A stretch of 64,000 nucleotides of DNA from Octopus vulgaris (Eukaryota): the NCBI GenBank assembly GCA_951406725.2, contig OX597818.1:125736001-125800000 (forward strand). Reading direction: 5' to 3'. Both the position numbers and the translations under genes were made by a program. Position 1 is the first letter of the stretch. Every line of letters starts with the position of its first letter. The notes beneath the pieces were generated by a model, which saw only the letters and a list, made by a program, of their open reading frames with translations, was not told the origin of the DNA and made no database searches. Below are positions 1 through 64,000 of this stretch, piece after piece.

Positions 1-151
1 TTCTATCGGTGTTGAGTGGGAAATCACAGAGAAGAGTGACATTTTGCCCTTCAACGACTGTTCATACCAGTAAGCAGAAGTACCGATTTTATAGTGTTTA
101 AATATTTTCCAATGTAAATACTGTCTTACCCTATCGTGGTTATTTTTGCAT

Positions 152-171
152 TATTGTTGTTGTTGTTGTTG

Positions 172-227
<56 letters not shown>

Positions 228-254
228 GGTGGTGGTAGTAGTAGTAGTAGTCGT
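152..254. repeat. Compound trinucleotide microsatellite (GTT)n/(GTA)n/(GTG)n
   Basis: Read directly from sequence. Confidence 0.95.
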
Positions 255-1329
255 CATGCTATTCCCATTAGGAATGTTAAACCTTTGTATAAAACTTGAT
301 TAAATGAACGAATATAGTTGAAACATTCCAATTAATTGTCCATCAAATGTAATGCATAACTCCCAGATATTGTTATCGAGGACTGTAAAACAACTACAAA
401 ATAATGTGGAACGAAAGAACAGTATGCATCTGATATAAATGTCAATTTAAAAATAGTGAAAAAGACAACATATGTCAAATTGAAGTTATTTTACAAAAGG
501 TTTAAGTTCATATCTGATTTGTTTTTGCACCGAGTTACCTTATTTAAAAACTTTTTTGAAATGAAGCATTTTTTAACGGACTTAAAAGTGCTGAGGGAAA
601 TTTTTCAGATTCACTCGATTATTTATGCATTTAAAGAAATTTTATGTTAAACACTTAACGTTATGTCATCTACACATCACCAGCATCAACATCAGCATGA
701 ACAACAATGATAATTACATTTACTATCTTAAGTTAGCCTTAGATTAAAATACTAGTATGTATATAACATTCATAATGTGTATACAAGCGTAGAGCGGCAC
801 TAGTTGTGATATTTTATCTAAGAGTAACTTCTCTTAAGAGATATGTGTGTTAAAAACACAGGTCTCTGCTCTGAAAACTGGCGGATCGCCAGGCTCAGTG
901 TTTCGATACGATTTGGTTACCTTCGTGACGAATTACCCAGACATTCTGAACTAAGCTACAAATGCTTATTCTGGTCAAGAAATAAGTAAACAAAACATAT
1001 AATGATTCGTGCGAAAGCTACCCAGGCTAGAATTAAATTAATATAAGCGCTTAAAATAGTCTAAGATTAAGATATGTGTTATACACACCGGTATTATAAT
1101 GATTATTGTTTCTTTTATAATATTGGGGTCCTAAGCATATAATACTGGGTCCTAAGCATATAACACAAAATATGTATTAGAAAAGTGTTGAAAACAGGAG
1201 ATGCACAGTTAGATACAATAAGCCTATATATTGGGGTAAGTTAAAAAGCTTGTAAAGCGTAATAATTTGCTTCTCACTCAGAGATCTTTTTTAAGGTAAT
1301 TAATTCCTGGGAAAATACATTGAGAAGAA

Positions 1330-1950
1330 GATGGAATGACACTGGTTAGAAATGCCTTATAAAACATTTTGAAGAAGTTTGAGTGGCCTGATAAATTTTT
1401 CTCCGTGTTTACATTTTGGAATGAAAGCATGTATCAACGTAATTGTTAAACTCTCTGATCCAACTTTGGTTGAGAATGTTGTTAAGCAAAGTATATGTCA
1501 GCGCTATCTCTGTTCACGTTGTAATTTGCAATTCTTTTCATGATAGGTTTTGATGTTTGCTTACATAAAATCTACATAAAATACCGAAAAAAAGGTTAGA
1601 TATTGAATATAAGACGGTTTGCTGCCCAAACAATGTCGTTCTCATCACTAATACACGAATTCCTATATGATCATAACAGTAATCCTGTTGTTCATTCCCA
1701 GAATGGCAAGCATCATCTTATGGACTCCTTCTCAACAGCGCATTGCAGTTGACAAGCAACTTAAAAGATAATTGTAATGCGCCAGACTGTGCCCGGTGAA
1801 GTTTGCTCTGAACCAAACATTTACGTGTATGGATAAAAATTACAAGTTGTGCATAAATTTGTATAATGTGATCATGGCAAAAACTTTTGATGATGAAAGC
1901 TCCTTCCGAATCAAGAAAGCCAGTAATAGCTTGCGGTCTATTTGGATAAT
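1330..1950 (+). mobile_element. Degenerate RTE-clade LINE reverse transcriptase fragment
   Basis: Manual translation across frameshifts and stops gives ILKKFEWPDKF, LHFGMKACI..LSDPTLVENVVKQ, IHEFLYDHN (decayed YADD), LMDSFSTA, PGEVCSEPNIYVYG*KLQVVHKFV and TFDDESSFRIKKAS, collinear with the RTE RT consensus. Confidence 0.75.
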
Positions 1951-2169
1951 TAAATTCCGAGGTTCAGCTGGCTACGAAACATATGTAGTCTGTATATTAT
2001 CTACTCCATTCCCTAATTTTTTGATGGTTATTCGCATAAACAGCAATCCCAATTGCAAGCGGCGAACTATAAAATAAGCTTTCTCAGCTTATCGTACTTC
2101 GATACGGCAAAATTTTACATTCGGCGCCAATAAACATGTTCCTGAAAGTTTTTTTTTTTATATCTTCTA

Positions 2170-2217
2170 TGTATATATATATATATATATACATATATAT
2201 ATCTATATATCTATCTA

Positions 2218-2259
<42 letters not shown>

Positions 2260-2273
2260 TATATAGGTATATA

Positions 2274-2304
<31 letters not shown>

Positions 2305-2317
2305 GGATATATATCTA

Positions 2318-2380
<63 letters not shown>

Positions 2381-2404
2381 TATATATATATATATATATA
2401 TATA

Positions 2405-2503
<99 letters not shown>

Positions 2504-2608
2504 ATATGTATATATATATGTATATATATATATACATAAATACACACACACATACATACATACATGCATACATACATACATACATACATACATACATACA
2601 TACATACA

Positions 2609-2642
<34 letters not shown>

Positions 2643-2650
2643 CATATATA
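2170..2650. repeat. (TA)n/(TACA)n microsatellite block
   Basis: Read directly; source of the spurious YIYI/MYVC ORFs. Confidence 0.97.
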
Positions 2651-3264
2651 CAGCCACGCATATACTTCCCACATATACACACAAATGTATACAGTATTTT
2701 TCAAGTTCGTTATTTGTTTCGCATACTGACTTGGATTCCTATGAGTTGAGAACAAAAAAAAAAGCCTTTCCAAGTATTTGAAAAAACTGTTCGCCCTTTT
2801 ATCTTGGCACGGTAGGTAGGCTTTGCTTATTTTGAAAGTAGCCATCCATTAGCCATTTCAACAATTACGAGCATGAGATAACGCCGTCACGTGATTGGAC
2901 TAGATCGGATTTCTCTGAAGAGTTATTACAACGAAAACAAAAATGAAGCAACAACCAAAGCAAAACGAAAAGGGCTTTTTATGTATAACAGAAAACGAGG
3001 AACAACAAAAGTGACATAGCGACCTCAAAATTAAATTTGATATGACTGTTATTCTTTTCTGTGTTGTTGTTACTGTTACTGCTGTTATTTAGTCCATGTC
3101 AACTCTAACATAGGCCGATCTATTTTTCTCTATTTTCAGACTGTGGGTCGTAATTTTAAAACATTTTGGCTGCGATTTCTAGCAGGAGAAGCAACCACCT
3201 GGTGTAGTAGGTTCCATGAAAAATTTTTAGTGTACTTTGAGAAAGATGTTTTTAATCATCTTTA

Positions 3265-3470
3265 ATCTCTTTCAGTTATTAGACTGCGGCCATGCTGGGG
3301 CACCGCCTTGAAGAACTTTTAGCCGAATGAATTGTCACGAGTATATATATATATATATATATATTAAGCGTGACACTTATTCTAGCAATCCATTTGCCGA
3401 ACCGCTAATTCACGATGACGTAAAGACACCAACAACGGTTAAGCAGTGATAGGACACAGACACACACACA
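3265..3470 (-). mobile_element. CORE-type SINE, 3' half (element split by later insertions)
   Basis: Reverse complement of the SINE tail ggcggtgccccagcatggccgcagtc..actgaaa and cttagcggttcggcaaa-like segment, as in copies at 5049, 26965 and 63780. Confidence 0.8.
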
Positions 3471-3528
3471 CGGACACACACACACACACTCTCACACACA
3501 CACACACACACGCACGCACGCACGCATA

Positions 3529-4382
3529 TTGGGTTGAGGAATAATTCATGAGCGTTTCAGAAATAAAAAACATTGACAAAATGTTTTATGTTATCTAAAA
3601 TAATTTTTTGCTTTACAAGATTGTGTGTTTTAATTTTTAAATTTTATAGATTTTTGTGTATTTTCAGATCATTTAAATGGAATGTCAAGTGGACAAAATT
3701 GGGCACTTTTGACACCATTTGCTTTTTGCATTTAATCGAGGTGCTAAGGCCGCCGAAGCTGCTCGTGAGATTTGTACTGTGTGTCTGGAGAAGGAGCAAT
3801 GTCTCAAAGTACCGCCCATCGTTGGTTTTCACGCTTCAGAAATGGCAATTTTGACCTCAAGGACGGATCACACACCAGTCGATCAACTGATTTCGATGAA
3901 GGCATAATTCATTACGAACTGCTTGAGCTCAACAAAACACTCAATGCGGAGCTCTACGTTTAGTAACTGCGCCGACTCAACGAAGCAGTTTAGCTCCCCC
4001 CCCACAAAAAAATAGAAACGAATAGGCGAAATGGCATTCTTCTGCAACACCACAACGTCCTTCCTCACATCGGCAATATGACCAAAGCTGCGATCGATTC
4101 AAGAACACGAATAGCACCGTCATCCCTTTCGACGGTTTTCGAACGCTTTGCACGATGTATCGTTCAATAATGACGTGGAATAGAAAGGGTTGGTTGGACT
4201 AATTCTTTGAGCCAAGGCCGGGAGATTTCTATCGCCGAGGCACCGGAAAAACTTATTGATCGATCGATGAGAGGAAGTCGTAAACAACAACGGAGAGTAT
4301 ATTATTGATTAATTTGCTGTAGTTTTTTTTTATTTAAAATAAATATGACAAAAAAACGTTCATGAATTATTCCTCAACTTAA
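3529..4382 (+). mobile_element. Internally deleted mariner transposon (transposase pseudogene)
   Basis: About 29-bp TIRs ttgggttgaggaataattcatgagcgttt / aaacgttcatgaattattcctcaacttaa with TA on both sides. Translation from ATG 3677 gives LLFAFNRGAKAAEAAREIC, RWFSRFRNGNFDLKD, then jumps to GIIHYELL. Stops and frameshifts present. Confidence 0.93.
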
Positions 4383-4570
4383 TATAATTAATATAAATAG
4401 CTAGGCGCAATGTAATACCATAAAGAAAACATTTAACTGTCACTAAGTGTGCTGAAGCACCTACATTGCTAGAAATAAGAGTTAAAAACTCTTAATGCTG
4501 TAAGAAGAGCACAATATATATACACTGACAGGGGACGTAACCGTCTCATGACCGTCTCTATAATCTCTAG

Positions 4571-4612
4571 ACTAGACCTAGTTTCGCCTATTTTGTAAGC
4601 AACGTCAGTAGT
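4571..4612 (-). ncRNA. Degenerate minimal type I hammerhead ribozyme (A9 replaced by U)
   Basis: Minus strand: acta CTGACGT t gctta caaaa taggc GAAA ctagg TC tagt; stems I and II pair. Confidence 0.55.
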
Positions 4613-4659
4613 GACTACTCAAACAGTCCAAGGTTTAGCTAATTCCGTCTCTATATACC

Positions 4660-4820
4660 CGATGGGCTTCTTTCTGCTTCCACCTGCCAAACCCACTTAC
4701 ATTACTTTGGTTGGCCCGAGGCTACAGTAGAAGACACAAGCCCAATTGCAAAACAGTGGGACTGAACCCAGGACATTGTGGTTGGTAAGCAAGTTTCTTG
4801 CCATACAACTACGCCTGTGC
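4660..4820 (-). mobile_element. CORE-type SINE, 5' tRNA-like head plus core
   Basis: Reverse complement matches the head/core of the 5049 copy (gggttcagtcccactg..gtgtcttctactgtagcctcgggccaaccaaa). Confidence 0.8.
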
Positions 4821-5048
4821 TTGTAGTATATTGAATAAAAATTAATTATACTAAACAAATTTCTAAAATTAGGTAGTGAGGCATGTTTTTCTTTTCTGTT
4901 TTGACTTCTTTGAATAAAGTCTCAAACTAAAACAATTTTTTTATTATTTAGAAAGTTACTGTAATTAAAGAGGTGTTTTCGTAAAATATTGGTGTGAGAT
5001 ACGGAAGTTTTTTTCTGAACTCGTATGTTTCTACATGGGATTTATATT

Positions 5049-5240
5049 TGGCTGTGTGGTAAGAAGTTTGTTTCCTAACTACATGGTTCTGGGTTCAGTC
5101 CCACTGCGTTTCACCTTGAACAAGTGTCTTCTACTACAGCCTCAGGCTTACCAAAACCTTGTGGGTGGATTTGGTAGACGGAAACTGAAAGAAACTCGTC
5201 GTGCGTGTGTATGTGTATGTGCGTGTGTGGTGCGTGTGTC

Positions 5241-5278
<38 letters not shown>

Positions 5279-5468
5279 TGTCCGCGCTTGTCCCCAACCA
5301 CTGCTTGATAAGCGGTGTCGATGTGTTTACTTGTCCGAAACTTAGCGGTTTATTTTGCCGAACAACAAACAAACCGCTAGAATAAATAGTAAGCTTTAAA
5401 AAGCATAAGCTTTTCGACCAGCTCAGCCAGTTCAGGGACTGAAGCAAGTAAAAGATAAAAGATAAAAG
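5049..5468 (+). mobile_element. CORE-type tRNA-derived SINE (family A), near full length
   Basis: A-box-like tggctgtgtggtaag, B-box-like ggttcagtccc, CORE-like ccttgaacaagtgtcttctac, central (TG)n, tail ending ctgaagcaagt(aaaagat)n. Confidence 0.88.
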
Positions 5469-7149
5469 ATTTATATGTATCAGAATATATGTATCACAAT
5501 TTGCTTGTCATTGTATGGTGACTCGATTAGAGATCCAGATCCGAAACGAAAACACTTGTATGGCAGACACGTCAATTTTAAGATTTAAGGAATCCTGTGA
5601 GCTGTTATATCCATCTGCTTTTATTTCCCTGCCACAGTATTGCAGCAAATGCGACGAAATTTTTTGACACTTCATAGTCGTCAGTGTTATTAAAAGACAA
5701 ACGAAAGCGAATGTAACAGTTTATGTGTGTTCTTAAATGTCTAACATGATTCTTCCGCTATATAATTGCATTAATTCCAGCAAAGGACCGCAGATCAACT
5801 TACTTTGCCAAACAAATATAACATCGAAATATAAATATATATTTCAGCATACATACATACATACATACATACATACATACATACATACATACATACATAC
5901 ATGCATGCATACATACATACATACAAACATGCATACATAAGGTACTTACAAACTTATATACAAGGTTATATACATATAGAAATACATGGGCACATATGTT
6001 AAATTTTGGGGGGCAACAATTTAATAAGAACTTCCTTAAATTATGTCATTTTGTTTTTTTTAAGAACAATCAAACATAAGTGCCCCCACCCTTATAATAA
6101 AACAGAAGCTGTGGTCTTCGTGGGTGGTGAGTCTGAGGTCTGTCTACATTATTTTATTCGTTAATAAAGATCTGAGGTAATCGCGGCTCTGTGAGTGTAG
6201 CTTGGCCTTTCCTTCTGTGTAAGTATGTGTGTATGTTATATATATGTCCATGTAATACATATATACACATATATATTGTGGATGCGTGTTATCTACACAT
6301 TCATTTGTATATATGTGTATATGAATGAGCGTATATGTGATTACAAACTTGTTCACTCACGGAGTATATATTTGTGCGTGTGTGTGTGTGTTCGGATGTG
6401 TGCGCGCATGCGTGTAAAATTATTATTGTCTTTGTTCTTTAGTTTTGCTAACCTCTCCCAGACTAACGCGGTAGTCAACCGAAACTGGTGACAATAATTC
6501 CAGTTGAGGCGCCCGTCTTAATAAATGAATAAGGGCAACAGACCCTCTGCATTTCATATAGAAACATTATTTACAACAACAACAATACCCTCACTATGTA
6601 CATGTATGTGTGTGCGTATATGTGTACGCATTCATGTAAATGTGTGCGCCTGTATTTGTGTAATGTGTTTATGCAAGTATGATATGCTAGTTAATGTGAG
6701 TGAGAATGTAATGTATAAGTGTGTTCGTGTGCATATTTTTGTATATGTAGTGTAGGTTTTTTTAGTGTGATATTAATGTATCACTATATTTGTGTGTGTT
6801 TCTTTGTGTGTCAATGTGTGTAAGCTTGTGTCTTAATTAAGTTTTAGTTTACTGATTTTTATTAATTTTTGTGATAATCCAGTCTTCAACACCGAGAAGA
6901 CTGGATGATGTATTCATTCTTCACCACGACCAAGATAAGTGACCTTTTTCACTCATTTTCCTTCAACACAGTTGTTCTCAGAGTTGATTACATAAATACA
7001 CGAGTGAAAGGAAATAGATCTGACACTCTCTTCTTAGCCAAGTTTTCACTGACTTACAGTGGATGATGAGGTTGGAGTGATAGGTAATAGTCTACAAGGA
7101 CATTCTGAAATGTAAACGAAAATGACTCGCGTAAAAGTGCCTATTCTCA

Positions 7150-7900
7150 GCATGTAGCTGTAGGACAGAGATCAAAAGCACAACAGAGAATATATGCTGG
7201 ATCTTTTGCTGTTCTTGGAGTATCTAATCTGCTGTTACAAAATTGATTTCTGTTGGTATGTTTTGTTTGTTTTTTGATTTGTTGTGTCTAATGTACTTTC
7301 TTTGTAGTTCGTTCTGGTGTCCTTCCCTCACCCTTTTCCTTTCTATGATTGTAAGAGTCCGTCCAAGACCTTTAGTTGTTCACTTTGGTTCTCAAGTCTT
7401 CGTTCCCACCATAGAACTTTATCCTTTGTTATCCTTTGGCTTTTAACCCCCAAAATTTGCACAGCAACAGAAGCTGCGCAGTATATAAGATCGTTTAGGT
7501 CTGTTATATTTTTCAGTATATATTTTCACTGACAGCTCGTCCCTCTTTATTCACTTATTTAGTTAATTTTCCTCTTCCAAAATCCTCTCAAAGCGGGTAG
7601 TCACTTTCTTTCGCTATTTGGTGTCTCATTCAGGCGTTGTAGTAAGTGTCTCTCTTCCTCTGTAGCAATCTTTCCTTCGCCTGAGCAGCTGTTTGTTTTT
7701 TGAGGATTGATCCTTCAACTAATACCTGATTTTGTTCTGCTTTCTTTTCATTGTGTTCATCGTAGTTCTGTTCACATTCTTTCACTATTGTGAAGATTTC
7801 TTCCAGTCCAAACTGGGATAACCATTGTCTTTACACGAATAGATTTTCTTGGTCCACAGATCTTTGTTCACTACGGGATCCTTAATCACCTGACGATGTC
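7150..7900 (-). mobile_element. Degenerate R4/Dong-like non-LTR retrotransposon fragment, region N-terminal to RT
   Basis: Minus-strand translation NITDLNDLIYCAASVAVQILGVK..KVLWWERRLENQ..HQNELQRKY resembles the R4/Dong pre-RT region; boundaries approximate. Confidence 0.55.
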
Positions 7901-8843
7901 TCGACGGCGATGGGCACATACTGATAGCGGTCGGCCAGGCCTGTGTATTTATTGATATTTCTATTCTCTTGTTTCATACGATCTGAGTAATATAAAGCTT
8001 TCCTTTCATAAGTCCCAAAATAAGCTACTGGTTGAAATAATTGGGAATGTGTATCATATACGATGCATAGATGCTATAGAAATATATCTTGTGTATCATA
8101 TGTGAAACACGAAACAAGTAAAGAATTATGCGAGATTCGGCAGCTATTTCTAGCAGGTCGGGGGACCATGTACAAACTTTTTTATTGTTTCATTTATGTG
8201 GTTGTTGCAGGCGGCAAAGGTGATTTAAGCCGTGGAGATAATTCGGAGATGATTTGAAGTAATGATGGCGGTTGTGATAACGATGTTTTTCTTTAAGCCG
8301 TGCTGATCTCTAATCGAGAAAGCCTATGATGAAAGGCCTTCTAAGCATGCCGAACACGTCTCTTTTACCAGACAGTAGTGTGAGATGACAAAGATTTTGG
8401 GACTGCTTTTTCTAAGAAGTCGGGCGACTGCAGGGCTGGTCCTTCGTTGGCTCTCGGTGTTATCAATATCGGTGGTAGTGGCGGCAATGGGGATGATAGT
8501 AGTAGTGGTGATGGCGGTGGTGGGGACAGTGGTGGTGTTGGTAGTTGTGATAGCGGTGGTACTGATGTTGGTAGCAATGGTGGTACTGACAGGAGTGATG
8601 ATGGTGATGTTGGTGGCGGTAATGATGTAGTGAAGATGATGTTGGTGGAACTAATGATATGGTGGGAGTGGTAATGGTAGCGGTAGTGGTGGTGGCTGTG
8701 ATGGTATGGGTGCTGATCATACTAGTGGTTTGTGACGTTGGTGTCAGTGGAAGTAGGAGTGATGGTATAGGCGTTGGAGTGCATCGTCATGGAAGAAACA
8801 TGGTGAGGATAACGGCTTAGTTTGCGGTGGTATTTAATGATCT

Positions 8844-9078
8844 GGCGGCGAGCTGGCAGAAACGTTAGCACACCGGGCGAAATGCGTAGCCGTATTTTGT
8901 CTGCCATTACGTTCTGAGTTCAAATTCTGCCGAGGTCGAATATGCCGTTCATCCTTTCGGGGTCGATAAATTAAGTACTAGTTACGCACTGGGGTCGATG
9001 TAATCGACTTAATCCGTTTGTCTGTCCTTGTTTGTCCTCTCTGTGTTTAGCCCCTTGTGGGTAGTAAAAAAATAGGTA
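8844..9078 (+). mobile_element. tRNA-derived SINE family B (Meta/Sauria-like central domain)
   Basis: ggcggcgagctggcagaaacgttagc head, gagttcaaattc B-box, gccgaggtcga..ttcatcctttcggggtcgataaattaagtac core; repeated at 29229 and 58663. Confidence 0.88.
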
Positions 9079-9589
9079 TCTAATGATCTGCAAATAATGA
9101 TTGGCGGAGTAGTTGCGATAAAAACGGTTGTGATGGTATAAGAGATAGTAGTGATGGTGGTGATGATGATGGAGCGGTGATAGTGATGTTAGTAGATCGG
9201 AGTTTGTGTGAAAAATAGCTTGCTGTCAAGAAGTTTGTATAGCGGAAATCGCTTTTCACGACACTCTTCTTCATCATTTAATCATTCTCTTCTCCCTACA
9301 TACTCTTCCCCTCTCTGCTCCTTCTCAACCCTATTAACTTCATTCTAATCCACAACTTCCTTCCCTTCCTTTTCTTCCTTCTCCTCCTCCTTCTTCCCCC
9401 CCACCACCTTCATCGTAGCTAACCATGATCATCGAAGATAGCATTTCTAACAATACCCACAATCATCTGAATCATTTTCCTTCTCTTCCTACTATGAATA
9501 ATAACAGCAACAACAACAGCACCATCATCATCAACATCACCATCAACCGCAGCGGCAGCAGCAACAACAGCAACAATAATAATAATCAT

Positions 9590-9787
9590 TTCTACTAAGG
9601 CACAAGGCCTGAAATTTGGGGGGAGAGAACTTATATCGAGAGAACCACTATATCGACACCAGTGCTTCACTCGTACTTAAATCCACTCCGAAAGAATGAA
9701 AGACAAAGTCGACTTCGGTGGAATTTGAACTCAGAACATAAAGACGTATGAAATACCGCGTGCTAACGATTCCGCCAGCTCGCCACC

Positions 9788-9788
<1 letters not shown>
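9590..9788 (-). mobile_element. SINE family B copy
   Basis: Reverse complement of head and core (aaagtcgacttcggtggaatttgaactcagaac..tgctaacgattccgccagctcgcc). Confidence 0.8.
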
Positions 9789-9873
<85 letters not shown>

Positions 9874-9883
9874 AATAATAATA
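9789..9883. repeat. (AAT)n(GAT)n microsatellite
   Basis: Read directly. Confidence 0.95.
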
Positions 9884-9904
9884 AGCCTTTCTACTTGGGC
9901 ACAA

Positions 9905-10385
9905 GGATATTTTCATTTCCAAGGCCTGTTTTGTCAGATTTTTCTAGTTAACTAAATAATTTGAAACTTCGTATATTGGTAGAGTGTCTCAAAAGAAAAC
10001 ACTAGTTTCAACTTGTTTATTTGAGAAAAATGTATTTTATAACTTTAAGGGTAGATTAAATCTGCGAATTTTAACCAATCGTATTGTTTGTTTTCATTTG
10101 AAATAATTAACTCCATTATCTTAGTATGACGTAGAAAGCTATTTTGTGACGTAGACAGCTGTGCGTAGGTCTGTGTTTTGTGTGCGTGTGTGTGTGTTTG
10201 ATGGGGTGTGGGAGACAGAAAGTATGTTGTGTAAGTGAAGTACTTCTGTTAGTGTGTGTGAAGAGACAGAGAGAGTAATGTGTGAAAGAGAGAGATAACT
10301 GAAATTTTTTACTCGGTGTATGTGTATATGTATGTATGCATTATGTGTGTGTGTGTGTGTATGTATCTATGTATGTGTGTGTGTA

Positions 10386-10431
<46 letters not shown>

Positions 10432-11046
10432 GCCGATTCAGTGTTTACATTATTTCGAGTTAAAACGAAAGATTACCAAAAAAAATTTTGTCTATATCTT
10501 CGATCACTGTCATTATTCCATTGAGTCAACCTCATTATTTTCTACATAGCAAAGGTAATCTTTCGTTTTAACTCGAAATAATGTAAACACCGAATCGGCC
10601 ATACATACACACACACACATACATACACACACATACGAAAGATTGCCAAAGATAAAAAGTTACAGAAATAAAAGTTACACGAATAAAGTAAGGAATAAAA
10701 ATCACAAAAAATATACGAAAATTTACAAAAACTAAGTTAGTTATATAATATATAAGTTTAATATATAAGTTAGTTAATAATATATTTAAAAAATGTGTTA
10801 AATACGTCAGCAAAATAGCCGTTTACGTCTATTGAGACGGAGTAAATAATATGAAGCCGAAAGACCGAATACCATTGGTTAAAATTCTAATTATTAAACA
10901 ACGTTAAACTTTGAAATTGCAATTCCGTTTTCATTCTGGTTTACAATTATGTTTTCTTTTGACACATTCTACCAGTATACGAAGTTTCAAATTGTTTGGT
11001 TAAGTAGGAAAAATCTGAAAAACAGGCCTTGGAAATGAAAAGATCC
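9905..11046. mobile_element. Merlin-like MITE inserted in a family B SINE
   Basis: About 100-bp imperfect TIRs starting GG and ending CC; exact 8-bp TSD gggcacaa at 9897-9904 and 11047-11054; the SINE sequence resumes after the TSD. Confidence 0.85.
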
Positions 11047-11171
11047 GGGCACAAGGCCTGGAATTTGTGGGGAGGAGGATAGTCGGTTACATCGACCGCA
11101 GTACTTGACTGGTTCTTATTTTATCGACTCCGAAAGAATGCAAGGCAAAGTCGACATCGGCGGAATTTGAA
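11047..11171 (-). mobile_element. SINE family B remainder (interrupted by the MITE)
   Basis: gggcacaaggcctggaattt..ttatcgactccgaaagaatgcaaggcaaagtcgacatcggcggaatttgaa. Confidence 0.8.
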
Positions 11172-11195
11172 AGTAATAATAATAATAATAATAAC

Positions 11196-11237
<42 letters not shown>

Positions 11238-11976
11238 AGTTTCGCCGCACCCACATTTCTGTCGTTCTGTTAGTTAATAAGAAAAATATTCGGCATCGGG
11301 TGTTCACCTTACTGTTTTCTTCCTTTACCCTTTTGTTTGAGGTCACTACATCAATTTTCACTCACAGCTGAATGTTGCTTCGGTTTAAGATATGTAGAAA
11401 GATAGACGTGAACATGCTGAAAGAATGGTACCAATTTTCAGTCAGAAGCTTACCGAAAATAAGATTAATTATCTGTTTTCTTGCACTCCTCTTTCTTTAA
11501 CTGATATCATTTAGTGATTTCATAGAATGAAGGAAAAAATATGTTTGAATTTTATTTATTTATTTATTTGTTTATTTATTATTTCTAGAATGATTTCTGA
11601 GAAAAAATATAACCATACCAGACCGAAATAATGCTGTAATGCTTCTGTGAAAAGAAGGTCCGCCTCGCAACCACTTGCCTCCCCGCTTGGTACCTCCATC
11701 ACATGTCTTCTATCATAGCTTCGGGTTGTCCAATATATAGTAAGAGAAATTTAGTAGAAAATAAAACATGTGCAGAAAATGGTTAGAATACTTGGCTTTC
11801 ATCCAGGCGGCTCGAATTCGATTCTTACTATGGAAACGTTTATTTTTTAGGCGCAACTTAATTAGCCCACGGAGGAACAATACATTGAAATGAATAGTAG
11901 GCGGAAACTGTGTGAAGCCCGTCCTATATCTGACTATTAATCTATCTGACTGTCTGTCTGACCGTCCGTCCGTCCG

Positions 11977-12033
<57 letters not shown>

Positions 12034-12664
12034 ATCTATATATATAAACACACACACACACACACACAAACACGACACAAACACACTCACACATACATAT
12101 ATAAATTTGTGTGTATGTGTATAGTTTGCTTTGCATTTGTCTCCCCCCCCCCCCATCTACGCCTCACACCACCATTTGCTTGCGTCCTTGTAACTTAACG
12201 GTTCGTCAATAGAGATAGAGAGAATAAGGCTTAATAGTAAGTGCTAGTGTCGATTTGTTTCACTAAAGCCTTTTAGGTGGTGCCCCAGTGTGACCGTAGG
12301 CCAAAGAAGTAAAAGGTCAAAGTTAAGATATAATATATGGGAGTGTGTTTGTGTGTGTCTTTGTGAGTGTGTGAGTGTGAGTACATTCTCACACATACAC
12401 ACATATATACACTCAAGCATACACTCACACATACCAACACGCTCTTTAATTGACAATACCTGTCAATTACTGTAAATAAATGTGTTATATTACATTCCAG
12501 ATTCCGTTAACCTGCTAAACACCGTAATGAAATTTAACCTTGTAGAATGACTACAAACATAATGTATATAGGTATGTGTATATATTTCTCTGTGTGTGCA
12601 CTTCCGAGTGTTTCCTATATGTATGTATGTATGTATGTATTTATGTATGTATGTATATATACAA

Positions 12665-12749
<85 letters not shown>

Positions 12750-12947
12750 CATTACAGATATAGGGTAAAATATTATAAATTTAATAAATTAACAAATTTT
12801 ACCAAAGTAGTTTCGGTATGGAAAAGAACCATATTCAGTAAAAACTTATACAAAAAGTTTTTTTATATATTATTATAACAATAATTAAGGGTTTAGCAAC
12901 AAGTTGCTTCACCACATACCGAAAATTTAGAAATAGCAGCCAAAAGA

Positions 12948-12994
<47 letters not shown>

Positions 12995-13039
12995 GAAATC
13001 TAATAGATATAAATTAATTTATTAATTAACTCACATATT

Positions 13040-13133
13040 CACCTACGATTGTTTCATTTCACAAACAACATTAAAATTACAAAACATATATAATTTTGCA
13101 TTTTAAATACCCCGTGTTTAAATCATCAGGGAG
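13040..13133 (-). ncRNA. Type I hammerhead motif with long AU-rich stem II (stems partly decayed)
   Basis: Minus strand: ctcc CTGATGA [about 67-nt hairpin] GAAA caatcg TA ggtg; related to the GAAACGATCGTA motif at 15709. Confidence 0.6.
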
Positions 13134-13337
13134 GGTGTACAAAGGACAATACAAGAATTCATTTAAAATACGTTTGGAATATGCAAAATATATAGACATG
13201 TTTATTATGTGTGTATGCATATGTGTGTGTGCATATGTGTGTATGCACACGCACATACACACACACGCACACACACACCCGCACATAAACACACATACCC
13301 ACAAACTCATACCCACACACACATACACATACATATA

Positions 13338-13595
13338 CCAACGGACGCTCTATCAATTACGACGACGAGGGTTCCAGTTGATCCGATCAACGGTACAGCC
13401 TGCTCGTCAAATCAACGTGAACAGACGTATACCCTTAACGTAGTTTCTCAGAGAAATTCAGTGTGACATAGAATGTGACACGGTTGGGCCTATGAAATGC
13501 GGGCACTACTCATTTTTGTTGTCGGAGAGAACTGGAGCAATGAGAAATAAAGTGTCTTGCTCAAGGAGACAACATACAGCCGGGAATTGAATATG
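13338..13595 (-). mobile_element. tRNA-derived SINE family C
   Basis: Reverse complement ttcaattcccggc..ccttgagcaagacactttatttc..ttgctccag..ctacgttaagggtat..gatcggatcaactggaaccctcgtcgtcg; decayed relatives near 29520, 40370, 44150 and 54130. Confidence 0.75.
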
Positions 13596-13934
13596 TTCTG
13601 ACTTCATGCATTCCGACAGAAACATTTGCGATGACACTAGTGCTTAACTGTTTCGGCCCACGATGGCAGAATTTTCCTTGGATAATATCAGAGTGTAGAG
13701 AGAAGACACACGCTAGCATAGGCATCTGGTGCTCTTTCTAAAAAATAAACTAGCTTGCCCAGACCAGTGCATACATGACCAGATGCACGATAAGCTTTGG
13801 TCAAGTGAAGACCTGACATGTACAAGAAGAGAAAGATGTAGAAACGCAACGGCAAATTGAAGAAAGAGATATATATAAAGAAAGAGAGAGAGAGAGAGAT
13901 AAAAGGGAAATTTCTCATTTTTGAGTGTGTGTGT

Positions 13935-14060
13935 GTGGTCCGGCAAAAGAGCCGATAAAATAAGTACCAGATTTATACTGGGCTCGATGTGTTCGACCGA
14001 ACTCTTAAAGGCGGTGCCCCAGCATGGCCACATTGTAATGACTGAAACAAATAAAAGGAA
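13935..14060 (+). mobile_element. SINE family A 3' tail
   Basis: cggcaaaagagccgataaaataagtac..aaggcggtgccccagcatggcc..gactgaaac. Confidence 0.8.
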
Positions 14061-14198
14061 ACTTATATATACACCATTCTGCTTAGATAATGGAACTGCA
14101 AATATAATATCCTTACGTATCTCACGTCTGTCTTTATTCCTCCACTTCACTCTGTATTTCATATCTTTATAACTATTACTTAAACATTTTCTCACACC

Positions 14199-14246
14199 GC
14201 CTCTGATGAAGGGATATATAAAATATTCCGGAAACATCTGTAAGAC
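14199..14246 (+). ncRNA. Minimal type I hammerhead ribozyme in a Penelope-like tail
   Basis: gcct CTGATGA a gggatat ataaa atattcc g GAAA catctg TA agac; intact core, 7-bp stem II, one mismatch in stem I. Confidence 0.75.
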
Positions 14247-14336
14247 TTTCTCTTTATAAATGTTCTGAAAACTATTCACAGACTTGGATATTTTAATCTT
14301 ATTCTGTTAATTTTTATATATGTATATATATATATT

Positions 14337-14399
<63 letters not shown>

Positions 14400-14563
14400 T
14401 AAACGCGTAGTATAATGCGTAGTCTACAGACACACACACACACGTATATATGTACATACATACATACATACGTACATACATATACATACATACATACATA
14501 CATATGTGTGTGTGTATGTACGCATGTATGTGTGTGTGTGTGTGAGTGTGTGTGTGTGTGTGT

Positions 14564-14600
<37 letters not shown>

Positions 14601-15339
14601 TGTATTAACAAACAGAATAAGAACGTTATAAATGTTCGTGCAAATAACATTTCCGATATCCCATTGGGTGTGTTAACAAGAAATAGAAATATTAATGGTT
14701 TATTAATTTAATATAGATATATTGACGCTTCGGTTTCAAAAATGGCCTATTTCTCCCCCAAACCACTACCTACGATAAATTTTATCAGATTTATCTTCTG
14801 GATTTATTTCTTATATTTTTAAACATTATTTCTTTTTGCCGTTGTTATATTTCAGGCGCCTTCATTTTACTGAAAGCTTCATTGATAATATGTAAAAAAT
14901 ATCCTTCTTTCGTATATGTTTCGTTTCGTTTTCTTCTGCACTGTGTCATTTCAGGGTTATTAAGCAAGGCATGTCTAATCTAAATTTCATATCTTCACGT
15001 TTTTTTTTTAAGTAATATTAAAAATTTTTTATGTATGAGCGGGGGCGTTGTCTTTGGAGCGTCACTTTTCATATATGATACGACAGACTTGATAGCAACT
15101 GATTCGTAGATACAGCGTATAAAATGTAAGCCATTTGAAATTTGGTATTTGAAACAATTTAGAGACAATGGTTTACTGATACGGATTGAAATATACTTAA
15201 TGCGTAGTACCTAAGCTCAACTTCTTATACACGCAAACACGTACATACATACATACATACATACATACATACATACATACATACATACATACATACCTAA
15301 GCTCAACTTCTTATACACACACACAAACACTTCATTGTT

Positions 15340-15470
15340 TTTCGGTCTCCTTTCGGTACTGTTTTCGGTGAAAAAGCGAGGTGGACAAAGCTGTTCTTCT
15401 TTGCGCCTCCTGCTGTGATGTGGGCTCATCTGGGATTTCTGATAGAAATTTGTCTTGGTGCTTGATGCTA
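15340..15470 (-). mobile_element. CR1-like LINE C-terminal fragment (second subfamily)
   Basis: ORF track DKFLSEIPDEPTSQQ resembles LDKFLQGIPDKP of the 37445 element. Confidence 0.55.
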
Positions 15471-15544
15471 TCATTAAGGCCATTTATATTCAGTGACCAG
15501 ATGGTGCGAAACATTGTATTTGCACATGAAATGGTGTTCTACAA

Positions 15545-15780
15545 GATTAGGATTGAATCCAATTTTATAGTAAAATATTATATTATATTAAATTAGAGAC
15601 AAAACCACTATTAGGCAAATCAAACAATGAAAGACTTAAGCCAATACATATGATTAATTTATATTATTTAAATATGTAACAAAATTATCAAAAAATATAA
15701 TTAATATCCCACTACGATCGTTTCCTGCCTGCTGTCTTCAAATTTTTGAGTCGCAGTCATTCATCAGGTGGTTTAAATAT
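15545..15780 (-). mobile_element. Non-autonomous Penelope-like/retrozyme element carrying a hammerhead
   Basis: 15545-15650 is the reverse complement of 27250-27360 and related to 36270-36410; contains the hammerhead at 15709. Confidence 0.7.
15709..15771 (-). ncRNA. Minimal type I hammerhead ribozyme, intact
   Basis: Minus strand: ccac CTGATGA a tgactgc..tcaaa aa tttga..gcaggca g GAAA cgatcg TA gtgg; perfect stem I, palindromic stem III, GUA site. Confidence 0.88.
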
Positions 15781-16267
15781 CTAAAATATAATCAATATTT
15801 TTAAGATATAAATAATATATATAATATAAAATAATAATTTACTTATAATAAACTCTATTATTAAATATGATTATATCGAAATCGACTATAATGTTAAATA
15901 TTAACTTTAATTTATAAGGTAGAAAACCCATATTCTAATATCAATATTAGTCTATATCTAATTACATAAATATTTAAAATGACTAATATATATAAATTAT
16001 CAATGAAAATATATATAAATATTATAATCAAGATCTAAAATAATCTCTATAAATAATTGTATATAATGAAAACCTAATAAATTTAATTTTTCATATTTAA
16101 AGATCAAATAGCTAATTTCAAAATACAAATAAACTAACTTAAACTACTTTCAAAATCTTATGTAAAATACTTATAGAAATATTCAATTCTTAGTAATATA
16201 GTATTAAATAAATACTATAAGTACTATAAACATAATTATGAATGGGAATAATTATCTAATATAAATT

Positions 16268-16330
16268 ATGCTATTAAATTAGACATGGCCTAGACCATCT
16301 TTAGTCGAAACATATCTAATTTTATCAAAG
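16268..16330 (+). mobile_element. CR1-like LINE extreme 3' tail
   Basis: gctattaaattagacatggcctagaccatctttagtcgaaacatatctaa matches tails at 31200 and 54740. Confidence 0.75.
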
Positions 16331-17406
16331 TTTATCTAATTTATTTAATATCTAATAACATAGAAAATTACGATAATTAGATCATTACATAAACAACAAT
16401 ATTTACATAAGGAGAATATTATTACTCCAAAGGCTTATACAATATTAAAAATTTACAATTTGAAGATCTTAAAAAGATACATACTTTTCTTGGCGATATT
16501 TAAACAATGAACTAGAATTTTGAATCAAAAAATGTCTTATACAGCGTTTATAAGAATGCTCGTGGAATTACGTTATTAGCAAAAAAAAAGAATAAATTGT
16601 TGCAGAATTCTTTACGTGTGAGGAACCTACGTTAATTAAAGATTATGAATGGAAAATTATATGTTTATCATTGTAAAAAGAATGAATTCACAAATAAAGA
16701 ATAAAATCTCTCTATACTATAATATTTATTAATAAAAAAACTATGATAAATGAAACTTAATACAAAATAAATTAAATGATTAAAAACCACTTATTATTAA
16801 ATATATTCTAAAAATCTAATAAGATTAATAAATACATAAAAATAAATTTATATAGTAACCCCACTACATATTATAAATTATTTCCCATACCCTTATAAAT
16901 ATAAGCTAAAATTAGTGATCATAACAAATCTATATATACTAATCAAAATTTGTAGTATAACTATACATACGTATACATAAATATATAAGAAAATATCCAT
17001 ACATATACATTTATATATACATATATACACATATACACATATACATACATATACATATACATACACATATACACATACATACTCACATACATTCATATAC
17101 ATATATACACACATATATACACACACGTACACCCATACACATATGCACACTCATACATACATGTACATACATACAATACTCAATATATACACTTACACCA
17201 ATATATACACACCCACACACATACAAATAAATAAATGCATATACTATATATATACACACACACATCATCAAATACACAAATGCAATTCGAAGAAGCCTGC
17301 CATTTACCGGATGTAATATATGTAAACTCCCCCATGTGCTTCGTTGACGTTGAACAGTTAGCTGCTTGGCTTCGACGAGACAGGGTCGTTTATTTATGAT
17401 ACGTTC

Positions 17407-17455
17407 AGGCTTGCTGAGGAGTACGTAAGTACGAAATCACAGGTGATACAAGTCT
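17407..17455 (+). ncRNA. Type I hammerhead ribozyme, intact
   Basis: aggcttg CTGAGGA gtac gtaa gtac GAAA tcac ag gtga TA caagtct; 7-bp stem I, 4-bp stem II with GUAA tetraloop, 5-bp stem III, AUA site. Confidence 0.9.
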
Positions 17456-17876
17456 ATATTTTTTAAATGTCTTGCTTTGAAAGATTGCATTCGGTGGGAT
17501 TAGTAAAATTTTTGGTAGAAATGACTTTTTGTCCCTCTTAGCGTGTGGCATCTATGTATAATAATGCCCTCTATATATAAATATATATATATATATATAC
17601 ACTAAGATACAAAATTTAAACACAAACACAACACAGGAACAAACGGAAAATTCACACACCATACAGGGCGTTGCTCATTTCTCGTTAGTTATCGTTCAGA
17701 GACAAAGCGAGTAACAGAATGAGAGTGAGAGAGTGAAAGAGCGGGAGAGAGAGAGAGAGAGATTGTGTGTGTGTGTGTTGAGCGATTAAAGACGGTAAAG
17801 CAAACGGCGTTTCTCTAAATCATCTCTGTGTAATGAGAAATAAAAGTAGTAATTACAAATTAAATGACCAAACAAA

Positions 17877-18033
17877 AGCGAGACAATAGCGAGAGGACAG
17901 CGAAACAACAGCGAGAGGACAGCGAAACAACAGCGAGACAACAGCGTGACAAGAACCCTTTCATCCCTTAAGCTGACAAATCTTAGAATTCAGCGCTGTA
18001 TCGACAGATCTTAGAATTCAGCGCTGTAACGAC
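17877..18033. repeat. 11-bp minisatellite (cagcgagacaa variants) followed by a 28-bp tandem duplication
   Basis: agcgagacaat/agcgagaggac/agcgaaacaac units; aca(a/g)atcttagaattcagcgctgta(t/a)cg occurs twice. Confidence 0.85.
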
Positions 18034-18291
18034 AACTCTTTTGAAGTAGACAAGCGAAGAGGAAATTATTAATTCAAACAGAACATAATAGAGATATTGT
18101 TGTAACGAATATTTATCCGGGTCGTGTCTTACTGTGTGAAAGAGGCTAGCACTAGCTATCCTTTTCTTATCCATTCACGTGATGTTGGGCTGTATTCATC
18201 GATGGTCACCATACCACAAGAAGAGAACAAATGAAGTCAAACTCATGTACGTACACTCACTCACCCACAGGCACATACACGCGCGTACACT

Positions 18292-18335
<44 letters not shown>

Positions 18336-18413
18336 GTGTATGTGTATGTATATTCTTATATGTTTCAGCCTTAAGGCTGCAGCTATGCTGGCGCACCACC
18401 ATACATATACACA

Positions 18414-18462
<49 letters not shown>

Positions 18463-18463
18463 G

Positions 18464-18506
<43 letters not shown>

Positions 18507-18656
18507 GTTTTTCAGCCGTGGTGCCCCAGCATGGCCGCGGCCTTCGGGCTAAAACATTTTTAAGGATTTAAGGATATATATATACATATATACTTTTATA
18601 TTAATATGTGAGTATATGTATAAATATATTTGTTTATATGTAAATATATATATATA

Positions 18657-19940
18657 TAGATTCATCCCATAAATAATGCGGTTTTTTTTATACTTCTTGT
18701 ATTTTTCAAAATTAAAATAATCAAATTTTTTTTAATCTAACATACACCCTCCTTCATTTTCTACAATGTTCTTCCATGTATCTGATAAACTTGCAAGGCC
18801 CCTCTTTCAAAATTCACATATTCGTGACAAAAAATGCTCCTCTAGTACCCTTCTGACTTCGTCTACAGAATTCATATTTTTTTCCGTTCAAATGATTGTG
18901 AAGAGTACGAAATAAATGGGAATCAGATGGGGCAATGCCCGGCGAATATGGTGGGTGGGGCGTCATTTCCCATTCCATCGCTCCAGCCTTTGGAACGTCA
19001 TCCTCGCCGTCATGTGGCCGAGCATTATCCCGAGGGAAGAAAGCCTTTCGTCTTGAAACCAAAGATGGTCGTTTTTCTTCTAGCGCTGACTTAAGCCGCT
19101 CAAGATGATCGCTGTAGATCTACTTTGTTATCGTTTGTTTTGGGTTTAAAAGTTCAAAGTAGACTAATCTTTCATATCTCACCAAACAGATAACAACACC
19201 TTACATGGGTGAAGACCTTTAGCTTGGGGTGCCGGTGTTTCTCCTTTCCCTTTGGGGTGCCGGTGTTTCTCCTTTTTCGGCGCTTGACGTTTTTATAGAG
19301 AACCCATTTCTTGTTACCAGTCACTGTTCGGTCCAGAAAAGATCCATTCATAAGATGTGACAACAAAGAAGAGCACAAATTCACTCTCTGTGCGCGATTA
19401 GACTCGGAAAGTTTGTGAGGAACCCATTGACCCAATTTGCTGACTTTTCCGATGTGTCGATGAATGATTAAATGACTAAATCAAAGCTTCTCTGCTAGTT
19501 CCTCAACATTTACGATGGGATTTGTTCCACTGGGGTCTGTAGGACGTCTTCGCCGAGCCCTACACATCTTCCAGTACGAGGCTCGTCTTTTAGGCTGTAG
19601 TTTCCGGCTCGGAATTTCTAAAACCACCATTGACACTGGCTTACGCTTCTTGTCCGATCCTCATATGCTGCATTAATATTCCTCGCACTTTCCGTTGCGT
19701 TATTGCCTTTATTGAACTCGTTAAAAAATATGCCGAATATGCTCCTTTAAAACTTCCATTATAGCTTTGAAAAATAACAGTTAAAACGAATCTCTCTCTT
19801 CAAAACATGCACTAAGAATAAGTACACGGTAAAATTAGTATCTGATTTCATAGCAAGTTGATGCAGGTAGTTTATTCCGTCCCCCTCCGGTATTTATTTC
19901 ATGCAATTGAAATAACGGCATTATCTATGGAATGACCCTA
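18657..19940 (-). mobile_element. Full-length degenerate mariner transposon
   Basis: Imperfect TIRs tagattcatcccataaataatgcggtt / aacggcattatctatggaatgacccta in TA context, about 1.28 kb. Motifs WVPHKL, TVTGNKKWVLY, RDNARPH, HPPYSPGIAPSDSHLF. ATG at 19759, with frameshifts. Confidence 0.93.
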
Positions 19941-20326
19941 TATAATATATATATATTTTTTTTACTTAATTTGCTTTTTGCGGGAAAGACTGTTTCAATG
20001 AAATCGTGTTTCGCCTTTACCTTCGGAACGCGGAGTAGATGAAACAGAGGCGGCTGAAGAAGAGGTATTTTCCTTGTGTTGTATGTCTTGTACTCTATTT
20101 TTTCGTTGTTTAAGAAAAATGTCCATTTCTTTGGTTTTGTGTTTATGTTTTCGTTTCTCATTGTGTTCGACGTTTTTTGGTCTCCTGTACCCATATATGC
20201 ATGTATATATATACATGTAGATATAGGTACGTACATATATGTATGTATATATGCATATGTTTTATTTATTAATTTGTTATTATATGACGGAACGCACGCA
20301 TCCATTTCTAAGTAAGTTTTATCTTA

Positions 20327-20369
<43 letters not shown>

Positions 20370-20402
20370 AATATTATATACAGATATATAGATATATATG
20401 TA

Positions 20403-20795
20403 TCTCTCTCTATATATAAAGCTGAAGTTGTCTGTGTGTGGCAGGTTTGGTAACCTTCAACTAACACTATCTCCTCCGAAACCCTGCGGCGCAAGTTGAC
20501 CAAAATTGAGAGTATGATAGAAGAAGGCTTGCTCTTTATTCCGTAGAAGAAAAAATTCAAATCGGACCATGTTAACACCAAAAATTATTTACATCAAAAA
20601 GGTGCTTTTTTTCTAAGAAAATCCCTATTTTTTACGATTTTTTAACTGCTGTGTCGCCATTTTGCGGTGTATTTCAACCAGAAAAATGTTCACTTAAAGA
20701 GAATAATAAGCTACATAATGCAAAATTTTTTCTTATCAAAAATTCCAATTCTAAAGGGTCGAAACAAACCCGAGCAACGCCGGGCGATACTGCTA

Positions 20796-20796
<1 letters not shown>
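20403..20796 (+). mobile_element. Non-autonomous Helitron
   Basis: 5' TC start (tctctctctatatataaag), 3' hairpin cccgagcaacgccggg followed by CTAG, inserted between A and T. Confidence 0.82.
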
Positions 20797-20839
<43 letters not shown>

Positions 20840-21142
20840 TATTAGAGAGTAGGAACTATTAGACCTGACACCGTGTATTAACCAGTGTTGTTCAAACGAT
20901 GAATAGCTTTGCGTAAACCATTGGTTCGTTTTATTCTTTTACTTTATTATCATCTTATAATCATCTCATAATAATGACTTTTATGGCTCGTATTACTACC
21001 TCAGTCGATCTAAATGTATATACTTGTCGTTATCTGTCATAAATAGCCTTTTTCTATTTGCAATATGCATTTTCGTTGATTTTTCATATTTTACCCTTAC
21101 TTTTCAACGTGTATTTTATATTTTCTTTTCGTAACATATTTC

Positions 21143-21197
<55 letters not shown>

Positions 21198-22724
21198 CTT
21201 ACATCAGATGTATACATATACTTAAATATGTATAAGCATATATATACATATACATATATATATACATATATATATACATATATATATAGGTAGATAGATA
21301 GACAGACAGATAGATAGATACGCATGCATACAAAAATGTTCATCCGTAGAAAAATACAAAAGCATCTCATCCGAAACGCCTGGAACACATAAAATACAGT
21401 GGAATTTATTAATTCACCTACCCATGTGACAATTGACAACGTCACTTGTCAACACAGATTTCATTCAATGTTTTCTTTCTTGACATTTTGAAACTTCTTT
21501 TCTTTTGCTTTCTTCTTTTCCAACCTCCTTCATTTTTATATTCTGTCTTTTCTTTCATGTGTCCCTGTAAAGCCACAGTCTATTGAATGCACCGTCGGAT
21601 ACGAAAATACTATTTCGATATTTGGAGAAAATAAGTTAAGATAAGATAAATCAAAATGACGAAGCACAAGTGGGAAATAATACATCAAATATATCGGGAA
21701 ATGAATATATAAAATAAACAAATAGAAAGGCATAAACTATAATAAGATTAAAGGAATAAATTAAAATAAAGAAGACAATATATAAGGAAGAAGAAGAATA
21801 ATTGAAGGAAAACAGGCTAACCCTAAATATAAATAGTATTTAGTTGCTTGGCTAATAAACTCAACTTGTTAATCGCGAGTAAACAGAACTGGTAATTCTT
21901 TGAAGTTTCGTATAAAGTATACACACACATACATATGCACACATTCACAGATACACTCATATAGATATACATGCACAATCCCATTCACAAATATATTGGC
22001 ACACACGCGTATAGACGAAGATACACACCCAACACGCACACTTGCACGCATACAAATAAGCTCAACAACTTGTTTGTAGTCTCTACGTAGTTGTTTGCTT
22101 TATGTACACACGCACACACACGTGTTTGTGTGTGTGTGTGTGTGTGTGCATGTGTGCGTGTATATATATATATATCCTCCAAGTAAGTTTTTGTATATAT
22201 ATATATACATATATATATATGTGTGTGAGTGTGTGTGTGTGTGTGTAGTAATACCAGCACCAGCAGTGAAGGCGGTAGTAGTAGTAGTCGTAGTAGTAAT
22301 CGTCGTCGAAGTTGTTGTAGTATTAGTATTAGTAGTATTAGTAGTAGTAGTAGTAGTAGTAGTAGTAATATACTTCTTATTGTGGTGAATTTCTCGACTG
22401 CCAGACGACACAAAGTATAAACTTGTAAGGACTTTCCGAAGTTTCTTCGAGTAAAAATATCCATAACCCGACGGATGAGACAAACGATTAGAACTACCAC
22501 CACCACCACCACCACCATTAATAACTACCACTACCATCACCATCAATGCTATAACCTCCACTACAACCAACACCATCACACCTCAGCCAGTACTGATACG
22601 ATTTCCACTATTGACGTATCAAATATCAACACCGCTCAAACCCCACCAGTCAAACCTGACCCCATACTCTTGCCACAGTAACTACCAGTAACATCACAAC
22701 TATTAAATGTGTGTTAAAGAGAAT

Positions 22725-23269
22725 GGATCTTTTCCTTTTGAAGGTCAGATTTCAACACAATTTCTAGTTAACTAAATACTTTAAAACTTCGTATACTGGT
22801 AGAATGTGTCAAAAGAAAATATCATTTCCATTTGGCTTTCTTGATAAATTTGTAATTCGTTTGTTTAACGTAGTTTAATTTTTCGAATTTTAACCAATCC
22901 TATGCTCTCTTTTGACCTAAAATCATTTGCTGCGTCTAAAAACTGAGACAGCATCCTGTAACTAACCCTCCCCCTAAATCTAACCCTAATTTTTTTTTCT
23001 TAATTGTCAAATTAATTTAATTGTTACGCGTTTTACAGGATGTTGTCTCAGTTTTTAGAAGCAGCAAATGATTTCAGCTCAAATACAGGCGATTCATCGG
23101 TTAAAATTCGAAAAATTTAACAACGTTAAACAAACGAATTACAAATTTATCAAGAAAGCCAAGTGAAAATAATGTTTTCTTTTGACACATTCTACCAGTA
23201 TACGAAGTTTTAAAGTGTTTAGTTAACTAGAAATTGTGTTGAAATCTGGCCTTCAAAAGGAAAAGATCC
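22725..23269. mobile_element. Merlin-like foldback MITE
   Basis: About 235-bp TIRs (ggatcttttccttttgaagg... / ...ccttcaaaaggaaaagatcc); exact 8-bp TSD aagagaat at 22717-22724 and 23270-23277; TIR related to the 9905 element. Confidence 0.9.
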
Positions 23270-23452
23270 AAGAGAATAAATTCAGATTCGATTATGAATT
23301 CTAGAGGTTATGAGAAAATCCAAAGGCATGGATTTAAAGGATTCGGCGAAAACAAAAGCAGTAAAAAACTGCAGATTACATGCTATGGAAATACACCGCT
23401 CTCATTTCCCAAGTCACCCAGCCATGTGTAAACCGTCCCAGGTCTAAAATGT

Positions 23453-23609
23453 GTGTGGCTGTGTGGTATGAAGTTTGCTTACCAACCACATGTTTCCAGG
23501 TTCAGTCCCACTGCGTGGCAGCTTGAGCAATTGTCGTCTACTATAACCTCGGACCGACCGAAGCTTTGTGAGTAGATTTGGTAGACGGAAACTGAAAGAA
23601 ACCTGTCGT
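23453..23609 (+). mobile_element. SINE family A 5' half
   Basis: gtggctgtgtggtatgaagtttgc..ggttcagtcccactgcgtggca..gtagacggaaactgaaagaa. Confidence 0.85.
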
Positions 23610-23660
23610 ATGTATGTATGTGTGTATATACATACATACATACATACATACACACACACT

Positions 23661-23691
<31 letters not shown>

Positions 23692-23725
23692 GGATATATG
23701 TATGTATGTATATGTATATATATAT

Positions 23726-23814
<89 letters not shown>

Positions 23815-23821
<7 letters not shown>

Positions 23822-24589
23822 TGAGGGAGATAAATTAATATTAATTTTAATATCAATTTAAAACCAGTAGTCCAGCATACAAAAATCTGAGGAGTCAGAG
23901 AAAATTCTAATATATGTGTATATTGGCAGGGCTTACTGCTAGGGAGTCGGCCGTATGCTAGAAATAGACCATCAACGGTCATACTACAAGGAAATTCTCT
24001 AGAGGGAAAAATACAGCGAACACCAGAACCAACTTTGGCGGGCATGACATGAAAATTTATATAAAAAATAGAATTAAATGCATACCTCGGTTTCAGCCTT
24101 AACAAGAGAATTACTAATGCAATCCAAATGTCCGTGCTTCTTCAGTGCATCCGTTCATAGTAATGTAAGCGGAAAAGCTAACCCCAGCTTTCGTGCCAGT
24201 ACAGACACGTGTGTAGCTTTACCGATTACACTAGTGATAAAATTTCAAATGTCTTGATTCTGGCGCGCTAATAAATTTCTGAGGCGAAGGGCTGCAGTAA
24301 ATAATTCACTGCGGTTCTTACTTAGTACTAGAGAACGTATTTATTTCAATATTTAAATAATGAGGGAGATAAATTAATATTAATTTTAATATCAATTTAA
24401 AACCAGTAGTCCAGCATACAAAAATCTGAGGAGTCAGAGAAAATTCTAATATATGTGTATATTGGCAGGGCTTACTGCTAGGGAGTCGGCCGTATGCTAG
24501 AAATAGACCATCAACGGTCATACTACAAGGAAATTCTCTAGAGGGAAAAATACAGCGAACACCAAAGTTGGTTCTGGTGTTCGCTGTAT
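23815..24589 (-). mobile_element. Retrozyme/Penelope-like non-coding element: 539-bp unit, 211-bp terminal direct repeat, 28-bp 5' inversion
   Basis: 23815-24025 appears identical to 24354-24564; 24562-24589 is the reverse complement of 24011-24038; hammerhead at 24076; abuts (TA)n. Confidence 0.85.
24076..24152 (-). ncRNA. Type I hammerhead ribozyme, intact core, large stem II insert
   Basis: Minus strand: ggatgca CTGAAGA agc[...]gct GAAA ccgagg TA tgcattt; GUA site. Confidence 0.85.
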
Positions 24590-24599
24590 AAACAAATCA

Positions 24600-25271
24600 T
24601 GTGTGTGGTTGTTCAGCAAGAAATTTTCGAACCCTCTTGATATATATAATAAAGTCGATATGGCTGGCCGGATGAGCTCCTCGATCCTCTACACTTTCCG
24701 GTCCAGACTCTCTTCTCCTTTCTACGGCCATAACTAGAATACTGCTGTGTTCTGTGGTTTCTCCACACTAAAAAAATCATTACCAGAACTGAGCCATCTC
24801 AGAGAACATTCATTATAAAAATAAAGGGCACGACTTATTTTCATTATTGAGAGCTACTTGAATGTTTATTTTCTCCAGTATTCCACCATTATTGCCCAAA
24901 CGAGCTTAACTTTAGATTCGGGATACATCAAAATCTAGAGTCTTAGGGCCACGTGCCATACGCATCCTTACACAATTCAGGTATACAGCACATAATTTCA
25001 CTGTAACACAATTTCTGTTCCTCAAATGCCCTGATCTGTTTAACATTATCCCAGAACAAATTAAAAAGAAAAAAGACCCCATTACCTTCAGAATGGAACC
25101 TGGACAAATTCTTTGAGAGCATACTAGATAAGCTACCTAAACCTAGATACGTCCTAGTCAACAACAACTCCCTATTTGAATGGCCCATGATATCACAAAA
25201 CTCGATTTAGAAATGACCTAGCAGATCCTATCAATTGGTGGTTTTAAGTAAGACATGGCCTGAGCCAATCT

Positions 25272-25272
<1 letters not shown>
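24600..25272 (+). mobile_element. Degenerate CR1-like LINE 3' fragment
   Basis: LEYCCVLW motif; similar to 30733 and 37445 copies (aaagaaaaagacccc..ctggacaaattc); tail ggtggt..agacatggcc. Confidence 0.75.
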
Positions 25273-25347
<75 letters not shown>

Positions 25348-25374
25348 TGTGTACATATATATGTACATATTTAC

Positions 25375-25467
<93 letters not shown>

Positions 25468-25577
25468 TTCTGTCTATCTATCTACCTATATATTTATATA
25501 TTTTATCATTTACTTGTGTTAGTTGTCATCCTCATCGTCAGTTATTATCATCGTCTTTACATTTCTTCTCCAACTTG

Positions 25578-25629
25578 TTATAATAATAATAATAATAATA
25601 ATAATGATAATAATAATAATAATAACAAT

Positions 25630-25707
<78 letters not shown>
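25578..25707. repeat. (AAT)n microsatellite
   Basis: Read directly. Confidence 0.95.
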
Positions 25708-25708
<1 letters not shown>

Positions 25709-26964
25709 CACCATCATCATCATTATCGCCATTTTCTAGGCCTTTATGGAATGTATTCCGAACCTGACACATTACTCAGCCCTACTTTATAACAAAATAG
25801 CCAACAGTCACAACGACGACGACAACAGAAAGAAGATGAAGATGAAGAAGAAAAAGAACAACAACAACAACAAAAACAACAATAACAAGAGTAAAAACAA
25901 AGCCAGCAGTCTCATTCGCCACCATTCTAGTTATTCTAACACGAACCCCTAAAAACTACTATGACCCCTGCCATCGAGAGAACAGGCATAGATCGACACA
26001 ACCACGTCTATTATAGCCCGAACGAAAAACAATACTAACAACCACATCAACAAAAATAAGAAAACATCTTCATTTGATACAAGTTAAATATCTTTCTCGT
26101 TGTATAGACCGGGCGATCTTTTGCAAGTGGGTGGTCGAACGGACATCAGGTGACATAGATCTCATAGAGTATTACATAGCGAGGACACACACACATATAT
26201 CCTTACAGACTCACACACACATACACTCACGCATATATGTATATGTATATAGATGTACATACATATTTGTGAGTGTGTGTGTGTTGTGTGTATGTATGTA
26301 TATATGATATATATGTATACATACCGGCACACGCGTACATTCATTCATGTAAAATAAAACTGGGCACTAATAATCAAATATATAACCTCAACCTTACATT
26401 ACAAATGTGTTTGTGTAAGGTATGTATGTATGTATGTATGTATGTATGTATGTATGTATGTATGTATGTATGTATGTATGTATGTATGTGTGTGTGTATG
26501 TATGTATATATATATATATATATATATACATGCAAATGTATCCATACATGTATACATACACACATGCATATTTATATGTACACATATACATACATACATC
26601 TTCACATTCTTGGGGTGTAAGTAATTGAAGGCGGCCTCCAGCTGTGGTAGAATATTCTAGACGTTGTCTATAGGTTATTTATTATTTCTAAACATAAGGG
26701 CTGAAAAAGAAAATAAAGGGTAATATGTATCTGTGTGTCCTGTCTGTGTTTTGTCTCTCAGTCTGACTTGCTTAATTTCTGCATGTCTGTCTATCTGTCT
26801 GCCTGTCATGTCCGCCAGTTCTGTGTGTGTGTCTGTCTGTCTGTCATGTCCGCCATACCGAATTGACAGGAAAAGGGAACAGAAATCACCACAGCAAGAT
26901 TACTATCCCTTAAAGAAAAATCAAAGCTTACCTCCTGTAGGCACAACATTTTAAAAACCTACCC

Positions 26965-27207
26965 TATTCTTTTATTTGTTTCAGTCATTTGGCTGTGGTC
27001 ATGCTGTAGCACCGACTTTAGATCAACCTCAGGACTTATTCTTTGTAAGCCAAGTACTTATTCCATCGGTCTCTTAGGCCGAGGGCCGAACAACTAAGTT
27101 TCAGGGACGTAAACACACCAGCATCGGTTGTCAAGTGATGTTGGGGGACAAACAAAGACACACACACGCATAAACACACACACACACATACACACACATA
27201 TACACAC

Positions 27208-27241
<34 letters not shown>

Positions 27242-27407
27242 ATTATAATTTATGTATTGGCTTAAGTCTTTCTTTGTTTGATTTGCATAATAGTGGTTTT
27301 GTCTCTAATTTAATATAATATAATATTTTACTATAAAATTGGATTCAATCCTAAATCTGATTTTTCCCTGTAAATTTGGATTTATTCCCTAATATTTATT
27401 ATATATT

Positions 27408-27455
<48 letters not shown>

Positions 27456-27610
27456 ATATATATATATACGACGGGCTTCTTTCAGTTTCCGCCTACCAAG
27501 TCCACTCACAAGGTTTTGGTTGGCCCGAGGCTTAAGAAGACACATGTCGAAGGTGCCACGCAGTTGGACTGAACCCGGAAGCATTTGGTTGGGAAGAAAG
27601 CTTCTTATCA
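26965..27610 (-). mobile_element. SINE family A with a Penelope-like fragment (27240-27400) inserted in its central microsatellite
   Basis: Tail at 26965-27160 and head at 27468-27610 are collinear on the minus strand; the insert matches the 15545 family. Confidence 0.82.
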
Positions 27611-27899
27611 GACCTATGTGATCTATAAACCTGTCCACGGCAAAAGACGTTAAAACACCGAGATTATACTTTGGTGGTTGAAAACAATTTCATCCACCCA
27701 CTAAGTTCAACTGCTGATAAAAATCTTACATAACTCATTACTTACCAAATGTTTACCTCTTGGTTTCCTGATTCTTACGCATTTCTCTTACCTTCAGTTA
27801 TCTGAACCCTATCCGACAAACGAACTTCCATCTCTTCCTCCTTCTGAATTCCGCTATGACTCCATCATATCTATCTATCTATCTATCTATATATATATA

Positions 27900-27970
<71 letters not shown>

Positions 27971-28365
27971 ATATGCGCGTGTGTTTTGACTTGATCATGT
28001 GCAAGTAAATGTGTTAAAAGTCCGTATATGCACTGAAATATGCGTGAGTGTCCGTATACAATATGTACACCGATATGCTAACCTCGGTCCTGACTGAAAT
28101 GATCTGATTATTAAAATACCTTGAATTCAAATGAGTCCTATAAATTATTAATGTGTGTATGTGTGTCTGTGCGTGTGTGTGTGAGTGTGTGTGTGTGTGT
28201 GTGAGTGTGTGTGTGTGTGTGTGTGATTGTCTGTCTGTCTGTCTGCCTGTCTGTCTATATATCAGTCAGTCTGTCTGTGTCAAAATCAGTTTTCGCACGC
28301 TTTCCTATCTTGAAATTTGATGGATATTGTTAAACGGTGTTGAGCAGAAGGGTGGACTGTGGAAC

Positions 28366-28458
<93 letters not shown>

Positions 28459-28459
28459 A

Positions 28460-28672
28460 TATATGACCTCGTGAGTACCGCTGGCGATTTTTTTTTCCTC
28501 CGTCTTCCCTTCTCTGGATCTTTCCTCCTATGTTTCAGACGAAGAGCTCCGCTCGAAACGTTAAACCCTCCTTCTTCCCTTCTTTCCTGAGCGTCCAATA
28601 ATACTATATTTGTTCCACGTCCTCGCGTTGTTGTGTTGTTTTTTTTTTGTGTTTTCTTGTTTGGATTAACTT
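28460..28672 (+). mobile_element. About 200-bp hammerhead-bearing element in (TA)n; core mutated to CAGACGA
   Basis: Near-identical to the reverse complement of 31721-31930; gttt CAGACGA a gagc tcc gctc GAAA cg TT aaac at 28532-28566. Confidence 0.8.
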
Positions 28673-29228
28673 TATATATATATATAGTTGTGTGCAAGTG
28701 CATGCTTATAAATATCCAGGCATGCAAACATATAAACATACATCCATGCACATGTAATAACACATGAGTGTATGAGCGTATGGGTGTGCGAGTGTGCGTG
28801 CGTGTATGTGTTACTCTGTTTGTGTGTGTGTGTGCGTGTGTATGTCTGTGTGTGTGTGTGTATGTGTTTGTGTGTGTGTGCTTGAGTGTATTATAATGGT
28901 AACTGATTGTAAAAAGGATTATACGCTTCTATGCGAGTACATATCTTCAGAAGCACTGTCACAAATAATAATTTCATACCCTTCACTGGACTTCTAATTG
29001 AAACAAGGGTGTGGTACAAATATTAAGATAGATGGGACAAAGATCAGGGCTAGTGGTAATAATGCCACACACCCCAGGGGGATTCAGTAGTAATTAAAAT
29101 GAATCGGTTACACTGAAATCTGAACCATATATTAGGTACAAAAAATGTGAGCGTTTTATTGATTAGTTTAATGAAAGAACCGATGCCAGTGCAATATATG
29201 TGTGTATGGGCGTGTGTATGTGTGTGTG

Positions 29229-29453
29229 TTGGCAGAATCGTTAGCACGCTGGGCGAAATGCGTAGCCGTATTTCGTCTGCCGTTACGTTCTGAGTGCAAA
29301 CTCCGCCGAGGTCGACTTTGCCTTTCATCCTTTCGGGGTCGATAAATTAAGTACCAGTTACACACTGGGGTCAATATAATCGACTTAATACCTATGTCTG
29401 TCCATGTTTGTCCCCTCTATGTTTAGCCCCTTGTGGGTAGTAAAGAAATAGGT
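29229..29453 (+). mobile_element. SINE family B copy
   Basis: High similarity to 8844-9078. Confidence 0.88.
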
Positions 29454-29765
29454 ATGGATGGATGAATGGATAGATGCTTGTATGTATGTTCGTGGGTATA
29501 TGTACTATACATACGCATGTGAATGGCTGGTTTCGATTCCTAGACCGGTGGGGTGTGTTGTGTTTTGAGGCAAGACAGTCCGTTTGACGTTACCCCAGAC
29601 CAGTCAGCTGCAAACGGGTACGTCTGTGACGAACTACCGTTCCGTTAAGAATGAATGTTGGCTTGGACGTCCGACCAGCCTTTTGGCATCACTTGAAAGC
29701 TTCTTCTCATTGCGACTAGCGGTGTATAACAACATCCGATAGTCTGGTCGACAGAGTGAGGCAGT

Positions 29766-30209
<444 letters not shown>

Positions 30210-30507
30210 AGGTTAGTCAGAAGAAATGAAAGGAATTGTTTCTTAGATTATTTATTTATAGTTATAGAAAGACCAGATTCTCTAAGGAAACGAAATGAAA
30301 TGAAAAAAAAAGCTAAAAATGATATAATTTACAATATTTACCTCGTTATATTTAAGAGTACTTACTTCGTTAAATGTTTGGGCCTCTATATTATTTTATT
30401 TAATTTACTTCTTTCCATTTCATATAATTTCCTTCGAAATTTTTAAGCATTTCTGTAACTGTACATAATCCGTTGTTTTTCTTCAAAAATTTGGAAAATT
30501 TTTGAGA

Positions 30508-30552
<45 letters not shown>

Positions 30553-30633
30553 CAAAAAATATCTTCTGACTAAACTTATAATTACTAATGTAATGCTATG
30601 AGCAATACCCACATTATTTAATTCTTATATAAT

Positions 30634-30717
<84 letters not shown>

Positions 30718-30732
30718 GTATACATACATATG

Positions 30733-31260
30733 ATCACTCAGTAAACGAATTGAAGGCATGACTGATCTCGATTAATGGGACCGTCTTAAAGCCTTGAAAC
30801 TCTACTCTCTCCAGCGCCGCCGCGAGCGGTACACCATTTGTACGATGTGGAGAACATACCGCCAGCATTGCCGAACTGACCACAACATTAGTTTCAAGGT
30901 TCATCCAAGGCTGAGACAACGGGCCATACGTCCCCTGCCCAATTCAAAATCACAACTTATAGGTACACTGCGACATAATTTCTTTTCCTCAAAAGGCCCT
31001 GCCCTGTTTAACATTGTCCCAAAACTGATTAAAGAGGAAAAGGATCTTATCACCTTTAAACGGAGTCTGGACATATTTCTTCAAAAAATACTGGTTACGC
31101 CACCCATACCTGGATACAATTCACTCAACAAGAACTAACTACTTGAATGGACCATAAACAAAACTTGACATAAAAAGGATATAGATAATCCTATCAGGTG
31201 GTGCTATTAAGTTAGACATGGCCTGGACCAAACTTTGGTCGAAGCATATCTAAGTTTTAA
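30733..31260 (+). mobile_element. CR1-like LINE, 5'-truncated 3' end
   Basis: ORF LKLYSLQRRRERY..GPALFNIVPKLIK..FKRSLDIFL; 3' stem-loop tail gaccaaactttggtc. Confidence 0.85.
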
Positions 31261-31284
31261 GTACGAAATATATATATATTTACA

Positions 31285-31665
31285 TCTCTCTATATATAAA
31301 CGGCAGTTTGTCTGTGCGTGTTTCTGTGTGTCTGTTTGCTTGTACCCTCACCCTGACCACGGCTTTCAACCGATTCTGATGAAACTTGACACACACATAG
31401 CCCAATGTCATAATTCAAAACTAACGCAGCGAAAATTTTGAAAAGTTCCCCCAGTTCTGAAAAAAATCGATAAATTCGACATGGGGTCGAGAATCAGAAA
31501 CACAAACCGCAAACTGTCTAAGGGACGCAACTCCACCTTTTTTAACTAAAAAAAATTTACCATCATTTTTTTCCATTTTTTTGCTATTTTTTGGCTATAA
31601 CTCTCTAAAAATGCTTTATAGTTATTTCCCTTACAAACCTGAGCAACGCCGGGCGATACTGCTAG
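31285..31665 (+). mobile_element. Non-autonomous Helitron
   Basis: A|TCTCTCTATATATAAA start; ...gagcaacgccgggcgatactgCTAG|T end. Confidence 0.82.
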
Positions 31666-31720
<55 letters not shown>

Positions 31721-31725
<5 letters not shown>

Positions 31726-31930
31726 ATCCAAACATGAAAACACAAAGAGAAAACACAACAACGCGAGGACGTGGAACAAATATAGTATTAATGGACGCTC
31801 GGAAAGGTAGGGAAGAAGGAGGGTTTAACGTTTCGAGCGGAGCTCTTCGTCAGAAACATAGGATAAGGAAAGAGCCAGAGAAGGGAAGACGGAGGAAAAA
31901 AATCGCCAACGGTACACACGCGGTCACATT
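31721..31930 (-). mobile_element. About 200-bp hammerhead-bearing element (same family as 28460)
   Basis: Reverse complement of 28460-28672, flanked by (TA)n. Confidence 0.8.
31823..31857 (-). ncRNA. Ultra-minimal type I hammerhead (35 nt), intact core
   Basis: Minus strand: gttt CTGACGA a gagc tcc gctc GAAA cg TT aaac; palindromic ACGU stem III, GUU site. Confidence 0.8.
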
Positions 31931-31975
31931 TTGTATGTATATATATATATATATATACATATATATATACGCATG

Positions 31976-32007
<32 letters not shown>

Positions 32008-32246
32008 GATAGGAAAATGTATGAAATCCTTGGTACATTGAGGTACATTTGAAAAATGGAAAAGAATGATTTCACTGGTAGTTCTAATCAATTTAATTTT
32101 TGAATAATATAATTTTACAGTTGTTCTCCCTTGGGTGTGAAGTTAACAAAGGACTTACTCTACTAACAAAACTGTAAAATTATATTATTAAAAAATTAAA
32201 TTGGTTAGAACTACCAATGAAGTCATTTCCTTTTTGAAAAACATTG

Positions 32247-32313
<67 letters not shown>

Positions 32314-32399
32314 TGAGTGTGTGTGATCATTCATATTTTGGTTTACTCTAGCTTTGCTCTCTTTTACAAACCTAGTGAACATTCATATATTTCAAAGAA

Positions 32400-32782
32400 A
32401 TTTGAATAATGGATATAAGACACAAGTTAAAAAAGATTACCAACAATTCAACTTCTCTGGCTGATTTTAAGACCTTCTCCTATAGGGGCCTTAGCTCCTA
32501 CATTTTAGGGCTCCATGTGCTCCATTTGTCAGGAGCAAAAACCTTTCAATAGGTTTAATAAGATTTGGATTTTGGAATCTGGGCATAAAGATGAGTACTA
32601 TGGGATAAATATGTCATGATTAGAATTTTTGTTAGGGTGGGTAAAGAGGAAAAGAACCCTCATTAAAATTCTTAATCTCAAATTTTGATGAAATTCGAAT
32701 CATAGGTATTAGGGAAAATATAAAAGAAAAGTATAATTCTTCAATTCTATGTGACACGGGCAACGCCGGGCATCTCTGCTAG
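32400..32782 (+). mobile_element. Helitron-like element (3' end clear, 5' end uncertain)
   Basis: cacgggcaacgccggg hairpin followed by gCTAG. Confidence 0.6.
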
Positions 32783-32975
32783 AATGTGTGTGTGTGTCAG
32801 TGTGTGAGTGGGTGTGTATGTCTGTGTGTAGCTAGATAGATAGGTGAATTTATTCTCCAGGCAATCCTACAATCACATGCTCCTATGTGTGTGAGTGTTT
32901 GTGTGTGTCTGTGTGTGCGTGTACGTTTGTGCATGCGAGCTTATACGTGGGTGTGTGAATGGAATTTTCCTCCAT

Positions 32976-33046
<71 letters not shown>

Positions 33047-33140
33047 TAGAAGAAATGAGGTAATCAGAAGATCGGATGGTTTGTATTTACAGGTATTTAT
33101 TTATATATTACATTTTTTACATATATATCATATCATTTAG

Positions 33141-33183
33141 TTCATTAGCGCTTTCTCCCATTCTAGTGGGGTTTTCAAATGAA
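33141..33183 (-). ncRNA. Minimal hammerhead with U3-A8 variant core
   Basis: Minus strand: ttcat TTGAAAA c ccca ctagaa tggg a GAAA gcgc TA atgaa; perfect 5-bp stem I and palindromic stem III. Confidence 0.7.
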
Positions 33184-33289
33184 AATAAGTTCCTTTGCTG
33201 GGGATTTTAATCATTTTATAGTTTCTGGTTGCGGTGGGGAGGAATGTAAGACAGTACAAGAGGGTATACATATATACACATATACATTC

Positions 33290-33428
<139 letters not shown>

Positions 33429-34001
33429 TATATATATATGTATAAATACACACGTATACACATATATGTATCTGTGTATGCATACGTTTACATCCCACCA
33501 TATTCTCATACCAATATTCACAAGCACATATACATTCACTATAAACCCATATCATACGTATATACGTACAAGCAATTATTTATGTATATCCCATCAGTTT
33601 CTAAATATCTATTTAATGTCACATACGATCCTTCTCTCTATACTCACATATAATCATACATTTAATTTAATGACATACATATGTTCCTTATTATTTTTCA
33701 TCTCAGTTCTATTGATATTTTAGACTTTGCCATAATATGCTTAACAAATCATATTATGTGTAACATATATCGTGTTATGTACTATATATATATATATATC
33801 TTTATATACGCGCACACACATGTATATATATGCATTATGTATGTATTTATTTATATGTATGTATATATTAGATAAATAAATGCCTGTGACGTGTTGACAC
33901 TGATGTACGAGTGAGCCATTTCAAGGAATTGTGGCACCAAAATTTTGGTCTCTCATCCAGAACCTGTTAATATGTATCCCTTCGCATATTTACGTACGTA
34001 C

Positions 34002-34070
<69 letters not shown>

Positions 34071-34136
34071 ACTATTTATCTAGCTAGCTACACTCACACA
34101 AACACACATATATGAGTTGCCTTATGTATATATATA

Positions 34137-34197
<61 letters not shown>

Positions 34198-34352
34198 GTG
34201 ACCCAGAGTGTGACAAGGCTGGCCCTTTGAAATACAGGTAACGGATACCGATTGTAGATACGAATATTTTATCCCTTAATCGGTTACTATAACCGCTAAC
34301 TCTGTTTACACACACACCACACACGCACGTACACACATACACACATACACAC

Positions 34353-34389
<37 letters not shown>

Positions 34390-34393
<4 letters not shown>

Positions 34394-34525
34394 TATGTGG
34401 TAAGAAGTTTCATTAGCATGTGATTCCTGGTTCAGTCCCTTTCCGTGGCACCTTGGACAAGTGTCTTTTATAGCCTCTAACCGACCAAAGTCCTGTGACT
34501 CGATTTGGTAGAGATAAACTGAAAG
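34390..34525 (+). mobile_element. SINE family A 5' half, decayed
   Basis: ggctatgtggtaagaag..ggttcagtccc..gtggcaccttggacaagtgtc. Confidence 0.75.
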
Positions 34526-34964
34526 GTGTTTTTTGTAGATGTCTGATTAGCAAAACCAACTGTGCACACACAACTATGCCTTGTTTTGTATATCTATGTG
34601 TACAAATCCGTATAACTGGAAAACAGCAATAGATTTGCAATATAGAATAGTGGTGAACTATAACCGCGGACGACCGTGGCTCAATAATACGCAGAGAGCT
34701 TTACTAAATAGTTAGCCTGGTGTAATCACAAAGAGCTGATAATGTATTTTGCCCGTATTGATAAGCTTTCATTATATATATATGTGTGTGTGTGTGTGCG
34801 TGTGTGTGCGTGTGTGCGTGTGTGTGTTGGTGTTGTTGTTGCGTTTCGAGATGGTCATTTTATTTATTAGTATTTCTTTTTGTCAAATAAACGCACGCGC
34901 TATACGTGGGGTGAATGAAAAGTCTTGAGTCTCCCCAAAAAAAACATGGTACAAGAATTCTGAC

Positions 34965-34996
<32 letters not shown>

Positions 34997-35049
34997 AATA
35001 CTTTCTTCACTCATTTATTGGTGTTATTTTATTATTTTAGTGCCTGTCC

Positions 35050-35098
35050 ATTGTCCGGAAATCTTTCGTCACAGATGTGTGACCTTCTCAGCGACAAT
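35050..35098 (-). ncRNA. Hammerhead paralog with mutated core (CUGAGAA)
   Basis: Minus strand: attgtcg CTGAGAA g gtcaca catc tgtgac GAAA gatt TC cggacaat. Confidence 0.6.
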
Positions 35099-35143
35099 TT
35101 TCACTGGAGTAAGTGGAGCAAAAACACATACGGAAACGAAAAG

Positions 35144-35187
35144 TTTCGCTGAAGAGGTCACAAATGAGTGGCGAAAGATTTCCGGAA
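35144..35187 (+). ncRNA. Minimal type I hammerhead, intact core
   Basis: tttcg CTGAAGA g gtcac aaatga gtggc GAAA gatt TC cggaa. Confidence 0.8.
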
Positions 35188-35523
35188 AATGGACGGCCGT
35201 TAAAATAATAAAATAACAACAATAAACAAGCGAAAAAATAAGTAAATATATATATATAGTTCGTGTGTTTATTTGGCAAAAACGACCATCCCGAAATATT
35301 ACAATATGTGTTTCAACAGAGGAATTCACATCAGGAATCTTGGAAAGCGAATATATATGTATATACATATAAATACGTTGGACTCCTTATTCGTATAATC
35401 ACCGAACCAGGAGCTTAACAATGGTATGTCCATAGCATTTATTCAGCAATACCTGACACCTTTGGGTCTTATTGACAGCATTACCTCTCATAACCACTCT
35501 CTCTCTTTCTCTCTCTCTCTCTC

Positions 35524-35572
<49 letters not shown>

Positions 35573-36200
35573 TAGTTATTCGTTTGTATGTGTCTTTGCG
35601 TTCTTAACATTTTTGTCTCTTTTGCTGTTTTGTAGATGTTTGACTAGCAAAACCAGTAGAGTACAATTATGTACACACACACACACGCACGCACACTCAT
35701 ACATACACACACACACATACTCATACACACATACACACTTATATAAATCAATAAATATGTTATTTATCATGTGTGCTGCATCCGTATATATGTAAGTATA
35801 TACGCAAGTCCTACACTTGAACAAGCGTTTATAAAACAGAAATCCTCTATTAGGACAATGGTTATTGATAACCGTTTTTTTATTCTCTAAGCTTTTGTTA
35901 ATATTGAGCTTATACAAGCATGATATAACATCCTGTCTTTAATAATTTAGGTCCTTGTAGAGAGTTCAGAACCTTCAAATGCCTATTGAAGCGTAAGTTA
36001 ATAAACTCTACATTTTACTATCTATTGAATATTTAATTGAATAAAAGTTTGAATTAGTTATTGCTAAAACCTATAAAATAATACAGAACTGCTTTACTAC
36101 TGATATAAAAGATTAGAGCAATTGTTAATACCAATGAACTTTTACTTTCAAAACATGCTCTAAAAGTAAATGTTATCCAATTTGCCGTATGATAAAACAT

Positions 36201-36269
<69 letters not shown>

Positions 36270-36413
36270 ATAATAAATATTAGGGAATAAATCCAAACTT
36301 ACAGGGAAAAATATAAATATAAATTGATTATATAAATTGATTTATGTATTGGATTAAGTCTTTCTTTGTTTGATTTGCATAATAGTGGTTTTGTCTCTAA
36401 TTTATATATAATA

Positions 36414-36907
36414 CTAGCAGTATCGCCCGGCGTTGCTCGGGTTTGTAAGGGAAATAACTATGTAAGCATTTTTAGAGAGTTACTTCCCTTATAAATTCGG
36501 GCTTTCTTAGCCATTTTTGTTTTGGTGTCTTCAAGCCATGAAGTCGTTGTTCTAAAAGAACGCTGGTTTCCTTCACAACGCATTACGACGTTGATTTCTT
36601 TACACTCCCTTCCCCACAGCTTCACGAGGGAGGGGAGGGGGAGAAGCAAACAGGTGCAGCTGTGAGCGTGGACGCCAACTCCGCCGCCATCGACACACGA
36701 TGCATTTTATGCATTAAAATGGAATAAAAAATGATGTTAAATTATTTTTAAAATCGTAGACTCATCGTTGACGCGCGCTAATAGTCAGACGGGCTCGATA
36801 TGAATCACGACTATAAGATACCCGAATTTGGTTAAACTGCACCGCAAAATGTGGGAGGAGTTAGAAATCTAAATCGAAGGGGACAGACACTCACACAACT
36901 AGAGTTT

Positions 36908-36915
<8 letters not shown>
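36414..36915 (-). mobile_element. Non-autonomous Helitron
   Basis: actagcagtatcgcccggcgttgctcgggtttgtaagggaaataacta is the reverse complement of the 31665 element's 3' end. Confidence 0.8.
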
Positions 36916-36993
<78 letters not shown>

Positions 36994-37444
36994 TATATAC
37001 ATATATATATATACATATATACATTCATATATATATACACATATAGACATATATATATAAACACACACATATCTACATATATATATATACATATATATGT
37101 AAATATATATACAAATACAGATGTTCATATATATATATGTACATATGTGTGTGTTTATATATATATATGTCTATATATGTATGTATATATGTATAAATAT
37201 ACACGCGCACATGCACAGACGCACACATACACAAACGCGAACAAACACATACACACACATACGCACACACAACACCCTGACAAATAACAATCACACACAT
37301 ACACACACACACACACACTCATGTACACACACACTCACGTACACACACATAACATCCCCACCAACACAAAAACACACAAACATATACACGCACCCACAGA
37401 CCCACACATACACACACTCGAAGAAACACATACATGTGTTTTTG

Positions 37445-38748
37445 TGGTATCGTGGTCCATTCGAGTAGCGGGTCCTTGTTGAGTGAGTTGTATCCAGCAA
37501 TAGGTGGCTTATCTGGAATTCCTTGAAGAAATTTGTCCAGTTTCCGTTTAGAGGTAACAGGATCCTTTTTCTCTTTGATCTGTTTCGGGACTGTGTTAAA
37601 TAGGGCAGGGTCTGTTGAGGAAAAGAAATGGTGTTGCAATGTACTAATGAGTTGTAATCCTGAATTGGGTAGGGGACGTATGACCCATGGTCCAAGCCTT
37701 GGATGAATTTTGAAGCAAATGTTGAGGTCGTTTGGGCAATGCTGGCGGTATAATTTTCACATGGTGCAAATGATGTATCATGGACAGCGGCGCTGGAGAG
37801 ATTAGTGTTTCGATGCTTTAAGGCGGTCTCAGTAATTGAGATCACTCATTACCTTTATTCTTTTAGTGAATGAACTCTGGGATGATTCAATTTTCGAAAT
37901 GTTTTGTTGGGGAGATCACAGGGGGCAGCAGGTGTGACCGTACAAACGAGGAGAAAAGTGGAATGATGACACCTTATTCTCTGGCCCGGAAGGTTCTTAT
38001 GATTCAGCTCTTCTTACCAGCTATATCGACCTTATTGTTGGTGTGGACACTCCAACTGAGAGTGTTATCAACAATTACTCCGAGGTCTCTGATATTATTA
38101 GATACTGTGAGAGGTTCCCCTGAAGGAAGAGAATGGCTGTTTTAGCATAGTCTTTTTACCAAAATCCATCAGCTCTAATTTTCTCTCGTTTAGTTGCGTT
38201 TTGTTTTTGTCTGCCCATTGACTCACAGTGTGTAGATGAAACTAGAGTTGAGTTCGGGCTGGTTCTTCATTGCTAATTTTCTGGAGCTTACAGTCATCAG
38301 CAAATATTTTCAATTTGCTCTGTTTTATGACGGTGGACAGGTCGTTTATATAGGATATAAAGAGGAGCTGATCCAAGACAGTCCCCCGAGGGACACCGCC
38401 GGTGATATTTACTGGGCTTGAGTGGATTCCATCGACCACAACATGTTGTATTCTGTTCACCAGGAACTACCCAATCCAGTGTAGAAATTTTCTACGGATT
38501 CCAACATTTGTAAGTTTTGTTTGTAGGATATTATGGTCAACTCTGCCGAACGTTTTACTGAAGTCAAGATATATGACATTAGAGTTCGAACTTGTTCCCA
38601 AGGGTTTAAGTATAACAATGATGTGCTGTAAGAGGTGTTTTAGACAGTCCCTGCCACATCGAAAATCATGCTGGTTTGGATCTAGGATCTTGTGGCTCCC
38701 CAAGAAGCCACCTATCCTTGATCTTACCACCCTTTCAAACACTTTGTA
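37445..38748 (-). mobile_element. CR1-like LINE reverse transcriptase pseudogene
   Basis: LDPNQHDFRCGRDCL, VIYLDFSKTFGRVDH, GVPRGTVLDQLLFISYINDL, KIFADDCKL and LDKFLQGIPDKP across frameshifts. Confidence 0.92.
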
Positions 38749-38757
38749 TACATATAA

Positions 38758-38813
<56 letters not shown>

Positions 38814-39120
38814 ATATATAATTAGTTTAATCTAATTCAATTCAATCATGAATTTTCATGATTTTGTCATCCTTGTACGAAATGATCCTTAGCATGAATT
38901 AAAATTCTCTTATATATTTTAACAAATTGCCTAATCCATTTTAAACCAAACTGATGAGGTTTATGGGATTTCTTTCCATAAATTCACAACACATCGTATA
39001 CAAGTATTATTTTCATATTCGCAAATTTACGCCTGTAAACTACCAGCAAAATATGACGAATCAACTTTGGAAATCTTTCTTGGAAACCTCCAAATTAAAG
39101 AATGAATCTACGTCTTTACA

Positions 39121-39172
<52 letters not shown>

Positions 39173-39306
39173 GTTACATACAAAATTTGCAAAATTGCAT
39201 AAAAAATTTTGTATGTAACACAATTTTGAATCTTCGGATTAAAAAAAAAATATGCTATGCCACTGGTTTTAATTGATTAATATCAATTTCTACCCTTATT
39301 ATTTAA

Positions 39307-39356
<50 letters not shown>

Positions 39357-39363
39357 CATACAG

Positions 39364-39448
<85 letters not shown>

Positions 39449-39534
39449 CACACACACACACACACACATATATTGACCGATCAATCTGGGAATATCTCGA
39501 CCGCCGCTTTTCGGGCGATTACGGTCCCTGACAG

Positions 39535-39568
<34 letters not shown>

Positions 39569-42500
39569 GCGGGGAAAGTATATATAAAAAAAGGATAAAC
39601 GGGGAGTGAGAGTGAGTGAAAGAAATATATGAAGAGGGAGTGACTGAAAGTGACACACAGATACACAAACAGACAGAGAGTGCGAAAGAGATGGAGAGAA
39701 CGCAAGGTAAGGGGATAATGAGTTGTTGCTTGCTAGATAAATAGAATGACGAATGAGAGGAGGCAAAATAATGGACACTGAAGAAAAGTGCCAGAAATAA
39801 TAAAAGGAAGGAAGGAAGGAAGGTGTGCCTTTTCTTTTTATATTGTTGTGTAAAAATATTTGTCTATATATTGTCGACATCGTCGTCATCATCGTCATCA
39901 TCGACGTCCTAGCAACCATCATCGCGCTCCTCCCCCTCCCCCTCCTCCTCCTCCTCATCATCATCATCAGTGCTGTCGTAGTCATCGTTAGCAGAATTGT
40001 TTCATCTAATTGAGAACACTCAATAGCTGGCAATGCACACACCACTCCACACCATCGCCATCAAACCACATCACACCATCACACCATCACAATCAGACAG
40101 CACCTTGCCTCACCATCACCTTCAAACTGCCATAACGAGTACAACCACCGTGCCAGCACTTCACCACGCCACAACAAAAACCTTCTTTGCCCTTTCGTCT
40201 ATGACACCGATGTGTTATTTCAGTGAGGTGAGTCAAAAGTTCATGTTCCAGTCTCACTTGTCAATACCACTGACATAAGATGCAATAACTGCTTAAGAGT
40301 TATTCATATTTTCTTTACATATCCTTCGCTTTCACAGCTATTTTTATTTCTATCTCCACCGTACTTGTTAGGGCGCGTAGCCTAGTTAGTGATTAGAATG
40401 TTAGGTTCACAATCGTAAAATCGTATTTTCGATTCCTGCATTGGTTAGTGTACAAGGAGGCGTGTTTTGTTCAATAGCAAAACAGTTTATTTCATGTTGC
40501 TCAAGTTAACACAGCAGAAATTAGTACCAGCTGAGAGATGGTGAAGTGGTCTCTCCCACACCATCAATCCCATTCTGAATATTCCGCTGGTTCAATAGTG
40601 TGTTGGACCTAAGGGTGTTTGTGTCTGCACGCGATTAAGTAGGTACCTAAAGCAATAAATGAAAACATGGTGCATTCTTATAAGTTATCTTCGTTCGTGA
40701 GTGACAGTTCTCTCCTTAACTTGCTTTCCTTTTAATCCATTTTATCCTGTTTTTAATTAGTTGTTTCAATAATATAATGAAAATTGTACAAATTTTGATG
40801 ACGTATAACTGGGAATTATTAACTTTATCTCTCCGTTCCGAAAAAAAAAATAGTGTCAGTTATGTGCTGGAGTCTGTTTCGTCGACAAATACTTCACTAC
40901 AAATTTGTCCTTACAACTTTGCCTTATTTAATTTCAAGGCTGATAACATAAAGCACAAGTCAAATTTTGGAGTCGATATAATCAACTAATCACCGCTCTT
41001 CATAATTGCTGGCCTTGTGCTTAAATTAGAAATAGTTATTACTCTGGTGTGTCGGTAGAATTGTTAGAGCATTGAACAAAATAGCTTACGGTATTTATTC
41101 TGGCTCTTTGCATTTTAAGTTAATTTCAAATTAGCTGGTTGGAACTTTCTGAAGGATCCTTGGATAATTCCGAGAAATATTTGCTTAGCAGTGCTACCGT
41201 AGGACATTGTCGGGTTCTTGATAAACTTTGCAAACGCAGAAGTGCCAATATGGAGATGAGCACATAATAACTAAACCATTCTGCACGTACTGGTCCAGTG
41301 CACGAGCATTACTGATTTCTAGAGTTATGTCGAACACCTGCTGTCGCATGTAGGGCCGATTCGGCTAACAGTAAATCCAATGTGAAGATCGTACTGTCAC
41401 TTTCTTTTAATCAAGCAAGATAGGCAGTCTTTATTGGTCTGGTGGATTTGGCAAAAGAAAATTATTTAGGTAACGAGCTAGTAGAATCGTTAGCATGTGA
41501 AACAAAATGATGAGCATAAAACAGATTAAATGTATTCATATAGAATAATACCTTACTTTGTCAAGTCTTTTTTTTAATGAAGTCAAGTCTTTTTTAATGA
41601 AGTTGTAAGAGAGCTATCGTGACATAGGACATGTCTTGGGCAGTTTCGACCTGGTGAAACCCATACCTCTCCAAGTTTCACCACTGCTAATTTCTTGTAG
41701 AAGAGCGAAAGACACTTGCCCATGGTGCGCACAGTGAACCCAAAACCACGCGGTCGCAAAGCAAATTCTACAATCATGCAACCAAGAACTACTTCACCAT
41801 TTTCAACATACCAATAAGTTCCATACATTTCTAACAACTGTTCATGGTTAATAATTTCCTTGCTAATTGTATTAATTTTATATGTTATAACAATTATATT
41901 TTAATGTATTTTCAAATTTGGACTTTAGAACAATTTTGTTTTCCGTCACAGATTATTTAAACTCTCTTGTATTTTTTCATACAATTATATTTTCATTAAA
42001 TTGTACTATTTAATTTGCTGTACTTATATTACACATATGAATATCTTAAATGGTGTAGTATAGCAAGAAACACTGATTTCAACTGTTGTATAATTTTTAT
42101 TCATGTTATGTAAGCCTAAAAGTTATTGTCAGGGAGGCTAGAATCATGGACAAATAATTCCTATAGCTTCAGATCGACCCATATTCTGTAAGTAAAACTG
42201 AACAAACAGAGACAGTATATGAGACCGTTAGGTAGACTGAGCCTGGAAATAAAAAGATAAAACTTCGTCACACATTGTCATGTTGAAACTCTGAGAATTA
42301 CATTACGGTTACACCCGATTGGCGAATGCACAATGTCTTACTCCAGAAGAACAAAATTCAGTTAATCGACCTACTGAATCTTCATTGTCGATCCACAATG
42401 AGCCACCAACTTATACATAGACATACATGTGTGTGTGTGGAGGGGGGTGCGTGTGCGTGTGTGTGTGTTTGCATATACATGCATACACAAGCGAATAAGC

Positions 42501-42624
42501 ATAACAAACGTATCGCGTAGATATTAACCAAGACAGTTCTCAATTTCATATCCAAATTTACATACATATCTATGTATATATACATATATATGTATATATG
42601 AATGTATGTATATATGTATGTATG

Positions 42625-42681
<57 letters not shown>

Positions 42682-43117
42682 AAATATAAGGAATGTCCAT
42701 AATAGGACATTCGACTCACTAGAAAGAGCAGCCAAACTCCTACCGCTAATAGTTGTAATTCTGAAATTGAAAGAGAAATTGAAGAGAAATAGTGTGTGTG
42801 TGTGTATTTTACGGACAAGGGAGCAAATTTTGGACGCAGTATTGCTTCAAATAACAGCTGTAATACATGCGTACATAAAAATGGGTATATGTGTGTGTGT
42901 GTTTGTGTAAATGCACACGTACATGCAAACATATATACACACACGTACAGACAAATAGGACACATGCACAACCGAGAATTGACGGCAAATCGTGGTAACA
43001 TTTAAAGCGGAATATAGAATTAGCTAGAATCTGCAGAAACCAGAAATGCGTGCATACACATGTACATGCATACAAACGCTTTCTCTTTATCTTAATTTCA
43101 CTTTCTTTCCCTTTTCC

Positions 43118-43155
<38 letters not shown>

Positions 43156-43695
43156 TCTCTAACGCATACACATGATATATTTCAAAATACATCAAAATGT
43201 GCATTCTAATGTAGGAATCTACTAGAGACTCAATACATCTGAAAACTTAATTATATATCTTATTCTTGTAGACTCTCAACATAGTTTTCGGCGTGTATGT
43301 TAAAATAAATATTTATATTGATTGCTGTGAATACGTTAATGAAAATATTTGTAGATGTTGTTTTCGCAATAGCAATCCTACGTATAAATTGTTTTGTATT
43401 TCCTTGTAGCTTCGACGAATTTTGATATCTAGAGGCTTTACTCCTTCGAGCATATTTAATCCGGAAATCTTGAAGTCGTTCGTCATTTAATTCCAGTTGA
43501 TGAAACTTCTTGCTGTGCCCTCTACAGAGCTACTCTGCCAGACCACAGAGAAATGCGATCGGTCCCGGTAATATATACACTTATTTCCAAATATTTATTC
43601 TCTGATATTTTTTAATGCAGTTAATTTATGCACACACACACACAGAGGCAAACACTTGCTCACACACGTGTGTGTGTATGCATATTTATATATAT

Positions 43696-43726
<31 letters not shown>

Positions 43727-43831
43727 CATACATACATATAAGTATATGTTTGTATATATATGTGTATATGTATTTATTTGTATATATGTGTATATGTATA
43801 TATTTGTATATATGTGTATGTATATATATAA

Positions 43832-43893
<62 letters not shown>

Positions 43894-44617
43894 TTATTTA
43901 TGTGTATGCATGTATGCGTGTTTGTATGCTTGCATGGATGTATGTATGTTTATATGGTTGTATATAAAATATACGTCCTACTTATTTACATACATACATA
44001 AACTCTAATACCATGAGAAGCAGATATCTGCACTCCCGTAGACATAAATACTGACTCACATGTACAAAGCCGGACATACACATTTATTTATTTCAATATG
44101 TAACAAGAAATATTTCTTTCAATATGTAATAAACAAGAGAAAAAAAGGAGGGAACAGGTCTTCCGTCGGTATCGACTATGACTGTTTTAAATATTTGTGT
44201 AACTGAACGACCTACCGATTAGATATTAGCGTGTAGCCGCATAAATGCGTAGCCACTAGCAAAACAAGCGTGGATCCTTTGAATTACAAGTGCGGTTTAT
44301 GTTCTATCATATTTTGCGGTTTATGTTCTATCATATTTTAAGTGGTTGAGTATTCCACAGACATGTGTAACTGTATATCCTTAACATAATTCGTAGTCAG
44401 AATGTGCGTGACAGAATGTATGTGGCGTGGCTGTACCATTTGAATTACAGATACACTCCATCCGTCGGTGTTCCCATGCACATGGCTGCGGGTTGCACTG
44501 AACGGCACTGCTCCATCACTATTCAATGGTGCCCCCTCAGGTTTACATTGATACACTTATTTCGAAACTCTGCTTTAGCATTATTAAAAATGAGTGTCTA
44601 CCGAAAATATTCTGAGA

Positions 44618-44994
44618 CATCACTGTCGTTAGCAGCAGCACCAAAAAGAACGTGGACGACAATAGACCCATATCTAAAAGACATGGGTCTATTCTTACGT
44701 CATTGTACAGGGGTCCTACCTGCAAGACCCCCATGCTGAGAGCTAGTCTCCCAGCATATTGTACGTCAGTAACATTGCTGTCCGGCTGAGTAATCGTCGA
44801 AATGACCTGTCACGGATGCCTAGGGCGTTCAGTGCCACGCTTGCAGGGCGGCACCAGGCACCACAGGCTCCGATTGGGAGTCCATGCACCTCCACCGGCC
44901 GATCAAACTCCTGCAATAGCGGTTGTGGACGTTGAGGTGACCATCCCAGCACAAAATTTTCGCGACAGGCCTGGTTGTGCCATATAGTTTTCAC
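44618..44994 (-). mobile_element. R2/NeSL-like retrotransposon C-terminal fragment plus structured 3' UTR
   Basis: VEVHGLPIGACGAW..ALNALGI..RRLLSRTAMLLTYNML* resembles the end of R2-type RLE domains; GC-rich; hairpins follow the stop codon. Confidence 0.55.
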
Positions 44995-45399
44995 CTACTC
45001 AGTTTTATTAATGCAGTTTAGCTTCACTCGAAGGTCTACGGAAGAAAACACATGCATAAAGTCTCTTGCGGTTGGCTTGAGCCCGGGAAGTAATGATTGT
45101 TATGGGAATATCTACCTGCCTCATTCCCTCCCTCTCTCACACACACACATACATGCACACATAATCACATTCCCGCTAGCGCACACATACACACGTATAT
45201 ACAGTTCTAGAAAAATAAACTACACGCATAAGCAATCTCGAATGGTCTGATCAACAGCATCCAGTAAAAGATAACGCTATCAACACGTATTATCAGCGAA
45301 TGACAGCATCCTCATCATCATCTTGAACCTCATAATCCTCCTCCTCTTTCCCCTCCTCATCACCATTATCATCGTGTTCGTCGTAACCACATCTGTTAC

Positions 45400-45600
45400 C
45401 GGGATGGTCACCTCAACGTCCACGACCGCTCATACAATTGCTATTGCAGGAGTTTGATCGGCCGGTGGAGACTAGCTCTCAGCATGGGGGTCTTGCAGGT
45501 TGGACCCCTGTACGATGACGTAAGAATAGACCCATGTCTTCTAGATATGGGTCTATTGTCGTCCACATTCTTTTTGGTGCTGCTGCTAATGACAGTGATG
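45400..45600 (+). repeat. Inverted, internally deleted copy of 44618-44947
   Basis: Reverse complement of 44890-44947 joined to the reverse complement of 44618-44750. Confidence 0.88.
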
Positions 45601-45699
45601 ATGACGACGACGATGGCAAGGGCGACAACGACGACGACAACGATTAACAACAATGAAGAAAATTAAGACATCATTGCAGCCCTTCTTGTTTCCGCCATT

Positions 45700-46071
45700 A
45701 TCGTCGTCGTCGTCGCCCTCCTCCTCCTCTTCATTATCATCATCATCATCATCATCTTCTTCTTCTTCTTCTTCACCGTCGTCACCACCACCACCACCAC
45801 CACCACCACCACCACCACCACAACCATCATCATCATCATCATCATCAAGAATATGCGGAAGAGCATATCTCCTTGATGATCATCACTCTGTAGACGCATT
45901 TGGCTTACCATTTTAGAATTGAAGTAGAGCAGAAAAAAAGTCAGTAAAACGAGAACAATTCCATACAAACATCAGCATCAACACCATCATCATCGACAAC
46001 ATCATCATCAACAACAACAACAGCAACAACAACAACCACAACAACAACAACAGAACAACAACAACAACAAT

Positions 46072-46102
<31 letters not shown>

Positions 46103-46112
46103 GCAGCAGCAA
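45700..46112. repeat. Compound trinucleotide repeats (TCG/TCA/TCT/CCA/AAC)
   Basis: Read directly. Confidence 0.9.
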
Positions 46113-48147
46113 CAAAGAAATCAGTTAAAAGAGAGCGAATGCTAGGCTGGTGAAAGATGAATGAAATCTCAAATTATACAACGGAGACATTTGGGCACCG
46201 TGTATATTATTATATTCTGTTTTGCTTCGAATGCTTTGCTTCTGAATTCGAATCACACCTGTCTCAAATTTGTGTCTTCACCCTTCGATGGTAGATAAAA
46301 TAAGAATGTTTAGACAATAAATTACTCTGAGACGCCATCCGCATAAGAAAATAATAAAACAAACAAATAATAGTTAAGTTAGTGATGATATATTTAATGC
46401 AAGGAGAATCAAAATGTTAGTTTATACGGCACCCACAAAAAAGAAATAGACAAAGAGATGTTAGTTATTAGTTAATATTAAGAAATTCAGTTAATATTAA
46501 GAAACAAAGAAATGCTAGTCATCGCTAAAAATAAGTTAATGTTGTTTTGAATTCTTCAGCAAGTAAGGGAAACAACTTGGGACATTTTTTGCCTTAGTTA
46601 TAAAGTCTTCAGCGCAGCATAAACACTTCACCGTTTTTGCCCAGCTAGCGATGGAAGAATCAGTATGTAAATGTGTAACTATGTATTTTTCGCTGATGTA
46701 CAGAAATAGAAATATGAAACAACTTATTAGTCATAGATGCCATCTGCAGGAAGAAAGCAATACAAATTGTTAAGATAGGTTTATAATTAGTTATGATTTA
46801 ATGAATAAGGTATCTCACCTCTAAATTTGTGGATTTGTTAATGCATTATGGATCATTAGGTTATTATTATAAATAAATAAGGTAGAATTTATTATAAGGA
46901 AATTACAGGGTCAGTGGATTGATAGAATTATTAGATCGTCACTAAAATGACTTGCAGGGATTCTTCCGGCCCTTTATTTTCTGAGTTAAATCCCGCCGAT
47001 AACAACCTTGTCTTTCATTCTCTCGGGATCGATAAAATAAATTGCCACTCACGTACTGAAGTGAATGGTATTGACTAACATTCTCCCTTCAAAATTTCAG
47101 ACATCATACCTAAATTAGAAAATACTAAAGGCAGCGATCTGGTAGAATCGCTGGCGCATCGAACAAAATGTGCTGAGGTATTTGTACCAAATCTACATTC
47201 TGTGATCAGTACAAGCCGGGGACAAATTTGCCGTCCGTCCTTTCGGGGTATAAAATAAAGATCTCGTACTAGAATTGATGGCACCAACTCACCCACCATT
47301 CATTTGATCGAGTAAATATCTAAATACGTCAAGCAGTGCACTATCATAGCTACAGCTCGGTGACTGAAACTATTAAAAGAAAAGAAACGGAAATGGAGGT
47401 TCGGGTTCAAACCGGATCAATACTGCACTCCATCATGGAATACCCGAAAACTGTCTAAAAACAGAATCGTTAGCCATGTCTATTAGTCGGTGAAAACGAA
47501 AGTCAATTCTCAAGTGAAATATTGTATTTAGTATTCCGCTATCCAATCAAAAAGCAAAACAAAACGCAAACACTCTGTTGTTTATTCTTGCAAATACTTA
47601 ATTGCAATTAAATAAATCCCCAGAGTAGAATTAACTAAACAGAGGAATTTCCTCCTAAATGTAGGTAAAGGAAGGCAAAATAAAAACCTAGGTTTCGGTG
47701 ACTAAAAACAACATATTCTGGCAGTCGATGCCAAATTGTAGTATGCGAAATAAAATATCTAAATTAACGAGTCCCTAATCGTAGATAAATAATTATTTAT
47801 CCTACGAATCTGTGTTGGACCATCCAGGTCTAGATATTTCTCAGTGGGTGTTCATCAGCTATATTGATTTCAGAGTAAAGGAATACCGGAAGTTGTGAGG
47901 TGAATACGCTTTATTAAGGGAGTTATTGAGGTAAATGGATCGAAACAGATTTAACCGGAAATGGAAGCCGATTCGTAGGATCAGTTTACAAAGAATTTAT
48001 CCCCTATTCTACTGCACTAGGTATGTGATTTAAAGTAGACATGACAATTGTATATAACTAAAAATGATATTGCTAGTTCCAGCAAACATGATCACGCAAA
48101 GATACACACGTACACACACACAGACACACAAACATACTCATGCACAT

Positions 48148-48203
<56 letters not shown>

Positions 48204-48547
48204 ATAGAGAGATAGACAGACAGACAATAGGCAGACAGAGAGAGAAAAAGAAAGAGAGGGAGAGAGAGTGATAATGTTTCATAGATGTTTCTATTGTTTA
48301 GAAAATACATTTCTCTGATGTTTTATTATATTTTATTTCGGCACAATGACAATTTTTTGGGTGATACAAAATGGCTGCCTCCTTTCATTTGAAATGTTTT
48401 CTTCATAAATTGACTAGAAAGGAAAATGCTTTTATCCTACGAAACCAAACTACCTAATGAGAAGACTCTGTCTTCGGTGATGCATGATAATATGGATGAC
48501 TACAAATGAAATATTTATATTTGCACTTCTGTTTTCACTCTCAATGT

Positions 48548-48730
48548 TGGTGCAAGGCCAGCAATTTTAATGGGAGGGGTTAGGCCATTACATCGAACAC
48601 TATACTTGACAGGAACTTTATTTTATCATGTCAGAAACAATGGATGGCAAAGTTGACCTTGGTGGGATTCGAGCTCAGAACTTTAAAGTATTTTGTCGAA
48701 CGTATTAACGAGTCTGTCGGTTCACTGCCG
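48548..48730 (-). mobile_element. Decayed SINE family B
   Basis: tgcaaggccagcaatttt..ggcaaagttgaccttggtgggattcgagctcagaac. Confidence 0.65.
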
Positions 48731-48738
48731 TGATGATG

Positions 48739-48772
<34 letters not shown>

Positions 48773-48794
48773 TAATAACAATAATAATAATAAT

Positions 48795-49052
48795 GACATA
48801 TTACCAGTCAGTGTACGCCACTAGCCCAGAAACAATATGAGACGCCATGACAACATAGCAAGGATTGTCCATTAGACACTTTACAACAAGTATGGACTTT
48901 ACAGAGCAAAACAGTGGTCCAAACATAAACCCGAAGGCATCATCGAAAATGATAATGCAAAGATCCTGTGGGGTTTTATGATTCAGTGCGACCATGAGAT
49001 AGAGAATAGGAAACCAGACATAGGGTTAATTGAGAAAGAAAGCAAACGTTGC
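48795..49052 (+). mobile_element. R4/Dong RLE-domain fragment after (AAT)n
   Basis: HITSQCTPLAQKQY/RRHDNIARIVH..HKPEGIIENDNAKILW/IQCDHEIENRKPDIGLIEK. Confidence 0.8.
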
Positions 49053-49715
49053 TCTCACACACCTTCATTCCATATACATGTACATCTTACACTTTCTCCT
49101 CTCGATTCAAAGCAAATATCGCCTTTTCATTTTATCCTCTCTTTCAATTTCTGCTCTCTTCAAAGCATACAGAAATGAAAACAATTTTACAGAAATTAAC
49201 GAACAATCATATGATCCCATCTATGTTGAGTTGACAACTTTGCTTCTTCAAACGAAAGAATGCCATAAAATAACTTCCATTGACATACATACACACACTC
49301 TAGGTAAAATTTGTATGCGAATTATGTTATTTTTTTGCAGTGTGCACGCGCATATTTACTGCTAAAATCCAATTGAAATGATCTTTTTCTATTGTGTAAT
49401 TTGTGTTTATGATGAGCATACTTAAAAACCTGGTCTTCGATATAAACTTAAAAGGAAGTTTTCACAGAAATCCTGTCCTTTATCTCTTCTTTCTAGCATG
49501 TCCGAAGTGACATTTTCGTCCCCCAACTTTTTCCCCTTAAGTTTCTTCCGATTCCTACGTTTGCGATACAGGAGATTACTATTTCACCCACAAAATACGT
49601 TCTCAATATTTTAATTTTCTCCCTTTCCATACCAAATTCATTTTTTACTTTTAAAAAAAAATTATTCTTGGTAATACACGGGGAAAAAAAGAGAGTAGGA
49701 ATTTTTAAGAATTTT

Positions 49716-49965
49716 ACCCATCACTTCACCACTTTCAAAAAGCTACACACTCCCAATGTTTCACTTTTAGCTTTTTGGAAAACGGGGAAGTTTCTTCAGA
49801 AATATTGTCGTTTAACTGTTGTTTCTAGCATTTCGGGTTTTCTGGTGGTAGTCTGGTATTTTTTAAGTCTACTATTTCAGTAGAATTCTACGCATGCAGG
49901 AAACGTCAGAAAAAAAATGAAATATTGGGAGGTTGTAGCTTTTTGAAGGCTGGTAGGTGATGGGT
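49716..49965. repeat. Imperfect inverted repeat, about 48-bp arms (MITE-like)
   Basis: acccatcacttcaccactttcaaaaagctacacactcccaatgtttca versus tgaaatattgggaggttgtagctttttgaaggctggtaggtgatgggt. Confidence 0.7.
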
Positions 49966-50021
49966 GGGTGAGGTGGAGGAAGAGACATTGAGTGTTTCTC
50001 TAAGAAAAATTAAGCTATATA

Positions 50022-50057
<36 letters not shown>

Positions 50058-50089
50058 TGTATGTATGTATGTATGTATGTATATTTCTC

Positions 50090-50461
50090 AGATTCTTAAT
50101 CTCTGTATTTTTCTACGTAGATAACAAAAAAAAAATTCGAAAAAGAGTTACAAATTAAGAAATTGCGGTGGAGATAGGGGGAAATTTGGATATTGAAATC
50201 GGGATTTCTGGACAAAAATCGTATTGACCCTTTTTTATATGATGAAACAATACATAGATTCTGATCCTTCTTAAGAACAGGAAGCATTTTCATGCAAATT
50301 GTACCCTCGTCCTTCACTATCAAACAAACAATAACTTCCATTATTTCATTAAGTATATATCAGCTGTTGTGCCGATTCTGCCCATAAGAAAGGAGCAAAT
50401 AATACAATGTGCCTGTAGGTCATAACACCCGGGCAACGGCAACACCGGGATGCATTGCTAG
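50090..50461 (+). mobile_element. Helitron-like element (3' end clear)
   Basis: cccgggcaacggcaacaccggg hairpin followed by gCTAG|T. Confidence 0.6.
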
Positions 50462-51689
50462 TGTTTGTGTATGCATATATATTGTGTATGCATATATATT
50501 GTGTATGCATATATATATATATATATATATGCATACACAAACACTAGCAATGCATCCCGGGACAAGAACGCAAAAACACACAAAGAGACGACACAAAAAA
50601 ACAGACGGGTTATTCGAAGCCTCTAATCTTCAGTCGGGAACCGGATCATCTTAGCAATTTCGGCTGCTTAATCGGCTGATTATATATATATATATACGGT
50701 ATTTCCTAACAACCTGTGCTATCTTCTACACACACATTGTGTACGTATATATATATATGTATACACACGTATGTATACATAATATAGTATATATATAATA
50801 AAGTATATTATACTTTAATGCTTTTGTAGAAAATACTTGATACATGCGGATGTTGAGAACCTGTTTGTTTTTTTAAATCATTTGTCGGAGATTCGATAAC
50901 TGATGTATAAAGTGAAGGTGTTGCTTGACCGAATGTAGGACGTTGTGATTCCTAGAATTATGGATGACTACAAATGAAATATTTATATTTGCACTTCTGT
51001 TTTCACTCTCAATGTGAGTGTGTTTCCGTAAGTCAAAGATTGGAATTTCTTTTGCTTTTGTCACCACAAAAATCATCAACAGCTGAAGAGTACCACGGAA
51101 TCAGAAAAGACGTTTAAGAAAGGAGAGATTCGCATTAGGGAAAGAAATGATGCCGGTAAGAAACTGAGGAGACTCTAGTTGCGGGACACCGAAGAAATTG
51201 AATATGGAACAACCAAGAAATTCTAGAATTCGAAGACATTGAAAGTGAATGCAAACATGAATTGTAAAACAAAAAATCCTCGTCTACTGCATCATACCCA
51301 CAATGCAACGAGAATTTATCTGCGAAACAGGAACAAAACTAACAAGCAGTGTGAACGTGCTCAACAGAACAAATTGAAGATTCATCTTTTAGAAATGTAC
51401 CGGGTAGTAATCGTCTAGGCATTTGTGCAGATGAAAAATTCAAAGTATTTCTTTGCTTTTCTTACGTAATAAATTACGAAAATGGCTAACTATGAAAGGC
51501 AAAGGCAGAATTCATTATAAGAATTCTAAATTCTAAACTAAACCGGAAATAGTTAATGTATGTATGTATGCATTTATGTATGCACGTGTGTGTGTATATG
51601 TGTGTGTATACATACACACATATATAAAATTTTATATATATATGTATATCTGTATACGTACACACGTTCGCGCGCGCACACACACAGAC

Positions 51690-51724
<35 letters not shown>

Positions 51725-51899
51725 CTATTGAAATACTTTTCTGAACCGGAGAACCACTTAAAGTCGAGTGAAATTGGAAATATTTGTTTATTCAGATAAT
51801 GGCACAAAGATTATGTTGCCTTCTCTTTCTCTTTCACTCTCTTTCTCTCTTTCTCTATCTTACACTCACCTTCCTTCTTTATTTCATCTTTCTTTTGCC

Positions 51900-51942
<43 letters not shown>

Positions 51943-52704
51943 ATTCTTGCCTTTATGTCTTTTCTCCCAAAACATTTTATCTCTTTGTCTCTCTTTCTGT
52001 TTGTCTGTCTGTCTGTCAGTCTGTTGATTTGTCTGACTGGTGGCATGCTGATCTACCTTTCTCCCTCTCTTTTCAGCTTATCTCTTTTCAATCTCCCCCC
52101 ACTTTCCCTCTCCCTCTTCCATCTCTCTGTTTCTGCATCGTTGCTTCATTATATGTGTAATTGTATGTGTTTAAAATGAGTTCAAAGTTGTGAATGTTGG
52201 TAATAATCTTCGAAATTAAATTCCACTAAATTATACGAAATACGAAATTCTTCTCATGTTCTAAGCCCTTTTTTTCAGTTATTTTCACTTCTTATGTATT
52301 TAAGATGGTTTATTTCACTATATATACATTATGCAATATATATAATATAATAATAAATATGGATACGTATATCTATATAAATGAATACACACACACACAC
52401 ACATATATATGTGTGTGTGTGTGTGTGTATCCTAATAAATAAAATACGTTGTCTGTCTGTGTGTCTTCTACGCACGGCCAAACCTCTGGATCAATATGAA
52501 TACTTGGGATACTTGAAGAATTTGACGTGGCAAATAATAATACGGTCTTGATTTATCTTTTTATCAAGAATAAATATTTTTTTGTATATATAATAAAGAT
52601 TCATTTCTTCAAACCGTTTTGTCAATGTCAACTTTCTGTGTTTGGTGTTCTGACATAGTAACTAAGTAACCAGCTATTTACACACACACACGTATGCATA
52701 CATC

Positions 52705-53099
52705 ATTACTCCTGCCAACGAATTTTGAGAGAGGAATTGCGAATGAAAAGAACTGCAGTAAAATATGTACCTTTCTTGCTCGCGTATTATCAAAAGCAGT
52801 CACGACTGAATGCGTATCGTGAAGTGAAAGAACAGTTGGAAGTTGATCCGGACATTTTCTTCGAAGGTCATTCCTAGCGATGAAAGCTGGTGCTACGGAA
52901 TTTGCAGATGTGGAAGAGGTGAAGAAAATAATCGTCGCAGGCGTTAAAAGGCATCACATCGCAGGAGTTCCAACACTGCTTCGAACAGCGGAAAACGCGT
53001 CTGGACGGATGCATTGCTTCAAATGGAGAATACTACGTAGGCGATAAAAGTGAATAAAATAACATTGCAAAATCGGTTTCTTTGGGGTATCCCCTCGTA
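52705..53099 (+). mobile_element. Mariner remnant (different subfamily), internally deleted
   Basis: CQRILREELRMKRTAVKYVPFLL, KVIPSDESWCYG, FADVEEVK, FQHCFEQRKTRLDGCIASNGEY; ends cccctcgta. Confidence 0.8.
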
Positions 53100-53974
53100 T
53101 GTACGCATATAGTTATTTATTTTGAGTGAAGGATGAATATATTAATAGGTTGTGGGAGAAAACAACAGCAGCAACAACAACTACAACAAAATGGCTCTCA
53201 AGTGTTATTAGAGGAAACTCTTTTGGCTTTTATCACCTAGTGTCTACTTATCGTTTATCACTTAATCTGGCTTTTCCTCTTCTTAATGACCAAATCTTAT
53301 CAATACTTCGTTCATATCGTACACTGCTGCTGCGCTGCAGATAACGATGAGGATGTCGATATTCATCATCACTACAGTCTTGCCATCTTCATCACTATCT
53401 TCCAAGTCCTTAGTAGTTACAGCTTTAACAAGCTGATATCATCACCTTCCTTTCCATCACCGACATCCACTGCATCCTCACCACATCGCCACCATCTTCA
53501 CCGTGAATGACACGTACTTCACCTTCAGTTCAAACAACAACAACAACAACGTCAGAGCTTGTTTCACCGCCAATAAATCGACCAACACTGAATCTCCACC
53601 AGCGAAATTTAATCAGTTACATATCATTTTGACACTTAATCACTTCGTAGAACAACCACCATCAAAACCGCTACAACCACCGGCCTCTTCATACGGCTAC
53701 CATACCGTTATGATTACCAACTTCTCTACAACCGCAACACTGACGAAGGTTATGTTCTTATAAGTGTGTGCGCCTATATATCTGACTGCATGTATGCATG
53801 TGTATGTGTTTGTATATATGCGTGCGCGCGTTGTTTAGTGTATAAACAAGGTTTATACGTACACACATATATGTACACACATATGTGTGTGTATGTATGT
53901 GTGTGTGTGTAGATGTGCATATATGTATGTATACACTCATATGTACAATGAGGTTTGTTTTGCATATATGCACA

Positions 53975-54049
<75 letters not shown>

Positions 54050-54422
54050 CGTGTAAATCCCAAACAAGGATAACATTGAATATGTACTGTAACATACTTT
54101 CGTTAATTATTTTAGATATCGAACAGATATAGAGACTATCTCAGCCACCCTAATCTTAACTCCAAGATATGCTAGATGTAAGGAAAGAAAACTACAGGCA
54201 AGTGCTCATTTCAGTTAAATGGACATAAGCAACATGAGGGAAGTACCTTGCTCACGGAGAGGCAACGTGTCACCCGGTCCAATCATCGCAAGCGCAGTCA
54301 TAACACATTGATCACAATGCCTTACTCTTGTATACATATACATATATATATATATATAATACAATTGTTCGTTTGTTTTCCACCTGCCTTCGTCTTTTGT
54401 CTATTTTCATAAAGCTTCCCGT

Positions 54423-54487
<65 letters not shown>

Positions 54488-54591
54488 GTGTGTATGTGTG
54501 TATGTATGTATGTATGTATGTATGTATGTATGTATGCATGTATTATGTATATATATGTCTACACACACACATATACATATTGAGTATACGA

Positions 54592-54658
54592 CAATCAGTA
54601 AGTCATCAGTTTCAAATGCCGGAGGTAAGTGCTTCGAGGCATTTTCATCAGCTATTTG
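54592..54658 (-). ncRNA. Candidate hammerhead motif (stem III poor)
   Basis: Minus strand: caaatag CTGATGA aaatgcc..ggcattt GAAA ctgatgact TA ctgattg; perfect 7-bp stem II. Confidence 0.5.
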
Positions 54659-54734
54659 GACGATAGACACTCAATCGACCAAATAGTTCTATTATGACAA
54701 TTTACTGATTGTCCCATATACATATATATATATA

Positions 54735-54947
54735 AACTTAGATAAACTTAGATATGTTTCGACCAAAGATTGGTCCAGGCCATGTCTAACTTAATAGCAC
54801 CACCTGATAGGATTATCTAAATGCTGTTTAAGTCAAGTTTTGTTTGTGGTCCATTCAAGTAGTGAGTTTTTGTTGGGTGAGTTGTATCCAATTATGGGTG
54901 GCTTACTTGGTATTCCTTGAAGGAATCTATCCAGACTCCGTTTAAAG

Positions 54948-54948
<1 letters not shown>
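54735..54948 (-). mobile_element. CR1-like LINE 3' tail
   Basis: Reverse complement of 31055-31260, ending in (atctaagttt)2. Confidence 0.85.
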
Positions 54949-54993
<45 letters not shown>

Positions 54994-55036
54994 TCATCTA
55001 TTTACGTAATATCGAGGTCTCATTCTTTTGTTGTCA

Positions 55037-55091
<55 letters not shown>

Positions 55092-55458
55092 ATATATATA
55101 TAAGGTTTCAGCCACATATACAAACAAACACGCGCATAAGACCCCGTCACATATTTACATTCCAATCAATATAATATTCACTATATGCTACATTGAAGTA
55201 GCTATATCTCGTCTAGGCATATTGTTAGCTGCGAGTACCCGTCATAGCCCCCAAAACGGCCATGAACTATCCGCTGTTCGCGCAAGCTGCTGCCAGGATG
55301 ATTTGTCGTGTTCTGATATATATTGTCTTTCTAAACTCATCACCTTCAAAAGATAGATTATTACGGACGCAGTAACTTCGCAGACAAAAGTCAAAACTAA
55401 GACTTGCCCTGTGACCCAACAGGTCGCGGGTTGTCTATTATAGATAGATAGATAGATG

Positions 55459-55569
<111 letters not shown>

Positions 55570-55685
55570 GCAATGTTTTCATTTAAAATTTACTAATATG
55601 ACACTTTTGCAAATATTCGAAGTAGCGTCTTGCTCAAGTACATACATATATATATATATACATGTGCATCTGTGTGTGTGTGTTT

Positions 55686-56999
<1,314 letters not shown>

Positions 57000-57074
57000 G
57001 CACACACACACATTGAAAGATTAAATATTGCAATACAAATGTATTACTTTCCAGTCAAATGAAGCATCATATAC

Positions 57075-57107
<33 letters not shown>

Positions 57108-57271
57108 TGTATGTATGTATGTATGTATGTATGTATGTATGTATAAATATATACATATATATGTGCATGTGTATATATATATATACATATATATGTATGT
57201 ATGTATTATGTATGTATATATACATATATATGTATGTATGCACAGACATATATATACATATAAATACACTG

Positions 57272-57309
<38 letters not shown>

Positions 57310-57569
57310 GTGTATATATATATATATGTGTGTATATATACACATATATATTCGTATGTATATGACAAAACCAATTGTCGATATTTTGAATGCGTTTAAT
57401 ACACATCTTTCGGTTTGTGTGTGTTTACGTGCGCGTGCAGCATATGGGTGTCTTCAACATGAATATTTTTATTCAACGGTTTCTCATATACAAGATTTAT
57501 TCTACATTCTATTTGATCTGACGTTTCCTGTTTGCGACACCCATTTTTAATATGTTTGTGTGTATGTGT

Positions 57570-57640
<71 letters not shown>

Positions 57641-58115
57641 ATTTTGACTTTATCGCAAACTAACTTTGATTAATTCCTTTTCATCTCCTGTTTGTTAAAA
57701 TATGCGATGATAATTTGTGGCGCTAGTTCAGTTCTTGCATAATATGGTTCACATGACAAACAAATATTTTCAGAAACCTTATGATGCGTATCACTGTTTA
57801 CTCTAGCTCGACTTCATTCTTTACACTTTATAAAAACTCATCCACTACACAACACCTCCCTTTTCTATATATAATATATTTCTGTGGTATTTATTTCGTT
57901 GCTTGATTTTTTAAAATGTAAACCATGGATTCCTTTCCTTTGATTTCTATTTATGCGTTGACAATCTTTTTCCATTGCACTTTTACCGTTTTCCCTTATC
58001 TCTTCCTATCTCGAACTTGATCTCAACGTTTCTCTCTAACCTCTCCTTTCTCAAACAGTTCTTTATTAAAATACTTTCTTTTTTCTCTCTTTCACCTTCT
58101 GTCTGAGTGTCTGAG

Positions 58116-58147
<32 letters not shown>

Positions 58148-58159
58148 ACTCTGTCTCTC

Positions 58160-58208
<49 letters not shown>

Positions 58209-58526
58209 TTATTTATTTATCTATCTATCTATCTAGCTCACTAGCTAGCTATCACCACCAATACTGCAACCAGGACCATATTAACAACAGCACCGAACGA
58301 GCCAATGAGGAAGTACATTCTACTAAAAGAACCAAGCAAACCGTCCTCATTCACAATCTACCGTCATAGAAAAAGGTAGGTCCTCGGTCCGCTGCGCAGT
58401 TAAAAAAAAACTAGCTGGTCCGCGTAAGAATGCCTTTGATCCTGAGTCTGCTTCATGAAAACCAACACGACGGACAATATATTGTCTTTTAATATTGTCC
58501 TTTAATATAGTCATTTAGTGGCCCAG

Positions 58527-58626
<100 letters not shown>

Positions 58627-58662
58627 GTATGTGTACGTATGAATATAGGTGTGTGTCTGTGA

Positions 58663-58868
58663 AGGCGGCGAGCTGGCAGAAACGTTAGCGTGCCGGGCGA
58701 AATGCTTAGCGCTATTTCGTCTGTCTTTACGTTCTGAGTTCAAACACCACCGAGGTCGACTTTGCCTTTCATCTTTTCAGGGTTGATAAATTTAGTACCA
58801 GTTGCGTACTGGAGTCGATCTAATCGATTGGCTCCCTTCCCCAAAATTTCGGGTCTTGTGCCTAGAGT
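58663..58868 (+). mobile_element. SINE family B copy
   Basis: Same head and core as 8844, different 3' tail (ccccaaaatttcgggtcttgtgcctagag). Confidence 0.87.
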
Positions 58869-59570
58869 ATATAGGTATGTGTGTGCGTGTAAATAAATAT
58901 TATTAAATACGTACATATGTATGTGTGTGAACGTGTGTGTGTGCGTATGTGTGTGTGTGTGTGTGTGTATGTTTATATCTGTATCTGAATATGTGTTTAA
59001 AGACACACGTACGTACATACGCACACAGACAAACATACACATACACACGCACATATATATTATTATGTCTATCTATCTATCTATACGCTCATACACACAC
59101 TCATACATACACACACACACATCCATCCATCCATCCATCCATCCATCCATACATACATACATCCATACATACATGCATACATACTTATATGAATGCATGC
59201 CCCTATATATGTATACTTTCGTACATGCAAAGATATATACACATCCAAATTCACAGTAATAATGCGATTTTAAATTTATTGCGGTGTTACAGTGCATTAG
59301 AGGGGTAAAAAGGGATTTTAATGTCTCCCAAGAAATCGCGAGTCTTTAGCTAATAGAGCTAGGCGAAATACCCTGCTGACGTGAAAGAAAGCAAAAAAAA
59401 GTAATAAAAAAACCCGATAACAATAAAGAAAACAGCAGAACAGCAAACTCCTCTAATCAACTAATCAACCAATCAACAAAATTTTCAACAGTGAAGCAGA
59501 TGGGAAAATAATCATGTGACAGAATGAGTGGGAAAGTGAAGTGGAAGGAGAAGTAAGAGTTTGGTTTATG

Positions 59571-59658
59571 TCAAAGATGTAAAATAGCTGAATGAGACAG
59601 CTCTTTTGACGTTTTGGATTCCATGTCTGATTTGTCAGTGTCCGTTGTAGTGGCTGTC
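59571..59658 (-). CDS. Possible terminal coding exon of an unknown host gene
   Basis: tttagcag acceptor (NAGNAG) then open frame TATTTDTDKSDMESKTSKELSHSAILHL* in non-repetitive sequence; no homology recognised. Confidence 0.2.
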
Positions 59659-60873
59659 CTGCTAAATTATATTAAGCACACATGTTCGTTACGAGAAGGG
59701 GTAAGACCACCCTTGGGATATCTAAGAACGCATGCAATTTTGTAGCTGTGGTTGTAACCAGAATCGAACACACGCCACTTCTTATTTATTTATTTATTTA
59801 TTTAGTTATTTATCATTCTATTTCAAGACAACAAAATGGTAAAATCATCAGGTATCAGATTAGAATATCCAGATGTTTTATTTTTTTCGGTTCTCTACGC
59901 TCTGCGTTCAAATACTGCTTTGGTTAACTTTAACTTTCATGCTTTAGGAATTGATATCAGCATTTCACTAATCTCAGTTTTGAACTGCTATACCTTATTA
60001 TTGCACTTTCTTGATGCATGTACACTCTCAATGTCCATAACTCCGATAATTCTGCATTTTCCCAGTTAAAATGTTTCGATGACTACAAAAAATTTTTGAT
60101 TCGGAACGTATTTAATAAGTGTGTCCCAATACTCATACTTTGAATACTTAAAATTCTTAAAAAGTGAAGCCAAACTTCCACACCACATTCAGTTGGGACA
60201 CCCTGTATCACTTATACTTATTTTACAAATCATAATATTTATTGCTTATTTACAGTTCATACAACATTTTTATGAAACTAATTGAGACATCGAATTTAGA
60301 AATATTTTACAGGTTTCATTGTTTATGTTTTATTACTTTGAATATTGATTTTTTTGTGTGTTCAATTTCCAATTTTTGCTGACAATATCACTTTTCTACT
60401 TTATTTGACACATGAGTAGAAATCATGTCTGGAAGCCTCGTGACAAACTTAAATTGTTGAAAAAAAATCGACAATAGGACCCCTCCAATGGATCCTTCTA
60501 TCTTCTTCCTTGTCAGTTGTTTGACCTTAACCAGTTGAGCATCTCCCTTAGAAGCTGACGATATGTGCATCTCTAATCATGAGCAGAAGTATTGGGTAAA
60601 CATCATAGCCATGTGTTGAGAGGAATTCTTTGGGGTTTGGATAATTTACCTTTGGAAACACCCTTAAGCAACCCTTATTCAGGGATCTTTTGAGTGGGGT
60701 GGACTACTCGACCTGTCATGCGCTGTTAATCTTTATATATGATCATCATGTCGCGCTCATATGGTTATGATGCCTGCTGTATCCTTATCAGATGGGTAGT
60801 CATGATGGGTATACAGAGCTTCGTATATTTGTACCCTAGTGTCACTTTGATGGCATGCACTGCTTTGTCACTC

Positions 60874-60931
<58 letters not shown>

Positions 60932-60934
<3 letters not shown>

Positions 60935-62990
60935 TGAACCAAAAAATTATAGACCCATAACCTGCTTCACAACAATGTATAAAATACTAACAACCGTCTT
61001 GACTGAATATACATATAGTTTTTTAATGGAAAGTGGTATATTCCTTAATGAACAAAAAGGATGTAAACGTGGGTTCTATGGTTGTAAATATCAGCTATTC
61101 ATCAATAAGATGATCTTGGAAGATTGTCACAAACGACAAATAAACTTGTCGATAGCCTGGATAGACTATAAATATGCTTTTGATAGTCTACCACATAGCT
61201 AGGTTAAGAAATGTCTGGTAATATATAAAATAACACATCCTCTGCGAAACTGCTTGTGTGTAAGTTTGAGATCATGGAGAAACACACTGACTTTGAACAG
61301 TGGCAATGAATCTCTCAATGCTGGAGATGTGAGTATTTGATGTGGCATTTACCAGCGTGACTCTCTATCACCACTCCTCTTTTGCTAGCCTTAATACCTC
61401 TCTCGAAATTGCTTGATGATGTACAATATGGCTATAAAATGTTTGATAAAAATATAAATCATCTTTTTTACATGGATGATTTAAAGCTCTTTGCAAAATT
61501 GACCAATAACTACATGGCTTACTAGAAATTGTTAACAATTCAGTGCTGACATCAGGATGAAATTTGGCGTCGATATATGTGCAAAAGCTACCTTTAACAA
61601 AGGAAAAATGATACAAACATCCAACGTTAATCGTGACCAGCAGAATATCATAAAGGAGTTAGAACCAGCGGAAAATTACAAATACCTAGCTGTATTTGAA
61701 GGTGATGGATTCAAATATTCAATGATGAGGGAAAAGATCAGAAATGAATGTTATCGCAGGGTAAGAGCAATACTCAAGACAGAGCTGAATGCAAGAAACA
61801 GGATCGAGGCGATCAATTCCTTTAGCCATACCGGTCGTGACTTTCAGTTTCAATATCATTTACTGGTCAATTACAGAAATATGTAATTTTCACAGAAAAA
61901 TACGAAAATTGTTAACAATGCATAGAATGCACCACCCTAGGGCAGATATAAAAGGACTTTATCTGCCACGAAAAGAGGGTGGTCGTGGGCATTTACAACT
62001 TGAATTAACAATGAAGATTGCCACAATTGACCAAATCCCCTACCTGAAAAACTCAGATGACTGGATATTAAAACTTGTCTCAATGCACGAAAACAAGAAA
62101 ACATCATAACAAAACAGGCAAACAAATATCTAAGTGAATTCCAAATACAACAAACCCCAGAATTAGACTTACTGGAAACAAGCACAGAAAAAGCTAAGCG
62201 TATGAAAACCCGTGCTAAAACTGCTACCTTAGATATTCTTACTGATAAATGGCTGGAAAAGCTCTCAATGGCAAATACCCAAAGAGAGCTTATAATGCTG
62301 ATGTTGATAAAGCCCTTGCCCATCAATGGTTAATGTCTTCTGGCTTAAAATCAGAAACAGAAGGGTTTATCACAGTAGTCCAAGATCAATGCTTACCTAC
62401 AAGGAGTTACCAGGCCAACACATTAAAGAACGGCAGTAGCCCAACATGTCGTGTATGTAAACAAAAAAAATGAAACCATTGATCATGTTGTCTCCATATG
62501 TAGTCTTCATGCGCCTACAGAATATCTCAACAGGTATGATAGAGCAGCACAATATATTCAATGGGTAATTTGCAAAAGCCTGGATTTGCCCCATGATAAA
62601 AACTGGTGGGAACACAAACTACCTCCAGTGCTTGAAAACGACCACATCTCACTTCTCTGGAACTTCCCCGTTCAAATTCACAGATAGTTAGATGCGAATA
62701 GGTCAGACATTATATTGAAGGACTTCAGACAAAAATCATTCCTCGTCATTGATATGACTATCCCAATTGGCATAAATATATCTGTCAAGACCTACCAAAA
62801 ACTGAGCAAGTATAAAGCTCTTGAAATAGCAATTGGCAAAATGTGGAACGTCAAAACTATAACAATAGCTGTTGTCATAGGTGCCTAAAGAATGATAGGA
62901 AAAGGGACTGATTGCTACCTAGCTGAGATACCAGGAAACCCCAAAATGGCAGAAATTCAAAAGATAGTGATCATGGGAACTGCTCTTGTG
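60932..62990 (+). mobile_element. 5'-truncated R4/Dong-clade non-LTR retrotransposon (RT, CCHC, RLE) pseudogene
   Basis: YRPITCFTTMYK, EQKGCKRG, AWIDYKYAFDSLPH, NHLFYMDDLKL, LYLPRKEGGRG, CRVC..ETIDHVVSIC, RSDIILKD..IDMTIP..K.SKY; preceded by (AAT)n at 60874-60931; many stops. Confidence 0.92.
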
Positions 62991-63710
62991 GTCACCTGAC
63001 CTCCTAAAAGCAGCAGTGACATTCCTCCGCCGAAAATTCTATCCCACTGTCTTCAAAAGAGAAAGGAGACAATGTACGCTATATATAAGGCGGAATGGTC
63101 ACGTCTGAAACGCTTTCCACCACGGGTCTGGTTGACTAGATTTGACACATTATCTAAAACCACCACCACCACCAACACCACCACCACCACCAACAACAAT
63201 AACAACAGAAACGCATTGACGTTCCAGTAAGAAGATTCTATACCGTTGCATGACATGCTAGAAACAGCATCTAAATCTATTTCATGTCACACCGTTAAAA
63301 GAAATGGGGGAAAGCGTAGCCTTAGATAAACTGAAAGTATAAGAGAGTGGGCAGGTCACTGTTAGAGCACATTTGAGCAGAGTTCTATCCTATGAGAGTT
63401 GACCTCTATCAAGCTAAACAAAAAAAAAACAGCAACGTCTATTATAGTCATTTTCATCAGCACAACCAACGCCACGACCACCACCACCAACAACAACAAC
63501 AGGAGCAGCAGCAACAATCATTACAACTCATAATGTCTCTTCCAGTACAACCGCTAACACCATCAAAACCAGCTGCCCGCTCGTGCCTTGTCTTGACAAG
63601 TTGGGAAATTACATGTCTGTCAAACGTCAGGTGATACAGCTGTTTGGTCAGTACAGAGGATTGATCATCCTGTTTAGGGAGTCAACGAATACACAGACAC
63701 ACACACACTG

Positions 63711-63747
<37 letters not shown>

Positions 63748-63779
63748 CATATATACATACATATTTTCTTTTCTTTTTT

Positions 63780-64000
63780 TCTTTTTTACTTGTTTCAGTC
63801 ATTTGACTGCGGCCATGCTGGAGCACCGCCTTTTTAATCGAGCAACTCGACCCCGGGACTTATTCTTTGTAAGCCCAGTACTTATTCTATCGGTCTCTTT
63901 TTCCCGAACCGCTAAGTAACAGGGACATAAACACACCAGCATCGGTTGTCAAGCAATGCTAGGGGGACAAACATAGACACACAAACATATACACACACAT
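63780..64000 (-). mobile_element. SINE family A 3' half (runs off the window)
   Basis: tttcagtcatttgactgcggccatgctggagcaccgcc..gaaccgctaagt..aaacacaccagcatcggttgtcaagc. Confidence 0.88.

Follow-up and report, generated by a model that had tools for sequence, protein, structure and literature searches.

A type I hammerhead of an octopus genome

The hammerhead ribozyme at 17407–17455 of the window (the whole 64-kb stretch of octopus DNA analysed here; coordinates in Table 1) very probably belongs to a 5'-truncated copy of a non-LTR retrozyme of about 460 bases, likely copied into TA microsatellites by a Penelope-like enzyme, probably one of the Hydra clade, with a ribozyme predicted to act mostly as two tandem copies together. 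Hammerheads are already known from animal retrozymes and Penelope-like elements, and the motif itself is ordinary. The ~460-base repeat around it likely represents a new family of animal non-LTR retrozymes, and the copy in the window is physically joined to a Hydra-type element, the short ends of the two lying at similar distances past their cut sites (132–141 nt in the retrozyme, 137 nt in the Hydra-type element).

Table 1. Features of the composite insert around the hammerhead (window coordinates)
Feature	Position	Strand	Basis or remark
(TACA)n microsatellite, left edge of composite insert	15242–15296	.	
Fragment interrupting the Hydra-type tail	15330–15546	-	Absent from the paralog
Hydra-type Penelope-like element, 3' non-coding part, 5'-truncated	15547–17278	-	Dispersed repeat; 96% identity over 1696 bp to L205
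Hammerhead of the Hydra-type arm (second in the insert)	15709–15771	-	Missed by stricter scans
5'-truncated unit copy	17278–17588	+	Dispersed copies that share its ends reach 99% identity
Type I hammerhead	17407–17455	+	Sequence, motif scan, chance control, family covariation
(TA)n tract at the 3' junction	17575–17599	+	Overlaps the TA-rich end of the element

Structure and recognition of the hammerhead

Stem I pairs AGGCUUG with CAAGUCU (17407–13 and 17449–55; seven pairs, including one G-U), the core CUGAGGA occupies 17414–17420 on the plus strand, and stem II (17421–32, GUAC-GUAA-GUAC) has a GUAA loop and a G10.1-C11.1 pair at 17421/17432. GAA at 17433–35 precedes a near-palindromic helix III (17436–47, AUCAC-AG-GUGAU), and A17 at 17448 ends an AUA triplet, directly after which the cut is predicted. 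The core elements CUGANGA, GAA, A15.1-U16.1 and H17 are all present, as are three helices with an open stem I, and compensatory change in the family supports this fold. A sequence-only reading of this DNA had called it a textbook-quality hammerhead that could cut after 17448; that it is a genuine hammerhead of type I with this cut site, the motif scan, chance control and family conservation bear out; the GNRA loop, the G10.1-C11.1 pair and the AUA site that it listed can all be read in the sequence of this copy. Its further statement that the stems are fully paired over 7, 4 and 5 bp holds for stems I and II but not for helix III of a single copy, where a fifth pair would close a 2-nt loop (AG), so that four pairs are left. 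ViennaRNA likewise rejects the 2-nt-loop fold, places four pairs around CAGG in the single copy, and forms five only between two copies.

The hammerhead was the sole match in the window at each of three motif-scan stringencies, and 1500 simulated windows keeping the local trinucleotide make-up gave totals of 1 (strict), 8 and 35 matches at the three stringencies. Rfam returned no match at gathering score and no hammerhead family among its 11 matches at E ≤ 10; an Rfam match is not a defining feature of hammerheads, and the models miss some forms.

A dispersed, non-coding tandem unit

The window's own genome (2.8 Gb, 227 contigs) was searched with 17280–17570 as the query, and the 40 candidates scored, out of 2291, gave at least 44 matches at 91–100% identity. 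Exact matches genome-wide number 153 for a 22-mer that spans the cut site and 558 for a 25-mer further downstream in the unit, with none for the reversed control of either. The first 100 of the 558 matches fall in 58 loci, which gives some 300 insertions as a rough lower estimate. Complete units measure 457, 459 and 476 bp at 34% GC. The window copy comprises unit positions 287–457 followed by positions 1 to ~140 past the cut site, where it stops at the "short" end of the family, and beyond its (TA)n tract lies flank common to the window and a paralogous segment. In a repeat search of the whole window, microsatellites dominated the output.

The unit appears to be non-coding: Pfam gave no match in the three frames scanned over 17086–17436, no Penelope protein match was found in the 64-kb window, and no frame with reverse transcriptase (RT) and GIY-YIG domains occurs within or between units. 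Circular units are predicted to fold strongly, with z-scores of -5.4 to -7.0 (25 shuffles each) and 64–69% of bases paired. The unit is thus like a retrozyme in being non-coding, low in GC and free of LTR features, and the family, of which the window holds less than one unit, is like one in consisting of short tandem units with a hammerhead in each. Metazoan non-LTR retrozymes as described in PMC7229834 and bioRxiv 10.64898/2026.07.22.740005 (these and all other publications are cited for the accessible parts of their text) also have short non-coding tandem units with one type I hammerhead each, a GC content below 45%, a circle predicted to be highly self-paired, and dispersed monomers and dimers, and Penelope-like helpers have been proposed for them. 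The octopus family differs in its cephalopod host, in unit length (457–476 bp vs the 170–400 nt quoted), in its mostly partial tandems and inverted arms, and in its two fixed ends and (TA)n targets; this two-end, (TA)n layout does not appear in the accessible retrozyme descriptions of those two sources.

Could the unit instead be a terminal repeat (pLTR) that has come loose from an autonomous Penelope-like element outside the inspected loci? Most Penelope hammerheads are single truncated pieces (PMC4209133), and the inspected part of the family amounts to only 81 loci. On the other hand, the unit repeats on itself at 457–476 bp in tandem arms of up to ~1080 bp with one type I hammerhead per unit, no arm in the 81 loci runs from the unit into an RT frame except through the inverted junction at 17278, and the unit has no DNA similarity to three autonomous families. 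We consider a detached terminal repeat improbable, and keep to the reading of the unit as a retrozyme. A 2.9-kb spacing at C1:70.5 Mb, tried as a pLTR-ORF-pLTR arrangement, proved to be two separate insertions with no frame.

A sister non-coding family (L107–L131; ~75% identity) has a unit of ~497 bp and a longer helix II; it keeps the core and helix III, and its stems I and II are different (9 of 25 loci). By eye, the U2 upstream region resembles the stretch upstream of the sister-family hammerhead. When the unit was searched for a promoter of the small-nuclear-RNA type, its best 18-mer matches to 10 U2 upstream regions agreed at 13–15 of 18 positions, at scattered AT-rich sites and with no null computed.

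Insertion architecture

The architecture of the insertions was read from the 58 loci that cover the first 100 of the 558 25-mer matches, after manual removal of matches to neighbouring copies at L055, L140 and L152. Thirty-eight insertions are head-to-head and 20 have a single arm. Among the head-to-head insertions, 34 combine one short with one long end and four have one unclassified end; none is short with short or long with long. Arms of the unit stop ~132–141 or 252–264 nt past the cut site (160 and 282 nt in the 476-bp subfamily), and copies end in (TA)n at these two fixed sites.

Partial tandems, 5' truncation, an inverted copy, a tail at one end and a microsatellite target were all found in the family. 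Penelope-like insertions are described in PMC8557442 as partial tandems with an inverted 5'-truncated copy, a one-end tail and (TA)n targets, and PMC11167929 shows priming at two internal sites and cuts in both strands of AT-rich DNA, with a dimer predicted. By analogy, the two unit ends may be read as the positions of Penelope two-site priming, and the strict pairing of short with long ends would then be a genomic read-out of Penelope priming on two strands that can be tested in vitro. Likeness to Penelope-like elements extends to 5' truncation, partial tandems, the inverted copy, a tail read as set by two internal priming sites and AT-rich targets; the octopus unit differs in having no RT/GIY-YIG frame and in a tail of ~115 nt vs 30–40. 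Its hammerhead shares with those of Penelope-like elements (PMC4209133, PMC11167929) the type I topology and a palindromic helix III suited to a dimer, and differs in having four to five helix III pairs, where theirs is minimal, and no extra base before G10.1.

The 5' ends showed no general pile-up at the cut site; their positions scatter and include a cluster at +49 to +62. Two of the 20 single-arm insertions (L059 and L162) start at the cut site (P ~0.01–0.04 under uniform truncation), and both junctions share "ATA" with the TA flank. Such starts are a weak sign of in vivo cleavage and would fit monomer and dimer modes alike.

Conservation across the family

Conservation was assessed on 100 copies from 81 loci, which contain 52 distinct variants; 51 were used, and L172, a variant of the unit family with an extended helix II (hammerhead at L172:1418–1487, minus strand), was left out. 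The core is intact by pattern in 93 of the 100 copies. In the 51 variants N7 takes all four bases, and eight of the 12 other core positions never vary. The named structure has 96.9% of cells paired, compared with 20–40% in slid controls, and double changes occur in three pairs (U-A/C-G and G-U/U-A in stem I, G-C/A-U in stem II), although the count of double-changed pairs is not significant by itself (reached in 67 of 500 shuffles) and the kinship of the sequences inflates the other measures. Judged from these alignments, selection keeps the ribozyme at the level of the family.

The arms of helix III are nearly invariant around a centre that varies (AG, U, A, G, AU, AC), and its innermost C-G pair is held in 51 of 51 variants. 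The GUAA loop is found in 41 of 93 copies, and 12 of the 51 variants break the A2.7-U1.7 pair, which makes two of the features for which this hammerhead had been called "textbook" incidental: this copy has both, but neither the GNRA loop nor the seventh pair of stem I is constant in the family. U1.7 accompanies the GUAA loop in all 23 distinct variants that have it, and C1.7 is seen only with AGAG or AGAA loops (11 of 22), which probably form one lineage. The family also offers natural helix III variants, with centres of one and two nucleotides, for tests of monomer against dimer cleavage.

Single copy or pair

In nearest-neighbour models, which ignore core and tertiary contacts and are uncalibrated on a known monomer-active ribozyme, the hammerhead (-9.6 kcal/mol) is not the minimum-energy fold of a single copy and is surpassed by a misfold (-11.5 kcal/mol) that pairs core bases with helix III, its predicted share of the ensemble being ~0.03–2.6% across six contexts. 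For two 49-mers, the lowest predicted co-fold is a double hammerhead at -31.2 kcal/mol. In the full tandem context the double hammerhead beats the best single fold in only four of the eight evaluable loci, with probabilities that range from 7e-10 to 0.14. A palindromic helix III is regarded as a hallmark of dimers (PMC4209133), and other hammerheads met in the octopus genome also carry palindromic helices III. From these models a pair is predicted to cut better than a lone ribozyme, with some monomer activity plausible at 10 mM Mg2+.

The copy had been put forward as the best candidate for monomeric activity. What speaks for this is that its helix III is the longest of the three hammerheads found in the window and that U1.7 (17455) and the GUAA loop could make the known contact between loops 1 and 2, a U1.7/GNRA contact that PMC11875169 describes at second hand; what tells against it is the predicted misfold, the near-palindrome and the varying loop. 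Efficient cleavage by a single copy, through contact of U1.7 with the last A of GUAA, would be compatible with a retrozyme origin, and the copy would then cut any plus-strand RNA that reads through it. Four base pairs in helix III compare with one or two in canonical metazoan motifs (PMC4209133), single units of coral and mussel retrozymes do cleave, with rates of ~0.8 and 0.1 per min given for single retrozyme units (PMC7229834), U1.7 is constant among the GUAA variants, and the two insertions that begin at the cut site agree weakly, as they do with either mode. Yet A2.7 can pair with U1.7, a pairing found in PMC11875169 to reduce the rate; of the four triplets compared in PMC1636495, AUA gave the slowest cleavage; the innermost C-G pair of helix III, of use to a dimer alone, never varies; the "ATA" shared with the flank weakens the cut-site junctions; and the modelled single-copy ensemble is mostly not a hammerhead, with core bases paired to helix III in its lowest-energy fold. 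We hold efficient cleavage alone to be a tentative possibility, somewhat short of an even chance, and retain the pair as the predicted main working form.

The composite insert and its Hydra-type arm

The Hydra-type arm and the unit are joined head-to-head, with a 1-base overlap at 17278. L205, which the arm matches at 96% identity, carries an RT/endonuclease frame, and other copies of the 15547–17278 repeat continue into an endonuclease frame. Full-length relatives have frames of up to ~860 aa with DKT, YRDD, CxCx5C, CxxC and CxH; the exact RWK is absent in six of six, and KWK stands at the matching place in L204. Atlas scored the protein at 0.95–0.98 to HTH_animal and GIY-YIG clusters, Pfam and PDB gave no informative match to it, and BLASTP against a 775-aa Penelope protein was marginal (E 0.004). 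Its motifs, its C-terminal endonuclease, its hammerhead and its (TA)n target are shared with the Hydra clade (PMC8557442), from which it differs in reading KWK for RWK. With a 3' non-coding region of ~1.9 kb, this subfamily is longer than the <3 kb quoted there. Hydra-1_Obim, whose hammerhead likewise has a helix III of 4 bp around a 1-nt centre, agrees in its motifs by eye and is, also by eye, a different family. From these sequence features, the arm probably belongs to the Hydra clade. Its hammerhead has a core at 15767–15761, a palindromic helix III (ACGAUCGU), a 4-bp stem I, an A.G mismatch at the base of stem II and a predicted cut between 15713 and 15712. The translation of the fragment that interrupts the Hydra-type tail resembles what we take to be the 3' end of a CR1/L2-type LINE. 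Further Hydra-type end fragments lie at 27245–27405 and 36270–36408 of the window, the latter being two inverted pieces that lie near different end classes.

Hydra-type ends fall into two classes as well: among 25 aligned, 13 stop 137 nt past the cut and six stop at 212–215 nt, in (TA)n, while three run on into the element and three are unclassified, and L207 and L216 each pair one end at 137 with one at 212–215. The window's Hydra arm passes 137 and is cut at 165, ~28 nt beyond the short end, by the LINE-like fragment. Since the unit arm is short and the Hydra arm extends past its own short end, the junction at 17278 obeys the short-with-long rule.

A paralogous segment ~1 Mb away (L188; 84–96% identical across 12033–23737) lacks 15300–17590 and has a TA-rich tract in its place. 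It stems from an inverted segmental duplication (window 12033–23737 vs C5:126.738–126.747 Mb) and serves as an empty-site control. Private substitutions number 10 in 1379 positions of the Hydra arm and 0 in 303 of the unit arm; these counts are compatible with equal age (P 0.11) and lean to a younger unit. The unit and Hydra-type 3' regions have no significant similarity (z 0.4 and -1.2).

The two arms may have arrived separately, the unit entering a short TA tract of a Hydra copy already in place, the rest of which was then lost by recombination between such tracts, in which case the junction would say nothing of the helper. Hydra copies do have a short TA run exactly at the junction point, the substitution counts differ in the direction expected, and 28 Hydra loci and 33 unit loci yielded no second unit/Hydra junction. 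Against this, no substitutions in the unit arm would be met with P = 0.11 at the Hydra rate, the head-to-head orientation and the end classes follow the family rule, both arms are missing from the paralog, and there is one more mixed insertion, involving a different non-coding unit (L144/L181, C1:70.535–70.538 Mb), in which an arm of the 476-bp subfamily is joined, with no TA spacer, to an unrelated ~350-bp tandem unit. We regard separate arrival as a real but lesser possibility, and joint integration of the unit and the Hydra arm as moderately probable.

Copying mechanism and possible helpers

Under the retrozyme reading, tandem source loci would be transcribed, double hammerheads would cut the RNA to unit lengths, and ligation may close the products into circles. 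A Penelope-type enzyme acting as a dimer would nick both strands of a TA tract, reverse transcription would start at two internal sites, one for each strand (~135–140 and 255 nt past the cut), and the two cDNAs would be joined at their truncated ends. The window copy is less than one unit, and since the other hammerhead of the insert is on the minus strand, the one at 17407–17455 has no same-strand partner in cis. The copy is therefore probably a dead-end insertion, whose ribozyme could act only alone or in trans.

We see an even chance that the insert records one integration from two RNAs, in which a Hydra-clade enzyme dimer made one DNA strand from its own RNA, primed at the long site, and the other from a retrozyme RNA, primed at the short site, the cDNAs being joined head-to-head. 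The helper of animal retrozymes has only been hypothesised, with Penelope-like elements proposed (PMC7229834, bioRxiv 10.64898/2026.07.22.740005, in their accessible parts), and this reading, if true, would name one. It would also give the two halves of the dimer a template each, with priming fixed at one site on it, which would explain why short ends met long ones in 34 of 34 classified pairs.

A search for GIY-YIG helpers found two young Penelope families (781 and 775 aa) as alternative possible helpers; short AT-rich words apart, their DNA shows no similarity to the unit. Both have RT and GIY-YIG domains (L082, L084, L103 and L104, at C5:1.04 Mb, C6:133.3 Mb, C3:5.85 Mb and C8:53.4 Mb) and an overlapping second frame upstream of ~450–480 codons, where canonical elements are described as single-frame; this second frame gave no good Pfam match where scanned (L082). 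The 775-aa family has more than 130 near-identical matches and forms 4.27-kb tandems.

A role in the host

It had also been suggested that the hammerhead, if transcribed on the plus strand (for example within an intron), could cut a host pre-mRNA. This is unsupported, the motif being cargo of a recent mobile element in a stretch where the frames scanned gave only transposon domains, although the site may lie in a long intron. Adoption by the host to cut pre-mRNA at 17407–17455 would agree with the intact core of this copy and with the frequency of intronic retrozyme insertions, ~43% in Xenopus (bioRxiv 10.64898/2026.07.22.740005). But the copy matches dispersed ones at 99% identity and carries no private changes, it is younger than the segmental duplication shared with L188, and its surroundings are transposon debris: 150 scanned frames of the 293 candidates in the window gave no cellular Pfam domain, only Mos1-type and RT remnants. 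We consider such adoption very improbable, and a mobile-element cargo remains our reading. Mariner-type and LINE remnants lie at 3713–3960, 18814–19480, 30734–31154, 37291–38826 and 60933–62329 of the window; Pfam placed HTH_48 at 3713–3960 and RVT_1 at 38470–38826 and 60933–61199, and the other remnants were recognised by eye.

Related literature and other hammerheads

In the literature covered, with subscription papers mostly outside it, we found no description of the unit family or of a retrozyme/Hydra junction, and the accessible main text of PMC13282606 does not contain "hammerhead", "ribozyme" or "retrozyme". Background was also taken from PMC6155905 and PMC2220036, again from their accessible parts.

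The window holds a minimal hammerhead on the minus strand at 31853–31827, with a 4-nt palindromic helix III (ACGU) and probably part of another Penelope-type repeat, and a weaker candidate with a U3-A8 core at 33178–33146 (minus strand). Further non-coding units with hammerheads were met at L072 (3021–2961, minus strand), L090 (3041–2970, minus strand) and L189 (a 361-bp tandem), all with palindromic or near-palindromic helices III; one unit among these and L172 has a U3-A8 core.
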